In this document: piece after piece, positions 1 to 64,000 of the stretch
Layout of the letters: each line of letters begins with the position of its first letter
How positions within the stretch are numbered: position 1 is the first letter of the stretch
DNA from: Oopsacas minuta
Lineage: Eukaryota; Animalia; Porifera
Length of the DNA stretch: 64,000 nucleotides
NCBI GenBank assembly: GCA_024704765.1
Contig: JAKMXF010000003.1
Location: forward strand, 1-64,000
Direction of reading: 5' to 3'
Position numbers and translations under genes: made by a program
Notes under the pieces: generated by a model
Database searches by the model: none
What the model saw: the letters and a program-made list of their open reading frames with translations, nothing else
Told to the model about the DNA's origin: nothing

Positions 1-135
1 TATTAATCACAGATTTCCTATTTGAATGAGTAGAAATTGAATAAATATATACAAACAAACACAAATAAATAAATATTTACAAACACGAATATATAAACAC
101 GATAAACAAATAAACAAATATTCAAAATACTTTTA

Positions 136-798
136 CTATTTATGCCATTTAAGGACAAAACCTCCTAAATGCGAAACATCACGACTGACATAACACTTCG
201 CACCTTTCATTACTCCCTTTTTGTCTAATAATATTTCATATTCACTCACGCATGTATTATACAAAGGTCTATCTTCGTGTATAGTTATGGCGCCTAAATT
301 TGCTAGCAATCGTTCCATACAACTTATCGTAGCTCCGTGGGAAACTAAAAGTATATTTGGAATGTGTTTTTGTGATTCATCTAATTTCAATGGAATTTGA
401 CCGATTAAACTGGAACCAAGATCATGAAAAAAACTTGAAACTCTTTTCTCAACCGATTGGATCGACTCCTCATCGCTTGGACGGGGTCCTACACGCTCTT
501 CCTTCTTCTTACCCTCCCAACTTCCAAATCCTCGCTCTTTCAAGCGATCATCTAAAATTGGTTCTGTTTTATATTTCATATTTTCAAGCGCCAATTTGAT
601 TGTATGCAACGTACGTAGAAGAGGACTACAATAGATAAAATCGAATTTGTAATCGGTGAAACGAATACCAAGATGTTTAGACTGTGATATTCCTTCTTCG
701 TCAAGTTCTGTATCTATTTGTCCTTGTAAAATGTGGAGTTTGTTTTCTAGTGTTATCCCATGACGTGTTATGAATAATCTGATTTTAATATCAGCCAT
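136..798 (-). CDS. Histidine phosphatase superfamily protein, TIGAR/phosphoglycerate mutase-like
   Basis: Motifs ITRHG, SPLLRT, LKERGFG and VSHG supply the catalytic His/Arg/Glu/His set. ORF track starts at 852; MADIK at 798 is the more plausible start. Divergent from Ro60. Confidence 0.85.
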   Translation of the reverse strand: MADIKIRLFITRHGITLENKLHILQGQIDTELDEEGISQSKHLGIRFTDYKFDFIYCSPLLRTLHTIKLALENMKYKTEPILDDRLKERGFGSWEGKKKEERVGPRPSDEESIQSVEKRVSSFFHDLGSSLIGQIPLKLDESQKHIPNILLVSHGATISCMERLLANLGAITIHEDRPLYNTCVSEYEILLDKKGVMKGAKCYVSRDVSHLGGFVLKWHK

Positions 799-1436
799 CG
801 TAACTAAGAATAATTCGATTACGTATCTGCTGTTGACATTTCTCAAATTCACTAGACTTCCCTAAATATGATCACATCGGGACCCCCAGAGGCCCTATAG
901 ACACGATTATTCGTAGGAATTTGACGTTATTTGTAAGGTTCTGTTTCTGGTCAAGGGACCCGATTAATCGCTAGCTCTATTATGCGGGTCTATTGTGTGA
1001 ACTTTTTAGTATCAATAATTGGGAGGTCAGGAAACAAGTTGTCTGTATTGTAGGGATTAAAGGAAGGGGTTTGATAAGAAGTGAGTTAGTTATATGATTA
1101 AAGAAACAATAACAAGTTTGGGACTATTTCTGCCATAACTAAGTTGAGAATTTGTAATAAGTTCTATGAAGGTATACGCGTATAGACAAGGGTCATACTA
1201 GGAAATAATCTGGTTACAAATGACCAAAATACTGGAGAACACGTTGAAAACTAGTCTTCCGCCCCTGCCAGGGGGTCTATGAATGTGTGATAATTGCTAT
1301 AGACTATCCATGGGCTAAAAAGATTGACAAATATTCATAAATCAAACATATTTTGAATTTAGCTAAGTTATGAATGAATTGAGACATTTCTAGAAACCAT
1401 ATTATCCAAACTAGAAATTACATACTTTCTACATTC

Positions 1437-4400
1437 ATGGCTACTGCAACTGTTGCCATGGAAACGGAATCGCAAATCCCAATCCCACAGACAGTTGGAC
1501 TATCAGGTCAGATCCCAAACTCAGCTGGGGGGTATTCTTGGCCGATTAGCGATATGGGGAGACTGAGAAGGTTCTTGTGTCTCGGTTCAGAAGGAGGAAG
1601 TTATTATATCAACGAGAAGAAACTAGGTAATTCCAATCAATTCTCGTTAAATCTAATCTCAAGGGACCGTGATAATTCCTTCGATATAACCGATGAAATA
1701 TATGTATGTTACTCTAACGGTTTAGGAACATATTTGGACAGTTTAAGACTTCCTGTATTTCTATACATCATGTTCTATCTTTCTAATTATATATAATTAT
1801 AATTCTAGGAAAGGAGAATGCTAAAACAATAGTAAGAATGTTAGACACAGGAGAAGGTCAGGATGTTGTGATAGAGATTCTGCAGTATAGTACTGAAGGG
1901 AGAACTGCTAAGCAAGAGCCTATCATATTTGCACTTGCTATCTGCGCTAGATTAGGTAAATATGTTTGTTTGTTTGTTTGTTTATTTATCTATTCTCTCA
2001 CAATCCTTTAGGGGATGCAGAGACAAAGAAATCGGCCTACATAGCTCTCCCTAAAGTTTGTAGAATTCCAACTCATTTATTCAGTTTTATTGAATATTGT
2101 GAATCTCTCAGTAAAGGAACTGGATGGGGGAGAGCTCATAGAAGAGCAATATCTGAGTGGTAAGGTTATATTATAATCAATGCGACATCCACACCGAGGT
2201 GCAAGGGAGTCAGAAAATCTGCCCAATTCCACGTTTTTGTAGAGGCATTCGCTCTATTAATTTTCACTCCGTTTCCAGGAGTTCCTTGTTTCCACAGCCC
2301 CGTTCCCGTTTGTGTGTGTTACACTGTAATAATCATTACACTAATTACGAATTAGGTATACAGAGAAAGCTCCATATCCGCTCAGTATCTTAGTTACCAA
2401 ATATCAACAAAGGAATGGGTGGTCTCACAGAGATCTACTGAGACTTTGTCATCTTAAAACTGACAGAGATGAACTCAATATAATATTCAGGTATATATTA
2501 AGCCCTATACATATTTCACTGATAAATCACATTCCATTCCCGTATCCTAGATACATAATTAAAGGAATGGATCAAGTAATAACTGATTACGAACATTTGA
2601 CTTCAAACCCGGAAATATTAAAAGTATTTGAGTTCTTTCAAGCAGTTGAAAAAGCGAAGTCTTGTACGAAACCAGAAGATATTATCCCATTAATTAACAT
2701 TTATGGCCTGGTTCGTGAACACATTCCAACACCTTTGCTTAGCAACGCAGAAGTATGGCGAGCTCTACTCCAGAAAATGCCAATGACAGCTATGATCAGG
2801 AATCTGGGAAAGATGACAGCGATAGAATTATTAGCTCCTCTATCTGGTGAGTTAATTTCTCTCAATGGTTCTATTTTTAGAATTTTAATAATTAAATTAA
2901 TAAAAGTCAAGCAAACCTATTTGAATGGATCTCTACACCCAATCAGAAGCGGGGGATTTCACTAACATACTGTATGCACATAGACAATATAAATAGAAAA
3001 TAAAAATATAATAATTATTCTGAAATGTCAAGTTTGTCGAAGAAGAGAACTAAATCCGCTTACGAGCTGCAGAGAGAGAGGAATATTCGTAGGAACGAGG
3101 AGTTGTTGAGGAAGTTAGGAATTAATATTAGGGAAAAACAGAAGCCACTTCCTGTTATGAAAGATTCATCAGATTCTGAGACTGAGAGTGATCAGGATTG
3201 GAAACCGGAAGAGATAAAGAAAACAATAATAACAACAAAATTCGAACCACCTATGAGAAATACGTATGATCCTGATGAAGTGAAAAATGTTGTAGAAGAA
3301 TTTGAGAGAGAAGAAAACGAAAAACGAAAAGGAGTTAAACGAAAATCAAATTTCCCGAATAATAATATTCCCAAGAAACAGTTTGAAGGAACCACGAATA
3401 TATTCACTTTCGGGAAAGCGAAACTAAAATCTAAGGATTTTGACGCTGAAAAAGATAGTATCGATAATCTCCAAAATGTAGAATTTCGTTCAGATGAAGA
3501 AGTCCCAACAGATAGCAAAATTAGCTATGAGGAGTTTCTACAAAATCGTGAAGATGCCGAATTAATGGAACATGAGATTGCTTTAGTAGGAAGATATATC
3601 CGACAACAGCAATTAGATGAAAGGTTAGACTTACAAGATAATGATAAGCAAACCGATCTCTGTCATGAGAGAAGTAAGAGGCATTTGAGACATGTGGATT
3701 ATACCGAGGAGACATTAACAACAGAGGATAGCTATATCTATTGTGAGGAATGTGACGATTTGCATTTGGGTGATTGTCCAGTATTTGGAGAACTTTGTCC
3801 ATTAGATGAGTCCGCTATGATTATTAGTCCTCTATCCTCCATCCCTATTCCTAAGCAATTGATACTTAAGAACTCCTCAATTCCAAAGGCAGGTTTAGGA
3901 ATATTTGCAACAGAGACCATTGCAATACGTACTAGAATGGGCTCGTATGCTGGCACATTTGTAAGGGGATCTGTTGATAATTTACCGAATGAAAGTGAAT
4001 ATTTGTGGCAGATAAAACGAGGCAATGGGAAAGCTGTATGGTATATTGATGGAGAGGATTTGACCAGGGCGAATTGGATGAGATATGTGAATTGTGCTCG
4101 TCATGAGGATGAACAGAATTTGGTAGCGTTTCAGTTTAAAGGCAGAATATATTATAGAACTTATAAAGTTGTAAATCCTGGAGATGAACTTCTTGTATAC
4201 TACGGGGATCAATATGCCAAACACCTTGGCATAGGACAATTTGATAATATTGATATTAAGACGGTTGAAAACCCACCAATTGAGATGTCAACTGAAACGA
4301 GATTGTATAAACCTAACCGCAAAGACAAACCTTTTAAGTGTTCAGAATGTAATTGCTCTTATTCTAGCAGAATGACTTTGATTGCTCACTCACGTATACA

Positions 4401-7400
4401 CACAGGTGTTAATCTACACGAATGTGAAGTGTGTAATAAGGTATTCATTAGCAAGACAAAGCTAACTGTACACATACGTACACACACAGGAGAGAAACCA
4501 TTCAAATGTATCATATGTGATAAAAGGTTCAGCACAGATAGTAATCTTTCTGTACACATGCGTATACACACAGGAGAGAAACCATTCAAATGTACTATAT
4601 GTGATAAAAGGTTCTGCCAAGATAGCAATCTTTCTGTACACATGCATATACACACGGGAGAGAAACCATTCAAATGTACTATATGTGATAAAAGGTTCAG
4701 TAGTCCTGGAGAGCTCCCTATACACATACGTATACACACAGGAGAGAAGCCCTATGAATGTATATATTGTAAAAACAAATTTAATAACTCTTCTACTAGA
4801 AATAAACACCAAAAAATTCATAAAAACCAAACAAAATATAATAGTTAGATAAATTTGATTGAATTAAATAATATTATCACTTCTATTCTCTCTCAAATAG
4901 TCCTCACATAATACTAGTCACTAAATGTTTCTTCATTTTACTTATTTCCATATCTAGACGAGTCACAGCTGGTATGTAAGAAACTAAAGAACGAGTCAAT
5001 GCTAAAATCAGCTAAAATCCATCCATTCAACTTACTACTAGCACTCAAGGTATATAAAGCTGGTAAAGGAGATAAGGGCTCTCTATCATGGACACCTGTA
5101 CCTGCTATTGTATCTGCCTTAGACGCAGCTTTCTATCTATCTTTCAAGTTTGTTGAACCGACTGGAAAGAAGTTCTTACTAGCCCTTGACGTCAGTGGAT
5201 CAATGACATCTCCTGTGAGTTATGACCCGATTAAGCATACAGTAGACTCCACTTGGCCAGAAACAGAACCAAACAAAATAGTTATTCCTGCTTGTATTAA
5301 TCACATTGCATGTTATTAGATCCTTGGTACTCGTGTCGTCAGTTGTAGAGATGCCTCAGCCGCTATGGCAATGGTTACAATGAAGACTGAAGCTAATTTC
5401 CATGTTCTGGGGTTCTCTCATAAACTGGTAGATGTTCCTATCAAGTAAGTATTAAATCCTCCAAAAGTATTTTACCAAATTTCTGACGAATTTCATACAC
5501 TTGGACAGTGGACTCCGCTTGACTGGGTCACCGGTTAATTCATTGCCAGTTTTTACCTTCGTTTTATTGACACATTGTAAATTCATAGTGCTTCGATGGA
5601 TCTGAATACAGTAACTGAAACTATTAGTGCTATACCCATGGGAGCTACTGATTGCTCACTGCCATTTGAATGGGCACTGAAGAAGAAAGTGAATGTAGAT
5701 ATATTTATTGTGTACACAGATAATGAAACTTATTTCGGAGCTATACACCCGTTTGAAGTTTGTTTATTTCCAGTTTCTATATGTTGCGTATGTCGGTTAT
5801 AAGCACCATCCTCTGGAAAACAGTTCTCATATATTCCAGGATATTTATGCCGGTTATAAGAACAGGCATTGCTACTCACAAGGGTGTTCTTATAACTGAC
5901 ACGTCCACGGTAATCGAGATATTATTATTCGTCCGGAAATGATTGAAACCTGGTTTATACGATTTGGCTATAAGTAAGTTGATATTATTACAAATTCTCA
6001 GAGTAAATAGCATACCGAATTTCCAAATATTTATAAGGTTAACAAATTACTTAATATGATAAGCAAAGTACCCTGTTGTTATTGTTGTTATTGTTGTTAT
6101 TGTTGTTGGTGATGATTTCTAATAAAAAAAATATCATAAGTCTTACAGACATAATGTAAAGCTTATATTATACAAAATAGAGTTTAAGAAATAATAATAA
6201 ATATGAATTCGACAATTTGTCTTTGATTATTTGCTATTATCTCTCTACCAATAATATCGGTAATATACCTTGTGGCTTAGCATAATGCTTGTAAGTATTA
6301 GGTTTCTGGATAAATAGGAATAATTATTTGATTGTATTAATCCAGTGTTTATGAGTGAACATACATCTATTATCAGTAATATTGTAGAGTCTTATGACTC
6401 GATTATCTTCCGAGATTTCGAATCGTCCGTCTTTGGATGGATCAGAATCGGTCTGTCAACATCCGCGTTCATTCTTCTCTCATTCTCTCTTGTCCATATT
6501 CTATTTTTCTCTGCGATATACCGGAATAGGCTTAAGTCCCTTCAGAAACAATTCTACAACTCTCATCTTAAGAACTATTCCCGTATGTACCTATTCCTCG
6601 CAGTAATCCAATTCACCACAGCTATCTTCGAATTATCTGAACTAACTGGACATTCTATTATCAGCTCTAACCAGGAGATTTTCAACGAATTCACGTCTCA
6701 CAACGGTTGTATCATACATGAATACACTACCATGGCTGCTTTATCAAATTCTCATTTCTTCTTCCTTTTACCACCGATTACTCCAAACTTAATATTCCCG
6801 GTCTTATTAACTCTAATATACAGCTTCTTAATATTTACTGCTAGGATGTTTTCCCCGGATAACAAAAAACTGAAATCGTATTTGTATCGATTACACGTGT
6901 TAGTGTGGACTACTGTACAAGTATCGCTTCTCCTAATCCTCTACTCAAATCATTGGACGCTAATCGTTGCCCCCTTGTTCTTCGCTATATTCGTTATAAT
7001 CGATTTTTCTATGTTCGTTATCTACGCAGTTTCCCTTAAGAAAATTCTCCATAATACCTGTAAGGACGTCATGTGCTATACAGACAATACAAGAGACATA
7101 TCACAGATAATTAACTTCTACAATTTGTATAAGAGGTGTATAATATTTCTCGTTATTTCTCTCTTACTTCTTTCCCTATCCCTGGTCCTAACAGCCATAT
7201 TTGACGGTGTTAGAAGCTTCCTATTGAATGATTGTTTCTATAAGATAGATAAACTGGATAATGCGCACTATGAAACAGATCATATCTTGGGTAAAGTGGT
7301 AGTAATATCAATTATAATGTTGAAGTTCTCATCCATGGTTATTTTTGATTTATTTGTGGGTGCTTCTAGCGTAATTATTTGCGTTAAAGTTGTGGTATTC

Positions 7401-7762
7401 CATAAGGAATTATGTTCTGTTTCTAAGAAACAGGCAACGAGACCTTTATTGTAATATTTATTAATACTTGCTCTTTATTGTTGTTTTTGTTTACTAAACA
7501 TATATGCTATGTATCTATTTCGGGATAAATATTCAGGGAAAATAGTTAGAAAGTGTTGGCAAATATGAATAATGTTTAACACCTTTAGGCATTAAAGAAA
7601 TACAGATCTATAGTTAACCCAGAGGCTAAGCTAATAGTAGTAGGCATGACAGCTAATGAATTCACAATAGCAGATCCTGACGACGCAGGAATGTTAGATA
7701 TAGCAGGATTTGATTCATCTGCTCCTGGGGTTATACGTAGCTTTGCTATGGGAGAGATTTAA
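1437..7762 (+). CDS. RO60: Ro60 (TROVE2) RNA-binding protein, 9 coding exons
   Basis: Spliced reading: [22 protein letters not shown] / [19 protein letters not shown] / [13 protein letters not shown] / [18 protein letters not shown] / [22 protein letters not shown] / [17 protein letters not shown] (MIDAS) / [19 protein letters not shown] / [16 protein letters not shown], stop 7760-7762. Large introns 2847-4957 (phase 1) and 5758-7588 (phase 0) are GT-AG and keep the frame. Confidence 0.95.
1652..1770 (+). mobile_element. MITE family A internal remnant in Ro60 intron 1
   Basis: ctcaagggaccgtgataattccttcgatataaccgatg..acggtttaggaacatatttg; approximate limits. Confidence 0.7.
3025..4848 (+). 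CDS. PRDM9-like: PRDM9/PRDM7-like PR/SET histone methyltransferase with 6 C2H2 zinc fingers, intronless, nested in a Ro60 intron
   Basis: [48 protein letters not shown] is the PRDM7/9-type PR domain. Preceded by an SSXRD-like segment and zinc knuckle CEEC..C; followed by six TGEKP-type-linked fingers. Confidence 0.88.
4501..4752 (+). repeat. 84-bp tandem repeat (3 units) encoding zinc fingers 3-5
   Basis: Units start ttcaaatgta at 4501, 4585 and 4669. Units 1 and 2 differ at 8 of 84 nt (hand count); units 2 and 3 are identical over the first 10 codons. Confidence 0.9.
5790..5900. mobile_element. MITE family B (ccggttataagaac repeat) copy
   Basis: ccggttataagaac..ttactcacaagggtgttcttataac-type core shared with 16700-16834. 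Confidence 0.7.
6351..7454 (+). CDS. Orphan multi-pass (about 7TM) membrane protein, intronless, nested in the last Ro60 intron
   Basis: 367-codon ORF (first ATG 6351) with about seven hydrophobic segments separated by polar loops; no rhodopsin-type motifs recognised. Confidence 0.7.
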   Translation: MSEHTSIISNIVESYDSIIFRDFESSVFGWIRIGLSTSAFILLSFSLVHILFFSAIYRNRLKSLQKQFYNSHLKNYSRMYLFLAVIQFTTAIFELSELTGHSIISSNQEIFNEFTSHNGCIIHEYTTMAALSNSHFFFLLPPITPNLIFPVLLTLIYSFLIFTARMFSPDNKKLKSYLYRLHVLVWTTVQVSLLLILYSNHWTLIVAPLFFAIFVIIDFSMFVIYAVSLKKILHNTCKDVMCYTDNTRDISQIINFYNLYKRCIIFLVISLLLLSLSLVLTAIFDGVRSFLLNDCFYKIDKLDNAHYETDHILGKVVVISIIMLKFSSMVIFDLFVGASSVIICVKVVVFHKELCSVSKKQATRPLL

Positions 7763-7942
7763 TAGGTTTTGAATTTGAAGTTATTGGAATTATTTGTTTG
7801 TATTTTGCATGAATGTAAATGCTGTTTTGTGGCAGTTTTAGAAAATATTTACTTGTTGTTATTTACTGATTATTGTCGAGTTTAATAAATTTGTTTAGCT
7901 TGTAAATATTGTATATTCTTTACTGATATTTTTCTTGGAAAG

Positions 7943-8219
7943 ATGGATACTAAAGGTTAGTTGATTGTCTCCCAAATCGGGACAATATTACTGAATTTAT
8001 AATGTATTACGCAGGTGATATTCGTCCAATGAGTGCTAAGGTCCCTGTAAGGAAGTTTACTATAGAGGGCTCAAACAGAGCTGTCAGACCGCGGAGCTGT
8101 TCTGCTAGAGCTAGATCTGATCCTGTTAATATTAACTTAAGTGAATGGATGAATAGTATTGACGAAGAAGGTGAGTTATTAATGTAAAGGGAAACATGTA
8201 ACTGGTGTTGTTATTGTTG

Positions 8220-8264
<45 letters not shown>

Positions 8265-9905
8265 TATACTTTTGTATTGAAGATATCAGCTGATATCTAT
8301 TCATTCATCATATGAATAATCAATAGTTTCATATTAGCGTATTTTTTCACACCTATTTGTATATGTCTATCATCTCATTTGTTTGTATTTTACCCCTCAA
8401 AATAGCTGTAATAATTTACATAAATATTGACCTGTTAAGATTTGATGTAAATTGTGGAATTTGTATTTTTGATATTATGGAACCAAAAAGTAGGTGACAA
8501 CCGTGACGGTTCTAATTTCCTATTTCCTTTTATAATAAACATCTTCTATATTTTACAAATATTTACATATTATAATTTCTAGAACATGTATCATTCGGAA
8601 GCACTCAAAACCGAGCTGTCCTACCTTCAGGTGTTCCTCCCTCTCGTCTGGGACTACTACAGAGGAACAGCGGGGCTCCTGAGAGAGGACCTGGTTGTTA
8701 TGAAAACCATGAGGTATGTAGAAAGGATTTTCACTTTATATTCTGGGAAATTCGTAAGAGGTGTTGGTAAGTATGCGATTTGATAATTTCTCTTTCAATA
8801 GAAATCTAGTTTTATACATGAAGCTGAGATTAAACCGGCATCAGCCAGAGGTGTTTGTCTATCCGCCAGGACAGGGCCTAGATCTCTGGTATTCACACCT
8901 ACTAAGATAGGACGACCCTTCTCAGCTGCAAGGTTTGAGACTCCAGCTCCAGGCACCTATCAGTCTAAACATACTCAATATCAATTGAATGAGAGTGTTT
9001 CTGTAGCAAATATACCTTTTGGTTCAGATGGAGAAATGCTAAAAACTTTGAAAGTTAAACAGGTAAGAAATATGTAAATGCAGCTTTCCCTGGGGTCCAT
9101 GGCGTGGTTCACAGATGATAGTAGCTTATCCACAGAATATTGGTACAAGGATTCACGAGTGGAAATGGTTGAGAACCACTAAGGAAACATTTTCCACCTA
9201 TTGAATGAGATACAAATACTTCTCATTTCATTTCATTTCTCCTTTATCGTTATTAGGAAGTTGTCTTAAAGCCAGGTCTAGGCTGCTATGAACATGACAT
9301 ATCTCGTAACCGTAGAGTACATTCTGCCAAGGCTACACACGCTACTCCAATAAGGACAAGATTGAAATCTCCGAGTAGTGATGTATGTGATATGTGTAAA
9401 GCTACTGTATTAGGTGATTATTTCAAGTTTAGGAATGTTTGTTTGTGCTCTGGATGTTATAGGTATAATGTTAGATGGGGTGATAATTATCCACCAAGGT
9501 TTGTTGTTTGTTTATTTGTTTGCTTTTCTGTCTGTCTATTTGTTTTGATTGTCTGTGTGTGTGTGTGTCTGATACATTTGCAATAAATTACCGCAGCGGC
9601 TCGCCAGCCTGACCCCTTAGTAGTCCATAGTATTTCAAAATTTGTTACACTCTATGGGAGTGGGTGTTAAAATTGGCATAAGGGGGTCCATGTGTGAAAA
9701 GGGTTGGAACAACTGAACTACCGAACTTCCATATTATAATATTTTACATTTTAGTTATCTGCTTGCATTCCATAAAATCAAGAATCCGCTAGCAACAGAT
9801 ATCGCTGCATCTTCCAAACAATCAGTTCCTCGTATTTTGAGGCCCGAACAGAATAACCCAAAATTCTCGAGATGGAAAGCATATTTAGGAATGTACTTTG
9901 CTTGA
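7943..9905 (+). CDS. Ciliary microtubule-associated protein, pitchfork (CIMAP3)/LEXM (CIMAP2)-like, about 6 exons
   Basis: Frame-consistent spliced reading MDTKG/DIRPM../SFGSTQNR..RGPGCY/..PAPGTY../KPGLGCY..CDMC..CSGC/..KAYLGMYFA*. PGxGxY (SHIPPO-type) repeats; SFGS..R..RGPGCY resembles the pitchfork/LEXM N-terminus from memory. Confidence 0.55.
8223..8262. repeat. (ATT)n microsatellite
   Basis: Direct reading. Confidence 0.95.
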
Positions 9906-10006
9906 CAACCCAATCACAACACAGGAATGTGTTATAACATTATATATCTCTTGTATAATGCTTAATATTAATCTCTCATAATTATGAAATCATTAATAAA
10001 TATTTC

Positions 10007-10125
10007 TACAGTAAACTCCCCTTATATCAAAGCTCAAGGGGGCCGTGATAACTAATTTGATACAAGCGAGTGTTTCAATATATATCTGTGTTTGATATAA
10101 CGGGAAATGTGTCAGTTGACTTTAC
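10007..10125 (+). mobile_element. MITE family A copy upstream of SNRPD2
   Basis: tacagtaaactccccttatatcaaagctcaagggggccgtgata; degenerate right end. Confidence 0.7.
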
Positions 10126-10190
10126 TTCATAACAACAAACAAACAAACAAATATTAATATTTATCACTTTTTGACTAATTAGTATCTAAA

Positions 10191-10547
10191 ATGGCTCAAA
10201 AGCCCCGCTCTGAAATGACGGAAGAGGATCTCCGTAAGCGAGAAGAAGAGGAGTTCCAAATTGGACCATTATCCGTACTCACACAATCTGTTAAGAATAA
10301 CACACAAGTACTAGTTATGTGTAGAAATAATAGGAAATTACTTGGAAGAGTTAAAGCATTCGACAGACATTGTAATATGGTATTGGAGAACGTCAAAGAA
10401 ATGTGGACAGAAACACCGAAAAGTGGGAAGGGCAAGAAACGAGCGCGGCCTGTTAACAAGGACCAGTTTATTCATAAAATGTTCCTTCGAGGAGACTCTG
10501 TTATCCTGGTATTGAAGAATCCATTGGCAGCCGTTTCTAAGGATTAG
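10191..10547 (+). CDS. SNRPD2: Small nuclear ribonucleoprotein Sm D2
   Basis: [69 protein letters not shown] is nearly invariant SmD2. Confidence 0.98.
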
Positions 10548-10744
10548 TATGAGAAATTCGTAAGTTAGTAAAAGGCGAACTTTCCTATTTAACATTTGAT
10601 AAAACTATTTCATTGCAAGCTAGTGTTAGCTGAATGACTGGGATAATAATTAGGCGCTTAAACATCGTGGAAATTTTGGGCTATTTTTGGCACAAAATTT
10701 TATGAAAACTTTTTGTTGTTTTGTTTTCTAATTAGCTTTACTTA

Positions 10745-13700
10745 ATGGCGCTTAAACAGATGTTAAGATGTTTTCTGGTTATTTATTTATTTTTCACACC
10801 TTTTGTTTACTCTCAAACTGCCAACAATTGTCCTGACACCTCTCTTATTACGGATTCAATCCTTCAAAACCGAGTAGATCAAGTTATAAACGGCGCAGAA
10901 CCACAGCCAGGAACTGACATATTCCTAGAAAATAGTTATATTAACTGTTTATCACATGACACCTATCCGAATAATTATTCATATGTTGGTATCAGTGTAT
11001 TATATGAACAAGGAGGTGATGGAATGGATTTTAGTTATATACGGCTGGTGTACTCGTGTTCTGGAAGTAATTTCATATTTGAACCGAGTTTGAGTGACAC
11101 AATTGGAACTCCGATTACTGGAATAAATCCAGTTTTTTTGAATGACACATTTCAGAGAGATGACTGCTATTCTTGCAATGTAGCTGTCTCTAGCAACGAA
11201 TACATATGTGAGGAATGTGATATGTCTTGTCAAACACCTGATGGCAATCTTGGCTTTTGTCAAGGGCCATTTGCCTCAGATTGTTGTCGCTATACTTTCT
11301 CAGGTGTCTGTGTGTCGGTCTGTCCAGGTGGTTTCACCCCTGCCGTTAATAACACCTGTATTTGCAACACTTCATGTCAAAATAGTGGCACACTTAATGC
11401 CAGCTGTCTTTGTGAATGCCCTTTAGATTATTTCGGTGTTAATTGTGAGAACCAGTATCTACCTTGTGACAACAGCCCATGTGTGAATGGAATGTGTATT
11501 GATGGTGTAGGCGTTATGAGGTATACTTGTACCTGTCATGATGGCTATGAAGGTGTAAACTGTGATTTAAATATTGATGATTGTGACGGAGATCCTTGTT
11601 CCCCTGGTGTGTGCGGCGATTCAATAAATAGCTACACATGTAGTTGTCCAAGTGGGTACACAAACACGGGTCTAAATTGTACCAATATTAATGAATGCGA
11701 TAATAATCCTTGTCAAAACAACGGTGAATGTAACGATACTCTAGGGGGCTATTCTTGTACATGTCAAGACCCCTATGATGGTACAAATTGTACCGATTGT
11801 ACCCTTACCTGTCAAAACGAAGGTGTTGTGTTGTCCGATTGTACCTGCGATTGTTCTGGTATTCCTTATGAGGGGAAAACCTGTGGAAACGAGTCCGAAT
11901 TTTGCATACCAAACCCTTGTCTTAACAACGGCGAGTGTACGAATGGGGTAGATACTTTCTCTTGTGATTGTCCCACACCTTATACGGGTATTACATGTAG
12001 TGAATGTGGAATTAACACCTGTGGAAATGGAACTATAATTAATTGTGCTTGTGTTTGCTATTCGGGACATACTGGAGATTTCTGTCAGGAGGATATTATC
12101 GATTGTACTCCGAATCTTTGCCAGAATTCAGGCAAGTGTATTGAGGGAAATAATACATATACTTGTGATTGTTCTGGCACCGGATATGAAGGTGATAACT
12201 GTGAGGTGGATCCCTGTTCTCCTGACCCTTGTCTTAACAACGGTGTTTGTACTAACTCTAGTGGAGACTTTTCATGTGAATGTATCGGGGGTTTTACTGG
12301 AAAAACTTGTGCTCAGTGTCTGATTGCCTGTCAAAATGGAGGTGATGTAACTTCTGATTGTACATGTGATTGTTCGGACACCGGACATGGAGGCATGTAT
12401 TGTGAGATAGATCCCTGCTCTCCTGACCCTTGTCTTAACAACGGTGTTTGTACTAACTCTGGTGGGGACTTTTCATGTGAATGTATTGGGGGTTTTACTG
12501 GACCAACTTGTGCTCAGTGTCCGATTGTCTGTGAACATGGAGGTGATGTAATTTTTGATTGTACATGTGACTGTTCGGACACTGGATATGAAGGCACGAA
12601 GTGTAAGGAAGACATAAACGAATGCTTGATAACACCCTCGTTATGTCTGAACGGCGGTTTATGTCAAAACACCCAAGGGAGTTACTATTGTATCTGTGAA
12701 GGAGGGTATTCAGGGGAATATTGTGCACATTGCCCGATTGAATGTCTAAATGGAGGGGAAATGTTGTCCAATTGTACTTGTGACTGTACTAACACTGATT
12801 ATGTAGGATGGAATTGTGGAGTGCCGAAGAACAAATGTGTTTCTGAACCTTGCGTAAACGGAGAATGCAGTAGCACTGATGAAGATTATTCCTGTAATTG
12901 TACCAGGGGTTTTACAGGGAAAAATTGTTCTGAGTGTTTGGTTGTCTGTCAAAATGGAGGGGAAAGGTTATCCGATTGCACTTGTGACTGTTCTAACACC
13001 AGATATGAAGGCACGAAATGTCAAAACGACATAAACGAGTGCCCAACAACACCTTCGATATGTCTGAACGGGGGTGAGTGTCTAAACACCCAAGGGAGTT
13101 ACACTTGTATCTGTGCATCAGGATTCACCGGTAATAATTGTAGTAATGATATTGACGAGTGTGATTCTACCCCTTGTGACAATGGGAACTGTACCAATAC
13201 ACTAGGTTCCTTTTTTTGTGATTGCCATTTCGGGTTTGAAGGGCAATTTTGTGACAGTTCGTATATCAATTGTAGTGATTTTGAGTGTCAGAATGGAGGA
13301 GAATGTAAGCAGACGCAAACGGATATTTATTGCGTATGCGAGCCTGGTTTCACCGGTGATAATTGCGAGATTCTATCATGCACAGACGGTTTCGACTCAC
13401 TCAACGATAAATGTGTTAATATAAACGAGTGCAAGCGTTACCCCAAAGTGTGTGGTGTATTCCCAGCAGTGTGTACTGATAATATTCCTCTCTACACATG
13501 TGGTTGTCCGGATGGTTACAACACAATTGAGCTAACTTCTGCTCTTGACTATTGTGATAATACTAGCTGTATAGCTAAGCAATGCATAGATATTAATGAG
13601 TGTAGCGAAAATACACATGATTGCCATCAAACACAGGTTTGTGTGAATACTAATGGAAGTTATCATTGTTCGTGTTTATCAGGATTTCTACAGAGTGTAA

Positions 13701-15781
13701 ATATTTGCATTTTACAGATCGACGCGCCAGATTGTCCTGTGGACACGGATGGTCATGGGAATATTTGGCCTGGAGCGAATCAAGGGAGTATTGTGTCGTT
13801 AAAATGTCCGAATAGTGATTACGGGGTTGCGACACGACGCTGTGTGAGTGCTTGTAGTTGTAGCAGCGACCCTCCTTATTGGGAAATTCCTGAACACTCC
13901 CAGTGTAGGTCAGTGGGGTTGAGGTTGTTAGCAGCTGAACTAGAGGCAATTAACACCTTTCAATATTTGAATTTAACAGAATTCATGCTTGTTGTTAATA
14001 GAATACAAATATTCGCAACAAACAACCAGATCCGTGAACATGATGTGGTGGTGTTAACGGAAATATTGCAAGAAATATGCGACACACTTGGAAAGTTTAA
14101 TACAAGTTTCTTCGATTTGAGTGTGTTTATTGACATGTTAAAAATAGCTGATACTCTCCTAACAACGGAACCCAAGGCTTGGAATGAGCTCAGGAATGTG
14201 ACAGGCACCATTTTAAGCATACACGATATGATCCTGATAACCTCCCATGGAATAGCAAAGTATTTATACTCAATCGAGTCTATAAAAGAATTCAATTTTA
14301 ATTCAAACGCGATTGATTTGAGTCTAACGAAATATGAGAATTACACGAATAATGATTTTGTCCCTGATCCCAACTTGAGGCTTATTCTTCCAATTATAAC
14401 ACCTGATATATTGAATTTAACTCCACAAAGAACTCCAAACTGTCATATATTCGTCCGAACACTTCATCTACCTACCCTCCATCATATCCTGAATAATTTC
14501 ACGTCAACACCTCTAACTTGTGGCACAACAACAACTACCCGATCTCTTATTTATCCTATCGATTTGTTTACGTTCGGAATTCATAGTTTATCATGTGATA
14601 TACCAACACCAACATTCAGACAAACAAATCCCATAATATACAGAGTAAAAATGTCAATTTTACCTTACAAAACCGATGAGGCTTCTTATCACCTAAATTA
14701 CGTGTCAAGTTATTCACAGTATGTCTCACAATTGAATTCCTTTGCTCCATCTGGTTGTCGTGGCCCGTTTATAGAATTAGGTGACCTCCTATACTTCTGC
14801 TACTCTCTAAAAGATTATATTTTGACCCTTCAAATCCCGGGAAATATTCCGTATCACGCCTCAGCTCTTGGAATAATTCTCCGTGTCTTTTACCCGTTAT
14901 CAGTAATTGTATCTGTAATAGGATTAGCGATACTATTTTCAAAATACGTCATCCTGCTAGATGGAATGACATTCGTTCGTATAAATGTTATCGTAACAAT
15001 AATTATTTCACAGTTCCTGTTTACTATTGGTATTGACAGAAATGAGTCCCATATTGTTTGCACAATATTCAGATTTGTATTACACTATTTGTCGCTTTCG
15101 ACTTGCTTATGGTCCTTAATCGATATTATCAATGTTTGTTTGATTGCTGTGTTTGATTGGCCGCGTGTCGCGGTTAATTCTACATACCTAGTGGTCGGCT
15201 ACATAGTTCCGTTGGCTCCTGTTGTGCTTGCAGTCGTCCTGTCCTCGTGTACCTATTTCAGAGTGTCGAATTTTTGCTTTCCATCCACTGAAGAAAGTTC
15301 TGAAGGTATTTGGTATATTATCGCACCTCTGTTTGTGTTGATATTGTTGTATATTTGTTTGTTGATTGGTGTGATTGTTGTTCTCTGTTATAAACGCGAT
15401 AATATTCGCGTGGAGTTGGAGAATAACCGGCTATTGTTTGTTAGAATTATTGCCAGTAGTTTCACACTTCCAGTTGTCCTACTAATATGGTGGATTTCTA
15501 CTGTATATGCTTTTCCCACTGACAGTCCTAATCTAACATTCCAAATAATCTCCCTAGTGATTGGTAGTCTAATTGGAATGTTCCTGTCTTTCGTTTACCT
15601 TATAGCGAGCGCGGAGCAGATAATACCGATAGAAACAGGCCGTAATGAAGGAGATATGATAGACTTTACCCACGGAGCAATGGCAAGGGTATCATATAAT
15701 CCTATATTTCGCGATACAGATAGTCTGAATGATATTCACAGCTTGATTGACACCAGAGAGACTGTATTATCGTATAATTAA
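10745..15781 (+). CDS. Adhesion-type GPCR: signal peptide, >20 EGF/EGF-Ca modules, hormone-receptor motif, GAIN-like region, 7TM; intronless
   Basis: Repeated CxNGGxC and DINEC EGF motifs; HRM-like CP..WP....G..V.L.CP....G.A.R.C....W; secretin-family 7TM (C.....LHYL.LS...W) near the C-terminus. Confidence 0.88.
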   Translation: MALKQMLRCFLVIYLFFTPFVYSQTANNCPDTSLITDSILQNRVDQVINGAEPQPGTDIFLENSYINCLSHDTYPNNYSYVGISVLYEQGGDGMDFSYIRLVYSCSGSNFIFEPSLSDTIGTPITGINPVFLNDTFQRDDCYSCNVAVSSNEYICEECDMSCQTPDGNLGFCQGPFASDCCRYTFSGVCVSVCPGGFTPAVNNTCICNTSCQNSGTLNASCLCECPLDYFGVNCENQYLPCDNSPCVNGMCIDGVGVMRYTCTCHDGYEGVNCDLNIDDCDGDPCSPGVCGDSINSYTCSCPSGYTNTGLNCTNINECDNNPCQNNGECNDTLGGYSCTCQDPYDGTNCTDCTLTCQNEGVVLSDCTCDCSGIPYEGKTCGNESEFCIPNPCLNNGECTNGVDTFSCDCPTPYTGITCSECGINTCGNGTIINCACVCYSGHTGDFCQEDIIDCTPNLCQNSGKCIEGNNTYTCDCSGTGYEGDNCEVDPCSPDPCLNNGVCTNSSGDFSCECIGGFTGKTCAQCLIACQNGGDVTSDCTCDCSDTGHGGMYCEIDPCSPDPCLNNGVCTNSGGDFSCECIGGFTGPTCAQCPIVCEHGGDVIFDCTCDCSDTGYEGTKCKEDINECLITPSLCLNGGLCQNTQGSYYCICEGGYSGEYCAHCPIECLNGGEMLSNCTCDCTNTDYVGWNCGVPKNKCVSEPCVNGECSSTDEDYSCNCTRGFTGKNCSECLVVCQNGGERLSDCTCDCSNTRYEGTKCQNDINECPTTPSICLNGGECLNTQGSYTCICASGFTGNNCSNDIDECDSTPCDNGNCTNTLGSFFCDCHFGFEGQFCDSSYINCSDFECQNGGECKQTQTDIYCVCEPGFTGDNCEILSCTDGFDSLNDKCVNINECKRYPKVCGVFPAVCTDNIPLYTCGCPDGYNTIELTSALDYCDNTSCIAKQCIDINECSENTHDCHQTQVCVNTNGSYHCSCLSGFLQSVNICILQIDAPDCPVDTDGHGNIWPGANQGSIVSLKCPNSDYGVATRRCVSACSCSSDPPYWEIPEHSQCRSVGLRLLAAELEAINTFQYLNLTEFMLVVNRIQIFATNNQIREHDVVVLTEILQEICDTLGKFNTSFFDLSVFIDMLKIADTLLTTEPKAWNELRNVTGTILSIHDMILITSHGIAKYLYSIESIKEFNFNSNAIDLSLTKYENYTNNDFVPDPNLRLILPIITPDILNLTPQRTPNCHIFVRTLHLPTLHHILNNFTSTPLTCGTTTTTRSLIYPIDLFTFGIHSLSCDIPTPTFRQTNPIIYRVKMSILPYKTDEASYHLNYVSSYSQYVSQLNSFAPSGCRGPFIELGDLLYFCYSLKDYILTLQIPGNIPYHASALGIILRVFYPLSVIVSVIGLAILFSKYVILLDGMTFVRINVIVTIIISQFLFTIGIDRNESHIVCTIFRFVLHYLSLSTCLWSLIDIINVCLIAVFDWPRVAVNSTYLVVGYIVPLAPVVLAVVLSSCTYFRVSNFCFPSTEESSEGIWYIIAPLFVLILLYICLLIGVIVVLCYKRDNIRVELENNRLLFVRIIASSFTLPVVLLIWWISTVYAFPTDSPNLTFQIISLVIGSLIGMFLSFVYLIASAEQIIPIETGRNEGDMIDFTHGAMARVSYNPIFRDTDSLNDIHSLIDTRETVLSYN
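12209..12610 (+). repeat. 201-bp internal tandem duplication (EGF plus short Cys module) in the adhesion GPCR
   Basis: gatccctg(t/c)tctcctgacccttgtcttaacaacggtgtttgtactaactct begins at both 12209 and 12410, with high identity over about 170 nt. Confidence 0.9.
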
Positions 15782-16230
15782 CTGTATCTGAATATGCTCC
15801 TACCCCCCTACCCCCTTGAATTCTATAAAGATTTTATCCTTTTTACCTTTTCTAATTATTTATTCTAATTACATATAAATATTTATCGATTTTGGAAAAT
15901 ACAACACATTCCATCTACTAGGAAAAGAAACTAGCGGATGGAATGTGTTATATTTTCGCGGATGTTTTTTGACACCTTTTGGGGGATATTTTTACACTTA
16001 AAGTTGCCAAAATAAGCTGGATTTACAGCCAAAAACGTGACAGTTTGAAAAGATATTATCTATCAGCCCTCAGATCTCAAATATTAAGTTTCTATGAAAA
16101 TATATTATAAGAATTTATGTAAATTTTTCGATCCAATTTCTCAATATTTACAATTAATATTGACACATTTGACAGTCCGTTGGTGTTCGTATAAACGAAG
16201 TTACGCTGTGTATTATACTCTAATCAGCGG

Positions 16231-19200
16231 ATGAGTGACCAAAAGAGAAATTCAGCGATCTGCTTATCAGGGCTAGAAGACGCAATAGATATTCTCTTAC
16301 AACAGAATCTTCATAGGAATATTCACACCACCTGTTGTATTATTAGCCTCCTACAGGAATACATTACATATCTACTACCAATCATTGATGTTGATATAAC
16401 CGATCAAGATAGAATTACCCCAGATACCAATACGGCCATTAGGATTGTATTAGAATTAGATAGAGGAGAACATTCCGGAGTGTTGCTAGGTTACATGGAA
16501 GCGGAAGTAGAGAATAGAGTGTTTATTGAGCAAATAGCGATTGGTAGTAAAGCTGAAGAGTTTGAAGAAATTGAAATTGATCATATCATTTTAGGTATAT
16601 ACGAATATTCATACTAACCATCTACGTTACTTCCCGCCATGATACACCCGAAAATATACAGAAATATAGCAAAATATCAGAATCCCCGGGATATTTGGGT
16701 ATCGCTTATAAGAACATGCCGGATATAATTACCATCCACTGACAACCTTTCTCATATATTCCTGTCTATTATACCCGGTATAAGGACATGTATTGTTACT
16801 CACAAGGGTGTTCTTATAACCGGCATTTCCTGTATTCTATAGAGATAAACTCCCATCCTTTGAGTCGCTGCTCGCTAGAGAGAGCACAGGTCTGGCTTGA
16901 GAGCGCTGAGAGAGGAGGGAAACTAGAAATGTTGTTATCTCGTAGTATAAGTATAGAGAGAGAGATTGCAAGGGGCCGTGTATACAGAGCTATTGATAAG
17001 TTATCTTTGAGATTATCTGAAGCAGCTGTGAGACGAGCTAGTGGTTAGTCCACTAATATTAATACAAATGAACTTCCATAAACGAGGAATTCGATAGGAA
17101 AAGCATATTTCGGAATATGTGACCAACTCAGAATATTCCAATTTTGCTATAATTAAGTGTATCATATTAGGTGTGAACGACCTAGAGGCATTGTCCCGTG
17201 TAGTCAGAACTCTAGCTATACAAAGACATGACCCCTCAGATGCTAATAGAAATGTATTAGATAGGGAAAATACGCTACACATCATGAAGGGGAGAGATGA
17301 TATAGGAATTATCCTGTCAAATAATGGAGGTAAGAGATGGAGACAACTGTGTTAAGACAACAAACAACTTGTTGTTATTTACAATTATCCACAGGTAATG
17401 ATCATGTTTATAAGATAGAATCTATCGCAGAACGGTCAGCAGCTAACAGAGATGGGAGATTACAGACAGGAGATGTTATTCTTAAAGTAAATGGGGTAAC
17501 ACTTGCTGGACTAACAAATCATGACGTTATGGAACTATTAAATGTGAATAGATCCTATATCCAGATAGTGTTAGATAATAAACTTGTGGCTGATAGTAGT
17601 AATGATGTTTCAAATACGAACTCTGTGATTATAGTAGAAGAGAATATTGAAAAGAGATCGATTGAGAATGAAAACAGTGAGTATTGTATGCCACAATTGA
17701 TTGTGACTCAACCACTTTGCATTGCCACATCTCGAAAACTATAAATCTGATTTGTATACTCAAAATTGCAAAATTGTTGTTCAGAGTTCCATCTTCCCCA
17801 AAAGATTTTTTCTTGGGACAATTTGACTTCGAATTTATAGCTAATGCCTTTAGGTGTCAAACAACATGATACCATTTCACCACACAAACCTCCTATACCT
17901 GATACCAACTGGTCTGGTGATCATTTAATTAGAGAGAGTTCCCTTGAGTACCCTACATGGTCCAGATTGTCCCAGCGGTCTTACTCTAGTGAGAACTCAT
18001 TTATTGGAACCAGAAATTCACCAATGAGATCTTCTTTCCAAGTACTTAATTGATAATTGTGTTTGTTTGTTTGTTTGTTTGTTTATTATATTCATATACA
18101 CTAGGTCAGACACGTAGCACTATCTCGTAGCGAAAGCAAGCCCTTAGGATTCACTATAGCAGGAGGTAAAGGTTCAAGGAAAGGAGATATAGGAATATTT
18201 GTAGGTCATATCCATGACAACGGTGCTGCCTCACAGGAAGGCACTATGAAGGTTTGGAATTGGAATTAATTACTATAATTAAAATAATTGGTTCCAATTT
18301 AGATAGGAGATGAGATATTGGAGGTAAATGGAATGTCTTTAGAAGGAATGTCACAGAGAAAAGCCCTACAAACATTCAAGAAACTCAAGCAAGGATTAGT
18401 TACAATTAAACTGAAATCAAGATCATTACAACCGGAACTATCAGCTAATTTTGTGCTACAAAATGTTATATTGAATAAAACAGCTGATGCGGGTTTGGGA
18501 CTTGAATTAATCGTCCTTATTGATGCTCGAGGAGGATACCTTGATGGTATTTATGTACAGGTAACAAGTTTCACATATATTACGTCACTGTTTGTTGGGA
18601 AATTGTTTCAGCTCCCCTGCCAGGAGCGAGGTTACCTGTCGCAGTGATTTAATCTTCACAGACCTCTTTTAACGCGCTTAATTAACATATTTAGAAGTAG
18701 AGTTATTGAATTTTCCATGAATTGGACACTTTGTATTTTGATAAAGTCATAACATAATGAGAAACCACAGATAGACATCATGTGTAGCTGAAACAAGTTC
18801 CTCATTAACAGGCCCTTTTCTGTGTTTATTAGTTGTTATTAATAGAATGTAAGAGAAGGTTCAGTAGCCTTCCAAGACGGATCTCTAAAGAGAGGTGATC
18901 AGTTATTAACTATCAACGGAGACCCTTTAATGAGTACAAACCTCCGACGGGCTCATGCTATTATCGGCACATTAACACCTGGAGAGGTAGATATAGGTAT
19001 ACGGAGGTACTCTCCTGTAGAACCATTAGAGAGACTTCTCACACTAACTAAGAGGCAGAATAGATTGCAGCCAATACCGAGTCAACAGAGCATGAGGTAA
19101 ACACCCATACACTCAACTCCAGTTATATCTAAGCTCAAGGGACCGTGATAATTTTCTCCCTAATGTAATTAATAGACTCGAGCCCAGATCACCAAGTTAC

Positions 19201-22200
19201 CAAGCTGATGCTAGCTCAATATTTCTACAAGAAATTACTCAATTAAGCTCAGATGCTAGTGACAATGATGACGCAATGGAATCTGATTTAACTAAACTTA
19301 TAGCTGGTATAGAGAGGGCGAATTCTTTCACTAGAGGGGCACATGGCTCTGAAACAGCTCTCCGGATGAGTAGAGAGGAACTAGAGGGTACAAATATAGA
19401 TGCATTGTTCTCTCCAATTGATACCCACCCGATAAAAGAGGAACAATTGGTATGCAGGTTACTATTTCTTGGATTCTTATTAAAAAAAAAGCACACTCAA
19501 TGAACTACAGTCAACTTCCATTATATCTAAGCTCAAGGGACCCCGATAATTCATTCGATATAACGCGAGTTGACTGTATTATCATATAATCTAATTATAG
19601 GCAGGATCAGACTCCGAGGAGACTATGAGTGACGTATTTACAGAACCTCTAATCTTGTCTAAACCTAAACTATTACATGAGAACAGTAGTAAGAGAGATC
19701 TAGAAAGGTTAGAGATAGCTAGAAATGGTTATAGCAGTGATATTGTAACAGAGATTGTTACACTACATAGAAGTATGGGACAAACTTTAGGTAAGAATTG
19801 TATAGACCCCCTTGTTGATCCACTGTATCTCATATTTCATGAATATCTGTGTGTGTGTGTGTGTATAGGAATGAACGTTATTGCATCTAGTACACCACAA
19901 CTAGGCGTACTAGTCACAAGTATCCTCAAAGACGGACCTGCAGCTAAGCAAGCGCGTATCAGAGTTGGAGATGAACTGTTAGAAATAAACAACACCTCAC
20001 TAATTGGATTAACTCAATCTAAAGTGTTGAGTTTGTTATCTTCTCTAACAGGGGAAATGAATTTTAAAGTAATCCGTACTCCAGACAAGATTGATATAGC
20101 AAAGGATGATGTTAGAGAGGAAATAGGGAGCAGTGAGACTAGGAAATTGGACCAGGTGAGAAATGTGCCTATTTCATGGTTACTACAGCCAATCCCGTCA
20201 TATCGAAGTGTAAAATTGTACAAATATGGTCCCAAACCGTCAAACTAACATATTCCATCAGTTATACCGAAGTAATTATCGTTGGTCCTTTGAGCTTCGA
20301 TATAACAGGAGTTAACTGTATGGATTATGCTCAGCTGTCGATAGACTTCATGTGAGTAGCGGAGAAGGATTTAATTGGGGGTATACAAGTAGATTTTTGC
20401 ATTTTCGGACATCGGAGGTACTCATTGTTTCGGTGCATATTATCTGACTATAATTATTTTATCAGGTTACAAGTTCCTTTCCAGGATATGACATGCTAGA
20501 ACTTACATTCTCAAGACACACTTCAGAGACCTTAGGCATAACCTTATCTCCCAGTAAGGGACAAACAGAGGGGTATCTACAAATTAGAAGGGTCTTAGTA
20601 GAAGGACTAGCTCACAGAGACGGTAGACTTAAGAAATTTGACAGACTCTACGCGTTGGATAGTGCTCCTTTGTATAAACGTCCAAGTGTTGAGGTTATGA
20701 GGATGTTGAGACAAACAGACAATGTATTCACTTTGATAATACTGAGGGAAGTTATTAGACGTCTGGCGAATAGTGAGACCTCTCTCACTGCCAGTTCTAT
20801 ATCTGTTGCATCTCAAGGTGTGTATATATGTATGTATTATAGTAATATACATACACCAATACTGTATCCATTAGGTTTGAAGAAAGGTATGCTATTAAAG
20901 ACACACAAATACGCTGGGTCCTTTGAAGATTCTTTGAAAGACATCCGATCTAACGATCCTATAACTTCAGTGCATGTAGCTACAAAGCTTGTTACTGATA
21001 TTAAACCTAGCATGGATGGTATATCTGGGTATAATTCAGAATTTACCAATATTACTCCTGCTAGCAGTGAGGACTATATCGATAATAGAGGAGACAGACA
21101 GGTTGTTAGTAGTCCTGTAGATGATTAATTAGTGGATCAGGGGCCAATTGGGTCACTTGGCCAGAACTGAAGTGTTAAATGCCCACTGGTAATCCTGTCA
21201 ACTCCCATTATATCTAACACGGATATATAGAAATACCCGCTATACCGAAGTGTGAAATTGTACAAAGATGGTCCCAAACTGTCAAAGTAACATATAATCC
21301 ATCGGTTATATCGGAGTAATTATCACGGTCCCTTGAGCTTAGATATAACAGGAGTTAACTGTAGGCCCCTTTTGTCATACGCATAACGAGATTTCTCACT
21401 CCTATTCATACTTAATGAGTCTCCTATAGGATCAGGAAGAAGTGATATCAACAAATCAACAATCAGTCTCAGACAACAAACTGAAAGGGTTTAACCCGAA
21501 AAGAGTTCTATTTCGGAAAAGACATTTAGTTAAAACTTCAAATCTGACCGAGAGTATTGACGCGCCGCCCCACGACGCCCGAGTGGCTGAGGAGAGGAGA
21601 ACCTCATTCGTACAGCAGACTTCTTCCATGTCTGTAACCGGTGAACTCCCACGACAGCTGGTATTCACAGGATCACACTTAGAAAAACAATCAGAAAATC
21701 GTGAAATTATTCAAACGAAAAATATTAAAAAGATAAAATTCAGGAAAATGTTTAAGATTATAGAAATAAAACTCTCCGAAGTGAAGGACGGTCAGGTATC
21801 TGTCAGTTTCGTGGCGACGAGTAGCCCCTTAAGGAGGACAACGCCCCCTTTAGAAATAGGGGATGTTCTTATAAATATAAACGGCACGCCGGTCACTTCG
21901 AAAAAACAGGCAGAAAAATTGTTATATTCTCTAGAAAAGGGAGAACATACTCTGGAAGTTATCTCAGAAAGTTCGAAAGAAATTCCTCAAATTGTTTTGA
22001 AAGAGGAACATCAAGAAAATACAGAGGTAAACAAAAACAATCTACAAACACAAGAGAATGAACCTTCTAACAATCAATATGAGTTGGAACTTATTGCGAA
22101 GAATAAACAAGAACTATTCGGTTTAGAATTTGGAGATGATAACCAAGCGAAAAGAATTTGTATCACCTCGATAAGCCCCCTGTTCCCTGGGGCAGATTCT

Positions 22201-25200
22201 AGGATCCAAATCGGTGACCAGCTCATATCAATCGACGGAAAATCGTTTGTTGGAATTTCACTCAAAGATGGAAATAAAATATACGAAAATCTCCCAATAA
22301 ATCAACCAGTCCTATTTATACTCCAGCGTACAGGGACAACAACAAATCAGATTGCATACCCTAAGCATACTTCTATGGTTCGTAATCTCTTGCTGAAAGA
22401 CCGAATATTAGAAGTGGAACTAGATAGAGGAGGCGAAAATAAATTAGGTGTTGTGTTGTCCGGCGGGTCTGAAACCAATGAAAAGAGAGTTTATATTAGG
22501 AGGATAGGTCCTGGGTCTATCGTAGCAACCGATGGAAGGCTAAAGGTATGTGTAATTCCATCATATTTGTTGTCTTAAGTTGTTTACTTGTTTATTTAGA
22601 TAAGTGACGAGTTGATTTCTGTTAATGGGATATCGTTAGAAGGTTTGACACACAAAGATGCTCTTTTGGTTATTAAGAATGCAGGAAATGTGCTGAATTT
22701 CAAAGTTTTTAGAAGAAAAGATATTAGAACAATTCCTTCTAGTAAGTTGAGTTTCAATTGGCCCCTTAAGGTGTCAAAACCTCACCCCAAGGGTGTGTTA
22801 AGGGGTCTTTAATTATTGTCTGTTTTAGATAAAACAGTCCCAAGTAGTCCCTCTGTCCTATTCAGAGGATCTAAGAGGTTCATAAACCTAGAGGAGTCAA
22901 CTGATTCTCAAGGAACATTGGACAGTTTGTTAAAGAGGAACAAGCTCACCTCTACACAAGGATTGAGGTAATTAAATTATATATTGAATTACACATAGCT
23001 ATCTTCCATAATGGTAACTATGCAACTGGTAGGTTTCCATCATTAAGTTAGTGAGTCATTAACCAAAGGTAAATCATCCTAACAACGAGATTGTGCAAGA
23101 GTTATGCATGTTTCTCATATGTGTGAGGGCCCCCCCTCCCCCCAATTAATAAATAAACAAATAAAACATGATTAATCACAAGAATAGCAGATTAATTAAT
23201 AATAAACAAACACTATTTCCCATGCTTATATTCTTTAACCAGTTTTGCCAGTGCATCAACTCCCTCGTACAAACCGTCTCCTGTTGTAGCCGATGTCGCT
23301 TGTATGTACCAGTTGTGTCCTTTCAAGGTCTCAAGGCCCAATTCCCGCACGAGATTGGCCGGGTTCTCCGCTCCTGGGAGGTCCTGTTTGTTCGCGAATA
23401 CGACCACAGGAACGCCGGCCATTTCGCCGTCACTTAGTATAGAGTGTAGTTCATTCTTCGCCTCGGGTAGTCGCTCTTTATCTGCTGAATCTACAATGAA
23501 TATGAGACCGTCTGTACCGTTGAAATAGTGTCTCCAGAGTGGCCTGATCTTATCTTGTCCTCCCACGTCCCAGACTGTAAACGATACATTCTTAACCGGG
23601 GCAACTGTCTCCACGTTGAATCCAATCGTCGGAATAGACTGCACAGTCTCGTTGAGCTTGAACTTGTAAAGAATTGTAGTTTTCCCTGCAGCGTCTAGCC
23701 CCAACATCAAAATCCTCGCTTGAGTTGTCCCAAAACTTGAAAGCGATTGCATAATTTTACTCAAAAACAGACCCATTTTCCTAATTCTTATTATAAAACA
23801 GAAAGCTCTGTGTATTTATAGCAATAGAATTGTATATAGGATGTATGTATACACGTTTTACTGGTGATGTGGCAGTATTAAGACTACTATAGGGGCTTCG
23901 AATTACATACGTATTGGGTTTCAACGTAATATGTAGTGATATTGCTCTGCCACGTTTCTGTAAATTACAAGTCTTGAAATCTAAAATTAGACAATTTTTG
24001 TGTATAAAATAAGCGAAAATGAATTCAAAAATATCAGAAATAAATCGACACAAAAATGGGAATCTTTTCTTCAAAAATTGCTTCACTTTTGGACTCAATT
24101 TCTAAGATGGGGACGACACAAGCTCGGGTCCTTATGCTCGGTCTGGACGCCGCGGGTAAGACCACAATCCTATACAAATACAAACTAAGTGAACAAGTCA
24201 CGACTGTTCCAACAATCGGGTTCAACGTGGAAACGGTTTCGCCAGTTAAGAATGTATCTTTCACGGTCTGGGATATCGGGGGACAAGCAACCATCCGCCA
24301 ATTATGGAGGTATTACTATCAAGGAACAGACGGACTCATTTTTATCGTGGACTCGACAGACCGTGAGCGATTTGCGTCCGCGAAAGAGGAACTTTTGAGC
24401 ATACTCGACGATCAAGACATGCACAGTGTACCAGTGGTCGTATTTGCTAACAAACAAGACCTCCCTGGAGCAGAGGAACCATCCAAATTAGCGACAGAAC
24501 TAGGGCTAGATAGTCTAAGAGGGCATGATTGGTACATACAGGGGACTTCCGCTAATTCAGGACAGGGGCTATATGAGGGCATGGAACAGCTTGTCAGGTT
24601 AATTAAGGAAAATAGGAAACATAATTAAGTGTTTTTTGTTTGTTTATGAAGTAAATATATTCATTAAAGCATGATATAATAATAAACATTCCAAATGCCA
24701 ATGGGGTAACTATGGAAACTGGAACATAACTCAGAAGGACAGGGAATTGGTGAATGTCTAGGATGCTATCATTCATGCTATGGAGTACAAATCTAAGCTG
24801 AAGGGACCGTAATAATTCCTTCGATCTAACTGATAGAATATTTGTTACTTAAACGGTTTGTGACCATATTTGTACAATTTCACACTTCGAAATAAAGGGA
24901 TATATCGATATTTTATATAACGAGGGTTGTCCCCGGCCAAGGGTGCTAAAATACAACCTCAAGGAGGTAAGTATCTAATTCCTACTTCGAAGTTATAAAC
25001 TAATTTGTCAGTCAGAAACTTCTTTAAATGTGATATACTCGTATGGTAATTCAATAGGCTTATTAGTATCTTATTAAGGAATAATTTTTCAAAAGTTTAG
25101 GCCTAAAAATGGAAGAAAATAATTCGATTTATTTGCAGAGACTCTGCGCGTCGGTTAAACAGGTGCAAATAGAAGCCAGTCAGACAAATGAGTTTTTAGT

Positions 25201-28200
25201 TAGGGACGGCAGGACGCCGTTACAATTATGTGGCAGATATGAGGACATCTTCTGTCACCGTTACAGATCGTCCGCGCTGTCACTCTTGAGAAAGAAGTCA
25301 GGATTTTGGGGGGTCGTTAAGGAGATCAGTCGAAAGGAAGCGCTAACGAGGATTAAGAACCTCCAACACCCCGAGACCGATTTGGGGCGGTGTCGAGCTT
25401 GGATTCGCCTCGCTGCGAACGAGAACTCACTCGTAGCTTATATAATGTCTCTCCTTTCAAACCCTGAGTTCTTAGCTAAGTATTATGAACCACAAGCATT
25501 TCTCAGAGATAGTGATTTGACCGAAGCAGCCATGAACGTGTTGAGTGGGTTAGATACGATTAGATTTGAACTGACAATCGATACTTCCAGTTTAGAAGTT
25601 GAAATAGCACCGGACGCATATATTCCCGCGGATAAATTATCCCGGATGATGGCGCTCGAATTAGCGCGGGCTGTACAACAAATCCCAACGGAACCGGTAC
25701 TCATAGAACGACGGCCATTGAGGAAGAAACGCAGGAAAAATAAGAAATTCAATTCCCAGAGTACGGACACTGATTCCCCAGAGATGCCAGATAGTGAGTC
25801 CGACTATGGTAGCATGAGACCTCCGGCTACCAATCCCCTCGCTGTAGACACTCCTCCTAAAGATGGGAGAGGTCAGCTACCGTGGTATTCATCCTCATTT
25901 GAGCATTCACACGGTGCTCTGTTCACAGATTCGAGTCTCATGCGTTCTTCTCCGAATTCTGAGATGAAAGGGATTACTTTATCGACCTCCGCCCCGCCCA
26001 CAAGGGCCGTGTTCCCTAAACAGTTTATTTCAGAGAGGAAAGAGACCCCGTCTCCGATTTCTCCGAGTTTGGAGCAGATCGAAGAAATTTCCGAAGTTCC
26101 TAGCTCTGAAGTAAAATCCAAACCCTTCGATCTGTTATCTCCCATCCTCGCTTCTCCCAACACAGACCCAATAACTACACTAATATGTGATGAAGCCAAT
26201 GGCGCTAGTTCTTTAGATATTATCACACCTCAAAATATGGAGTCATTTCCATTTATAGAAGATCAAATAGAAGATATCACAATCCTCAAATCGAAAATGA
26301 AACTAGATTTAGAAAATCCACAAAACGAAAATGAATCCGAATCGATTCCTGAGAAATCTTTCAAATCGATAGATCTTAGTCCTCCACAACTGAAACTTGA
26401 ACTGGAACTAGCCAAATCACCTCCAGTATACAAAGATTTCCCCTCACCTTACAAACCTATGTCTACATATTCTCACCCAATACAGACATTCCTTACTGCC
26501 GATGCTGTTGATAACCAAACATCAAACCGCAATGGAACGCCGAACTCATTTTCAGCGAACTCCCATTCTTCGAGTGACGATTTTTTCTCAATTAACGGCG
26601 AATGGGACGTAATTCGGATGGAGGACACGGATGTGCCAGTCGAGACACTCGACACTATACCATTTCAAAGTAAATTCACCGATGATTATTTTATGCAAGA
26701 AATCAATGTAGACAAATTAACACAAAATCAGCTGTATAGCACAATGAAACGAATAAGAGAAGAATTGAAAAATGTAACCAAAGATCACCCAAGTCATAAA
26801 ATACTTGTCCACACATTGGTGAAGCTGAGGATTCGTCGCTTAGAGATGGCGGAAGGTGTGGCACAATTGAAACCACGTGAAGAGAAGTGTTTGAGGATAT
26901 CTGGCCACATTTTAGAAGTACATTCAGGCGGTAAAAATCCACCAAAATTGTGTGAGATATGTGGGAAGCATTTCAATCCGGTAAACATCACAAAACAAAA
27001 ATGGTGTCTCTGTCGAGAGTGTAAATTAACCCTTCATGTCTCTTGTGTCAAGAGGATCCCATCAATCTGTCCAACTCAGGCCAATCCCCAACTTATCCTC
27101 CAAAACAGTCCAGAATTGGGGCTGTTGGCGCAGAAATTTAAATGTCATAACTGTTCACGGCAAATAGGTCTTGGGGGCAAAGAAGAGCCCAGATTGTGTC
27201 GGTATACCGGTATATACTTCTGTCAAAATTGTTACTCAATCACCCCAGCTACTTTACCCGCTAAAATTGTCCACGATTGGGACTTCAGGGTTCGTGGAGT
27301 GTCACTGTCCTCATATTTGTGCCTCAAAGTACTTCACAGTTCTCCTTGTATCAATCTAACAATCGAAAATCCGTTGATATATTCATATGAAAATACGTTA
27401 AGCGAATGCTCGATAATTCGCGATAAGTTAAAACAGATTTATTTATTCTTAAACGTGTGTCAAAACGCAAAGCAGCTGGGACTGCTAGCTGTACACCAGG
27501 GCATCCTTCATGACCATATATGGATTGACAAAGAGCCTTGGTCGATAGCAGACTTATTTAATGTCAAAGAGGGCCTGTTCTTACCCACTTTAAAGGAGTT
27601 ATTCTCAAAATGGGATTCACATATTCGCCAATGCGCCAGATGTTCTGGGAACGGTCATTATTGTCTGGGATGCCATTCGGAAGATATCATCTTCCCGTGG
27701 GATATATTAGCGATTAGTTGTGAGACCTGTGGTACGTTGTATCATTCACATTGTACCACTGAAAGTGGCTGTAGTAGATGTGCCTTACGTGCTAAACGTA
27801 TGCAAAATGTTACAAACTAGGTGTTGGTATGTGTATGTATATATACGTATATGGAATTGTTATTAATGGACACTTTGTTTACTTTTTAGTATTTTAATAT
27901 GATCTAATATTTAAGTGTCGCATAGTACGAATTTAATAAACATTCTGTGGCAAGACAAATTACTCGGGGTATATGTATATATTGTCACCTTTTGTTATTA
28001 GATTATTTGTGGCAATATTTGTTCTGTTTTAGATACTTTGAGCTCGTGAAAGGACCAACTGGTTTGGGATTATCTTTGAAAGGTGGGAGAGATGAAAAGA
28101 CACCAATTATTGTGAAGAATATGCATCCACAGGGCAATGCATTCCTGTCCGGTCTTATTGAAGTTGGAGACGAGATAGTCGAGATTAATTCTAAATCATT

Positions 28201-28285
28201 TGCGGATATAAATGCGAAAGAGGGAATTGAGTTTTTGAAGGATTTACCAATTGGTCCTGTCCGTTTTCTCATCAAAAAGAAATGA
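16231..28285 (+). CDS. Multi-PDZ protein (about 10 PDZ domains), pro-IL-16/PDZD2-like, intron-rich
   Basis: PDZ domains are split over exons, e.g. [40 protein letters not shown] (IL16/PDZD2 type), [16 protein letters not shown], and terminal [22 protein letters not shown]. Exon 1 is 16231-16594; the last intron 22968-28032 joins AG|A TAC TTT in frame. Confidence 0.8.
16700..16834. mobile_element. MITE family B copy
   Basis: ttataagaac..ttactcacaagggtgttcttataaccggcatttcctgta; TA-ended TIR. Confidence 0.75.
18588..18811. mobile_element. MITE family D copy 1
   Basis: gttgggaaattgtttcagctc ... agctgaaacaagttcctcattaacag; colinear with 29117-29349. Confidence 0.75.
19108..19155 (+). mobile_element. 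MITE family A 5-prime fragment
   Basis: tacactcaactccagttatatctaagctcaagggaccgtgataatt. Confidence 0.7.
19506..19578. mobile_element. MITE family A, 73-bp minimal copy with both TIRs (Tc1/mariner-pogo-like, TA-flanked)
   Basis: tacagtcaacttccattatatc ... gatataacgcgagttgactgta; core aagctcaagggacc is shared with other copies. Confidence 0.85.
20184..20320 (-). mobile_element. MITE family A copy
   Basis: Ends gatataacaggagttaactgta; internal ggtcctttgagctt and tgtacaaatatggtcccaaaccgtcaa. Confidence 0.8.
21194..21363 (-). mobile_element. MITE family A near full-length copy
   Basis: gtcaactcccattatatc ... ggtcccttgagcttagatataacaggagttaactgta. Confidence 0.85.
23213..23776 (-). CDS. ARF-family small GTPase, intronless, nested
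   Basis: N-terminal [38 protein letters not shown]. Confidence 0.95.
24056..24628 (+). CDS. ARF-family small GTPase paralogue, intronless, nested
   Basis: N-terminal [28 protein letters not shown]; about 70% identical to the head-to-head neighbour over the core (hand count). Confidence 0.95.
24791..24931 (+). mobile_element. MITE family A copy between ARF and the RUN/RH gene
   Basis: aagctgaagggaccgtaataattccttcgatc..acggtttgtgaccatatttgtacaatttcacacttcg; approximate limits. Confidence 0.7.
25109..27820 (+). CDS. RUN domain + C1 + Rubicon-homology domain protein (PLEKHM1/DEF8 family), intronless, nested
   Basis: RUN motif [26 protein letters not shown]; C1 H..C..C..C..C..H..C; RH domain [42 protein letters not shown]. 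Confidence 0.88.
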   Translation: MEENNSIYLQRLCASVKQVQIEASQTNEFLVRDGRTPLQLCGRYEDIFCHRYRSSALSLLRKKSGFWGVVKEISRKEALTRIKNLQHPETDLGRCRAWIRLAANENSLVAYIMSLLSNPEFLAKYYEPQAFLRDSDLTEAAMNVLSGLDTIRFELTIDTSSLEVEIAPDAYIPADKLSRMMALELARAVQQIPTEPVLIERRPLRKKRRKNKKFNSQSTDTDSPEMPDSESDYGSMRPPATNPLAVDTPPKDGRGQLPWYSSSFEHSHGALFTDSSLMRSSPNSEMKGITLSTSAPPTRAVFPKQFISERKETPSPISPSLEQIEEISEVPSSEVKSKPFDLLSPILASPNTDPITTLICDEANGASSLDIITPQNMESFPFIEDQIEDITILKSKMKLDLENPQNENESESIPEKSFKSIDLSPPQLKLELELAKSPPVYKDFPSPYKPMSTYSHPIQTFLTADAVDNQTSNRNGTPNSFSANSHSSSDDFFSINGEWDVIRMEDTDVPVETLDTIPFQSKFTDDYFMQEINVDKLTQNQLYSTMKRIREELKNVTKDHPSHKILVHTLVKLRIRRLEMAEGVAQLKPREEKCLRISGHILEVHSGGKNPPKLCEICGKHFNPVNITKQKWCLCRECKLTLHVSCVKRIPSICPTQANPQLILQNSPELGLLAQKFKCHNCSRQIGLGGKEEPRLCRYTGIYFCQNCYSITPATLPAKIVHDWDFRVRGVSLSSYLCLKVLHSSPCINLTIENPLIYSYENTLSECSIIRDKLKQIYLFLNVCQNAKQLGLLAVHQGILHDHIWIDKEPWSIADLFNVKEGLFLPTLKELFSKWDSHIRQCARCSGNGHYCLGCHSEDIIFPWDILAISCETCGTLYHSHCTTESGCSRCALRAKRMQNVTN

Positions 28286-28388
28286 ATGTATTTCTGAATT
28301 TTACAAAATTGAAATATTTTTAGTTTCACTGTATCTATTAAATATTTGAATTCCAGTTTTTTGGTTCCTGAAGAGCGGGAAATCCAAA

Positions 28389-28401
28389 TTTTGGCGCCAA
28401 A
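28389..28401. promoter_or_regulatory. Palindromic E2F-like site TTTTGGCGCCAAA upstream of BBS2
   Basis: About 90 nt upstream of the BBS2 ATG; TTGGCGCCAA also lies at 33557-33566 upstream of RINT1. Confidence 0.35.
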
Positions 28402-28488
28402 TAGTTATGATAAAATTTGTTTATGGAAGTTATTAAAAATCTTCAAAATATCACTAGACATTATAATTCTATTTTAGCATAGTTCTAT

Positions 28489-31400
28489 ATGTTAGTTCCG
28501 GTATTCACTCTCAAACTCCACCAGAAGATATATCCACGGTTGGTTACAGTTGGAAGATTTGATGGAATACATCCGAGCATTGCCGCAGCTACAACAGGGG
28601 GAAAGGTTATTATACGTAGTTTTTGTTGGATTATATTGAGAAACTGGTAAGAGCTATAGTTTTGAAATTTGGCAGGTGTGTGGGATGTGATTATTCTAGG
28701 GAGGTGTTAAAATATCTAAGCGAAATATTAGGTATTCGCTGAGAAAAGGTGACAAATATCTCGCTCTATCAGATTCGAGAGTTTTCCAATAGCATTTAGA
28801 AAAGTTGACCAATCCAATTTCACCTTTTATCCTTGGTTACCACAATGTACTTTAGATATTCATTCACCGCCCTCATTTACGCTCCAGACCGGACACAGGA
28901 GGGCGAATAACCGAGGGGACAGGGGGACTAGATGTGGACTGTGTGTTCCTAAATATTGGCCAGCATATCACTTCGCTAACCGCGGGAGCATTAATAGAAG
29001 GTGGAACAGATCTCTTATTTGTAGGAACTGCTAATAATCTACTAGCGTATGATGTGGAAAATAATCAAGATGTTTTCTATAAAGAAGTGAGGGAATAAAT
29101 GAATAGTTAGACACAACTGCTAGTTGGGAAATTGTTCCAGCTCCACTACCCACCTTAAGTTTACCTAACGCAGTGATTTATTTTCACAGAACTCCTTTAA
29201 CACCCTTGATTAACATATTTGATGGTAATTTTCCATGAATTGCCCACTTTGTATTATGATGATGTCATAAATAATGAGATATGAGATGCCTCCTGCCTGT
29301 ATGCTTAGATAGACTTCATGTGGAGCTGAAACAAGTTTCTCATTAACAGGGGTCTTATAGTCTTAACATATAGGTACCAGATGGTGTCAATGCAATGTGT
29401 GTGGGTGTCACAGGAAGGAATGTTGATACCCTCGTGTATGTAGGAGGCAATTGTTCTATTCAAGGTTATAATTCAATCGGTGAGGATGTGTTTTGGACTG
29501 TTACTGGTGATAATGTGCTGAGCCTTATGATATTTGATTTTGATGCAGATGGAGAGAATGAGGTAAACAAATAAGTAAACAAACAAACAAACAAACAAAT
29601 AAACAAACAAAATAAACAAACAAATAACAAATCCCGAACAGCTGTTAGTTGGATCAGATGACTATGACATAAGAGTTTTCAAAGAAGACCAGATGATTTC
29701 AGAAATCTCAGAGACAGACTCTGTAATAGGATTGTGTCCAGTCACCGACTCTAAGTTCGGATACGCCTTGGCCAATGGTACCGTAGGTGTATATGATAAA
29801 TTGTCCAGATACTGGAGAATAAAGGTATGTCAAGGCGACACAATTTCACACCTAATTATCAGTGCCATTTTGTAGTCAAAGAATCAATCACTAGCTCTAT
29901 TCTGTTACGATTTGGATAATGATGGAATTGAAGAATTGATAACAGGATGGTCGAGTGGGAAGTTAGATGCAAGGAATAGCAAAACTGGTGAAGTGGTGTT
30001 TAAGGACACATTTTCGTCGCCTATAGCTGGGATTATGGCAGCAGATTATAGGTAAATATCCCACTGGGAGGAGGGAAATTGCCCCCAGGGGTGAGGTTAG
30101 GGATTCATACACCATTTGATCTCTGAACACGTCCCAGGGGTGAGGTTATTAAGGTGTCAATTCCCAAACCTCAGTCCGGACAGAGAGAGATAGGATAACA
30201 ATTTAAACAACAAACAAACAAACAAACAAACAAACACAACATAATGTTTGTTTATAAATTAAGATTAGATGGAGTGGATCAGCTGATTGTCTGCTCAACA
30301 GATGGAGAAATCCGCGGGTATATACCAGCTGTCAAAGAGATGAGAGGACAGCTAATGGATGTTAGTCCCGAACAGAAGTTATTCCAAGAATTATCTCAAA
30401 AGAAGTTACAACTGATTGAAGAGATTAGGAATTATGAACAGAATGAAAAAGTTAGATTTTGATATTTGTTGTCTGTCTGTCTGTCTGTCTGTTGTTTCCT
30501 TGTTTGTTTGTCTGTTTGTTGCTATGTATCTTTTTAGGAATCAACAGGGTCTAGGAACAAAACTACAATCCAACCGGGTATTGATAGTGAAGATGGATCC
30601 GTTGGAATTATCCCAGTAAGTTATCATTAATGATAATACCTATCAAAGATGTATCATAGATACTGACAGACCTCTTGGAATTTATCTTAAGTGACCTGTT
30701 AAACAGAGTCTACTGTATTTCCTTAAATATATTTACAGTGTACGTCCACAAGCAGGGTGTCAGGGACGCCGAAATGCTACCCGTTTCCACAGGCCCCTTT
30801 TGTAGAAGTTTCACCTTTTGTTTTAGGCTAATACACAACTAAACTCTTCTCTCTCAATTTCACTTGGAGATGCCGACATTCCAACAGATCCTCACGTTGT
30901 CATGACAATATCAACAACAAATGGAACGTTCATACACTTAGTAGTTGTCATAGCTGAGAGTTTATTTGAAGATGGGGAGAGTCTAGTCGTGCACCCGCCC
31001 GAAAATAAACGATGTGACCAGATTAAAATCCCTCTTATACCGCCTAGAGATATGCCAATTGATTTACATATTAAGATATATGTAGGACATAAATATACCC
31101 AACAGTATCATGTATTTGAAATCACTAGACAGCTACCAAGGTAATAATCATATATGTTAATTTCACACCTTTTGGTGGCTTCTTTTTCATGGCCAGTGTT
31201 AATCACTTCGATATAAGCGATGTAGTATATGCTACTTGACGGTTTGGGGCAATATTTGTAGAATTTAAGACTTCCATATAAGCGGGTGTTTCTATATTTC
31301 CGTTTTGATATATAAGGAGTTGAGTGTATTAACTACAGAGACAGTTATTTATGTAAATAACTTGTAAACAAACAAACAAACAAACAATATGTAATATTAT

Positions 31401-34400
31401 CAACACAACAAATAACAAATACTTAAATAATTATGCTTAACTGATTCATTCTTTTACTTACCAAATATTTAATATCTTCTGTGTCTAAAAATAGAATACG
31501 AAATTTCTTATTTATATCGATGAGTTTTTGGCGGGATTTCTTGCTGCTGGACCAATCAGATTGCTGGTTAATATCCCGTAGGATTAAGCTTAATTCCACC
31601 TCTGTTTTGGAGAATATGTTTATTACATCTTGTAGCCTTGGAAAGGTGTTGTTGACAGTTTTTGCATCGAAAGTAAACAAATATTTTTGTATATGAAACG
31701 AGATATTTGTAAACAAATTGGAATTTGGAAATTTGTCAAGAAAGATTGATTCAAATAAATATTTATCCAAATCGCCAAAGGAACATAGCAAAATCTGTGT
31801 ACGAATTGTCGTATTAATATTAACTATACGTTCCATTATTGAGTTTAGGTTGTCAAGGAGATGGAAGAATGACTTTGGTATGTCAAATGAAATTACGTCA
31901 TCTATTGGTGGCAGGTGTTTTATCCATTCTAAACTCGTGTATTCATTGGCTGAATTAATTATTAAAGTAGTCGCATAGGTTTGAATTGATTGGACAATTT
32001 GATTTTGTAAACAGCTGAAATTCATTATTACGTCATCGAAAATTTGGCTTTGATTATCTTGCGATTTTGTTTTTGAGGCTATTTTTAGAAAAAATGCCTC
32101 CTCCTGCATTCTTTGCATATTTTCTATCAGAATTGTAACACCATTTAAGAGAACGACAACTCGATCCATTGAAATTTTCCATACATGAATTTCCGTGAAT
32201 TTTTCGCGGACTTTCTGTGATACCTCGTTCAGAAAATCTTGAATAATTCCGACAGTTTGGACTTGATAATTCTGGTGGCATATTCTCTCCCCTCTACTCT
32301 TCATAGCTTTGATTTCTACGAGTAAGTTTATTGCCCATTCTTTGTCAAAAGTGTCCAAATTTTTGTGGAAATTATTTTGTATAATATCAGAGATATTTTG
32401 TTCCATCTCAAGCATTTTTGGGATATTTCTCTCATTTTGTAACACCTCAATTACACTACTTTTCACACCTTTTTCTGGGATGAACCCTATTTCTTCTAAA
32501 CTATCCTCAAAGTCTAAAATCTCGTCCACCCAATGGCTGAATACTTTAACACCATAAGAGACCGGTAACTCCTCAATCTGTATCAAACTATCCTCAACTT
32601 TCTCAACAGCAAATTTACACAATTCAGCTATGAAATCTCTGAGAATATTTGTATAATTTTTGCTAGCTTTTTCCGCAATAATCTCAATTAGTTCCGATTC
32701 TATTACTTTAGAATTTATCTCTATCCACTTCAAAATTTGCTTGAAACACCACTCTGGTTTCTCCAAATTGTTGCTTTCCTTGTCACCTCTAAAATGGTAA
32801 ACAAATCGTTTGTTTAGCGTTGTTGTCAACAAAGAAATTGGAGGGGAGTACACAATTTTATTTACAGATTTGGAGATGTAATGTATATGTGTTAAATATG
32901 AATAATTAATAGCTAAGTGGATGAATTTAGTTTTGTCAGTGGTTTCAGTCTGTTCATTATGGAATGGCCAGTTAAGGTGATTACTCATATGATTAAACTT
33001 CACACTTACTTGGGTCCAAGTTGTCTCGATGCAATCTGAGAAAATTTTCAAAATCCGGTCTTCAGCTTCGACCCAATTTATTTCCAATTTTTTGAGATTT
33101 GAAATATTTTCTTGATTTTTTTCCAAAGTTTCGATTGCTTTTTCGATATTTTGCGTTTCAATGCATTTCTTGTGTAATTCGCTTTCCTTGTTTATTTGTG
33201 AATATATTTGTAAATATTTCAACAAGTTTTCGAGTTGTATTGTTTGTTTATATTTCTCGAAGATACTAACAGGAATTTCCAAAGTTTCAGTTTCACTTTT
33301 GTTAATTATAATAATGTCTTTTGGAAATTTTTCTGGATTTTCTTGGAGGATGTTTACACTCGTTTTCGTAGAATTTTCGCTTTGTCTTAACAACAATTCG
33401 CGTTTTTCAATTAGATCATTTCTGAATTCAGAAATATTCTGTAAATCCATCGAGAGCTTATCCCAAATATTCGCTAAGTCCATTTCTAAGAAAGAAATAT
33501 AAATAATCTCCCAAAATCTATCACCATGGGGTAAATACAGGGGTGTATCTAAGTGCTTGGCGCCAATTCAGCAGCCATGAAGGACAATAAGTACGGACAG
33601 TGAGACTCAAATGTGTATAGAATCAATATGTTACCGTCCAAGCAAGAATTCCTGGATATACCCCATGGGGCAATGGACCTATCGATCGGGACCCTCCCTA
33701 ACCAAATCCCCTTCCATCAATCCTTGAGGAGAAGAGGGCCCTATTAATCTGCTCTTTAATAAACAAATAAAACAAACAAACAAATATAAGCAAACTCCTA
33801 ACTAGTCAAAATAATACAAATCATACTTCAGAATATAATCGTGTTTCACTGCTATCATGACACCTTTACTTGTAACAATACACTTAGGAATTACCCCACA
33901 AACACCGTCCAGCTTTGCCTGCGAGAAAACTCCAGTTTGGAGATTGTAGACAAAGACGAGATTGTCGAAAATTAAAGTTATACAATCGTCAGTGACTAGT
34001 AGATCGGGGTTATAGCGGATATGCTCACTGGCGAATGTTTGATGTCTTAAATGAAACGATTTCAAACATTCATCTTGTATGTTATATACATCTATCGTTG
34101 TGCCGCGCTTGTGGAGAATGTAGAGTTCATTGTTTGTGTTCACTGCTACACGGGTTGGAGAGACTAATTTCCTCTGACGTCCTATCCTTTCTTCTACCTT
34201 TGAGAAATCAGGTAGCACCACAAGAACAAGATTTGTGTCTGAATCAACGATTAAAACTCGATTATCAGTCGTAATATCCAAATCAGATAGTAGCTTAATC
34301 CGTCCGTAATTTGGGACTTCCACGATTTCATTTAGTATCACACCTTTCTGCGAAAATACCCAAATCTTCCCACCGAATTGGCTCGAATGTCCAAAAACTA

Positions 34401-35143
34401 TTTTCGTATCCACAATCGTGATCGCCGGGAAGAACAATCCGAAGTTTATGGCAATTTTCTGTGTAACTTCTCCCTCCATTTCATCAATCACATATATAAA
34501 TTCATCTTGCGAAACCACATATAACATATTTTCACACCTTTTTACGCAAAGTGGTTTAAATCCATTCGAATCACTTCTAATTTTCGTCTCAGTAACCATG
34601 GATGGGTGAGCATCACGAACATTTTCATCCAACGAAACGCCGAATTGGAAACCGACTTGGCTGTAGAAATATGGAGAACTTTGGTGTGTGTATAAGTTAG
34701 TTGCCGGGATTGGGGATAGGGTGTTTAAAGGGGGTGGCGATTTGGCTTGTAGCGGCGTTTTACGTTGAATGTCACCGAATGTTTTGAGCTTTTCCTTGAT
34801 GGCTGAGTCAGTCGTGAAACGAATATGACCATTGCCGCCGTCTGAGATCTCTTTAATAATTACTTCTACCTGATTTTGTAAGACTATTTTCCTGCTTTCT
34901 AGGATTGATACCAAGTCTTTGAATTCTATTTCTATTTCCCTTAAACAGCGTTCCTTCTTGGCTTGCAAATTCTCAAATGGAAGAGACTTTACCTCCACTT
35001 TTTGTGCCATATTTACCAGAACTGTAACTGTAACTAATTAGAATATATTAATTCTATAAGGCTATTGTCAAATTTGATTTTAGTCATTCAATATCATAAC
35101 CATAAAGTTAATATTATATTAATTGGAATCAACGAGGAATTAC

Positions 35144-35207
<64 letters not shown>

Positions 35208-38200
35208 GTTGTTTGATTGTTTGTTTATTTGTTTGTCAGTAACAAGTTAACAACAAACAAACAAACAAACAAACAAACAACCAAATCAAAATGCTACCTC
35301 GTTTCTCCGTAGTGGAGGCTGATTTGTAAGGGGCTAGGAATTAGCTCAATTTCTTTTCACTCCGTTCCCAGAAGTTCCCAATAGTCACAGGCTCCGTTTG
35401 TGGAGGATACACTTATTTTGTTTATTCGTATATGTTGTTTGTTTATTTTAGATTCTCTCTACATATTCAATTCAACAACGAATCTGCAGATCCTATATCA
35501 AGTGTATCATTCCCATTACATGAAAGAACGAATAGAGTAATATATGAGTTAATAATTACATCACATACGTGAGGGGCACAATAGAAATGTGTAATCGAAT
35601 TAAAGAGTTGAATCAAGCATATTTGTATTAATTAACGAGGGTCCTTACGGTGTGAAGGAGGTCCCAGATGGGACACTTTCCCAGTAATTATGAGTCCATC
35701 GTTGAAACACCATAGTAACGTCATGTTCACAAAGGAATGTGTCAATTATTCAATATATTTTCTAGATAGTTATGTGGCTGAATCAAAATTTCCTATTACC
35801 AGACAAGATAACTCCAGCAAATGAATTGGATATTAAACTACTTTCTCTGAGGAATAGATCTCCTCTGTTCATTCAGTTCAAACCAGATCAAAGTCAAAAT
35901 GTAAATACAAATATGTGTACATCCGTTAGATTGAAGCTCAAGGGACCGTGATAATTACTCCGATATGACCGATGGAATATCTGTTACTTTGACGGTTTGG
36001 GACCATATTTGTATCATTTCAAACTTCGGTATAGCGGGTGTTGGTTGTATTTGTTTATTTGTTTGTTTTTAGTTAATTATACAAACAGATAATATCGAGT
36101 TAGCTGGACAGATTGTTCAATCAATTGCCGCCTTCCTAGCCATAGAGGTAATACATATATTAATAATACCTAACACTTTATAGTTTCAGTTCCATATTAC
36201 CGACAAGGACGTGTTATGATTTTTTTAAGGATCTGGAAGTGACAGCAAATTTCCCAGAATTTATCCGTGAGCTAGATGAGATTATTTTGAAGGTAGAAGA
36301 ATTCAATTCAGTTAGGGAGAAAATATCAGCAGAGATGGCAGATCATTCTAATCTGATTAGAAGTTTATTAATACGAGCTGAAGACTGTAGGCTGTTAGGA
36401 AATATGTAAGTTATTCATGGCTCCAATAATTGCCCCTTAATCACCTCCCTGGTATAAGGGGTCCGTTTGTAGAGGTTCATTTGTATGGGACTATGAATTC
36501 GGTTTATTTATTTTCATTCCACATTTCTAGAAGGTTCCCGTTTCCACACAGGTTCCGTTTGTGGAGGTTTTCCTGTATTAATTTTGACTCATAAACTATG
36601 CAAATTCGAGATATTTAATTACTAATAATTATTCATAAATCATGTAAATAATAACAAAAATATAAACTGAACTACAGACAAGTAGTGAGATCTTCTGTGC
36701 TACATAAAGTGAATTGACTTGCAGAATTTATTTGACTGATAGAATGAATTTGATTGAAGTAGATGTGATCTTGTATTTGGCGCCTTTTGAAAATTTCCCG
36801 CGAATACTCTAAATACCCGCACAGGGAATTTGAAATCGATCCAGAAGTTTTGACATTATATTTCCCTCTGCGAAATAGGCGCTTTGCTTTTTGAATTAAT
36901 CGTGTCAAAACTTTCGCTTTTTTGATTCGATATTTTGGCTGACTTTGCATGAAACTAAACTCGCGAATAATGGAAGGTGAATGTTTCAGGAATCCTGTCG
37001 ATGTCGTCATTTTGTGTTCCGGCGAGATCCACTCAAATTCTGTTGTAAGAGACATTTTCAAATTGGTACTTATGTTTGAATAATTTCCAATATTTATATT
37101 TTGCCAAGTGCAAGAGGTCATAATATTGAGTAACTACTGGTGAGCAAAATGAGACATCTGCATGAAATCGACATATTTGCTTTGTAGTGTAGTTGCTATG
37201 GTTATGGGCGGGTAAACTATTGAATTGAATTCTTTGATAAGGTTTTAGGCGGGCGTACAACATTCAGGCGCCAATTACTTCTTGCCAAATGGTGCTAATT
37301 ATGGTACAAAGAGATTCAAACATTGAACCTACATGTTGTAATTCTGTAAACAAAATATGATATTTTGGAATCCTCAAAAGTGATTTAATCATATTTCTAA
37401 GTATTTACTTATGCTCATTAATTTCTGCTAAACAGTGGCCCCCGTGATTTGTATAGTGATATGATCATGCGTATGGAATGTGGATATATTTATCATGAAG
37501 GTAGGTGTGCAAAGGAATGTGGACTGATAATGAATTGTACTATTTGCAAACAATTTGAAGTGATTGAATATTTTGATGTTTTGCAAAAGTCATAATTGAG
37601 ATATTATTTGTTGTAAATTCGTTCTAAATAGTTCGTTGAAACGCTAATTAGAATATTATTAGAAATATTTGATATTCGATCGCCAGAGTGTCTCTCCTTG
37701 AAATAGAGACACAAACGAGCCTGTAAAATGGCCTCCAAGACCTTGGTATCTGACATTAAAATTTTGTCCAACTCACCCAGAGAATAGCGCTATAATTATT
37801 ACAGTGTAACCTCACGAACGGAAACTTCTGGAAACGGAGTGAAAGATGAATAGCGCACATTCCTAGTCTCACACAAATGAACCTCTAACGGGGTAGCATT
37901 CTTCGGCGTCTCTGACACCCCGTTTGTGGAAGTTACATCCTTGTGTATACAAATATTTTTTATAGAAGAGATATGAAGAAAGCATACAGCCAATTAATGG
38001 AGCTAAATCATGATCTAATAACCGGGTATAAGATCAGAACTGGTAACCATTTGGAGTTCTTGGAATGTTTGAAGATTGTTAATCAAGCTATTCAGAAATC
38101 TGGAAGATTGAGAGGTAGGACACTCCCACCCCCTCCAGTAAATTTATTGCCCCCTTAAAAATTAGATTTTTCAGACTCCTTACCTCGAAATTTACCCGCC

Positions 38201-38988
38201 AAAATTATTATCTTTACTAGTCTATTTCACGCGCCAAATAGCTGATAATATATATAATTTAGGCGCGGTTTAGACTAATTTTAAGCGCTCAAATTGAGTT
38301 TAATGAATGGTAATGCTAATTAAAGAATAATCATGACTTTATCAAAATACTTTAATGTAAAATTACTCATTTACTTTGATTTAACAATTTTTGCTTTAAG
38401 GATGAGGTTGCTATCTAACAGAGATGGCTCTACTTCTAAAATATTAAAAAGTGTCCAGATGTATTTTTTAGGCACGGATACCCTGAGATAGAGGTGGTAT
38501 GATTAACCATATGAACATAAACGTATTGTGTCTATTTGGTTAATATACTCACCCACGTGTTGATATTAATCTATTGATAATAGAGAAACTGCTTAGATTC
38601 CACAGAATTATAAAACATTTCAAAGTTCAATCGTGGTAGAGCAAATGGTGTATTGTGTGCAGTAAGCAGTTTATGCTAGAACCTAGTAATGATGACAAAC
38701 ACCTGCTTGAAAGGCGCCTATTTTCTAACCTTTCTATCGAAGCTGGAATATAAGTTACTTAAACTGTTTGTGACCTATTTGTACAATTTCACACTTTGAT
38801 ATAAGCGGGTATTTCTATATATCCGTGTTTGATATAATTGTAGTTGAGTGTATTTGTTTTAGTTTTTGTTTACTTTGTTTACTTTAGTTGGTAAGCCAAA
38901 GACACAAGTTGTGAATGGATGTAGGAATGCGATAAAAAACAATAATTTTCAAGGTCTAGCAAAGATTATTAAAACTGGGAAAGTTTGA
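28489..38988 (+). CDS. BBS2: BBSome subunit BBS2, about 14 exons
   Basis: Exons read [92 protein letters not shown]|[36 protein letters not shown]|[17 protein letters not shown]. Large introns 31141-35451 and about 36408-37966. Confidence 0.95.
29117..29349. mobile_element. MITE family D copy 2
   Basis: gttgggaaattgttccagctc ... gagctgaaacaagtttctcattaacag. Confidence 0.75.
31200..31328 (+). mobile_element. MITE family A 3-prime portion in a BBS2 intron
   Basis: gacggtttggggcaatatttgta..gatatataaggagttgagtgta. Confidence 0.7.
31423..33483 (-). CDS. RINT1: RINT1/TIP20-family tethering factor, intronless, nested antisense in BBS2
   Basis: KRFVYHFRG...N.LEKPEW..Q...WI and H..DE.L.FE..L are RINT1/Tip20 signatures; N-terminal coiled coil. 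Confidence 0.82.
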   Translation of the reverse strand: MDLANIWDKLSMDLQNISEFRNDLIEKRELLLRQSENSTKTSVNILQENPEKFPKDIIIINKSETETLEIPVSIFEKYKQTIQLENLLKYLQIYSQINKESELHKKCIETQNIEKAIETLEKNQENISNLKKLEINWVEAEDRILKIFSDCIETTWTQVSVKFNHMSNHLNWPFHNEQTETTDKTKFIHLAINYSYLTHIHYISKSVNKIVYSPPISLLTTTLNKRFVYHFRGDKESNNLEKPEWCFKQILKWIEINSKVIESELIEIIAEKASKNYTNILRDFIAELCKFAVEKVEDSLIQIEELPVSYGVKVFSHWVDEILDFEDSLEEIGFIPEKGVKSSVIEVLQNERNIPKMLEMEQNISDIIQNNFHKNLDTFDKEWAINLLVEIKAMKSRGERICHQNYQVQTVGIIQDFLNEVSQKVREKFTEIHVWKISMDRVVVLLNGVTILIENMQRMQEEAFFLKIASKTKSQDNQSQIFDDVIMNFSCLQNQIVQSIQTYATTLIINSANEYTSLEWIKHLPPIDDVISFDIPKSFFHLLDNLNSIMERIVNINTTIRTQILLCSFGDLDKYLFESIFLDKFPNSNLFTNISFHIQKYLFTFDAKTVNNTFPRLQDVINIFSKTEVELSLILRDINQQSDWSSSKKSRQKLIDINKKFRILFLDTEDIKYLVSKRMNQLSIII
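33802..35010 (-). CDS. Coiled coil plus NHL-like beta-propeller protein, intronless, nested antisense in BBS2
   Basis: N-terminal heptad segment resembling the TRIM BBC region, a Pro-rich linker, then repeated short beta-strands such as [15 protein letters not shown] and [14 protein letters not shown]. Confidence 0.65.
   Translation of the reverse strand: MAQKVEVKSLPFENLQAKKERCLREIEIEFKDLVSILESRKIVLQNQVEVIIKEISDGGNGHIRFTTDSAIKEKLKTFGDIQRKTPLQAKSPPPLNTLSPIPATNLYTHQSSPYFYSQVGFQFGVSLDENVRDAHPSMVTETKIRSDSNGFKPLCVKRCENMLYVVSQDEFIYVIDEMEGEVTQKIAINFGLFFPAITIVDTKIVFGHSSQFGGKIWVFSQKGVILNEIVEVPNYGRIKLLSDLDITTDNRVLIVDSDTNLVLVVLPDFSKVEERIGRQRKLVSPTRVAVNTNNELYILHKRGTTIDVYNIQDECLKSFHLRHQTFASEHIRYNPDLLVTDDCITLIFDNLVFVYNLQTGVFSQAKLDGVCGVIPKCIVTSKGVMIAVKHDYILKYDLYYFD
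35145..35205. repeat. (GATT)n microsatellite
   Basis: About 15 perfect units, direct reading. Confidence 0.95.
35931..36045 (+). mobile_element. MITE family A copy in a BBS2 intron
   Basis: aagctcaagggaccgtgataattactccgatatgaccgatgg..gacggtttgggaccatatttgta. Confidence 0.75.
36672..37121 (-). CDS. Hypothetical basic protein nested antisense in a BBS2 intron
   Basis: 149-codon ATG-started ORF in AT-rich intronic DNA; no recognised motif. Confidence 0.35.
   Translation of the reverse strand: MTSCTWQNINIGNYSNISTNLKMSLTTEFEWISPEHKMTTSTGFLKHSPSIIREFSFMQSQPKYRIKKAKVLTRLIQKAKRLFRRGKYNVKTSGSISNSLCGYLEYSREIFKRRQIQDHIYFNQIHSISQINSASQFTLCSTEDLTTCL
37800..37947. mobile_element. MITE family C (tacagtgtaacctc / ccgtttgtggagg); related copies near 2190-2326, 30735-30825, 35360-35415, 36455-36577
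   Basis: Left end tacagtgtaacctcacgaacgg, right end ccgtttgtggaagttaca; the copy at about 2326 ends ccgtttgtgtgtgttacactgta. Confidence 0.7.
38730..38852 (+). mobile_element. MITE family A 3-prime portion in the last BBS2 intron
   Basis: tttgtgacctatttgtacaatttcacactttgatataagcgggtatttc..gatataattgtagttgagtgta. Confidence 0.7.
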
Positions 38989-39433
38989 AAATGATTAATC
39001 ACACTTATCTCTTATTATTTATTTTTTGATTCTATCGAATAATTGCTATAATTCAGATATCATTAAAGGCGATTCACTTGGCGTATTCAATTGTTTACTT
39101 GTTTGTTTGTTTGATGAATATCTCAGTACGTACTTCGAATAGTAGCCGAGGTGATTATTCATATTTTAGCACCCTTGGACGGGGGACATAATGCATTACT
39201 ATAATCACATACTACACACCATGAATCATAGCATTCTATACATTAATATATTCACCAACTCCCTAACGTGTTTTTGTGACGTGTTATGTCCCAGTTTCTA
39301 TGGTTACCTCGTTGGTATTTGGCTACACCCTTATTGAGGGAGATTATGGAAGGAGACAACTCTAACAAACTAAAACACCTCTTAAAGCATCATAAACAAA
39401 TAAATAAACAAACAAACAAACAAACAAACAACC

Positions 39434-40626
39434 TCACAAAACACCACTATAGATTCTAACTACATCGTCAATACTAGCTGCCAATCCTGAACAAGGACAT
39501 TTTCCTTCACTTCTAATTTGATTAGTAATACACTGGTAGCAGTATACCCAGCCACTGGGTAACACTACAGATGGATTGTGCATATCTTGGTTGCATATGG
39601 GACATTTCGTGGAGTCTGTATGTGCTTTTGGTGGAGGTGGTGGAATGGGTAATCTGTAAATAGAATTTGTCACTTACAGACACAATTAGCAGAGGCGTGC
39701 TGGGGTTGGGGTACCCACGCGGTATTCCATTCGGCCCCGAGGGGACCCCCCATCGGTTTTATGGCCAGCACGTCGGAGCAATTGAGCGATATTGTAACGA
39801 ACCTGGTTTTGAATATTTCGAATATTCCTTTATCATGATGTGCATACCAATGTTGCAAAAACTTCACTAAGAAAGCACCAAATGGGAGAATATGTGAAAA
39901 GCTGTAGCCAATCAGATTTGCAGCTCCAAATGGAATCAAAATGAAATTCCTTAAGTTTGTCCGTGTAGAGAATTGTGAGAAATACGGAAGGCTCGAATCT
40001 GATTGGTCTGATTCCAGAATTCGCGAAATTTTTAAAGATTGCAGAAATAATATAAAATTGAAAAATTCAGTTTTTCGTGTCAAATATGAGATTTTAAAAA
40101 TAATAGAAATTATTTGTAGAATTGCGCTGGAATATCGAAAAATTTTCAAAAAATTCTCCTCTTTTGAAGTTAAAATTTCAAAGTTTGATTCTTTTTCTTG
40201 AATTATAAGAAATTTTTGCTCCAATTTATCATAAATATAAGGTACAAGACACAAACTGATTAGGCTTAAAAATTTCCCCCTTATATTCAATACAGTTTCC
40301 TTGGTTACGCTTGTGTCTCTCAAATATGTGTCAAGTAAATTCGGTGAGAAACATCTTTGCAGACCGTAAAAATGTTCGCCAAATGAGGCGTTATATGTCG
40401 CGATATGATGACCTTGCAAAAATAAATCAAAAATCAGATAAATCTCATCAAAATATGAGAAAAGATTTGAAAGTCTTTGAGGGTAATTTTCTGTTAGATT
40501 TCTACTAACGAATTTAAACGCGGGTTTCAAACATTGCTGCATTCCATCTTGCGCGATCAGTTCAAAGATTGTAGGACGATTTGCTTGAGAAGATGCGACG
40601 TTAACGTGAGCTCCTTCTTCTGCCAT
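39434..40626 (-). CDS. PEX12: Peroxin PEX12, 2 exons
   Basis: MAEEGAH..PTIFELIAQD..LKPAF, FGEHFYGLQR, FL..WY; intron 39654-39802 gives FKTR|LPIPPPP followed by RING-like CPIC..SGWVYCYQCI..CP.SG. Confidence 0.93.
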
Positions 40627-40953
40627 TTTCACTTACCTAAATATTAAAAGTAAAACAGTAGATTCTTTCCAAAATGGTTGCCTGAAATTACTATTTATGG
40701 AAGTGGAACTTTAGGTATGAAATGGAACTACCAAAGACAACAAAATTCCATAAATACATCTCAGTAAATTGTTATTCAAACCAAAAATGTTAAAATATGA
40801 AACAACAAAATATACAAATAATATCAGCAAATTCTAGCTTTGTTGAAACATATAATATACTATACTAGTAAACAAATAGGTAAACAAACAATACATAATT
40901 AGGAATAAAAACACATTTCAAATAAACAAACAAACAAACAAACAAACAAACAA

Positions 40954-42495
40954 TCACTTAATGACATCATGTACATGAGTTGTATGAACAGATTCGATCT
41001 TACTTGGAATATGAAATTTTGAATGGCTTATGACAGTTGTAACTGGATTGCGACACAATTTATTGAAAAGTGTCGTCCACGCATTCCTGGTCTCTTTGGT
41101 TGTTAGGATAACTAAAAGGAGAATCGACCAGACCCCAAGCCCCATGTCGCCGATGTAAGTGAAGATCGGGAGACTATACGCGGTGTAATCCATAGGGCAA
41201 GTGAGGTTAGAAACGTGGAAGAGATCAAAATTATTTTCTAAAGTTAAGCACGACCAAAATTCCTCTAAAGTGAATTGTAGGATTATGCTGTAGCGGACAT
41301 CGAACGATATTTCAAGGAAAACTACAAAGACTACCACTCCAAGAGAAATCGCGAAGATAATCAGACGAATTTCGAAGGACTTGAGTTGTATTTTCTGTCT
41401 ATCCGCCATGACTATTAATTTCTGTAACTGCAGTTTGTAAAGAGTCAAAGAAATGATTGTAAGTGACAAAGCAGTGAATATTAATAACGGAAATATAATG
41501 AAAACTAGAGCGGGTAGAGGTTCTACGATAAATGGAATCTGTGGTAGCCGAATAAACGTATATTCTTTGTAGAGCGCCAGATATATAATTGGGAATAGCG
41601 GGGGGATTCCGAAGGAAACGCCGCATTCGATGATAAATAATGTAATTTTATGTTTGCGGGACTGTAAAATCTGCCAGCTGGGGAAGTAGACAATTATGAA
41701 AACGTTAACAGTCGCGCAAAGGAACCAAATATTGAATGAAAAATATGAGATATGCGCTACTATCCCAATTATTGTCAAATATATCGCTGGTTCTTGAGAG
41801 ACGATCGCGTAATCTTCCAGACGCTGTTCACAGAAGAAGTAAAATGGCCCTGGCAAGGCAGCGGACATCAAGACCATACTGAAGATCACTGCGTTTATGA
41901 ACATGAATACATAATTGATCTGTGGGAAACGAAAGGTCCCAGGCACTCGAAGCAATATTATCAACCCAAAAACGGAGAAAAGGAAATCGACAACTGCAGC
42001 GATTATTGTGGTAACTCTGTAACCGATGTAATAACTGCTGCCTGACGGATGCCACAAGCCACAAATGGGCACACACATGGTGCAGTTAAACACATAATCG
42101 ATGGGACAGTTTATCGAGTAATTATTCGTGGTGTTTGTGCCATTTGTGACACATTTTGGTGGCAGATATTTAGGGTTACGAGCTAGGGAACTGTTAAGGA
42201 TAGCTACATTTGGACGCTGCAGGTTGTCGAGGGAAGGCCGAGAGAGGAACCCGACTACTAACGGGCCGATTAAACTAATCCAGATAACCGCAATAGTAAA
42301 TATTAATACCAACGTGTAAATTATCCGGAATGTCTTCCTATACCGGGATAATTTTGCCGTCTGTGTGTTAATCGCGTCGTGCGCATTCAACATGGATGCT
42401 CTGACTTTTGACAGACTTGTTTTTCTGTCTCGTGGCGTGACATTGTACTCTTTACCCTCTTGGATAGTGAAATCGTCTCTGATGTTATCTACCAT
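40954..42495 (-). CDS. Class F (Frizzled/Smoothened)-like 7TM receptor lacking a CRD, with an extra N-terminal TM segment; intronless
   Basis: CP..Y..C..C.PIC before TM1, FRFPQ after TM1 (cf. Frizzled FRYPE), a Cys pair in the last extracellular loop, and TKETRNAW after TM7 (cf. Smoothened/Frizzled T..W). Confidence 0.6.
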   Translation of the reverse strand: MVDNIRDDFTIQEGKEYNVTPRDRKTSLSKVRASMLNAHDAINTQTAKLSRYRKTFRIIYTLVLIFTIAVIWISLIGPLVVGFLSRPSLDNLQRPNVAILNSSLARNPKYLPPKCVTNGTNTTNNYSINCPIDYVFNCTMCVPICGLWHPSGSSYYIGYRVTTIIAAVVDFLFSVFGLIILLRVPGTFRFPQINYVFMFINAVIFSMVLMSAALPGPFYFFCEQRLEDYAIVSQEPAIYLTIIGIVAHISYFSFNIWFLCATVNVFIIVYFPSWQILQSRKHKITLFIIECGVSFGIPPLFPIIYLALYKEYTFIRLPQIPFIVEPLPALVFIIFPLLIFTALSLTIISLTLYKLQLQKLIVMADRQKIQLKSFEIRLIIFAISLGVVVFVVFLEISFDVRYSIILQFTLEEFWSCLTLENNFDLFHVSNLTCPMDYTAYSLPIFTYIGDMGLGVWSILLLVILTTKETRNAWTTLFNKLCRNPVTTVISHSKFHIPSKIESVHTTHVHDVIK

Positions 42496-42825
42496 TTTGA
42501 GTTGGGAATATAGATTAGATAAGATACGACTATTTATTTAATAACTCCCTCAGTATTTGAAGATATCAATTTCAATATTTGAAATAATGTCAGGGACGAT
42601 TTGCAAGGTGTGAACGTTTGTTTACCCGCGTTTTCTATTTGAACTAACTGTCTGATTGGTGTGAAAATTGGTTCAAGGATACCTTATGGGATGTAGATAT
42701 GCATAAATATCTGTTATGAAAATTTTACACCTTTTTGGGGATCTTGTTCAATCCTTTTATGGTTGCAATTATTTTTTATGGATATCATATTTTCACACCT
42801 TTGGAAGGATTACAAATTCACCCAA

Positions 42826-42828
<3 letters not shown>

Positions 42829-42873
<45 letters not shown>
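42829..42873. repeat. (CAA)n microsatellite downstream of the cadherin gene
   Basis: Direct reading. Confidence 0.95.
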
Positions 42874-42874
<1 letters not shown>

Positions 42875-42942
42875 AAAACAACAATAAAACATTAAAATAT
42901 AATAATAGCAATAAAAACATGTAACTAAAAATCCGAAAAAAA

Positions 42943-45900
42943 TTACTTATCAAATTCTGGATAAATAACTTTGCAAAGTTTTCTAAACGGTGAACCTAAT
43001 TCGTTCAAAGTTTCTACTGGAACTTCGCTAATATTAAATTCAGAATCTCGACTGAAGGAAACCGTAAGGGTTTCCTCGCCCTCTGAGTCGCTGTAACGCC
43101 TTTTGGAGTCGTCGTCGCATAAATATGCTTCTCGTCTTAAAATCACACTTCGAAATAAATGCTCATCAAATTTGGAAGTTTCTGCTATTTCATCTGAAAG
43201 TATTGAAGGCTCTATTGGCATCTTGGTTCCAGTTATAGTTCCAGTTTGTCCCTCACCCCCTCCTTCAAATTGGTACCTACGTATTTCCGGCATGAAGTTC
43301 TCTCTATTTTCGTAAACCTGAACTGAATAACGTTTTTCCTTTTCATAGTGTCGATGTGTGAAGAATGTAATAATTAGGATGACTGTTAAAATTGTGGCAA
43401 TAATTATTAACGTAATTGCAACTATTATGACAATTAGTGTCACTATAGTGGTTGGTTCCGATTCGACACAAACTTCTTGAAAGGTGCCATCCAAACATTC
43501 ACAAATGTAACCCTTCTCTTGTGTGAAAAGTGGCACACAAGTTCCAAAACCACATATAGAATTATCACACGCAACTTGACAACTAGGCCCGAGATCGGAA
43601 TGCGGATTTGTTTGGTAGGTGACCAATTGGAATGCAGGGTTTGTTTCCTGCAGCTGGTATTCATTCAGCCGGATATCCTGTATACACCCTTGTAAGCCCA
43701 AATCCATGGAACTTAGAAAAATTGTTGAAAATGGCGAATTAAGCGCGAAAATAGAATTTAGTTCCAGTTTAGCCAAGTCATCGTTCAAGTATAAAGTCAA
43801 AATATTTCTCTCAATTTGGAACTTAATGTGGAACCAAGTATTAGAGGTGTTTCCGATTGGAATTGAGGCAGAATTTGTGTCGGTTATTAATTCCAAATGA
43901 GTAGGTGTTAGTTCCAACTTCAGGAAATGTGAAGAATCAGTTATATGGAGTATAGTTCCATATTCTAAAGTTGGCAACACCGCAATTGAAAAGGAATTTA
44001 GTACCAAATTAAGCGCATTTAAATCCCGCCTAATTCTATTTTTAGCTTCTATCTGTAGATAATCCCCGCTTTGTAAAGTAATTGATTGGACAATTTCATC
44101 ACAATTGGCGCCTGAATATCCTTGGTCACATATGCACCCCGCTCCATCAGCTGTTTCAACACATGAAGATCGAGGCGGGCAAATGATTGGTTGACAAGGT
44201 GTTAGAATTGTGTCGGGACAAGTTTCAAGTGTTTTGAAGTGATATCCATCCGATAAATCTATTTGTTGTTTGTTAATGTAAAAATCTCGTAAACAACCAG
44301 TGAAGTTCTGTGCTATTTTTAGACTGGGGTCATAAGGAATTCCTCCTAGCAACAGAGAAAGTATGCCGTCAAGAGAATGGTATGCAGAATCGATTTCGAG
44401 TTCACAAGTCTTGGTGCATTGGTCGACACAAATAGAAATGGAACTGATGGAATAAGCGATGGAAATATTGTGCCATATTGTGTCGCTAAGTGACGTATGG
44501 TGGCAGTCGCTTAATACATAATTAACACCTCCAAATGATATTGTGAATCGGATAATTGAGTGTGAAATGTCAACAATAATAAAATCTTTGTAAACAAAAT
44601 TCCGGAAATTTGTTGCGAATAATATCAACCCATTATTTGAGGCGGTAGAAATTTTGAAATCAATGACTGCATTCTGATTTGGCAAAATACTACCTGGAAA
44701 GCTGATAAATGATTGGCCATTGAAACTGGTGGAGCGCAACAGTTCACATTTGGCGCCCCAAAATTTAGGCGGGCAATCACACTCAAAAGCGTTCATTTCA
44801 TCATTTCGACAATTACCACCATTTTCACATTCCGTGTTATCACATGACAACCTTGTGCCACAATTAACACCTATAAAACCACTTGGACAGTGGCACTCAA
44901 ATCCACCTAACACCTCACTACAATTTTGACCCGGCTGACAACTTGTTTCGCTGCAGAATACAATTAAATTGTCGCAATTTGGCCCATTTGTGCCACTTGG
45001 ACATTCAATAGTGCAATCCTCACCTGAATAACCATCTTCACAGACACATCTCTGCCCGCCAAATCCATCAAAACACGCGCCAAAACCACATGAAATATTC
45101 TCACAATCGTTAATATTATTTTCACAATAAACGCCAGTCACACCGTAAATACATTCACATATAATTTCAGTTCCAATTTCGACACATTTTCCTTCGTGTT
45201 GGCAAGGGTTTGAACCACATGGGCTACTTGGAGGTGTTGGTGACTGGCATAAAATTCCACTGAATCCTTCCGGACAAGTACATGTGTATTTGTTGAAACC
45301 GGAAGTACAATTGGCGCCATTTTGACAATCATTAGAAATACAGAAATCTGTCGGGAAAACCGGGAATTCGCAATTCTCACCTGCGAATCTGATTGGACAA
45401 GAGCATGTATATGCATATCCATCTTCAGAGCAAATGCCACCATTTTGGCATTGTGAAACATCACAAGGTGACAAGAATATTTCACATTTCGGGCCACTTG
45501 TGCCACTAGGACATTCACAGACATAATCGCCATAAAAACCACTCAAACACTCACCACCATTTTGACACGGTTTCAATTCGCATTCATCCATAGGATAACA
45601 ACAATCTGGACCAGAATACCCCTGCGGACAAATACAAGAGTACTCATGAGACATGGGAACACATTGACCCCCATATTGGCAAGGGTTCGAATCACATGGG
45701 GTAACTGTGTTGGACGCATTGGTACATGTTGGGCCAATGAACCCGTCGACACAACTACAAGTATGTCCCGTTGTCGAAGCTGTGCAACTTGAATTATTTT
45801 CACACTCAATTGCGACACATAAATCCACCATTTTCGTGAGAGAATACTGACAGGTGTCGCCGTAAAATCCTTCGACACAATCACACTCAAAATGTGTAAT

Positions 45901-48900
45901 TTTCTCGACACAATTTCCTGAATTGTGGCAGGGATTAGTAGCGCAAAAATCAATCGAATTCTCACAAAATGTCCCAGAAACACCCATTGGGCATTTGCAA
46001 TAAAAATCTTGCAAAAGGTCGACACAATTCCCGCCATTTTGGCAGACAACATTCAGACAGTCATCAATATTTGTGTCACAATTTTTCCCAACACTCCCTG
46101 GTGCGCAAATGCAATCATAGGAATGTGAAATTTCCTGTGAAAGGAAACTAACCAGGTCAGAAGTAACGAAATTGATTGGTCCAATTGAGAGGCTGTTGTT
46201 GCATAGGCCTTGGGTTAAACACGGCTCGGACTCGCAAGGTTCGTTAAGAATGGATTCTACTTGGAAACCAATTTCTGCAAAGGAATTTCTTGTATTATAA
46301 ATATAATCGAGCGCGGTTGAAACATCATTACTGTAGAAATGAATTTGACCGCCATCAAGATGTTCTTCAATTGAATATAAGATAATATTAGGCGGGAAAA
46401 ATGTGTGGAAAATGGAAATATTTTGTAAAATGGCGCTGAGAGGATTGGCGAATAATATGCTGAAAACATTTTCAGTTTTCAAATATTGGAAATTATGGAC
46501 ATCAATTGTGATATGATTGGGCACTCGATCATGTGTGCCATCTCTGCCACTTACTTCTACAAAATATAGCCCGCTATCGACCTCGTTAATTAGTATCGTG
46601 CAATTGTAAAATATCTCAAATTCCAATGAACCATTTTCGTAACTACAATCTCTGAATTGATCATTCGAGTCAGGATCATCAAATGTTATTGGAACTAAAG
46701 CTAATTTAGGTTCCAAAATGCGAATGAAAATCGTTGAAAATGTTTCAAGTGATGGATTATCGTTTACATCTACAACAGAGATAACAACATATGTATAACC
46801 AAACATTCCATTCTCACTCTCTGTTTCTATGGTGATGTTATATAGAGATCGGATTTCATAATCTAGTCTGATCAGAAGTGACAAACTACCATTATAGGTG
46901 TCAATAGAAAAAGTGTTGAAATTGTGCTCAATTTTATAAGTCACTGAGATTTCATTCAAAACTTGTATTTGTAAAAAATTCAAAAATATTTGTTCTTCTT
47001 CAAGTTCGATTGTGTAAAAGTTTTGAGGGAAAATTATAGAATTTTTGGGAGAATTTTCGATCGAGATTTGTATCAAAATAAAACTTGATAGTTTCGGGTA
47101 TCCAGAATCAAATACCGTTACGTTTACATAGATTTCAGTTACTTTAATTGGAACTATATTAAGGGTGATAGTTCCAGTAGAAATATCGATTCTAAAATTA
47201 GTATCATTAATGAAAAATGTTACAATATCTCCTTCGGGGTCTTGAGCAGAAATTTGGCCGATTTCAGCGCCTATTTCTGAGCCTATTAACACTATAAATT
47301 GATTGGTAGAACTGGTGAAGAGAGGCGGGTTTCTGTTTGTAGGTAAAACAGTGATTGAAAAGTTTCCAATTTGGTGAAAATTTTGCGAAAAATCACTCAA
47401 ATTTAATTCCAAAAAATACGAATTTTCTGACAAATTCCCGATTAAAATTACTTCATTTTCTGATATAATAAATGGTAAATTATGTGTCAAAAGTTGTATA
47501 TGAAAAACAGGAGTGTCGTCATCGTCTAAAACTTTAATTTTTGTTACGACAGAATTATTTTTCACGTCATCATAAATTCGACTGTACATATTTGTGCATA
47601 TAAACGCTGGAAAATGATCGTTCACATCTTCGATGAATATTCGAATGGTTGTTTGTGCGAAAAGTGGCGGCGTGCCACTATCATTTGCTCTCAGAACTAA
47701 CACATACATAGTTCTTGTTTCATAATCAAATATTTGTTGTGTGTATACTTCCCCAGTTAACATATCCACAACAAATGCATTGTTCTCGTCTTGAAGAAGT
47801 TCATATTTTAAAGTTGAATTTTCGCCTCGATCTGTATCTAGTGCGGGGAAATAATCAACGAAACTACTAATAGGCCTATTTTCTGCGATAAAAGTTTCGT
47901 AGAAAGCTTTAGAGAAAATTGGCGGTTCATTTATATCAGAAATATTCGCGCGAATTATCGCTTTTCCAAGATTATTATTCGAATCTCTTGCGAAACAAAA
48001 GAATTCAAAATATTCGAATTCCTCACGGTCAATTTCTGAAATTGTCCTCAAGTCTCCTGTCGTGTTGTTAAGAGCGAAAAAAAGAGCCGCAGTAGATTGA
48101 TCAGAAATTTCATAATCTATAAATCCATTTTCTGGAAGATCAACATCACTAGCTTTTACATTAGCAACCGACGTGCCAATAGGTATTGATTCGGGAATGT
48201 TGATCTCATAAATAGGTTGGGAAAAGATTGGTATCGAATCATCGATGTCTACTATTAGTATATGAACCTTATGCAGTGAGAAATGTGTATTATCAAAAAC
48301 TTTGAGCGTTAAAAAGTATTCAGGTTGTGTTTCGAAATCTAAAATCTGTACTAAATTTAAATGTCCATTCCCCGCGTTTATTGAGAACACATCTCCAATA
48401 TTCCCCTCTGTTATCGAATATTCTAAATTATCAAAACTGATTTCATCTTTGTCAATCGCTTGAAAAGTCCCTACACTTCTCGGAGGCACTGTGTTTTCTA
48501 ATAATGAGATACTGCTTGGCAAATTCTCATCAAAAATTGGTGTATTGTCGTTCAAGTCGTTGATATTAATCGCAACTGAAACTACAGTTGAAAGACTACA
48601 TTCCATACCACATAGGTCCCTAGCAACCACTAAAAATGCGAAAATATTCTTACTTTGTGGGTCTTCATAATCAAATACCTTTTGACTCTTGATGTTGATG
48701 GAACCATTGCGCTGTATTACAAACGGAATATCAAGAGTAGTATCATACAAGGAATATTCGATGTCTCCATTTTCGCCAGAGTCTTTGTCAGTGGCGCTCA
48801 ATCGACCTATATAGGAACGATTTGTAGGCCCCTCATCCAAATAAAAATTCAAAATGGGTGAAGTGAATTTTGGGTAATTATCATTTACATCTAGAACGTA

Positions 48901-51900
48901 AACAACCACAAGTGCGTAACTCGAAGTCTCAAAATTACTGGCTTGAACTAGGAAACTGAATTTAAAAGGTCCTGGTCGAAGAATCTCATAATCCAGATGA
49001 AGGCCAAGGAATATTTCACCCGTGATCCCTTTTATTTGGAAAGTCCCTTCAGAGTTAGCTCTCAAACTCGACCCCCGGCGTACCGAATATATTATCTGTG
49101 TGTTATCGGCAGTCTTCGACGCGTTAACTTGTAAAAATCCTTCATTCAATTGTTGATCCTCTCTCACTGTTACTTCGTATAGACTTTGATCGAAAAAGGG
49201 GCGAGGGGGGAGATCCTGTTGGACAATAATATGCACCATGACCTCGGTTTCCATATAAGGAGATCCATTATCAATAGCTAGTGCGATGAAAGTATAATTA
49301 CCAGATGGAATGGACCCGGTTGATATAATTGTACCTTTTGAATTGTCGATTATGAAAAGATTCGTGTTTGTAATTCTGTAACTGACGAGACCGTTGTTAC
49401 CTTGGTCAGGGTCGAAGGCGAAAACGTTCAAGACATTTGTCGTGTCAATAATCTGTTTATAAGTTATTTCGTAAACATCACGGTCAAATATTGGCGCGTT
49501 ATCGTTTTGGTCTAAGATGGTTATTGTCAAACTACAGAAGTCCTCTTGTCCTCCTCCGTCCACAACTATGACATCGATAATTATCTCAGAATTGAATTCT
49601 GCATCTATCAAAGTTTTCACGCCTTCGACTGACATATTTCCGTTATAGTTCAAAGTCACAATTCCTGAATTGCTGTCTATTGTAAAGACATCCTCTAAAA
49701 CGCCAATTTTCTCACTTAGCACGTGGAAATTTGTCAAAATTGAGAAATACAATTCGCCGTTCAAACCGATATCTTCATCAACAGCTGTGATCTGTGCAAC
49801 ATATGTACCATTTGGCGCGTTCTCCATCAAAACACCCTCGCAAGTAGATTGTTCAATTTTGGGTGTATTTTCATTGACATTGCCAACTAAAATATAAATA
49901 GGCACAAATATGGAATGTTTCCCGTCGGTGATGGTAACGTTCAATTGGTATGTACCTCTCACAGGTGATCGAATTATAGAAAGAATTCCAACTTGGTTAG
50001 CAACGAGAATATCAAAATATGTAAAGCCATTTTTGATTGTGAATGAGAGAGAATTTAAGTTGTCTTCATCGCTAGCTGCGATTGACAATATTTCTGAGTT
50101 TTCAGTGGCATTTTGTGGCAGGATAATGACGTTGGTTCCAATTGCAACTATAGGGATATTATCGTTTATATTCACAATATTTACATGCACAAAACTGGAA
50201 CTAATTTGCATAGGTTGTCCTCTGTCTGATGCGACAATCTCGAATTCGAAAAATTGAATTTCTTCAAAATCAAATTCGATTTTTGCTATTAAATCCTTTC
50301 CAAATATTTCGAAATATTTTCCATAAAATTCTTCAGTAAAATTTAGAAATATTTCTCCGTTTAATCCGCTATCCAAATCCATAACGTTTAGCATCAAAAT
50401 GACGTCACCAATTTCATTATTTTCGTCAACAAAAATCTCATAAATTTGTTGATCAAAATACGGACTGTTGTCATTCACATCAACAACATAAACAAACAAC
50501 AAACAAGTTGTTGTGGAATTGCCATCATTAGCTGATATTGAAATATTATAAAACTGAGATAACTCATAATCTGGCGCTTCAAGTAGATAAATATTCTGAT
50601 CTTCGAGACGTAGATTTAACTCGGATGGATTGGATTGTATTTCATACTCAATCGAAGAGGCGCTAAACGCCCGGATATGCATCAAAGGAATTTCAAAATC
50701 TACAAAACTTTCTTTCACTTCGATTTCGTAAACTTTGTGTTCGAAAATAGGCAAATCATCCGGTATATCAGTATATACAGTGATGGAAAGTATAACCGTA
50801 GTTGCTAGTGATGGCGTCCCGTTGTCAAAAGCTGTTATAACAATTGAATAACTGCTCAGAAAATTATCAGCGTCATTCACAAATGAGAGTTGACCCGTTT
50901 CAGATACCTGGAAAATGTTCTCGACAGACGAGCGGTCAATTTGGAAAGATATCATCCCATTTGATCCCGAGTCGAAATCAATGACAACAAACTCGTAAAC
51001 AATGGTTGGTAAATTAGAAGTAAATATGTGCGCAAAATATGGCGCCTGACCAGCAAAAGTTGGATAATTGTCATTTATATCTGTCACATTTATGAAGAAA
51101 TCAAATGAAATAGTTTTTTGTAGAAAATTAGAAAAGGCTTTTAGAGTTAAATTATAAATTTTCCTTCTTTCATAATCCAGATTCGATTTTAAGGATATAT
51201 GACCAGAAGAGTTTACTTTAAATTCTGTAAGAAAGGTGTCAAAATAGTAGTCTATTTCTAATGGAACTGATCGTAGTTCCAGTTTATAAATGAAGGTATT
51301 TATCTCCGTGTTTTCCGGTAAACATGTTTTAAAAGTTTCTGAAATAAATTCGAATATAAAATCCACATTTATGAGAACTTGTAAAATATCAGTTGACAAT
51401 CTCAAATTCGCTTCTATAATTAGCGTATATTCAAATTGGAACTGAGTGCTAGGTGTTATAACTGGGTATATATACCCATCAGTATCAATATAAAAATCTT
51501 CACTTGGAGAAATATGTATAATCGATAAACTGACACCATCAAATGGTCCCATGGGTCGCACTTGAAAGAGTGAACCCATATCGGGGAGAGTAATATTATA
51601 ACTTTCAATTTCATTTTCAAATTTGATTTCTATAGCTGGCAAAATATTCACATATAAAGTGAATTCTCCAAAAAGCCCATCAACATCAGTAGCACGTATT
51701 GTCATGTTAATATACCGGAACTGAAAGTCAGTTAGGTTCCATATAAGTGTTAGAAATGTTGAGTTAATAGAAAATATATATGTAATATTCTCAGTGTATT
51801 TTTCTATGGAATATTCTAATACTGTTTGATCGGGATCAAAAGCTTGTTGGATTTGGTATTGAGAGCCAATTGATGCATTTGTGTAGATAAAAATAGTATC

Positions 51901-54900
51901 AAATTGGGCGGGGAATTCGGGTGGATGTTGTAAATCTAAAATATTTATTTGTAAAATTTTTGTGTCAAAAATCGATAATTCTTTTGAATAAACAAATATT
52001 ATTGTTTGTATTTTGTCTGTTTGTGTATCTGCAATTGATAAATAGCCGGAATCGTTAACAAATAAACTGTTTGGGGGTGTTGTAAACAATAGTAAATACT
52101 GATATTCCCTAGCTACCAACGGTGTCAATTGGAATTCCTTAGTTATAAGAGGGTCCAGTGAAATATTCATATAATTTTCTTGAAAGAAGATTGAATGGTT
52201 GAATTGCTCGTATATTTGTATACAAACCCTCAATTCTGATTGGGCACCGAAATCATCTGTTACTATGGCATTTGTCACATATTTTCCTTCAACTTGCGTT
52301 GCTATGATAAACATAGTTCCATATTCAGTTATGTTAACGAAAGGACTGGAAAGCGAGAAATATAATTGGTCAAATAGCCCATCTAAATCGTATGATGTTA
52401 ATTGAAATATTTGTGAAGGAATTGGTTGTGAAGATGGAATTAATAAATCCAGGAATTGATGTGAAAATATGGGCGCAGAAAAGTTGGAAGGTGTGATGTA
52501 AAGTTGTATAAATGCGTAGTTACAGGATGAAGTATTTGGAATGCATGCTTTAGCGATGAGCACTAGATGTTGGAGTTTATGTAGAAAGCCATTTGTAAAC
52601 AAATCACCATTATTTTGTAAACAAAAATACGGAACATAAATGGAAGAATTTTGCAACAAAAATAATTCGTAAAAAGTTGGTTGCGTTTCGATGTGGCCAA
52701 TGAAAAGACGGGAATTTGAGCGCTGGAATGTGAAAAAATAGGTTCCATTTGTGAAAATATTCACATTTGAGATATTAATGAAAACCTCGAAATTAATCTC
52801 TAAGCAAAAATATTTTTGCTCAACAGTAAACTGGTACCAACTTTCTTCCAATATGGAACTAACAAATATCTCACCTGTTATGCTGTCGAGATGAAATGGC
52901 ACATTTTGAGGTGCAATAATATATGTACATGGCTCAGTTGTTTGGTTCCACAAACGACCGATTTTGGTGCCAATTCGTGTCCCGCTGTTTATATTGATAT
53001 AAATTTGGGTGTCAACTGTTTGACCAATGAAATCAATGCTTATGATAGAAAATATGGTATTCATTGACTCATGGAGGACATGAATTGATTGGTTGATGGA
53101 AGAGTAGGCCTTGATGCCGCCGGTATAAATAAGAGATCCGTTTGCCGAGATTTTTAGTTGAGTCGAATTCAATACATATTCACCTGTTGGTAACCTTGGT
53201 AACTTGAAAATATGTGCATTATGCTGTACACAATTGGGTAGTTTGATATGATGAAAATATGGTAGATTGTGTAGAGAGATAATTGAGGAATTTGTGAAAA
53301 TAATTCTGATGTTGTGAGCAGTTTTAGAAATCAAAAGTGATTGATTATAAACTTCAACTTGAAGTGAAAGCGTTTGATTTAGTTGTGCAAAAGGTGTTGA
53401 ATTTTTGAGAAGAATTTTCGCGTTTGAAATTGTAAAAAATCGATTTTCTCCCAATATTTTGAGAGTAGCATTCGTTTCATTAAGGCTGAACTCGAAAATT
53501 GTCTCATTAGAAATCTTTGGCAAATTTACAAAAATCTCCTTTGGAATCATAAAATATAGATGCTGCAATTTGGAACTGAAAGTAACATCAATAGAAACCG
53601 ATTGAGTGAGATTGCTATTCTTCAAACTAACAGCCAAAACTTCGAAAATATAATGAGATATATTGCCAATTGGGCGGGAATAATATATTCTACGATGGTG
53701 ATTATCCAGTACGAATGGAATTAGAGTTCTATTCAATATTTCATATCTGAAATCACCAAATTCTGACGCGAAAGTATAAATAGAAGAATTGACCGCCAAA
53801 TAAGGAAATTTCAATGAAATATTTGTAACTTCAAACGCAGAAATTATTTCAATTCGAATTGGAATTATTTCAAAAGGAATTGAGTAGATCATATTCGTAG
53901 AAATCACTTCAAATTCATACTCACCTGCAGCTGCGTATTTTGAAACTTTTAGTAACGAATCTTCAATAAAAATCGGGAAATTTGGGCAGAAAAACCCTAA
54001 AATTTCAAAAACATCAAATTTTGAAAAAGTGTCAAATTCAAGTAAAACCATCTCGACCAAAGGTGTTAAAATGGTTAATTCAATTTGGGGGCGTATCAGG
54101 GGGTACATAAAGGGGTTGGGACTCTCCTTTACTTCTTCGAAAGTGATTTCCAATCCAGAATTATGCATACCCTGAGATATAGCATATGCAGTTAATCCCT
54201 CAAGCTGTGTGTAGTTCGAACATTTTAATATGTTGTCCGATTCGATTTGACAATTTTGATAATTCGAAAGTTGTAATTCATAATTCCCATTTATTTGTTG
54301 AGATATTCCATCAAAATAAACAGATAATTCGTAAATAATATCACAAAAAGGAGAATATTTGAGTATAACTGAATTCTGAAAGAAAGATGGCGTCCGAATG
54401 GAACATCTTGAAAATCGAACTACCAATAAAGTTTCGGAAAACAAAGATTTATCAAAAAAATCAAATGCGAATAATTGAAAAAATTGTGAAAAATCTTCAT
54501 TTATAATCGAGCTATTTATAGCTGTCAATACAAACCCATGTTCTAATTCTAAGCTAATTGATTGGTTGGAAATTTGTTCTATTTTTAGCTCAGGTATATA
54601 ATTAGTGACGTCATAATCCCGTACTGGAGTGAAGGCTAGAAATTGATTGGTTGAAATATCAGTACAAAATATGCATTCATAAAATGGAAGTGAGAAAACT
54701 GGCGCGAATTCCGATACGTCAATTACGTTGATAAGGAAATTGGCGGAGGAAATTGATTGGATAATTGTGACAGAAATATTAGTTATAAACCGAACTTCTA
54801 TGGTAACCAAGATAGTTGAATGGAATTCGCAGTCAAATTCAGATCTCAAAGATATTTCACCGGTTTTGGCATCTAAATCGAGGTAATATGCAGCGATATT

Positions 54901-55665
54901 TGATTGTAAGGAAAACAAATATGAGTTATTGGACCATGGATAGTTTAGTTCCAGTTTGAATAGTATAGTTCCAATTAGAGTAGATTCTAAGAAATCATAA
55001 GGATTAGTTCTCTGGAATGTTGGATGGAAAATATCATAAACTGTTTCAATAGTTAGTTCCGATATAATATCATCTTGGTTCCGGTTATGAATATTCACAT
55101 GTAAATGCCATGTAGCAACATTTGTTAGTAGCTCAGTAGTGTATACGGATAAATAGTATCGAGATTCCACTTGTAATAAATCCAGTTCATAAGGGCATGG
55201 ATCAGCTGTACAAGTTAATGTGACACTATCGAAACACTTAGTTCCATATTGGCAAGTGAAATATGTATCTGTGAGGCCAGACACGATTGAATACGGTTGA
55301 ACATGAACTGGAATTATCCCGCGTTTTTTGGAGTGGACAATTGGAATTTGGAGAATTTCAATTGAGATATTGAATGATATATAAGCCAATGAAATCGCAT
55401 TCTGTTTGTATGTTACTATTAATAAATACTCCAGTTTTGTGTGTTGAAAATTATTTGACAAATAAATCGAGCTATTTTCAAGTGAAAATATGTCCGATTC
55501 TGATTCAATCCTAAATTCTGTACCATTAGAGACATAATCTGTAATATTTATCAAAATTGAATTCTTTGTTGTTTCAATTGGGAACGATAAATTGATCGAA
55601 AAACCGTTCACAAGTAAGATTTCTGAAAATGTAAATAACAACAAAATTAATAGTTTCAATTCCAT
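42943..55665 (-). CDS. Giant classical-type cadherin (cadherin repeats, EGF array, 2 LamG, TM, catenin-binding tail); intronless, about 4240 aa
   Basis: Many DxNDNxPxF, LDYE and AxDxG motifs; EGF cluster; two LamG-like blocks; tail has YQFEGGGEG (p120 JMD-like) and LNELGSPFRKLCKVIY (beta-catenin-binding-like). Signal peptide MELKLLILLL at 55665; the ORF-track start 55773 is a TTG. Confidence 0.9.
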   Translation of the reverse strand: MELKLLILLLFTFSEILLVNGFSINLSFPIETTKNSILINITDYVSNGTEFRIESESDIFSLENSSIYLSNNFQHTKLEYLLIVTYKQNAISLAYISFNISIEILQIPIVHSKKRGIIPVHVQPYSIVSGLTDTYFTCQYGTKCFDSVTLTCTADPCPYELDLLQVESRYYLSVYTTELLTNVATWHLHVNIHNRNQDDIISELTIETVYDIFHPTFQRTNPYDFLESTLIGTILFKLELNYPWSNNSYLFSLQSNIAAYYLDLDAKTGEISLRSEFDCEFHSTILVTIEVRFITNISVTIIQSISSANFLINVIDVSEFAPVFSLPFYECIFCTDISTNQFLAFTPVRDYDVTNYIPELKIEQISNQSISLELEHGFVLTAINSSIINEDFSQFFQLFAFDFFDKSLFSETLLVVRFSRCSIRTPSFFQNSVILKYSPFCDIIYELSVYFDGISQQINGNYELQLSNYQNCQIESDNILKCSNYTQLEGLTAYAISQGMHNSGLEITFEEVKESPNPFMYPLIRPQIELTILTPLVEMVLLEFDTFSKFDVFEILGFFCPNFPIFIEDSLLKVSKYAAAGEYEFEVISTNMIYSIPFEIIPIRIEIISAFEVTNISLKFPYLAVNSSIYTFASEFGDFRYEILNRTLIPFVLDNHHRRIYYSRPIGNISHYIFEVLAVSLKNSNLTQSVSIDVTFSSKLQHLYFMIPKEIFVNLPKISNETIFEFSLNETNATLKILGENRFFTISNAKILLKNSTPFAQLNQTLSLQVEVYNQSLLISKTAHNIRIIFTNSSIISLHNLPYFHHIKLPNCVQHNAHIFKLPRLPTGEYVLNSTQLKISANGSLIYTGGIKAYSSINQSIHVLHESMNTIFSIISIDFIGQTVDTQIYININSGTRIGTKIGRLWNQTTEPCTYIIAPQNVPFHLDSITGEIFVSSILEESWYQFTVEQKYFCLEINFEVFINISNVNIFTNGTYFFTFQRSNSRLFIGHIETQPTFYELFLLQNSSIYVPYFCLQNNGDLFTNGFLHKLQHLVLIAKACIPNTSSCNYAFIQLYITPSNFSAPIFSHQFLDLLIPSSQPIPSQIFQLTSYDLDGLFDQLYFSLSSPFVNITEYGTMFIIATQVEGKYVTNAIVTDDFGAQSELRVCIQIYEQFNHSIFFQENYMNISLDPLITKEFQLTPLVAREYQYLLLFTTPPNSLFVNDSGYLSIADTQTDKIQTIIFVYSKELSIFDTKILQINILDLQHPPEFPAQFDTIFIYTNASIGSQYQIQQAFDPDQTVLEYSIEKYTENITYIFSINSTFLTLIWNLTDFQFRYINMTIRATDVDGLFGEFTLYVNILPAIEIKFENEIESYNITLPDMGSLFQVRPMGPFDGVSLSIIHISPSEDFYIDTDGYIYPVITPSTQFQFEYTLIIEANLRLSTDILQVLINVDFIFEFISETFKTCLPENTEINTFIYKLELRSVPLEIDYYFDTFLTEFKVNSSGHISLKSNLDYERRKIYNLTLKAFSNFLQKTISFDFFINVTDINDNYPTFAGQAPYFAHIFTSNLPTIVYEFVVIDFDSGSNGMISFQIDRSSVENIFQVSETGQLSFVNDADNFLSSYSIVITAFDNGTPSLATTVILSITVYTDIPDDLPIFEHKVYEIEVKESFVDFEIPLMHIRAFSASSIEYEIQSNPSELNLRLEDQNIYLLEAPDYELSQFYNISISANDGNSTTTCLLFVYVVDVNDNSPYFDQQIYEIFVDENNEIGDVILMLNVMDLDSGLNGEIFLNFTEEFYGKYFEIFGKDLIAKIEFDFEEIQFFEFEIVASDRGQPMQISSSFVHVNIVNINDNIPIVAIGTNVIILPQNATENSEILSIAASDEDNLNSLSFTIKNGFTYFDILVANQVGILSIIRSPVRGTYQLNVTITDGKHSIFVPIYILVGNVNENTPKIEQSTCEGVLMENAPNGTYVAQITAVDEDIGLNGELYFSILTNFHVLSEKIGVLEDVFTIDSNSGIVTLNYNGNMSVEGVKTLIDAEFNSEIIIDVIVVDGGGQEDFCSLTITILDQNDNAPIFDRDVYEITYKQIIDTTNVLNVFAFDPDQGNNGLVSYRITNTNLFIIDNSKGTIISTGSIPSGNYTFIALAIDNGSPYMETEVMVHIIVQQDLPPRPFFDQSLYEVTVREDQQLNEGFLQVNASKTADNTQIIYSVRRGSSLRANSEGTFQIKGITGEIFLGLHLDYEILRPGPFKFSFLVQASNFETSSYALVVVYVLDVNDNYPKFTSPILNFYLDEGPTNRSYIGRLSATDKDSGENGDIEYSLYDTTLDIPFVIQRNGSINIKSQKVFDYEDPQSKNIFAFLVVARDLCGMECSLSTVVSVAININDLNDNTPIFDENLPSSISLLENTVPPRSVGTFQAIDKDEISFDNLEYSITEGNIGDVFSINAGNGHLNLVQILDFETQPEYFLTLKVFDNTHFSLHKVHILIVDIDDSIPIFSQPIYEINIPESIPIGTSVANVKASDVDLPENGFIDYEISDQSTAALFFALNNTTGDLRTISEIDREEFEYFEFFCFARDSNNNLGKAIIRANISDINEPPIFSKAFYETFIAENRPISSFVDYFPALDTDRGENSTLKYELLQDENNAFVVDMLTGEVYTQQIFDYETRTMYVLVLRANDSGTPPLFAQTTIRIFIEDVNDHFPAFICTNMYSRIYDDVKNNSVVTKIKVLDDDDTPVFHIQLLTHNLPFIISENEVILIGNLSENSYFLELNLSDFSQNFHQIGNFSITVLPTNRNPPLFTSSTNQFIVLIGSEIGAEIGQISAQDPEGDIVTFFINDTNFRIDISTGTITLNIVPIKVTEIYVNVTVFDSGYPKLSSFILIQISIENSPKNSIIFPQNFYTIELEEEQIFLNFLQIQVLNEISVTYKIEHNFNTFSIDTYNGSLSLLIRLDYEIRSLYNITIETESENGMFGYTYVVISVVDVNDNPSLETFSTIFIRILEPKLALVPITFDDPDSNDQFRDCSYENGSLEFEIFYNCTILINEVDSGLYFVEVSGRDGTHDRVPNHITIDVHNFQYLKTENVFSILFANPLSAILQNISIFHTFFPPNIILYSIEEHLDGGQIHFYSNDVSTALDYIYNTRNSFAEIGFQVESILNEPCESEPCLTQGLCNNSLSIGPINFVTSDLVSFLSQEISHSYDCICAPGSVGKNCDTNIDDCLNVVCQNGGNCVDLLQDFYCKCPMGVSGTFCENSIDFCATNPCHNSGNCVEKITHFECDCVEGFYGDTCQYSLTKMVDLCVAIECENNSSCTASTTGHTCSCVDGFIGPTCTNASNTVTPCDSNPCQYGGQCVPMSHEYSCICPQGYSGPDCCYPMDECELKPCQNGGECLSGFYGDYVCECPSGTSGPKCEIFLSPCDVSQCQNGGICSEDGYAYTCSCPIRFAGENCEFPVFPTDFCISNDCQNGANCTSGFNKYTCTCPEGFSGILCQSPTPPSSPCGSNPCQHEGKCVEIGTEIICECIYGVTGVYCENNINDCENISCGFGACFDGFGGQRCVCEDGYSGEDCTIECPSGTNGPNCDNLIVFCSETSCQPGQNCSEVLGGFECHCPSGFIGVNCGTRLSCDNTECENGGNCRNDEMNAFECDCPPKFWGAKCELLRSTSFNGQSFISFPGSILPNQNAVIDFKISTASNNGLILFATNFRNFVYKDFIIVDISHSIIRFTISFGGVNYVLSDCHHTSLSDTIWHNISIAYSISSISICVDQCTKTCELEIDSAYHSLDGILSLLLGGIPYDPSLKIAQNFTGCLRDFYINKQQIDLSDGYHFKTLETCPDTILTPCQPIICPPRSSCVETADGAGCICDQGYSGANCDEIVQSITLQSGDYLQIEAKNRIRRDLNALNLVLNSFSIAVLPTLEYGTILHITDSSHFLKLELTPTHLELITDTNSASIPIGNTSNTWFHIKFQIERNILTLYLNDDLAKLELNSIFALNSPFSTIFLSSMDLGLQGCIQDIRLNEYQLQETNPAFQLVTYQTNPHSDLGPSCQVACDNSICGFGTCVPLFTQEKGYICECLDGTFQEVCVESEPTTIVTLIVIIVAITLIIIATILTVILIITFFTHRHYEKEKRYSVQVYENRENFMPEIRRYQFEGGGEGQTGTITGTKMPIEPSILSDEIAETSKFDEHLFRSVILRREAYLCDDDSKRRYSDSEGEETLTVSFSRDSEFNISEVPVETLNELGSPFRKLCKVIYPEFDK

Positions 55666-55875
55666 AGTTTCTTGGTCATCGCTAGGGTAGTTAAGGTGTG
55701 AAATATGTAAATATACAAACATAAAACGGGAAATATTTTGATCCATAGTGTCCAATCTGCCCCCAAATAACAAATATTCTAAATAGAATTATCATTTCTA
55801 CAAACGTAATGACATATATGGAACTAATCTAATTGGTACTAGAACCTAAATATCCTATAGTTTCAATTACACATT

Positions 55876-56760
55876 CTATGACGTCACACCTGTGCGGGAA
55901 GTTGTCATTCCTAATTTATCACTTTTTGATAATAACTCATAATGCTGGTCATAGAGTACTTCGCCGTATTCTTCCATCTTCCATAAATCAGGAGATAAAT
56001 AACCGTACGTTTTGCTTATCGCCTCGAAAGTGGCCTTGGCGAAGTTGCCCAGGGTGGCAGTTTGCCCTCTAGCTGATGTGTAGCAATCCTGCACGCCCGC
56101 CATTTGCAGTAACTTCTTGGGAATGGGGGCTGAGACAATTCCTGTGCCTCTTGGGGCAGGTATCAGTCGTACTCTGACGCTCCCACACTTACCAGTTACC
56201 TTACAAGGCACTGTGTGTGGTTCTGCTATTTTGTTACCCCAGTAGCCTTTACGTACTGGGATAATTGAGAGTTTGGCTGCTGTTATGGCGCCTAAAAATA
56301 TGAATATATCAAGTAAATTATTTTGAGGAAAAACATTTTTCGGCTAGAATTCGAATTTTGAGATCTTCAAAATTCCACAGAAAATTATTTTACCTTTTAT
56401 CGCAGTGGCGACCTCCTTGGCCACTTTCACACCTAGTCCAACATGTCCCTTATAGTCTCCAATAGCTACAATCGCCTTGAACCTGGTCCTCTGTCCTGCC
56501 TTGGTCTGTTTCTGCACTGGCATAATTTTCAACACCTCATCTGTCAAACCAGGACACAATTTTTCTATTATATCCTGTTCCTTGATTGGTAGAGAATAAG
56601 TGTATATTTCTTCAAGATTTGTTATTTTGTTCGCTTTTACAAGTCGGCCCAATTTTGTCACAGGGACCCATTCTTTCTCCTCTTGGGCTCTACCTCTACC
56701 CCTACCACGACCCCTCCCACGGCCCCTACCTCTACCACGAGCTCTACCCCTATCTGCCAT
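55876..56760 (-). CDS. RPS2: 40S ribosomal protein S2 (uS5), 2 coding exons
   Basis: N-terminal RG repeat, [32 protein letters not shown]; intron 56292-56393; [19 protein letters not shown]. Confidence 0.98.
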
Positions 56761-56809
56761 CTATGTACTAAAATAGCTGCATGTGTATAAGAAGATGGTA
56801 ATAGAGTGG

Positions 56810-57070
56810 AAGCTGGTTATAAGAACATCTTCGGGAACAGGAAATAGTGCTCTTATAACCGGCATGTAGTATACAGTGAATGCCTGTTATGAGAACAACA
56901 CATTTGGATGTAGGAACCATATTCAAGAAAAATATTTTCATTATACAAACATACCGGTTATAAGAACCAATTTTACTACTACACAGAGAGTGTTCTTATA
57001 ACCGACATAATGTATATCGGGGCATATGATAACCGTATTTGAGTATGTTCTTACAACCGGAATGTTCCTA
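56810..57070. mobile_element. MITE family B cluster upstream of the RPS2 start codon
   Basis: Several ggttataagaac / gttcttataacc inverted motifs; tacagtgaatgcctgttatgagaac end. Confidence 0.7.
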
Positions 57071-57159
57071 TATCCCACATCTACTGTATGTACACAGTGG
57101 TGTCAGGGACTTATAGCTCATTTGTATTGGAATATTTCCTCAAATAGCAAGTTCGTATA

Positions 57160-57322
57160 CAGTGGAATCTGCATAAACCGACACCTGTATAATCCGAAAA
57201 ATTTTCATGTCAACCCAAGCCCGTGGAACCGTGAGAAAATATGTAGTAGACTCTCTTAAAGTGAGCACATAGATCTGAACTCTGAAGGATTATACAGGTG
57301 TTGGTTTATGCAGATTCCACTA
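57160..57322. mobile_element. Young MITE with about 36-bp TIRs and TA target-site duplication
   Basis: ta|cagtggaatctgcataaaccgacacctgtataatcc ... ggattatacaggtgttggtttatgcagattccacta|ta; two mismatches between the TIRs. Confidence 0.9.
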
Positions 57323-57424
57323 TATTCCGTTTTATCGAGAGTCTACTGCATTTGTACTACGTTTTATCACCTTGGAATTACAGAATATATCCTAATACAA
57401 TTTATCTCTAATCTCGTATTTATA

Positions 57425-58674
57425 CTAATAACTGAGCGGGTCTAGGTTAGAAACTGAGTCAGATAAGCCTATTTGTAGCTGCGCGACTTCTGATAGGTTA
57501 ATAACCGTCAGTAGATCTTGCACTAGTCCAGATACCTGTTGACTGTAGTTGTCACCATCTGATGAAATTGGAACTGAAGATAGATATTTGAGTAAATCCC
57601 GCCCAAAGTCTAAATCTGGATATTCAACTTTGTGGGAGATTATTGCAGCAATATACTCAATTATCTAAAAATAGATATATTATAAATTATAAGCGCCAGG
57701 TAATAATAATAAATGAGTGAAAAATTTGTTTGTTTGTTTACCTGATCTAACATTCTAGCAATATCCTCTACACAATGTACAGACTGACTCAAACTCTCCA
57801 ACATAGAAATAGGACTTTCGATAGCCGCCAATTTACGCGGGGGTTTCTCCATTCTTGCTAGAGCTGACATTACCAAACTTTCTGGTGGTGATGGCCTTAT
57901 TTTGTGACGGAATGGAATAAACACATTTCCTATTTTAAGCGGGTGATCTATCTTACCTCCTGTAAGTGACACCATTCTAAAAATAGCAACAATTAATTAT
58001 ATCCTAATTTGGAAATTTTGAAAATTTGATCGTGGAGCTTGAGGGCAATTCGAGTTGACAATTGCCAGGAAAAGTCCGCATGCATACTTGCCAACTGTCT
58101 CAACTTGTCGGGACGTCCCGAATTTGCGGATATATGTGTGGGATAAAGCCCGCCAAAACTTACCAAAAACCTTACTTTTCCCGCGTTTTTCTTCACTCAG
58201 TTTGGCAACTATGCACATGAAACAAATTGACTTTTCCACGACCAAATTTCACTCATTTTTCAGTTCTCACCTATAAGCTTTCACTTCAATATTATCTGTC
58301 CTGAAAGACAAATCAAGGAACACCATGAAGCAATTGGAACTAACATTCTTGTGACAATATTCATGTACAATAGTAGCGAAATATGGGATGGATTTTCCAA
58401 CCAGAAACCAACCAACAATGGTATCATTTGGATAAGTTAATTTGTGCAATTCTGTCCAGTTCTCGGCCAATTGCCAATTAACGTTGACAGCTAATTCATC
58501 TTTGAGTTGATAATTTATCGAATAAGATGACCGCACTTGTATAACACGCATTCCACTGGCACTACTCGCGTTGCCAAGGAGAATACCAATGGAATTTGGT
58601 GTGCCTATTTTTCTTTCATAGCTGTCAATCATTGAAAATAATGCGAGCGGATGTATTTGGAGATCTTGGTCCAT
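57425..58674 (-). CDS. EIF3F: eIF3 subunit F-like (inactive MPN domain), 3 exons, divergent
   Basis: IHPLALFSMIDSYER..IGILLG..ELHK.TYPND.IVGWF..VHEY..IEVKAY, and C-terminal QDLL.V..L....QIGL match the eIF3f layout; first intron donor at 58270. Confidence 0.75.
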
Positions 58675-58749
58675 TTGGTTGTGGTTTATGATAATCTAAT
58701 TAACACTTTATATTCTATAGCAGATTGTTTTACATGATCCACAGGGAAA

Positions 58750-58872
58750 TACAATAAACTCGCGTTATAACGAAGAGCTGCGGGACCCCGGTTTCATTTC
58801 ATTATCAGCGGACACCTTCATTTCAAGCTACAGGGGTAAAGAAACACTTCGTTAGGACGGGAGTTTACTGTA
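58750..58872. mobile_element. MITE with 26-bp TIRs related to family A ends
   Basis: tacaataaactcgcgttataacgaag ... cttcgttaggacgggagtttactgta. Confidence 0.8.
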
Positions 58873-59154
58873 CTCCAACTTTATGTCTTTCCCCCCGAGT
58901 AATTGCTTTAAATTGCTATTATTGGAAGTGAAACCTGGATTTACACTTTATTTAGCAAATATAATCCCAGGAAATTGGTAAATATGTAACCATAACAACC
59001 AAATTTGATTAAAAATATTCATGAAATAATCACAGTAATCACAAGCTTAATAACAGACAAAAATTCTTCAAAATCAGGTAAAATATTTGAAAATAATTAA
59101 CTAAAACACATTTAGGGAAGCTTAAGAAACGTATTTACAGACGAATACTAGGTG

Positions 59155-59654
59155 TTAAACTGTCTCATATTTGTTACGTGTCTTTGAACTAGGGGAACAC
59201 ATCAAGTACCAGGTGACTACCTCTCCAAGAATCTATGTAAACAAGTTTTGTAAACAAATTTGTAAATAATATGATATACAAATGGTTACTTACCAGAAAT
59301 AGTGCAAATAATAGAATAGCAATGATGAATGCGTAGTAATACTCCGATACATACACGGATAACTTTCCATAGCAACCCTAAACAATCAATTTACAATATC
59401 AGAGGTGTTAAAATGTGAATATAAACCACTGTGTAGATACATTCAATTAACCAATAGAATATCAGCCTCATGAAACTGGGTAAACCCTCAATCTTATAGG
59501 TCAAAACATTTCGTCACCTATCTTAGAGACTATTTGAGATATCGCTTAGATATTGGAACATGTTTCTACATTCTCCATGTTCTATATGTATATCAAATTT
59601 CGTAAGTTTGTAGCTCTTACCAACAAACGAACAAACGAACAAACGAACAAACAA

Positions 59655-59698
<44 letters not shown>

Positions 59699-61041
59699 TA
59701 CAAATAAACAAGCACTGCGCTTACCTCTCCATAAATATCTTCCTTATTGAATGCAGTATCATCTTCTCCATTTCTACAATTACCCTGGTTTTTACAACAA
59801 GATAATGGGACAGCAATACCATCGCTAGTATTATTATCTGCCCATTCACTATCAAACCAATCTGTGTAGTTATTCACTCCACAGCATTGCTCCTAGAAAT
59901 AACAAGTACAGTCAACACCCGCGCATAGCCGTCACCTAAAAACAGTCTCATCCGATTCCCATTATAATGACCTCTCTATAGGGGTCGCCATTTTTGGTCC
60001 GATTAGACTGGACTATTAAAATGGGGGACAGTTAAGGTTTCGGCAAGTTTTGGCGGGACATTACCCTCAATTCATGTCCGAAAAAGCGGGACAGTTGGCA
60101 AATATGCAATAATTACGACTTGAGAAACTTACAAATTCTTGAATTTCATCAACGAGTACGTTATACTTCGCTAACTTAAGGTTTGAGTCTAATGCTTCAC
60201 GAATTCCAGTATCAAGCTAAACAGAAATTTGAGTAAAAACAAATAAACAACAATATAAACAACAACAATATAAATAACAATATAAATAACTTACAATGTC
60301 ATGCCAAATAAATCCTGAGATACAACCAATGATTATGAAGGCAATACAAATGATTAGACCCAGTGAATACTAAAAGAATAAAAGGTGTGAAGTATGTATA
60401 AATATAGTCAGAGTGGAGGATGAGTTTAGCGCCCGTAACTTACAACAAATAGAACGCATTTGACATCACAACCAGCGCCAATAATTCCAACAACAGTAAA
60501 TACCATAAGCACAATTCCCATAAGAATAAGGAAAATAGGCAGACTTGCCCATCCATAGTTTGCTATGTATAGATATCTGCTGGCAGCCTATTGGATAAGA
60601 GAATAGAGAATGACAGATGTCATTATTCAAAGGTATAAATACGGGAAATTTATGGTTAGGTATAAGGTATAACTTACCACTGATACGAGGCCCAGCACGA
60701 TAATTATGAAGCCGATTAGCTACAAGAAGAAAGGACATAAATCTAACAATTTGACATAATCCAGCCTGGCGCCAAAAAAATTAGTATTATGAAAAGGTGT
60801 GAAAAATATAACAAATACTTTTCAGTAAGAAAGGGCTATTCCAGAACTGGGGACGTAAAGCAGTTGGTCACTACTTCTGGATGATACCCGTGTCCAAAAC
60901 GCGTGTTAAAATCTCTAAGAAATATTGAGTTTTGGAATTTGGTGCGTATTTTTAAACACATTACAAACTCACCGCAGCAATAACATTGAAAATCACGAAT
61001 AGAATTTTGAAAAAAAGCCGGCACAAATCTTTTGCATCCAT
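59155..61041 (-). CDS. Tetraspanin, about 8 exons
   Basis: Spliced reading MDAKDLCRLFFKILFVIFNVIAA/LIGFIIIVLGLVSV/..VGIIGAGC..CVLFV/../EQCCGVNNYTDW..VPLSCC..C/GCYGKL../..KYETV*; CCG, PxSCC and GC motifs plus a YxxV tail. Confidence 0.92.
59625..59698. repeat. Compound (AAAC/GAAC)n-(AGAC)n microsatellite in a tetraspanin intron
   Basis: Direct reading. Confidence 0.9.
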
Positions 61042-61164
61042 TTTGAGTTTCAGTTCCAAAAGTGGATAATTAAATCTAAGAACAAAATCAAAATTCTATC
61101 AAATTTATAAAATGCAAATCGTCAACTACGCTATGTCAAAAATTTCTGAAAAGCGAGTCCAGTA

Positions 61165-61281
61165 GATCACCGGTTCCCAACCTGGGGTCCACTTACGAGG
61201 GTAAGGGGTCAATAGGATATCTAAATTTGTACTGAAGTCAATGAGAGGGGGTTCTACAGATAAATAAGGTTTGGGACCACT
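61165..61281. mobile_element. hAT/Charlie-like non-autonomous element; similar remnants at about 9085-9180 and 9595-9716
   Basis: ccggttcccaacctggggtcc ... aaggtttgggaccact resembles the ends of Charlie-type hAT MITEs; TSD not resolved. Confidence 0.5.
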
Positions 61282-61640
61282 TCTCTAGCTAAATATGAAA
61301 CTGTAACTGTAACTGTAACTAAAAAATATTTTTGTCCTATTTGATTTATATACTTTAAAATTCGTAGACATGAGTCATATGGAATTTGCAAGGTTAAACA
61401 ATAAAAGTACAATTTCTAATTTTAGTATAGTTCATCCATATTGTCTAATATATATTACTATCAACCTCGAGGTTGTTGTATATGGAACTATGCTATGAAT
61501 ATGTGCATAATTAGTTTCAATTGCTCAATAATTGATACAATTTCGAATACAACGACGTTCTTACAGTAATGGCACGTGTTATCATATGCCATGTGATATA
61601 AACTGAATTTTATGAATCATTATTTGATAAAACATTTTAC

Positions 61641-61716
61641 ATTTGCTTGTTACGTAGAAAGTTGGAAGGCAAAATTTATCGGTTTTGCCTTCCAACGTTT
61701 TGCGTAACAAGAAAAT
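61641..61716 (+). ncRNA. Candidate pre-miRNA-like hairpin
   Basis: 29-bp arms cttgttacgtagaaagttggaaggcaaaa and ttttgccttccaacgttttgcgtaacaag with an 8-nt loop; two G-U wobbles and one mismatch on the + strand. Confidence 0.35.
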
Positions 61717-62266
61717 TTCAAATCTTGTAAATACAACTGAGGTGGCGCGTCGTATGCTTTTCGGGCCCTGTACTGCTGGATTATGACGAAATTCGTGACA
61801 ATTTCTGAATATAAATACCATAATCTCCTAAGGGTTGTTACTCGTTACCCTAGAGAGCTGCAATCATTTGTCACTAGATAATTGATCTCTTCCAAACTCA
61901 AATCACCACTTCCATAACAATTTCTACGAATTACATAATGAATAAATTATTAATTGTAACAATGATGGCTGAATACACTAATTAGAAGGTGTTAGATATT
62001 TATGCCACCTAATTGGAAAACTTGTGGAATTCATTGTTAATTTCAAACCATAATTATAAGAATTAGGAATACATATATTATCACGTGAAGGGTATAAAAC
62101 GGAAAACTTGACGTCTTCATATATATACAACTATTTCTTCAAACTTCATGGCATTATCGTTATAAATGTGGCATACATTGTGTCCATACGTGTACTACAG
62201 CCACATTTGAACACTTGGGTAACCATTTTTACACTTATATATATGTTTTAGGTGAACAGTTTTCAG

Positions 62267-64000
62267 ATGACATTCACACGATTTGGTGGTCAAGATTACA
62301 ACGCTTTAAAAAAGCAAACTCGACAAACAAATACATTATTCGAAGATCCCACTTTTGGAGCGGTGGAGAGTTCCCTCTACCCTTGCGCCTCAAATGAGAA
62401 GCGGGACGTAGTTTGGAAACGGCCAGGAGAGATCACAGATAACCCGCGCTTATTCGTGGACGGTACTGATAGTGATGACGTCATTCAGGGGTGTCTAGGT
62501 AACTGTTGGTTCGCGGCAGCTTTGGCAACTTTAGCCAAAAATAAAAAATTGTTGGATTTGGTGATTCCTAACATAAAACATCAGGAATGGGTGCATTCCA
62601 CTGAGGCGACAGTTGATGGGGAGTCTAAGATACAAGTAACACCTCGTTATGGCGGTATTTTTAAGTTCAGGTTCTGGAGGATGGGAGGTTGGATAGAAGT
62701 AATTGTTGATGATCGTCTTCCAGTTGTCGATGGTAAACTCATTTACATTCATAGTCGTGAGGAAAATGAATTCTGGAGTGCATTAGTTGAAAAGGCGTAT
62801 GCCAAATTGAATAGTTGCTACGAGTCCTTGCGTACTGGATCCCCGGGTGAAGCCCTTGTAGATTTTACTGGAGGCATAAATGAAACTATAAAACTTCCTG
62901 ATAGTATTTCGCCAAAGGAATTGGATATTATATTCCAAAAGTTGATTGATGTACAGAAAAACCATGCATTAATAGTAGCATCCATTCATGACCCTGATGG
63001 CGAACAAAAAACGCTCCCGCAAGGTCTAGTGACTGGACACACGTACTCTCTAACAAATATCCATGACATGAGGTTAAATAGAGGACTGTTTGCCATTTTC
63101 AAAAGGGAGCGCATGGCAATGATCCGATTACGTAACCCATGGGGGGAGTTAGAGTGGACCGGTCCATGGTCTGATGGGTCTGAAGAGTGGACTAAGATTC
63201 CAGAAACGGAGAAAAATGACATGGGTCTAGTTTTCACGGACGATGGTGAATTTTGGATGGAAATGACTGATTTTGTCCAGTTTTTCAGTTCAATCGATAT
63301 TTGCGAAGTTTTTAACACTAACATTTTCAATTTTTCGAAAACTTGGGTAGAATTTTCGACAGCTGGACAATGGAATCAGCGCTCTGCAGGTGGTGGAATG
63401 GCGCACGATAGTTTTGTAACTAACCCACAATATTTGATTTCGATAAAGCATAATAAAGGAAGAGAAGGGAACGTTGATTTCGTCTGCCACTTGACTCAAC
63501 AACCTTGGCTGACCAAGGAACCCGATGATATTGCTTCCCCTGCCAGAGCTCCAGGAGAGAGCGTCGAAGCAAGTGAAGGTACTCAACTTATAGTACAAGG
63601 GCCTGCCCAAAAGATCAGCCACTACCCAATAGGCATAACTTTGATTCGCGCCGAGCACAACAGGGAATACCGTATGCACAAGAAACGCGAGCCAATTGAA
63701 ACTACAGTATATTTCAATAGTAGGGATACGTTTACCAAAGTCACGCTCCATGAGGGCAAATACATTATGATCCCAAATACCTCTGAACCTGGTCAAACTG
63801 GTGATTATTTCCTTCGCTCCTTTTCTGACCGAAAAATCGTTATAACTGAACTAGTGAGACATCATCCTATTGGCATTTGGTATAAATGTATTTCACAACC
63901 ACAATTCACGGTACTTGTTGACTTAGAAAAGGCAGAAGGGCTTCTCAAACAGGATCAAATCGGCGGTGCAGATCCCTATTGCATTCTTACCCTAGGCAAA
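62267..64000 (+). CDS. CAPN5: Calpain-5 (TRA-3 type) cysteine protease, runs off the window end
   Basis: Absent from the ORF track because there is no stop in the window. Frame from ATG 62267 reads QDYNALKK..LFEDP..WKRP..QGCLGNCWF (Cys), GHTYS (His), RLRNPWG (Asn), domain III, then the start of a C2 domain (ADPYC). Confidence 0.9.
   Translation, partial: MTFTRFGGQDYNALKKQTRQTNTLFEDPTFGAVESSLYPCASNEKRDVVWKRPGEITDNPRLFVDGTDSDDVIQGCLGNCWFAAALATLAKNKKLLDLVIPNIKHQEWVHSTEATVDGESKIQVTPRYGGIFKFRFWRMGGWIEVIVDDRLPVVDGKLIYIHSREENEFWSALVEKAYAKLNSCYESLRTGSPGEALVDFTGGINETIKLPDSISPKELDIIFQKLIDVQKNHALIVASIHDPDGEQKTLPQGLVTGHTYSLTNIHDMRLNRGLFAIFKRERMAMIRLRNPWGELEWTGPWSDGSEEWTKIPETEKNDMGLVFTDDGEFWMEMTDFVQFFSSIDICEVFNTNIFNFSKTWVEFSTAGQWNQRSAGGGMAHDSFVTNPQYLISIKHNKGREGNVDFVCHLTQQPWLTKEPDDIASPARAPGESVEASEGTQLIVQGPAQKISHYPIGITLIRAEHNREYRMHKKREPIETTVYFNSRDTFTKVTLHEGKYIMIPNTSEPGQTGDYFLRSFSDRKIVITELVRHHPIGIWYKCISQPQFTVLVDLEKAEGLLKQDQIGGADPYCILTLGK

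What the first reader, a model, noticed from the sequence alone, without database searches (positions are those of the whole stretch)
3025..4848. Intronless PRDM9-like gene with a near-complete recombination-hotspot architecture inside a Ro60 intron
Seen: one ORF has, in PRDM9 order, a KRAB-like helix, an SSXRD-like motif ([21 protein letters not shown]; human recalled as [25 protein letters not shown]), a zinc knuckle, a PR/SET domain and 6 C2H2 fingers. Residues matching the three catalytic tyrosines Y276, Y341 and Y357 are present (GSYAG, IYYRT, LVYYG). Known: full-length PRDM9 positions meiotic hotspots in vertebrates and is normally multi-exon. Inference: a catalytically competent, possibly retroposed PRDM9 in a sponge-like animal, which could imply PRDM9-directed recombination or a paralogue family very early in animal evolution.
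Basis: partly seen in the sequence, partly recalled or inferred. Interest (0 to 1): 0.9.

Follow-up and report, generated by a model that had tools for sequence, protein, structure and literature searches.

The report
Glass-sponge PRDM9 gene inside Ro60 intron
This is an intact, transcribed, single-exon member of the PRDM9 family in the glass sponge Oopsacas minuta, sitting inside an intron of the Ro60 gene; PRDM9-family genes were already reported in sponges, but this one keeps most of the full-length layout and occurs with its histone-mark reader, so PRDM9-type marking of recombination sites may predate the sponge/other-animal split.

Summary
Window 3025-4848(+) is one 607-aa ORF with a PR/SET domain closest to PRDM9, all three catalytic tyrosines (Y308, Y377, Y393) and six C2H2 fingers, three of them an 84-bp tandem array.

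- **N-terminus:** it is homologous only to the second half of PRDM9's ancestral KRAB plus the acidic-Trp motif (hhalign 95%).
- **SSXRD-like motif:** it is in register but not statistically secure.
- **Zinc knuckle:** it lacks the canonical His and has another His nearby.
- **Organism and copy number:** the organism is Oopsacas minuta, and the gene is single-copy.
- **Gene model:** RNA-like contigs splice Ro60 across intron 2847-4957 and cover the ORF separately, so NCBI's Ro60-PRDM fusion model is probably wrong.
- **Relatives:** hexactinellid-like assemblies hold intronless orthologues, nested antisense in a multi-PDZ gene. Oopsacas moved its copy about 15 kb, and there is no retroposition signature.
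- **Function clues:** DNA-contact residues diverge far faster than the finger framework between species. A ZCWPW1-like reader co-occurs.

PRDM9-family genes were already reported in sponges (Sycon, Amphimedon, Geodia), so this is a new member of a known kind. Hotspot control is plausible but untested. The scan's other notes on this stretch (half-KRAB, 84-bp array) agree.

The parts
2549..2846 (+). Ro60 (TROVE) exon upstream of the host intron; ends '...LAPLS'
   Evidence: Pfam TROVE hit on ORF 2567-2965. RNA-like joint 2488>2549, and the exon end is found joined to 4957 in 4 contigs.
2847..4957 (+). Ro60 intron (GT..AG, 2111 nt) that contains the whole PRDM9-like gene
   Evidence: Donor GTGAGT at 2847 and acceptor AG at 4956-4957. 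X4 contigs carry the upstream exon end directly before 4957.
2988..2996 (+). TATA-like TATAAATAG about 30 nt upstream of the ATG (possible own promoter; inferred)
   Evidence: Read directly from the sequence. Not tested.
3025..4848 (+). Single-exon PRDM9-subfamily ORF, 607 aa
   Evidence: RNA-like contigs cover 3050-4361 and beyond, with no internal joints.
3049..3219 (+). aa 9-65: second half of the ancestral KRAB-A-like helix, a linker and the acidic Trp motif
   Evidence: Custom aKRAB HMM. hhalign 94.9%, E 4.7e-8. The N-terminal profile retrieves Sycon PRDM9.
3667..3741 (+). aa 215-239: SSXRD-like basic/Tyr/acidic motif, invariant core RHL..DYTEE.L..ED in hexactinellids
   Evidence: In register with SSXRD. 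HMM negative. hhalign local P 0.005.
3742..3789 (+). aa 240-255: pre-SET zinc knuckle with C240, C243 and C251; canonical His replaced by F254, alternative H247
3865..4233 (+). aa 281-403: PR/SET domain with Y308, Y377 and Y393
   Evidence: Pfam PF21549, 131 bits. PDB core-only scores: PRDM9 111 bits against PRDM12 80. Tyrosines.
4333..4836 (+). aa 437-604: six C2H2 zinc fingers
4466..4748 (+). 84-bp tandem array (3.4 units, 86% match) encoding fingers 3-5
   Evidence: TRF. Unit identities 76/84, 67/84 and 65/84, with differences clustered in the recognition helix.
4958..5214 (+). Next Ro60 exon (end of TROVE, start of vWA)
   Evidence: Pfam. Loose ends at 4957 and 5214 in X4.
19625..20248 (+). 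Continuous coding block of the multi-PDZ gene. In other hexactinellid-like assemblies this block is split by about 2.5 kb that hosts the PRDM9-like gene antisense, so this is the empty ancestral slot (near 19828-19835).
   Evidence: tblastn of neighbours from L005, L006 and L008. ORF list.

Best explanation
The ORF is the single, intact, transcribed orthologue of the PRDM9 (Prdm7/9) subfamily in the glass sponge Oopsacas minuta. It is a one-exon gene nested, on the same strand, in a 2.1-kb intron of Ro60, and it is expressed as its own transcript.

Shown here:
- Subfamily identity.
- A complete set of catalytic SET residues.
- N-terminal homology to the second half of PRDM9's ancestral KRAB plus the acidic Trp motif.
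- Six C2H2 fingers whose DNA-contact residues turn over quickly between species.
- Co-occurrence with a ZCWPW1-like zf-CW+PWWP reader.

Inferred mechanism: the finger array binds a species-specific DNA motif. The PR/SET domain then trimethylates H3K4, and probably H3K36, on neighbouring nucleosomes. The ZCWPW1-like protein reads that mark.

My odds that this marking is used, as in vertebrates, to position or repair meiotic double-strand breaks are about 0.35. The overall confidence given below is for the identity and the biochemical mechanism, not for hotspot control.
For: Subfamily identity:
- The best solved-structure match for knuckle plus SET is PRDM9, at 137 bits against PRDM12 at 93.
- With the SET core alone the scores are 111 against 80, 72 and 62 bits.
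- All 120 listed hits of a 5.8-billion-protein search with the SET region are PRDM9/7-type. They include Amphimedon at 53% identity.
- The tyrosines are invariant.

N-terminus:
- hhalign gives 94.9%, E 4.7e-8, to the non-sponge PRDM9 N-terminus.
- The sponge N-terminal profile pulls Sycon ciliatum 'PRDM9' out of 1.84 billion representatives.

Copy number and conservation:
- The gene is single-copy in the 61-Mb genome.
- Eight orthologues at 52-64% identity are all single ORFs. Identity to the Oopsacas protein is 70-77% over knuckle+SET and 40-60% over the N-terminus.
- In the tree, hexactinellids form a clade (99/99) outside a bilaterian PRDM9 clade.

Transcription:
- Run X4 shows GT..AG joints in Ro60 and zero depth in the introns.
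- Depth on the ORF is about 500-2200.
- Depth is zero at 2914-3039 and at 4943.
- Ro60 splices 2846 to 4958.

Fingers and reader:
- Contact residues differ at 79% of positions against 34% for the framework (p = 6e-5). Across nine species fingers F1 and F2 give 0.81-0.92 against 0.31-0.33.
- A ZCWPW1-like gene is present in Oopsacas and in the same unnamed assemblies.
Against: - Only half of the KRAB-A is present. The same short helix motif also occurs in unrelated, fungal-looking proteins.
- SSXRD is not significant by HMM.
- The knuckle's canonical His is missing.
- The finger array is short. Only 0.21 of its within-array diversity falls on contact positions, against 0.60 in a mammalian PRDM9.
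- RNA contigs start at 3050, so use of the ATG at 3025 is supported by conservation of M1 and not by RNA.
- Strand and tissue of the RNA are unknown.
- No other PRDM subfamilies could be put in the tree except PRDM1 and the second Oopsacas PRDM.
- No biochemical or genetic data exist.
Confidence: 0.8

Rival explanations
1. It is a PRDM9-subfamily gene that works as an ordinary sequence-specific chromatin regulator or transcription factor, for example in germline or transposon control. It does not specify recombination sites. This would resemble the KRAB/SSXRD-less PRDM9 paralogues of teleosts and the conserved truncated paralogues of cnidarians.
For: - The KRAB is a half-domain.
- SSXRD is not demonstrable.
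- The knuckle is variant.
- There are only 6 fingers, and the within-array share of diversity at contact positions is 0.21. The cnidarian preprint treats about 0.20 as low.
- In vertebrates, loss of KRAB/SSXRD goes with loss of hotspot control (Baker 2017, as cited).
Against: - Contact residues are the fastest-evolving finger positions between species, which is the opposite of a conserved transcription factor.
- Finger number varies from 3 to 6 among orthologues.
- The catalytic tyrosines are kept.
- A ZCWPW1-like reader co-occurs.
- Sycon, and at least one cnidarian-like PRDM9 (P0011), have the same short N-terminal form.
- prdm9 is up-regulated in Geodia spermatogenesis (PMC7743902).
Confidence: 0.5
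2. The ORF is an exon of a Ro60-PRDM fusion gene, as in the NCBI model of 819 aa. That model runs from PRDM aa 1 to about 580 and is spliced from inside finger 6 to the Ro60 exon at 4958.
For: The deposited model P0001 has exactly this structure. A GT follows '...CCATATGAAT' in finger 6, and the acceptor at 4958 is real.
Against: - Four RNA-like contigs join the upstream Ro60 exon ('...LAPLS') to 4957/4958.
- No PRDM-to-Ro60 joint was listed.
- Depth drops to zero between the ORF and both flanking exons.
- The fusion would cut a finger that is conserved in orthologues. Those orthologues lie nowhere near Ro60.
Confidence: 0.04
3. It is a recent retrocopy or decaying duplicate without function.
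For: - It is intronless and lies in an unusual place.
- A 283-bp fragment copy (95.8% identity) lies 73 kb away beside a mariner-like remnant.
- The two haplotypes differ by 11 non-synonymous and 4 synonymous changes.
Against: - The ORF is open for 607 codons.
- It is the only full copy, and the ancestral slot is empty.
- Orthologues are also intronless, and the SET domain is conserved.
- There is no poly(A) tract. It has 178 nt of its own upstream sequence with a TATA-like box.
- It is transcribed.
Confidence: 0.03

Closest known systems
Vertebrate PRDM9 (mouse/human; structures 4c1q, 4ijd, 6nm4)
   Same: - The domain order is the same: N-terminal KRAB-related region, SSXRD position, pre-SET knuckle, PR/SET, C2H2 array.
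- Identity is 40-43% over knuckle plus SET.
- The three catalytic tyrosines are present.
- The fingers are partly arranged as an 84-bp tandem array.
- A ZCWPW reader is present in the genome.
   Different: - Only the second half of KRAB-A is present.
- SSXRD is not significant.
- The knuckle His is replaced.
- There are six fingers instead of 8-20, with little within-array concentration of diversity at contact residues.
- The gene is single-exon and nested in another gene's intron.
Cnidarian full-length PRDM9 (Rudler et al., bioRxiv 10.64898/2026.09.07.749791; Acropora P0014)
   Same: - It is a non-bilaterian PRDM9 with an N-terminal helix of the same 'SEYEL.R.RNI....E.....LGL' type, an acidic Trp motif and conserved tyrosines.
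- ZCWPW is present.
   Different: - Cnidarians keep the canonical SSXRD, the 'DDDHY' motif and the knuckle His.
- They often have several full-length and truncated paralogues, whereas Oopsacas has one copy.
- The preprint places the origin of PRDM9 function in eumetazoans. This locus would move it one node deeper.
Sponge PRDM9-family genes already on record: Sycon ciliatum EP00117_P037037 (P0181), Amphimedon A0A1X7ULJ8 (P0077), Geodia prdm9 transcripts (PMC7743902)
   Same: - They belong to the same subfamily, at 43-53% identity in SET.
- Sycon shares the short N-terminal helix and the acidic Trp motif.
- The tyrosines are conserved.
   Different: - The Sycon model has a canonical SSXRD but no finger array.
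- The Amphimedon model starts at the knuckle and has no N-terminus.
- The hexactinellid genes have both ends in one ORF.
Teleost PRDM9-beta and other truncated PRDM9 paralogues
   Same: PR/SET plus fingers with reduced or absent KRAB/SSXRD, and low diversity at contact residues within the array.
   Different: - Those paralogues often lose catalytic tyrosines and have slowly evolving fingers.
- Here the tyrosines are intact and contact residues diverge fast between species.

Membership tests
PRDM9 (Prdm7/9 subfamily) | PR/SET domain closer to PRDM9/7 than to any other PRDM | tested here: met
   - PDB, SET core only: PRDM9 111 bits; PRDM12 80; PRDM14 72; PRDM11 62; PRDM2 62; PRDM4 61; PRDM1 55.
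- The top 120 database hits are all PRDM9/7-type.
- A tree against PRDM1 and the second Oopsacas PRDM is consistent.
- A tree with all 14 subfamilies could not be built.
PRDM9, full-length functional type | Catalytic tyrosines Y276, Y341, Y357 | tested here: met
   Y308, Y377 and Y393 align to them. They are invariant in 17 sequences.
PRDM9, full-length functional type | KRAB (ancestral KRAB-A) domain | tested here: inconclusive
   - Only HMM positions 22-47 of 54 match, at 14.3 bits and E 0.01-0.03 with Z = 20000.
- hhalign gives 94.9% over the second half plus the acidic Trp motif.
- The first half is absent in all nine hexactinellid proteins and in Sycon.
- Pfam KRAB is negative, but it also misses amphioxus, urchin and coral controls.
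PRDM9, full-length functional type | SSXRD motif | tested here: inconclusive
   - The position and register are right, and the block is strongly conserved in hexactinellids.
- The custom HMM scores 1 bit or less.
- hhalign local P is 0.005.
- Pfam is negative, with failing controls.
PRDM9, full-length functional type | Pre-SET zinc knuckle (Cys3His) | tested here: inconclusive
   - The three Cys are conserved.
- The canonical His is F254 (F or Y in 8 of 9 hexactinellids).
- H247 is present exactly in those eight, which suggests a ligand swap.
- Zinc binding was not tested.
PRDM9, full-length functional type | Tandem C2H2 array evolving fast at DNA-contact residues | tested here: inconclusive
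   - Between species, contacts differ at 79% of positions against 34% for the rest (p = 6e-5). Finger number varies from 3 to 6.
- There is an 84-bp array of 3.4 units.
- The within-array contact share is only 0.21 (0.43 for the inner three fingers).
- Allelic data are minimal: K479R at position +3 and N588Y at position -1.
PRDM9 pathway | Co-occurrence with ZCWPW1/ZCWPW2 reader | tested here: met
   - One zf-CW+PWWP gene of 262 aa lies on contig C24. Its best PDB hits are the ZCWPW2 and ZCWPW1 CW domains.
- NCBI names it ZCWPW1.
- Homologues are present in the same unnamed assemblies.
- Only one such gene was found.
PRDM9 pathway | Meiotic/germline expression, H3K4me3+H3K36me3 activity, control of DSB sites | not testable with these tools
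   Only bulk RNA-like contigs of unknown tissue and strand show transcription.
Ro60/TROVE protein (as annotated by NCBI) | PRDM ORF spliced in frame to TROVE/vWA exons | tested here: not met
   Ro60 exons splice across the ORF (2846 to 4958). No PRDM-Ro60 joint was seen. Coverage gaps lie on both sides of the ORF.

The most novel reading that the evidence does not exclude
PRDM9-type, zinc-finger-directed marking of meiotic recombination sites, read by a ZCWPW1-like protein, already operated in the common ancestor of sponges and eumetazoans. It used a minimal 'half-KRAB' N-terminus. The full KRAB-A of bilaterians would then be a later elaboration, and the origin of PRDM9 function would be metazoan, not eumetazoan.
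Probability: 0.3. Interest if true: 0.8.

Novelty: new member of a known kind. Interest (0 to 1): 0.5.

Why it matters
Where PRDM9-directed recombination began is an open question, and the newest work argues for a eumetazoan origin from cnidarian genomes. Here a glass sponge, and at least three related unnamed assemblies, carry a single PRDM9 orthologue with several hallmarks together. These are intact catalytic residues, the PRDM9-specific N-terminal region, fast-changing DNA-contact residues and a co-occurring ZCWPW1-like reader.

That gives a concrete candidate for testing the system one node deeper in the animal tree. It also suggests that the ancestral KRAB was only the short helix now shared by sponges and at least some cnidarian-type PRDM9 sequences.

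On the practical side, the public Ro60-PRDM fusion model is probably wrong. The locus also shows a nested gene changing host intron.

Tried and rejected
- Pfam KRAB, SSXRD and PR-knuckle models gave no hit on the sponge proteins at E up to 10. I reject this as evidence of absence, because the KRAB and SSXRD models also miss amphioxus, sea-urchin, coral and Sycon PRDM9. Only Latimeria is detected by them. The PR-knuckle model does give sub-threshold hits in coral and amphioxus.
- A custom SSXRD HMM gave no significant hit, so I do not claim an SSXRD domain.
- There is no paralogue family in Oopsacas. The genome has one full copy, a 283-bp fragment and one unrelated PR-domain locus.
- There is no retroposition signature: no poly(A) tract, the gene has its own upstream sequence, and the orthologues are also intronless. 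The only flanking direct repeat is an 11/13 match at 2853 and 4884, which may be chance.
- Ro60 linkage is not conserved. There is no TROVE gene near the orthologues.
- A SET tree with all PRDM subfamilies was not possible. The capped searches returned only PRDM9/7-type proteins plus one PRDM1, and PDB sequences cannot be fetched by reference. I used PDB score ranking instead.
- A skip of one 84-bp unit (4572>4657) in a DNA-like contig of run X1 is not taken as a finger-number polymorphism. A 42-nt stretch fits both sides, so a repeat collapse in contig assembly explains it equally well.
- Structure and complex prediction were not run. Sequence matches to solved PRDM9 structures already settle the fold, and no direct binding claim is made.


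Full report
**What is there.** Window 3025-4848(+) is one uninterrupted 607-codon ORF.
- Pfam finds a PR domain (PF21549, aa 281-403, E 2e-38), SET, and five to six C2H2 fingers. It finds no KRAB, SSXRD or PR-knuckle.
- Against all solved structures, aa 231-403 match the PRDM9 knuckle+SET crystal chains best: 4c1q at E about 1e-38, with PRDM12 next at 1e-24.
- With the knuckle removed, the SET core still prefers PRDM9. The scores are 111 bits against 80 (PRDM12), 72 (PRDM14), 62 (PRDM11, PRDM2), 61 (PRDM4) and 55 (PRDM1).
- The printed alignment puts Y308, Y377 and Y393 opposite mouse Y276, Y341 and Y357. These three are invariant in 17 aligned sponge, cnidarian and bilaterian sequences.

**Organism and copy number.** An identical protein segment is deposited for Oopsacas minuta, a glass sponge. 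The window is contig C3:1-64000 of a 61.5-Mb assembly.
- The genome holds one full copy.
- It also holds a 283-bp fragment with 95.8% identity to window 3261-3543, at C3:77683-77964(-). The fragment lies next to a mariner-like transposase remnant.
- There is only one other PR-domain locus, on contig C222. That one has Phe at the last catalytic Tyr position.
- So there is no paralogue family here.

**N-terminal architecture.**
- *KRAB.* I built an HMM from 14 non-sponge PRDM9 KRAB regions (vertebrates, amphioxus, a mollusc, a coral). It hits the sponge N-termini at aa 9-40, but only with model positions 22-47 of 54. For Oopsacas the score is 14.3 bits, conditional E 1.2e-5, and E 0.01-0.03 for a 20,000-protein proteome.
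- *Profile comparison.* Nine hexactinellid N-termini (A1) against eleven non-sponge PRDM9 N-termini (A2) give 94.9% probability, E 4.7e-8. The match covers the second half of KRAB-A, the linker and the acidic 'SDSD..W.P' motif.
- *Independent check.* The sponge N-terminal profile, searched against 1.84 billion representatives, returns only 12 proteins. One is Sycon ciliatum 'PRDM9' (EukProt). It has the same short helix, the acidic Trp motif, a canonical SSXRD and a SET domain.
- *Caveat.* Two other weak hits are non-PRDM proteins carrying the same YE..R..NI..N..LL..LG helix. The helix alone is therefore not diagnostic.
- *Start codon.* The first half of KRAB-A is missing in all nine hexactinellid proteins. 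All of them start with a conserved Met 7-10 residues before the helix.
- *SSXRD.* The SSXRD-like block (aa 215-239) is the most conserved part of the N-terminus in hexactinellids and is in register with SSXRD. A custom SSXRD HMM gives nothing, and hhalign gives only a local P of 0.005.
- *Pfam controls.* Pfam's negatives carry no weight, because its KRAB and SSXRD models detect Latimeria only. They miss amphioxus, sea urchin, coral and Sycon.
- *Knuckle.* C240, C243 and C251 are kept, but the canonical His is F254. Eight of nine hexactinellid proteins have F or Y there, and exactly those eight have His at 247. The ninth has the canonical His and has Tyr at 247. This looks like a ligand swap, which is an inference.

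**Zinc fingers.** There are six fingers (aa 437-604). Fingers 3-5 are an 84-bp tandem array (4466-4748, 3.4 units, 86% match) whose differences cluster in the recognition helix.
- Within the array, only 0.21 of amino-acid diversity falls on positions -1, +2, +3 and +6. The figure is 0.43 for the three inner fingers and 0.60 in a mammalian PRDM9 scored the same way.
- Between species the picture differs. Oopsacas against its closest six-finger orthologue differs at 79% of contact positions and at 34% of the others (Fisher p = 6e-5).
- Across nine proteins, the orthologous fingers 1 and 2 show 0.81-0.92 mean pairwise difference at contact positions against 0.31-0.33 elsewhere. Finger number ranges from 3 to 6.
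- DNA specificity is therefore not conserved. That fits PRDM9-like evolution, but it does not prove it.

**Host gene and transcription.** The flanking ORFs carry TROVE and vWA_Ro60 matches on the same strand.
- Of four public runs from one sample, X4 behaves as RNA. It shows GT..AG joints in Ro60 (1622>1805, 2158>2355, 2488>2549, 5444>5589) and zero depth at intron positions.
- Four X4 contigs carry the end of the upstream exon directly before 4957. With the sequence, this defines a GT..AG intron at 2847-4957 that contains the whole ORF.
- X4 contigs cover the ORF from 3050 onward at depths of roughly 500-2200. Depth is zero at 2914-3039 and at 4943. No PRDM-to-Ro60 joint was listed.
- This fits a separate transcript better than a retained intron, or than the 819-aa NCBI fusion model.
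- Limits: these are contigs without strand information, the tissue is unknown, and the first 25 nt of the ORF are not covered.
- A second haplotype differs at 15 sites (11 non-synonymous). These include K479R (+3 of finger 2), N588Y (-1 of finger 6) and one conservative change in SET.

**Relatives and history.** Eight proteins of 52-64% identity come from unnamed ENA assemblies. The four I located lie in three of these assemblies, whose neighbouring genes are collinear with Oopsacas. All eight are single ORFs of 535-630 aa.
- In three of four loci examined, the gene lies antisense between coding blocks of a multi-PDZ gene. Those blocks map to window 16.2-22.7 kb.
- In Oopsacas, the two blocks that flank the gene elsewhere are one continuous ORF (19625-20248). 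The ancestral slot is therefore empty, and that intron is absent.
- No Ro60 sequence lies near the orthologues.
- So intronlessness and nesting are old in this lineage. Oopsacas moved the gene about 15 kb, and inverted it, into a Ro60 intron.
- There is no poly(A) trace. An imperfect 13-nt direct repeat flanks the insert at 2853 and 4884 and may be chance.
- In a SET tree, hexactinellids form a clade (99/99) and bilaterian PRDM9s form another (81/95). Sycon, Amphimedon and Acropora sit unresolved at the base, and PRDM1 and the second Oopsacas PRDM sit on very long branches.

**Partner.** Oopsacas has two zf-CW loci. One is MORC-like. The other is a 262-aa single ORF with zf-CW plus PWWP, whose best structural matches are the ZCWPW2 and ZCWPW1 CW domains. 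NCBI names it ZCWPW1, and homologues of 50-62% identity occur in ENA assemblies.

**Literature.**
- Vervoort et al. 2015 (PMC4760075) allowed Prdm7/9 in the metazoan ancestor, depending on the animal tree.
- Koutsouveli et al. 2020 (PMC7743902) list prdm9 among genes up-regulated in Geodia spermatogenesis.
- Rudler et al. 2026 (bioRxiv 10.64898/2026.09.07.749791) show full-length PRDM9 with ZCWPW1/2 in 28 cnidarians and speak of a eumetazoan origin of function. They used annotated sequences 'from porifera to primates' only to build HMMs.
- I found no description of the hexactinellid gene, its architecture or its nesting.

**Verdict.** This is a genuine, expressed, single-copy PRDM9-subfamily orthologue, and a new member of a known kind. 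It most likely binds DNA through its fingers and methylates H3K4 and H3K36, with a ZCWPW1-like reader available. Whether it positions meiotic breaks is open, and I put that at about 0.35.

Noticed in passing
window 3025-4770 joined to 4958 onward (NCBI protein P0001): The deposited Oopsacas 'Ro60-like' protein of 819 aa is a chimera of the PRDM9-like ORF and the C-terminal Ro60 exons. RNA-like contigs support Ro60 splicing across the ORF instead.
   Followed up: yes
G000:C3:77683-77964 (L010:5683-5964, minus strand): A 283-bp copy of window 3261-3543 (the disordered N-terminal linker) with 95.8% identity forms an 86-aa ORF. It lies beside a mariner/Tc1-like transposase remnant (L010:6754-7218) and among tandem NHL-repeat genes.
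   Followed up: partly
window 3742-3789 (aa 240-255) and orthologues: The canonical fourth zinc ligand His of the PR knuckle is F or Y in 8 of 9 hexactinellid proteins. Exactly those eight have His four residues after the second Cys. Sycon has Cys at the canonical place. This may be a ligand swap.
   Followed up: partly
P0180, P0182 (unnamed JGI/Logan proteins): The helix motif YE..R..NI..N..LL..LG[IL], which forms the second half of the ancestral KRAB, also occurs, once twice in tandem, in unrelated low-complexity proteins without a SET domain. It may be an older module than KRAB.
   Followed up: no
window 4572-4657: A DNA-like contig of run X1 lacks exactly one 84-bp finger unit. This is either a finger-number allele or a repeat collapse in contig assembly.
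   Followed up: no
window 2853-2865 and 4884-4896: An imperfect 13-nt direct repeat (11/13) flanks the PRDM gene inside the Ro60 intron. Without the 2.03 kb between the copies the intron would be about 80 nt, a typical size here. This may be a target-site-like duplication or chance.
   Followed up: no
window 16200-24600: This block is collinear with the neighbourhood of the PRDM9-like gene in three other hexactinellid-like loci (multi-PDZ gene, Arf-like GTPases). In Oopsacas, the PDZ-gene intron that hosts the PRDM gene elsewhere is absent.
   Followed up: partly
G000:C3:69700-91600 (L009-L011): At least five tandem paralogues of a coiled-coil plus NHL-repeat gene (about 390 aa) lie here. A homologue lies downstream of the PRDM9-like gene in assembly ERZ20067936.
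   Followed up: no
G000:C222:1563381-1563638 (L015:1399-1656, minus strand): This is the only other PR-domain gene of the genome. It is multi-exon, has C2H2 fingers downstream, and has Phe in place of the last catalytic Tyr ('LVWFSD').
   Followed up: no

Follow-up and report, generated by a model that had tools for sequence, protein, structure and literature searches.

The window, which is the whole stretch of DNA analysed here (64,000 nucleotides), carries a PRDM9-like gene enclosed in an intron of a Ro60/TROVE2 gene. The features of the locus are the following.

2847..4957, + strand: host intron (GT..AG) of the Ro60/TROVE2 gene, enclosing the entire PRDM9-like gene.
2938..2996, + strand: putative own promoter, with CCAATCAG at 2938-2945, TGTATGCAC at 2971-2979 and TATAAATAG at 2988-2996.
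3025..4848, + strand: PRDM9 orthologue of the glass sponge Oopsacas minuta, an intronless open reading frame of 607 aa.
3055..3126, + strand: N-terminal amphipathic helix, residues 11-34, matched by profile comparison to the long helix that makes up the second half of ancestral KRAB-A.
3127..3207, + strand: linker and acidic serine-rich stretch ending D..W.P, corresponding to ancestral KRAB-B, conserved tryptophan included.
3670..3729, + strand: divergent SSXRD-like motif R..R......Y.E.....D, immediately 5' of the zinc knuckle.
3733..4233, + strand: pre-SET zinc knuckle and PR/SET methyltransferase domain with three catalytic tyrosines (Pfam and PDB matches).
4333..4824, + strand: six C2H2 zinc fingers (Pfam).

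The host intron lies between a Ro60 exon ending at 2846 and the following one starting at 4958, with TROVE-type open reading frames on both sides. In the RNA-like run X4, the upstream Ro60 exon end is present as a loose end before 4957, and four further GT..AG joints of Ro60 are seen. RNA contigs extend over 3050-4361 and further, leaving 2970-3049 without any contig; the run consists of contigs alone, from which transcript starts, ends and expression level are not readable.

The product of the nested gene contains a PR domain (Pfam, 2e-38) followed by the six fingers, and the nearest named proteins are PRDM9-like. Its closest solved SET structure is PRDM9 (4c1q, 9e-38 over residues 231-403), with PRDM12 reaching only 1e-24. 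In a 38-protein alignment, the knuckle residues C240, C243 and C251 and the tyrosines Y308, Y377 and Y393 are invariant, the tyrosine columns being common to mammal-type PRDM9; three SET tyrosines are a stated requirement in preprint 10.64898/2026.09.07.749791. AlphaFold2 models the pre-SET/SET region mostly at pLDDT >90. The SSXRD-like motif has no Pfam SSXRD match, aligns with RYP.R....Y.E.E.PDDD of other PRDM9s and retains invariant R219, Y226 and D235 (alignment A4). Fingers 3-5 form a tandem array at 4466-4748 with a period of 84 bp, 3.4 copies and 86% matches (Tandem Repeats Finder). Residues 168-204 form a conserved helix specific to hexactinellids. The same genome also contains an open reading frame combining zf-CW and PWWP (ZCWPW-type), which is only circumstantial for a hotspot role.

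The Oopsacas PRDM9 protein begins at the conserved ATG at 3025, since this ATG is kept in all relatives, the open frame closes 7 codons upstream (614 versus 607 aa), the CCAAT/TATA elements are conserved and the RNA-like run shows no splice joint into the 5' end of the reading frame. The TATA-like element TATAAATAG lies 37 nt 5' of the ATG. The same three elements recur in the same order in two relatives' loci (L006 and L007), 32-41 nt upstream of the ATG, and weaker versions are present in L008 and L003. Together, these CCAAT/TATA elements constitute a putative promoter. The first RNA contig over the gene begins at 3050, 3' of the ATG, although contigs cannot define a transcript start. This contig start, the contig-free stretch before it and the closeness of the TATA-like element to the ATG would also fit a transcript running from about 3050 and a protein starting at Met44, with the helix stretch left untranslated. 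Such an arrangement is barely credible, however, because the synonymous sites of the helix codons are saturated while the amino acids are conserved, and both ATG and helix are kept in all relatives as well as in models of other sponges and cnidarians that were built from transcripts. Specifically, across the 25 helix codons of five loci, pN is 0.05-0.22 versus a pS of 0.57-1.25. The helix stretch is translated and under purifying constraint.

Starting from this ATG, the translation of 3055-3126 that had been read from the letters corresponds exactly to residues 11-34 of the reading frame 3025-4848. AlphaFold2 predicts a helix over residues 12-30 at pLDDT 88-90. Across 38 sponge, cnidarian and bilaterian proteins, E14, R17, N20 and G32 are invariant and N24 is nearly so. 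Downstream, W59 is invariant and D56 and P61 are nearly invariant in the same 38 proteins, and the acidic stretch aligns to DSDEEW.P of bilaterian PRDM9; a conserved tryptophan, B31, is described in PMC8835667. Low AlphaFold2 confidence over the linker and acidic stretch suggests disorder. The post-helix P.xFM motif is variable, reading K-P-L-P-V-M in Oopsacas and R-P-T-F-Q or R-P-I-Y-Q in some relatives, with nothing similar in others.

Comparison with bilaterian proteins identifies the helix. A gap-free match to PRDM9 at E, R, N, [VI][KR]RN, L and G had been proposed against a human PRDM9 string, and it holds against fetched proteins, in which mammal-type PRDM9 reads W-E-K-[IA]-R-Y-R-N-V-K-R-N-Y-..-L-..-I-G-[LF] at this site. 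The profile-profile comparison suggested at the same time is positive throughout (96.2-99.4%). With hhalign, the helix-only profile reaches a score of 36.5 and a probability of 96.2% against bilaterian KRAB-A, the sponge N-terminus 97.3% (E 2.4e-11) against 35 bilaterian PRDM9 KRAB-related regions, and the pooled sponge and cnidarian N-termini 99.4% (E 4.6e-21) against the bilaterian profile. These alignments start in the middle of the A box, at columns 24-29 of the bilaterian profile. Moreover, in HMMER the sponge profile aligns in one piece, from the helix through the end of SET, with PRDM9 of Owenia and of Branchiostoma. The bilaterian PRDM9 profile is a genuine KRAB profile, because Pfam KRAB accepts 14 of the 35 proteins in it at E<0.01 and it matches the solved KRAB domains of ZNF93 (7z36) and ZNF568 (7w5q) at 5e-6 and 3e-5.

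Pfam KRAB (PF01352) itself gives no match at E<=10 to the full Oopsacas protein, its first 60 or its first 242 residues, and matches none of 15 sponge and cnidarian N-termini at E<=1. Over the whole genome it also returns nothing, but its controls are equally silent, making that search uninformative. Pfam KRAB thus does not recognise the helix, and the KRAB membership of the helix is supported transitively, through profiles. The silence of Pfam, a motif of only about 21 residues and the designed helical repeat proteins that the sponge-only profile picks in the PDB (summed E 6e-4) would all suit a generic charged amphipathic helix that ends in LG[IL] by chance or convergence and has no kinship with KRAB. 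This is highly improbable, given that shuffled profiles never come near the observed score: in 300 column permutations the mean is 8.9 (SD 2.7) and the maximum 25.7, with 0/300 reaching 36.5, and the reversed-sequence control scores 9.2. The helix also occupies the same N-terminal position in orthologous proteins with D..W.P downstream at similar spacing, the likeness forms a graded series from sponges through cnidarians to bilaterians, and the PDB matches amount to 3-4 bits per repeat. A six-frame search of the entire 61-Mb genome with the bilaterian profile returns 3055-3246 as its sole match (E 0.0044, profile positions 29-96). By these profile alignments, the Oopsacas helix shares its ancestry with the second half of ancestral KRAB-A in bilaterian PRDM9.

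Other candidates for the N-terminus stay at noise level, with sub-threshold Pfam families (iHKD, 13.8 bits; IstB, 11.7 bits) and, in the PDB, Rab27B beside the designed repeats. The sequence-only reading had cautioned that similar helices occur in unrelated nuclear proteins; no unrelated helix family with a better match was found in Pfam or PDB. An ESM Atlas search with residues 1-66 returned clusters at 0.85-0.86 only, under the lead threshold.

The F.DI..YF..EEW half of KRAB-A, already read as missing from the letters, is absent from Oopsacas PRDM9. Only 12 residues precede the helix, they are unrelated to the first half, and the frame is closed shortly upstream. A hidden upstream exon carrying the first half was looked for and not found: an HMM built from that half alone, which detects it in Owenia at 25 bits, finds nothing >8.3 bits in the 64-kb window and nothing >9.2 bits when the Hydra locus and four relatives' loci are included.

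The same short form recurs in the other non-bilaterian PRDM9s sampled, as the earlier reading had proposed to check. It is found in the Oopsacas group, Sycon and relatives, Ephydatia, Halichondria, Nematostella, Oculina, Porites, Acropora, Hydra, Hydractinia and Clytia, covering all three sponge classes sampled together with anthozoan and hydrozoan PRDM9. The sampling of PRDM9 N-termini, in which database protein models are used as returned, covers sponges, anthozoan and hydrozoan cnidarians and bilaterians, with no ctenophore, placozoan, homoscleromorph, scyphozoan or complete octocoral N-terminus among them, and the hexactinellid-like and calcarean-like labels of the ENA proteins P0002-P0008, P0027, P0190, P0206 and P0207 come from tree and similarity only. 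The long form is bilaterian in every case whose taxon was looked up. A tree built on SSXRD and SET columns only separates Porifera (95) from Cnidaria (83) and Bilateria (96), with a node of 95 uniting Cnidaria and Bilateria. This gene tree matches the species tree, consistent with orthology, and on its topology the long form requires one change.

Because the short form is shared by the sampled sponges and cnidarians, the long form is bilaterian and the tree follows the species, the short proto-KRAB is probably ancestral and not truncated, a polarity argued by parsimony as one gain versus two losses. The sequence-only reading had left both options standing, and of its "proto-KRAB or truncated" the first is now favoured and the second disfavoured. 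Secondary truncation would mean that the metazoan ancestor had a complete KRAB-A whose first half was lost in sponges and again in cnidarians, for example by a shift of the start codon. N-terminal loss does occur, the Dysidea and Amphimedon models lacking the helix wholly; in a PRDM9-like model from a spider the first half is reduced, and truncated 'k' paralogues repeatedly arise in cnidarians according to preprint 10.64898/2026.09.07.749791. In Owenia, moreover, both KRAB-A halves lie within exon 1 (residues 1-62), so that moving the start codon could account for loss of the first half as readily as for its gain. Truncation is nevertheless unlikely, since it calls for at least two independent identical losses, fixed in all sampled sponge classes and both cnidarian classes, where the alternative needs one gain, and since the short forms are strongly constrained and carry a shared signature of their own, unlike decay.

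Exon gain or shuffling, which would predict an intron between the two halves in bilaterians, is rejected as a source of the difference, because Owenia holds both halves in one exon and the Hydra intron falls inside the helix; the Hydra exon 1 (residues 1-18) is too short for tblastn placement. None of the sponge and cnidarian PRDM9s examined has the first half, which makes a two-step assembly of the domain probable.

The closest known counterpart of the sponge module is the ancestral KRAB (aKRAB) of bilaterian PRDM9 and SSX, whose published catalogue covers Bilateria only (PMC8835667). Both share an N-terminal place in the orthologous protein, the helix pattern E..R..N[IVM]..N...[LM]...G[LIF], a spacing one residue shorter than in modern KRAB and an acidic stretch ending W.P, whereas the sponge form is without the A-box first half and P.xFM is weak or absent in Oopsacas. 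Canonical KRAB-A, as in ZNF93 and ZNF568, is a more distant likeness seen via the PRDM9 profile, its long second helix being the counterpart. In contrast to it, the sponge helix has no direct Pfam match and lacks the MLE motif, the first half and a B box of modern type; at the MLE position Oopsacas reads N-I-R-R-N with the shorter ancestral spacing. Recruitment of TRIM28 by the sponge helix is not expected, since even in mammals the KRAB of PRDM9 does not bind this protein (PMC5688218).

An engineered parallel is the mouse Prdm9 deltaKB1 allele (Imai et al. 2017, PMC5688218), in which the first 42 residues are missing and the protein therefore begins at the Met right before G-E-W-E-K. In the alignment, the natural sponge and cnidarian proteins start at this very position; however, deltaKB1 is an engineered loss in a lineage with the full domain, whereas purifying selection acts on the sponge form, which is native and conserved. 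In meiosis the allele behaves much like a null (PMC5688218), which indicates that a helix-only module is not sufficient in the mouse, although the amount of the protein is also reduced. Cnidarian PRDM9 carries the same short helix-plus-tryptophan module as the sponge, its N-termini matching the bilaterian profile at 99.2% in an alignment that starts at column 26; it differs in that the Hydra helix is split by an intron and the Oopsacas gene is intronless. Preprint 10.64898/2026.09.07.749791 scores the cnidarian PRDM9 KRAB as intact and on that ground argues for vertebrate-like hotspot function; the text consulted does not mention the missing first half of KRAB-A.

The best overall explanation, and quite a likely one, is that the helix-linker-tryptophan module is the ancestral part of KRAB, to which the first half was added later, and that it has a docking role. 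The first structured element of Oopsacas PRDM9 is a predicted amphipathic alpha-helix at the extreme N-terminus, followed by a probably disordered linker and then the acidic serine-rich stretch ending D..W.P. This module is the homologue of the KRAB-A second half and the KRAB-B-like region, the sole KRAB part in sponge and cnidarian PRDM9, and on the inferred polarity this minimal module would represent the ancestral state. The F.DI..YF..EEW half would have been added in front on the bilaterian stem, inside the same first coding exon. Mouse meiosis depends on the KRAB region of PRDM9, which has CXXC1 among the proteins it binds (PMC5688218). By analogy, the sponge module would most likely be a protein-docking helix, engaging partners through the conserved face E14-R17-N20/I21-N24-L27/L28-L31 and thereby connecting the DNA-bound, histone-methylating protein to downstream machinery. 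The fuller proposal, that the helix and acidic tryptophan motif were already present in the common ancestor of sponges, cnidarians and bilaterians, that F.DI..YF..EEW belongs to the bilaterian stem only and that all 'full-length' non-bilaterian PRDM9s are natural equivalents of deltaKB1, is on balance plausible.

The largest family of vertebrate transcription regulators is founded on the KRAB module, whose origin has been placed in bilaterian PRDM9 (Birtle and Ponting 2006, as cited in PMC8835667). The present analysis would date the second half and the B-like tryptophan motif to the common ancestor of sponges and eumetazoans and suggests that the first half is a later bilaterian addition, so that the birth of the domain can be modelled in concrete steps. 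The analysis also bears on the claim made for cnidarians in preprint 10.64898/2026.09.07.749791, because cnidarian PRDM9s, like that of the sponge, start where deltaKB1 starts. If the two-step reading is true, these animals either designate hotspots without the first half or use PRDM9 for another purpose. Whether the short helix binds CXXC1-type partners alone, and what the added half contributed, are questions that can now be tested.

The segment 3055–3126 (+) encodes residues 11–34 of a 607-residue open reading frame, and its retranslation agrees exactly with that of the sequence-only reading. The encoded protein contains a PR domain (Pfam, 2e-38) and six C2H2 fingers, finds its best solved SET match in PRDM9 (4c1q, 9e-38, residues 231–403), and retains the hallmarks of PRDM9, namely a divergent SSXRD-like motif, the zinc knuckle, three catalytic tyrosines and a partly homogenised 84-bp finger array. 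The features discussed are as follows.

2847–4957 (+): Ro60/TROVE2 intron (GT..AG), enclosing the entire PRDM9 frame on the same strand
2938–2996: CCAATCAG, TGTATGC and TATAAATA elements, 32–41 nt before the ATG, shared with relatives' loci L006 and L007
3025–4848 (+): PRDM9 orthologue, 607 aa
3055–3126 (+): N-terminal helix under study
3526–3636: residues 168–204, a confidently predicted long helix (I-S-Y-E-E-[FY]-L... to ...I-R-Q-Q)
4466–4748: zinc-finger tandem array, 84-bp unit, 3.4 copies, 86% matches
G000:C24, locus L010, 931–1716 (-): single 262-aa frame with zf-CW (2e-11) and PWWP (8e-9)

The N-terminal helix is translated and constrained. All nine close relatives (ENA, Logan assemblies) begin with a methionine 7–12 residues ahead of the same helix, and across five loci its 25 codons show saturated synonymous divergence (pS 0.57–1.25) against few nonsynonymous changes (pN 0.05–0.22). 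AlphaFold2, run with a 38-sequence alignment, predicts residues 12–30 as helical (pLDDT 88–90), followed by a low-confidence stretch, and a well-folded PR/SET domain. In 38 proteins from sponges, cnidarians and bilaterians, E14, R17, N20, G32 and W59 are invariant and N24, D56 and P61 nearly so; within the helix, one face carries the conserved residues E14, R17, N20/I21, N24, L27/L28 and L31. The separate helix at residues 168–204 is strongly conserved within the Oopsacas group, and none is seen among other PRDM9 proteins.

By the Pfam criterion the N-terminal helix is outside canonical KRAB: the Pfam model gives no match at any threshold, and none of 15 non-bilaterian N-termini matches at E<=1. 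A profile of the sponge N-terminus plus SET domain, searched against 1.84 billion representative proteins, returns PRDM9-type proteins, the helix pattern being present in 51 of the 156 collected, and with HMMER the sponge profile aligns continuously, from the helix through SET, to proteins of Owenia and Branchiostoma. The bilaterian order is F.DI..YF.KEEW..[LM], then the helix, then P.P.FM and DSDEEW.P, the layout published for ancestral KRAB-A and KRAB-B (PMC8835667). The profile A2, built from 35 bilaterian regions of this layout, 14 of which pass Pfam KRAB, matches the solved KRAB domains of ZNF93 (7z36, 5e-6) and ZNF568 (7w5q, 3e-5).

Profile–profile comparisons with A2
Sponge N-terminus against A2: 97.3%, E 2.4e-11, A2 columns 28–84
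Helix alone against KRAB-A only: 96.2%, score 36.5, A2 columns 29–52
Sponges plus cnidarians against A2: 99.4%, E 4.6e-21, A2 columns 24–90

For the helix alone, 300 column permutations score 8.9 on average (SD 2.7, maximum 25.7) and the reversed sequence 9.2. Additionally, a six-frame A2 search of the whole genome (365 contigs, 61.46 Mb, about 36% G+C) yields a sole match at 3055–3246 (E 0.0044, profile positions 29–96), and the sponge profile recovers this PRDM9 gene alone. The sequence-only reading had related the helix to the second half of PRDM9 KRAB-A; the comparison it proposed is positive, and the relation is supported by the 96.2–99.4% values together with the shuffle control. It had also cautioned that similar helices occur in unrelated nuclear proteins, a concern that recedes, as no unrelated helix family gives a better match.

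The first half of KRAB-A, said to be absent, is indeed missing. A 20-position HMM of this half gives 25 bits for the Owenia locus, a partly circular control with Owenia in the training set, and no score exceeds 9.2 bits in six-frame translations of the window, of the 62-kb Hydra PRDM9 locus and of four relatives' loci; moreover, ahead of the ATG the frame stays open for only 7 codons (614 vs 607 aa). The same short form, with the helix and without the first half, recurs in other non-bilaterian PRDM9-like genes, where the earlier reading had advised looking; these taxa were gathered by name look-ups and word searches.

Calcarea: Sycon ciliatum and three similar ENA proteins
Demospongiae: Ephydatia muelleri, Halichondria panicea
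Anthozoa: Nematostella, Oculina, Porites, Acropora
Hydrozoa: Hydra, Hydractinia, Clytia and relatives

For cnidarian N-termini the alignment to A2 starts at column 26 (99.2%, E 8e-20). All long forms with a taxon looked up are bilaterian (annelid, nemertean, molluscs, chelicerates, echinoderms, amphioxus, vertebrates). The helix is wholly absent from some demosponge models (Dysidea P0035, P0049, P0204 and P0205; Amphimedon P0192), and a spider model (Parasteatoda, P0220) keeps it with the first half reduced to a remnant; N-terminal remodelling is thus recurrent. The Prdm7/9 subfamily is already known from non-bilaterians, with KRAB not discussed (PMC4760075); the curated ancestral KRAB-A catalogue covers Bilateria only (PMC8835667); PRDM genes go unmentioned in the paper on the Oopsacas genome (PMC10280926); and the accessible part of a 2026 preprint (10.64898/2026.09.07.749791) scores cnidarian PRDM9 as an intact two-exon KRAB, with no mention there of an absent first half. 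No full text was found that combines KRAB, PRDM9 and non-bilaterian, and nothing in the literature searched appears to describe sponge and cnidarian PRDM9 as carrying half of the domain.

X4, a contig run that behaves as RNA, overlaps the gene within its host intron. It spans four further introns of Ro60 with GT..AG joints, and a loose end just before 4957 carries the last part of the Ro60 exon that precedes the host intron. X4 contigs cover 3050–4361 and beyond, with none over 2970–3049 and no joint into the 5' end of the PRDM9 frame, and are unable to define the transcript start. Conserved across three species, the upstream elements suggest that a compact promoter and a very short 5' UTR lie within the host intron. 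The NCBI model P0001 (819 aa, 'Ro60-like'), which fuses the PRDM9-like frame to downstream Ro60 exons, looks like an annotation chimera. The closest relative's copy, L006 1629–3384, on a 2x-coverage contig, likewise lies behind a TROVE exon within a Ro60 intron, and its split into 331-aa and 249-aa frames indicates a frameshift or sequencing error. In three relatives, at loci L003, L007 and L008, the intronless PRDM9-like gene sits among opposite-strand PDZ-domain exons and adjoins an Arf-family gene pair; the nested gene switched host, or the neighbourhood rearranged. Separately, one DNA-like X1 contig omits exactly one 84-bp finger unit (joint 4572>4657), which could be a length variant or repeat collapse during contig assembly. 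The zf-CW plus PWWP frame has the architecture of ZCWPW1/2, readers of PRDM9's histone marks; the genome's other zf-CW match adjoins a MORC-type domain.

The sequence-only reading left proto-KRAB and truncated KRAB side by side. A maximum-likelihood tree of SSXRD–knuckle–SET columns only, excluding the trait's own columns, recovers Porifera (SH-aLRT 95; Calcarea, then Demospongiae plus the Oopsacas group) opposed to Cnidaria (83) plus Bilateria (96), so that the proteins are orthologous and the long form falls on one branch. If the tree is rooted between sponges and the other taxa, a single gain on the bilaterian stem accounts for the data; secondary truncation to the short form would require two losses and is rather improbable, and the proto-KRAB reading is favoured with fair confidence, by parsimony on sampling limited to N-termini from the Oopsacas group, Calcarea, Demospongiae, Anthozoa, Hydrozoa and Bilateria. 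Exon structure does not determine polarity: Owenia holds both KRAB-A halves within exon 1 (residues 1–62), Hydra has an intron inside the helix, and the sponge gene is intronless.

The mouse KRAB region of PRDM9 is necessary for meiosis and mediates all two-hybrid-mapped interactions, notably CXXC1, with no TRIM28 binding (PMC5688218). The engineered deltaKB1 allele, whose protein lacks the first 42 residues and therefore starts at the methionine directly before G-E-W-E-K, is null-like, with protein level also reduced (PMC5688218); this start coincides in alignment with the natural start of sponge and cnidarian proteins. In the sponge, an acidic, probably disordered linker tethers the helix to the remainder of the protein, and a one-sided conserved helix on such a tether is typical of a docking element. 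By homology, the sponge helix may serve in docking. It represents a minimal form of the PRDM9 KRAB-related module, one that is probably ancestral.

Follow-up and report, generated by a model that had tools for sequence, protein, structure and literature searches.

A multi-PDZ gene on an Oopsacas minuta contig is likely to be a true glass-sponge member of the PDZD2/pro-interleukin-16 family. Its terminal PDZ domain is supplied by a separate exon, which is joined to the rest of the gene across a 5-kb intron that contains other genes. The motif ESTD/S (the slash here and below marks a protein cut or an exon boundary) precedes this domain, and its likeness to the cleavage site in human IL-16 is most likely a coincidence or a convergence. 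The window that was analysed is 64,000 nt (GenBank JAKMXF010000003.1, bases 1–64000). A preliminary description of this DNA had presented the protein as pro-IL-16-like. This is upheld as membership in the PDZD2/IL-16 family by the matches of the terminal PDZ and of PDZ A–C, but not as the inheritance of a caspase site.

Exons 1–13 of the gene are at positions 16231–22967 on the plus strand, as determined by open reading frames, Pfam PDZ matches and a splice-aware draft model. The draft consists of 13 exons and the terminal exon and encodes about 1489 aa with 9–10 PDZ domains. It probably keeps one or two short introns (e.g., near residues 610–625 and 845–860), and domain positions are approximate. 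The exon at positions 22600–22741 (plus strand) encodes the second half of the penultimate PDZ, including a stretch of 33 residues. It is covered by a contig of sequencing run X4 (22598–22741) that is joined to 22829–22967. The loose end of a contig at 22598 equals the end of the upstream exon at 22545, which fits a 22545/22600 joint. The penultimate exon (22829–22967, plus strand) encodes a 46-residue linker and is defined by its translation, an alignment of seven genomes and RNA-like joints on both sides. It is flanked by an acceptor, ttttag/, before 22829 and a donor, AG/gtaa, at 22967/22968. Its translation shows NLEESTD/ followed by 20 residues and is in frame with the terminal exon, which is at positions 28033–28285 on the plus strand. 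A second ttttag/ acceptor precedes 28033, and AG plus A across the junction form an Arg codon. Downstream of this Arg are segments of 18 residues and, further on, 13 residues, and then a TGA stop codon at 28283–28285. The terminal exon thus encodes one complete PDZ that extends to the C-terminus (Pfam PF00595, E = 2e-12).

The last intron (positions 22968–28032, plus strand) is 5065 nt, has GT..AG ends and is in phase 2. One contig of run X4 joins 22967 to 28033 with 28 letters on the shorter side. The run behaves like RNA, its kind being judged from this behaviour, and the 22967/28033 joint is represented by a single contig. A second X4 contig contains the 22741/22829 joint, and its end coincides with 22967. 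Six related genomes hold both exons, and in these the last intron is 4.9–9.2 kb with consensus ends and the same donor and acceptor phase, i.e., an AG/GT donor and a tttttag/RTAYTTTGA acceptor. The terminal PDZ exon is 70–87% identical in seven related assemblies, and the stop codon is found 0–4 residues past the last PDZ strand in all eight genomes compared. The X4 contig joints and the conservation of the donor and acceptor phase in the six relatives show that the 22967/28033 splice is not a chance agreement of frames. The in-frame union of the terminal exon with the multi-PDZ gene had been proposed earlier and is confirmed by these data. The proposed coordinates are also correct, with the Asp codon of the motif at 22903–22905 and 104 residues left by a cut after this Asp.

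The public annotation of this region is wrong, in that the multi-PDZ gene is truncated and a RUN gene is combined with a PDZ exon into a chimera. The NCBI model of the multi-PDZ gene (16231–22971) is 1526 aa, differs from the 1489-residue draft and ends before the terminal PDZ exon. NCBI locus LOD99_9669 (P0001, 990 aa) fuses that exon with a RUN/Rubicon-homology gene. Besides the NCBI model itself, the same strand and the short distance of 213 bases between the RUN gene and the PDZ exon would agree with the latter being the last exon of LOD99_9669, but this is extremely improbable. At the fusion, the polypyrimidine tract that belongs to the real acceptor is read as 10 residues of protein. In addition, the RUN ORF ends in its own stop codon, and no PDZ is present in any of seven RUN gene orthologues (890–988 aa). 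An unspliced X4 contig spans positions 27732–28055 and has no joint there, whereas the 22967/28033 joint is present in the same run. The gene model of the preliminary description is therefore right, against the public annotation, and two public gene models of Oopsacas minuta are corrected.

Three genes are nested in the 5-kb last intron, and these are independent and intronless. Two encode Arf-family GTPases, one at positions 23213–23776 on the minus strand (Pfam Arf, E = 1.6e-67) and the other at 24056–24628 on the plus strand (Pfam Arf, E = 8.6e-65), both with very high X4 depth. The third, at 25109–27820 on the plus strand, encodes a protein with RUN, C1 and Rubicon-homology domains (Pfam RUN, C1_1 and RH_dom). 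Exact-protein look-ups of the two Arf ORFs gave no match because the NCBI models start elsewhere. The order PDZ exons, Arf (-), Arf (+), RUN/RH, PDZ exon, BBS2 is found in the six relatives for which the locus includes sequence upstream of RUN, and both Arf genes are syntenic in the six whose loci extend that far. The seventh assembly has two short contigs here, and these are limited to the RUN gene with the PDZ exon. The nested RUN protein of the relative L008 is approximately 56% identical to that of the window.

A separate observation concerns 18 foreign letters before 28033, a candidate spliced leader. They are not found in the 64-kb window, and the text of the Aphrocallistes genome paper gives no spliced-leader sequence for comparison.

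The terminal PDZ is related to the C-terminal PDZs of PDZD2 and IL-16. A profile of this domain was compared with 1.84 billion proteins, and the matches were then ordered by their best single domain. Outside the sponges, the leading matches are PDZD2 or 'Pro-interleukin-16' proteins from vertebrates and Acanthaster (41–52 bits, full length), where the matching domain lies 5 residues short of the C-terminus. In this ranking, C-terminal PDZs of PDZD2/IL-16 proteins account for about 30 of the 40 best matches. A last PDZ that ends at or near the C-terminus is a feature of the family and is also present in the sponge protein. When PDB chains were searched with either the terminal PDZ itself or its profile, DLG4, PATJ, MAGI and GOPC ranked above IL-16, whose C-terminal PDZ is only at about rank 50 with 27–29 bits. 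PDZD2 was favoured by the library-wide search, and we therefore attribute the low rank in the PDB to the limited content of that database and to the limits of summed scores. A per-domain phylogeny, suggested in the preliminary description, gives a divided result. The free tree does not recover a terminal-PDZ clade and leaves the placement of this domain unresolved, trees of ~90 columns being weakly resolved. After addition of the sponge orthologues, a tree constrained to keep all terminal PDZs in one clade gains 5.5 log-likelihood units over the free one and is not rejected (p-AU 0.6).

A relationship to PDZD2 is also seen for PDZ A, B and C, which match PDZD2 domains at approximately 300–390, 560–655 and 705–795, in the same order. 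Within a comparison set limited to about 200 fetched proteins, the nearest are PDZD2 domains of Monodelphis and Ambystoma at ~309–398, 563–655 and 706–796, and also IL-16 domains 1 and 2. PDZ B scores 66–70 bits against the PDZD2 PDZ at about 520–680, and 15–17 of the top 20 matches to PDZ A and B are from the PDZD2/IL-16 family. The B+C tandem scores 104–108 bits against PDZD2 versus 72–74 bits against MPDZ-like proteins.

The other domains are less informative, and from these one might read the protein as a generic or MPDZ/PATJ/PTPN13-type scaffold and take its resemblance to PDZD2/IL-16 as noise from the repeated PDZ domains. The search found no specific PDZD2 counterpart for PDZ D–H, and the best match to PDZ H is a PTPN13-like protein. 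The H+I tandem scores no better against PDZD2 than against MPDZ-like proteins, the terminal PDZs are ungrouped in the free tree, and 13-PDZ MPDZ-like proteins are on top when the terminal-PDZ matches are ranked by whole protein. The PDZ that precedes the terminal one is not specifically IL-16-like, contrary to what had been suggested. However, whole-protein scores merely add up repeats, and the single-domain ranking of the terminal PDZ and the successive matches of PDZ A, B and C make such a scaffold distinctly unlikely. MPDZ and PATJ resemble the sponge protein in having many PDZ domains in a row, the last near the C-terminus, and in their high summed scores, but the sponge protein lacks an N-terminal L27: no Pfam family matched residues 1–121, even at E up to 10. 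An MPDZ/PATJ identity was rejected on this basis and by the domain order and single-domain matches, which favour PDZD2/IL-16.

As a member of the PDZD2/IL-16 family, the sponge gene would have 14 exons and encode about 1500–1600 residues with 9–10 PDZ domains, whereas PDZD2 (PAPIN/AIPC) is ~2700 aa with 6 PDZ domains. Both have several PDZ domains, the last of which is at the very C-terminus. Unlike PDZD2, the sponge terminal PDZ does not have the helix B signature H[FY][DE]AWN (compared over a 13-residue segment) or the -T-x-V tail; the protein ends in LIKKK. Pro-interleukin-16 is a vertebrate paralogue of PDZD2 in the same family and has a C-terminal PDZ after a linker, as in the sponge, but in the sponge protein no tail follows the PDZ. 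The last PDZ is added by splicing across the intron with its three independent genes, and the 46-residue linker ahead of it contains conserved blocks. The product may be a cytoplasmic scaffold that binds the tails of partner proteins via its PDZ domains. What is new is a sponge member of a known family, and its interest is modest. A literature search found no paper that links PDZD2 or IL-16 to sponges. The assignment places a PDZD2/pro-IL-16-family gene in Porifera, and therefore the origin of the family moves to early animals.

The motif E-S-T-D-S, read from the sequence as a proposed caspase-type site, is at positions 22894–22908 on the plus strand. It sits 23 residues before the PDZ, in the linker between two PDZ domains, which is rich in Ser, Thr and Lys by composition. 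The blocks SPS, RFINLE and LLKRNKL of the linker are invariant or nearly so, and a stretch of 13–14 residues is likewise conserved. ESTD/S lies between conserved blocks (23 residues) in the sole variable, acidic and indel-rich patch. Comparison of seven hexactinellid genomes shows that five retain [ED]x[TA]D. The site is identical in L002 (ESTD/S) and is ETAD/T in L008; in L001 and L006 it is D/K, with Lys at P1'. Lys at this position is disfavoured by mammalian caspases. The Asp is shifted in L003 (NLED), and L007 has no Asp. An Asp at P1 together with a small P1' residue is found in the window and in L002. Conservation of the Asp (five of seven) does not exceed the mean column identity of the linker (69%), in which 15 other columns show no variation. 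There are five instances of the related pattern [DE]xxD[GSA] in the 1489-residue draft, and neighbouring proteins contain it at a rate of about 0.0018 per residue. The ESTD/S motif alone is not beyond chance.

Outside the glass sponges the motif is labile. Coelacanth IL-16 has VSTD/C with 120 residues after the Asp, as compared with 104 in the sponge. An equivalent STD motif is absent from the three teleost IL-16 proteins examined, and the motif is therefore labile even within vertebrates. It is also absent at that position in PDZD2, is not conserved in Acanthaster, and is not found in the two nearest non-hexactinellid relatives (P0088 and P0128). The earlier proposal of an inherited IL-16-like caspase site, and the STD/S conservation expected with it, are thus not supported by this comparison, the flanking blocks being far better conserved than the Asp. 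ESTD/S is a plausible candidate protease site, and its similarity to the human site, the tetrapeptide of which we take to be SSTD/S, would then most likely not be inherited.

Processing near the C-terminal PDZs has precedents in this family. Human IL-16 is cut by caspase-3 at Asp510 of a 631-residue precursor, which yields a 121-residue product with a single PDZ (PMC11788625). In the crab Eriocheir sinensis, caspase-3 cleavage of EsIL-16 was shown by experiment, and the fragment is secreted and acts without CD4 (PMC8326423). This fragment is ~34 kDa, has two PDZ domains and binds integrin beta-1 via its non-PDZ part (PMC8326423). For PDZD2, a 2003 paper by Yeung et al. (cited in PMC6448123) reports in its title the release of a fragment with two PDZ domains. 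A 2021 paper stated that IL-16-like genes were unknown in invertebrates beyond arthropods (PMC8326423). EsIL-16 is, like the sponge protein, an invertebrate family member with C-terminal PDZs, but cleavage has been demonstrated in the crab whereas the sponge protein is known from sequence.

These precedents, the family membership of the sponge protein, the position of ESTD/S in the linker, its presence unchanged in L002 and the coelacanth site all agree with the proposal that ESTD/S is a working caspase site, ancestral to the family, that releases a 104-residue single-PDZ signal similar to IL-16. We regard this as unlikely, given the loss or displacement of the Asp in L007 and L003, the Lys at P1' in two other genomes and the absence of the motif in the relatives named above. 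Known cut positions in the family also differ, since PDZD2 and the crab protein release two PDZ domains and the proposed sponge peptide has one. It is very unlikely that glass sponges cleave this PDZD2/IL-16 homologue behind the Asp of [ED]x[TA]D, with release of a single-PDZ signalling peptide. If they did, caspase-released PDZ mediators would date to the base of animals and not to arthropods and vertebrates. A positive result for caspase cleavage of the linker is unlikely on present evidence. To our knowledge CD4 is absent from sponges. The idea of a peptide of this kind that predates CD4, put forward in the preliminary description, had already been published for crustaceans, in which an IL-16-like peptide is released by caspase and acts without CD4 (PMC8326423). 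With coincidence or convergence as the preferred reading of the motif, its retention in five of seven genomes, including L008 with its divergent RUN protein, may still reflect a real constraint on the acidic-x-[TA]-D patch.

The exon at positions 22829–22967 is preceded by a ttttag acceptor and ends in AG|gtaa. The exon at 28033–28285 is likewise preceded by ttttag. An Arg codon is completed by its first base, and it reads on to a stop codon and encodes an entire PDZ domain (Pfam, E = 2e-12). The codon of the proposed P1 Asp is at 22903–22905, with 104 residues downstream of the Asp. Both exons and the caspase-type site (ESTD|S, 22894–22908) are present in the window sequence as the preliminary description gave them. 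The proposed intron is 5065 nt and encloses three intact intronless genes, identified by ORF and Pfam: an Arf-family GTPase gene on the minus strand, a second on the plus strand, and at 25109–27820 a gene for a 903-residue RUN, C1 and Rubicon-homology protein. Their presence made the 22967/28033 join doubtful at first, and it was therefore tested in two ways, with RNA and by comparison of genomes.

The stretch is found in four public runs from one sample. Three are DNA-like, with even depth and contiguous contigs, and one (X4) is RNA-like, with GT..AG joints and a roughly 100-fold higher depth over the Arf genes than over neighbouring genes. One X4 contig joins 22598–22741 to 22829–22967 and ends exactly at 22967; a loose end at 22598 matches the upstream exon where that exon ends, at 22545. 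A second contig joins 22967 to 28033 with GT..AG (called as 22965/28031 with a 2-base ambiguity). RNA-like contigs thus show three successive junctions of the proposed model, the evidence being contigs from a run whose kind is not on record, with only 28 letters on the shorter side of the key joint.

The RUN protein has seven orthologues in ENA assemblies, which are 55–68% identical. The gene order PDZ exons, Arf(-), Arf(+), RUN gene, PDZ exon, BBS2 is present in all six loci that include the 10 kb before the RUN gene; a seventh assembly is represented by two short contigs (L004, L005), on which just the RUN gene and, after it, the PDZ exon are seen. Both exons were located in six genomes, and there the penultimate exon ends in AG|GT and the terminal exon is preceded by tttttag and begins RTAYTTTGA, so that phase and Arg codon are kept, across an intron of 4.9–9.2 kb. 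The X4 joint and the same phase in six related genomes bear out the gene model: the product of the spliced mRNA is a multi-PDZ protein with a PDZD2-type PDZ as its last domain. One X4 contig has 18 foreign letters (TCTTCATAAAAAACTTAC) immediately upstream of the terminal-exon acceptor (28031–28033). They are absent from the window and contain a stop codon in the PDZ frame, and may represent a spliced leader at an internal acceptor, e.g., on read-through transcripts of the RUN gene.

Window positions coincide with those of GenBank record JAKMXF010000003.1, and the public annotation (GCA_024704765.1) is wrong at 16231–22971 and 25109–28285. The NCBI multi-PDZ model (1526 aa) stops at 22971, where a TAA overlaps the donor, and is thus truncated at a read-through stop. 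The RUN-domain ORF is 100% identical to NCBI LOD99_9669 of Oopsacas minuta, which continues through a predicted intron into the PDZ exon as a chimeric RUN-PDZ protein of 990 aa. This alternative assignment of the exon translates the polypyrimidine tract of the real acceptor as protein, between RAK and RYFEL. All seven RUN orthologues lack a PDZ, and no X4 joint between the RUN gene and the PDZ exon is seen across 27732–28055, which is spanned by an unspliced X4 contig. NCBI also shortens the two Arf genes, to models of 164 and 173 aa where the ORFs encode 187 and 190 aa.

A comparison of the terminal PDZ with PDB structures gives a generic picture, with DLG4, PATJ, MAGI and GOPC on top and the C-terminal PDZ of IL-16 at only 27–29 bits. 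A profile made from eight sponge terminal PDZ sequences was searched against 1.84 billion representative proteins. By default, scores are added up over repeats, which places 13-PDZ MPDZ-like proteins first; the 150 matches were therefore re-ranked by best single domain. The sponge's own sequences and two relatives then lead the list, and about 30 of the matches below them align through their very last PDZ, at 41–52 bits, cover the whole profile and end 5 residues from the C-terminus. They are named PDZ domain-containing protein 2 or Pro-interleukin-16 and come from a marsupial, birds, reptiles, an amphibian, fishes and the starfish Acanthaster, followed by amphioxus and an annelid relative. 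The controls, MPDZ-like proteins and PTPN13, are matched by internal domains only and with lower scores. A terminal-PDZ clade is not recovered in the free PDZ tree; the tree with all terminal PDZs held together is 5.5 log-likelihood units better (p-AU 0.6). The H[FY][DE]AWN motif and -TxV tail of the family are absent from the sponge domain.

The other domains were analyzed on a draft model of 1489 residues. Top matches of PDZ A and B are nearly all PDZD2/IL-16 proteins, with B at 66–70 bits to the PDZD2 domain at about 520–680. The domain tree puts PDZ A, B and C closest to PDZD2 domains that follow one another, and to domains 1 and 2 of IL-16; the B+C tandem scores 104–108 bits against PDZD2 versus 72–74 against MPDZ-like proteins. 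PDZ D–H have no specific counterpart, and no L27 domain was found by Pfam. The last-PDZ matches and PDZ A–C sustain the term "pro-IL-16-like" as family membership. A likeness of the preceding PDZ to that of IL-16 was also proposed but does not hold: the best matches of this domain are PTPN13-like proteins and others. The protein probably belongs to the PDZD2/IL-16 family as a divergent form with additional PDZ domains, and from its family would be a cytoplasmic scaffold binding C-terminal tails of partner proteins. The sponge gene adds one member to an established family, and its annotation is corrected.

The linker was aligned from seven hexactinellid genomes. After an invariant N-L-E the window has E-STD|S, and L002 has STD|S, i.e., ESTD|S again; L001 has ECTD|K, L006 DYTD|K, L008 TAD|T, L003 D|TTQGE, and L007 EYSASNQG without Asp. 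Five of the seven thus carry acidic-x-[TA]-D; in one the motif is shifted, and one has lost it. Lys, which is disfavoured at P1' by mammalian caspases, is at that position in two of the five. The acidic patch with the motif is the least conserved, indel-rich part of the exon, and the mean column identity of the linker (69%) is about equal to the 5/7 of the Asp. The pattern [DE]xxD[GSA] occurs five times in the window protein; at its background in neighbouring proteins (~0.0018 per residue), a linker of 46 residues would be expected to carry one in roughly 8–15% of cases. Fifteen other linker columns are invariant, within blocks (22837–22965; S-P-S, R, N-L-E and L.RNKL.S..GL) that are more conserved than many PDZ positions. 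These blocks match no Pfam family, and PDZD2/IL-16 of other animals has nothing equivalent.

PDZD2 is said, by the title of a 2003 paper by Yeung et al., to give a secreted two-PDZ peptide. In coelacanth pro-IL-16 the sequence is VSTD|C, and the Asp is followed by 120 residues, which fits the human caspase site at Asp510 of 631 (PMC11788625). An equivalent motif is present in coelacanth but absent in three teleost pro-IL-16 sequences, and is therefore labile even among vertebrates; it is also absent in PDZD2 proteins, Acanthaster and the nearest non-hexactinellid relatives, P0088 and P0128. In the genome with the P0128 cluster a single ORF encodes the last two PDZs, and the linker there is unrelated. 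With these absences, and an Asp in only five of seven genomes, the proposed homology of ESTD|S to the IL-16 site fails; that the STD of the sponge and that of human IL-16 descend from one ancestral site is very unlikely. A putative lineage-specific working caspase site in hexactinellids is possible but unsupported, and caspase release from the multi-PDZ protein is considered improbable. Gene model and family stand. The evolutionary idea, that a caspase-released PDZ peptide may predate CD4, is in part pre-empted: in the crab Eriocheir sinensis an IL-16-like protein is processed by caspase-3, and its C-terminal fragment, which differs in having two PDZ domains, is secreted and acts via integrin beta-1 without CD4 (PMC8326423). 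No literature linking PDZD2 or IL-16 to sponges was found.

The last intron (22968–28032), with head-to-head Arf genes and the RUN gene, all intronless, keeps this arrangement in all six related assemblies with loci reaching it (L001–L003, L006–L008). L008 has a third Arf, and the more distant L010 has the last two PDZs in one ORF without nested genes. An intronless PRDM/SET and zinc-finger gene is upstream in Oopsacas (3025–4848, ~3–4.8 kb). In the related genomes it is among the multi-PDZ exons or beside them, at 2368–4146(-) in L001, 1174–2982(-) in L002, 3242–4852(-) in L006, 338–2020(-) in L007 and 1–1616(-) in L008; in L003 it is on the opposite strand inside the last intron (4343–6214(+)). 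This gene seems to have moved. Between the plus-strand Arf and RUN genes, positions 24853–24895 have 10–20 times the depth of their surroundings in the DNA-like runs and many contig ends, and therefore represent a dispersed repeat.
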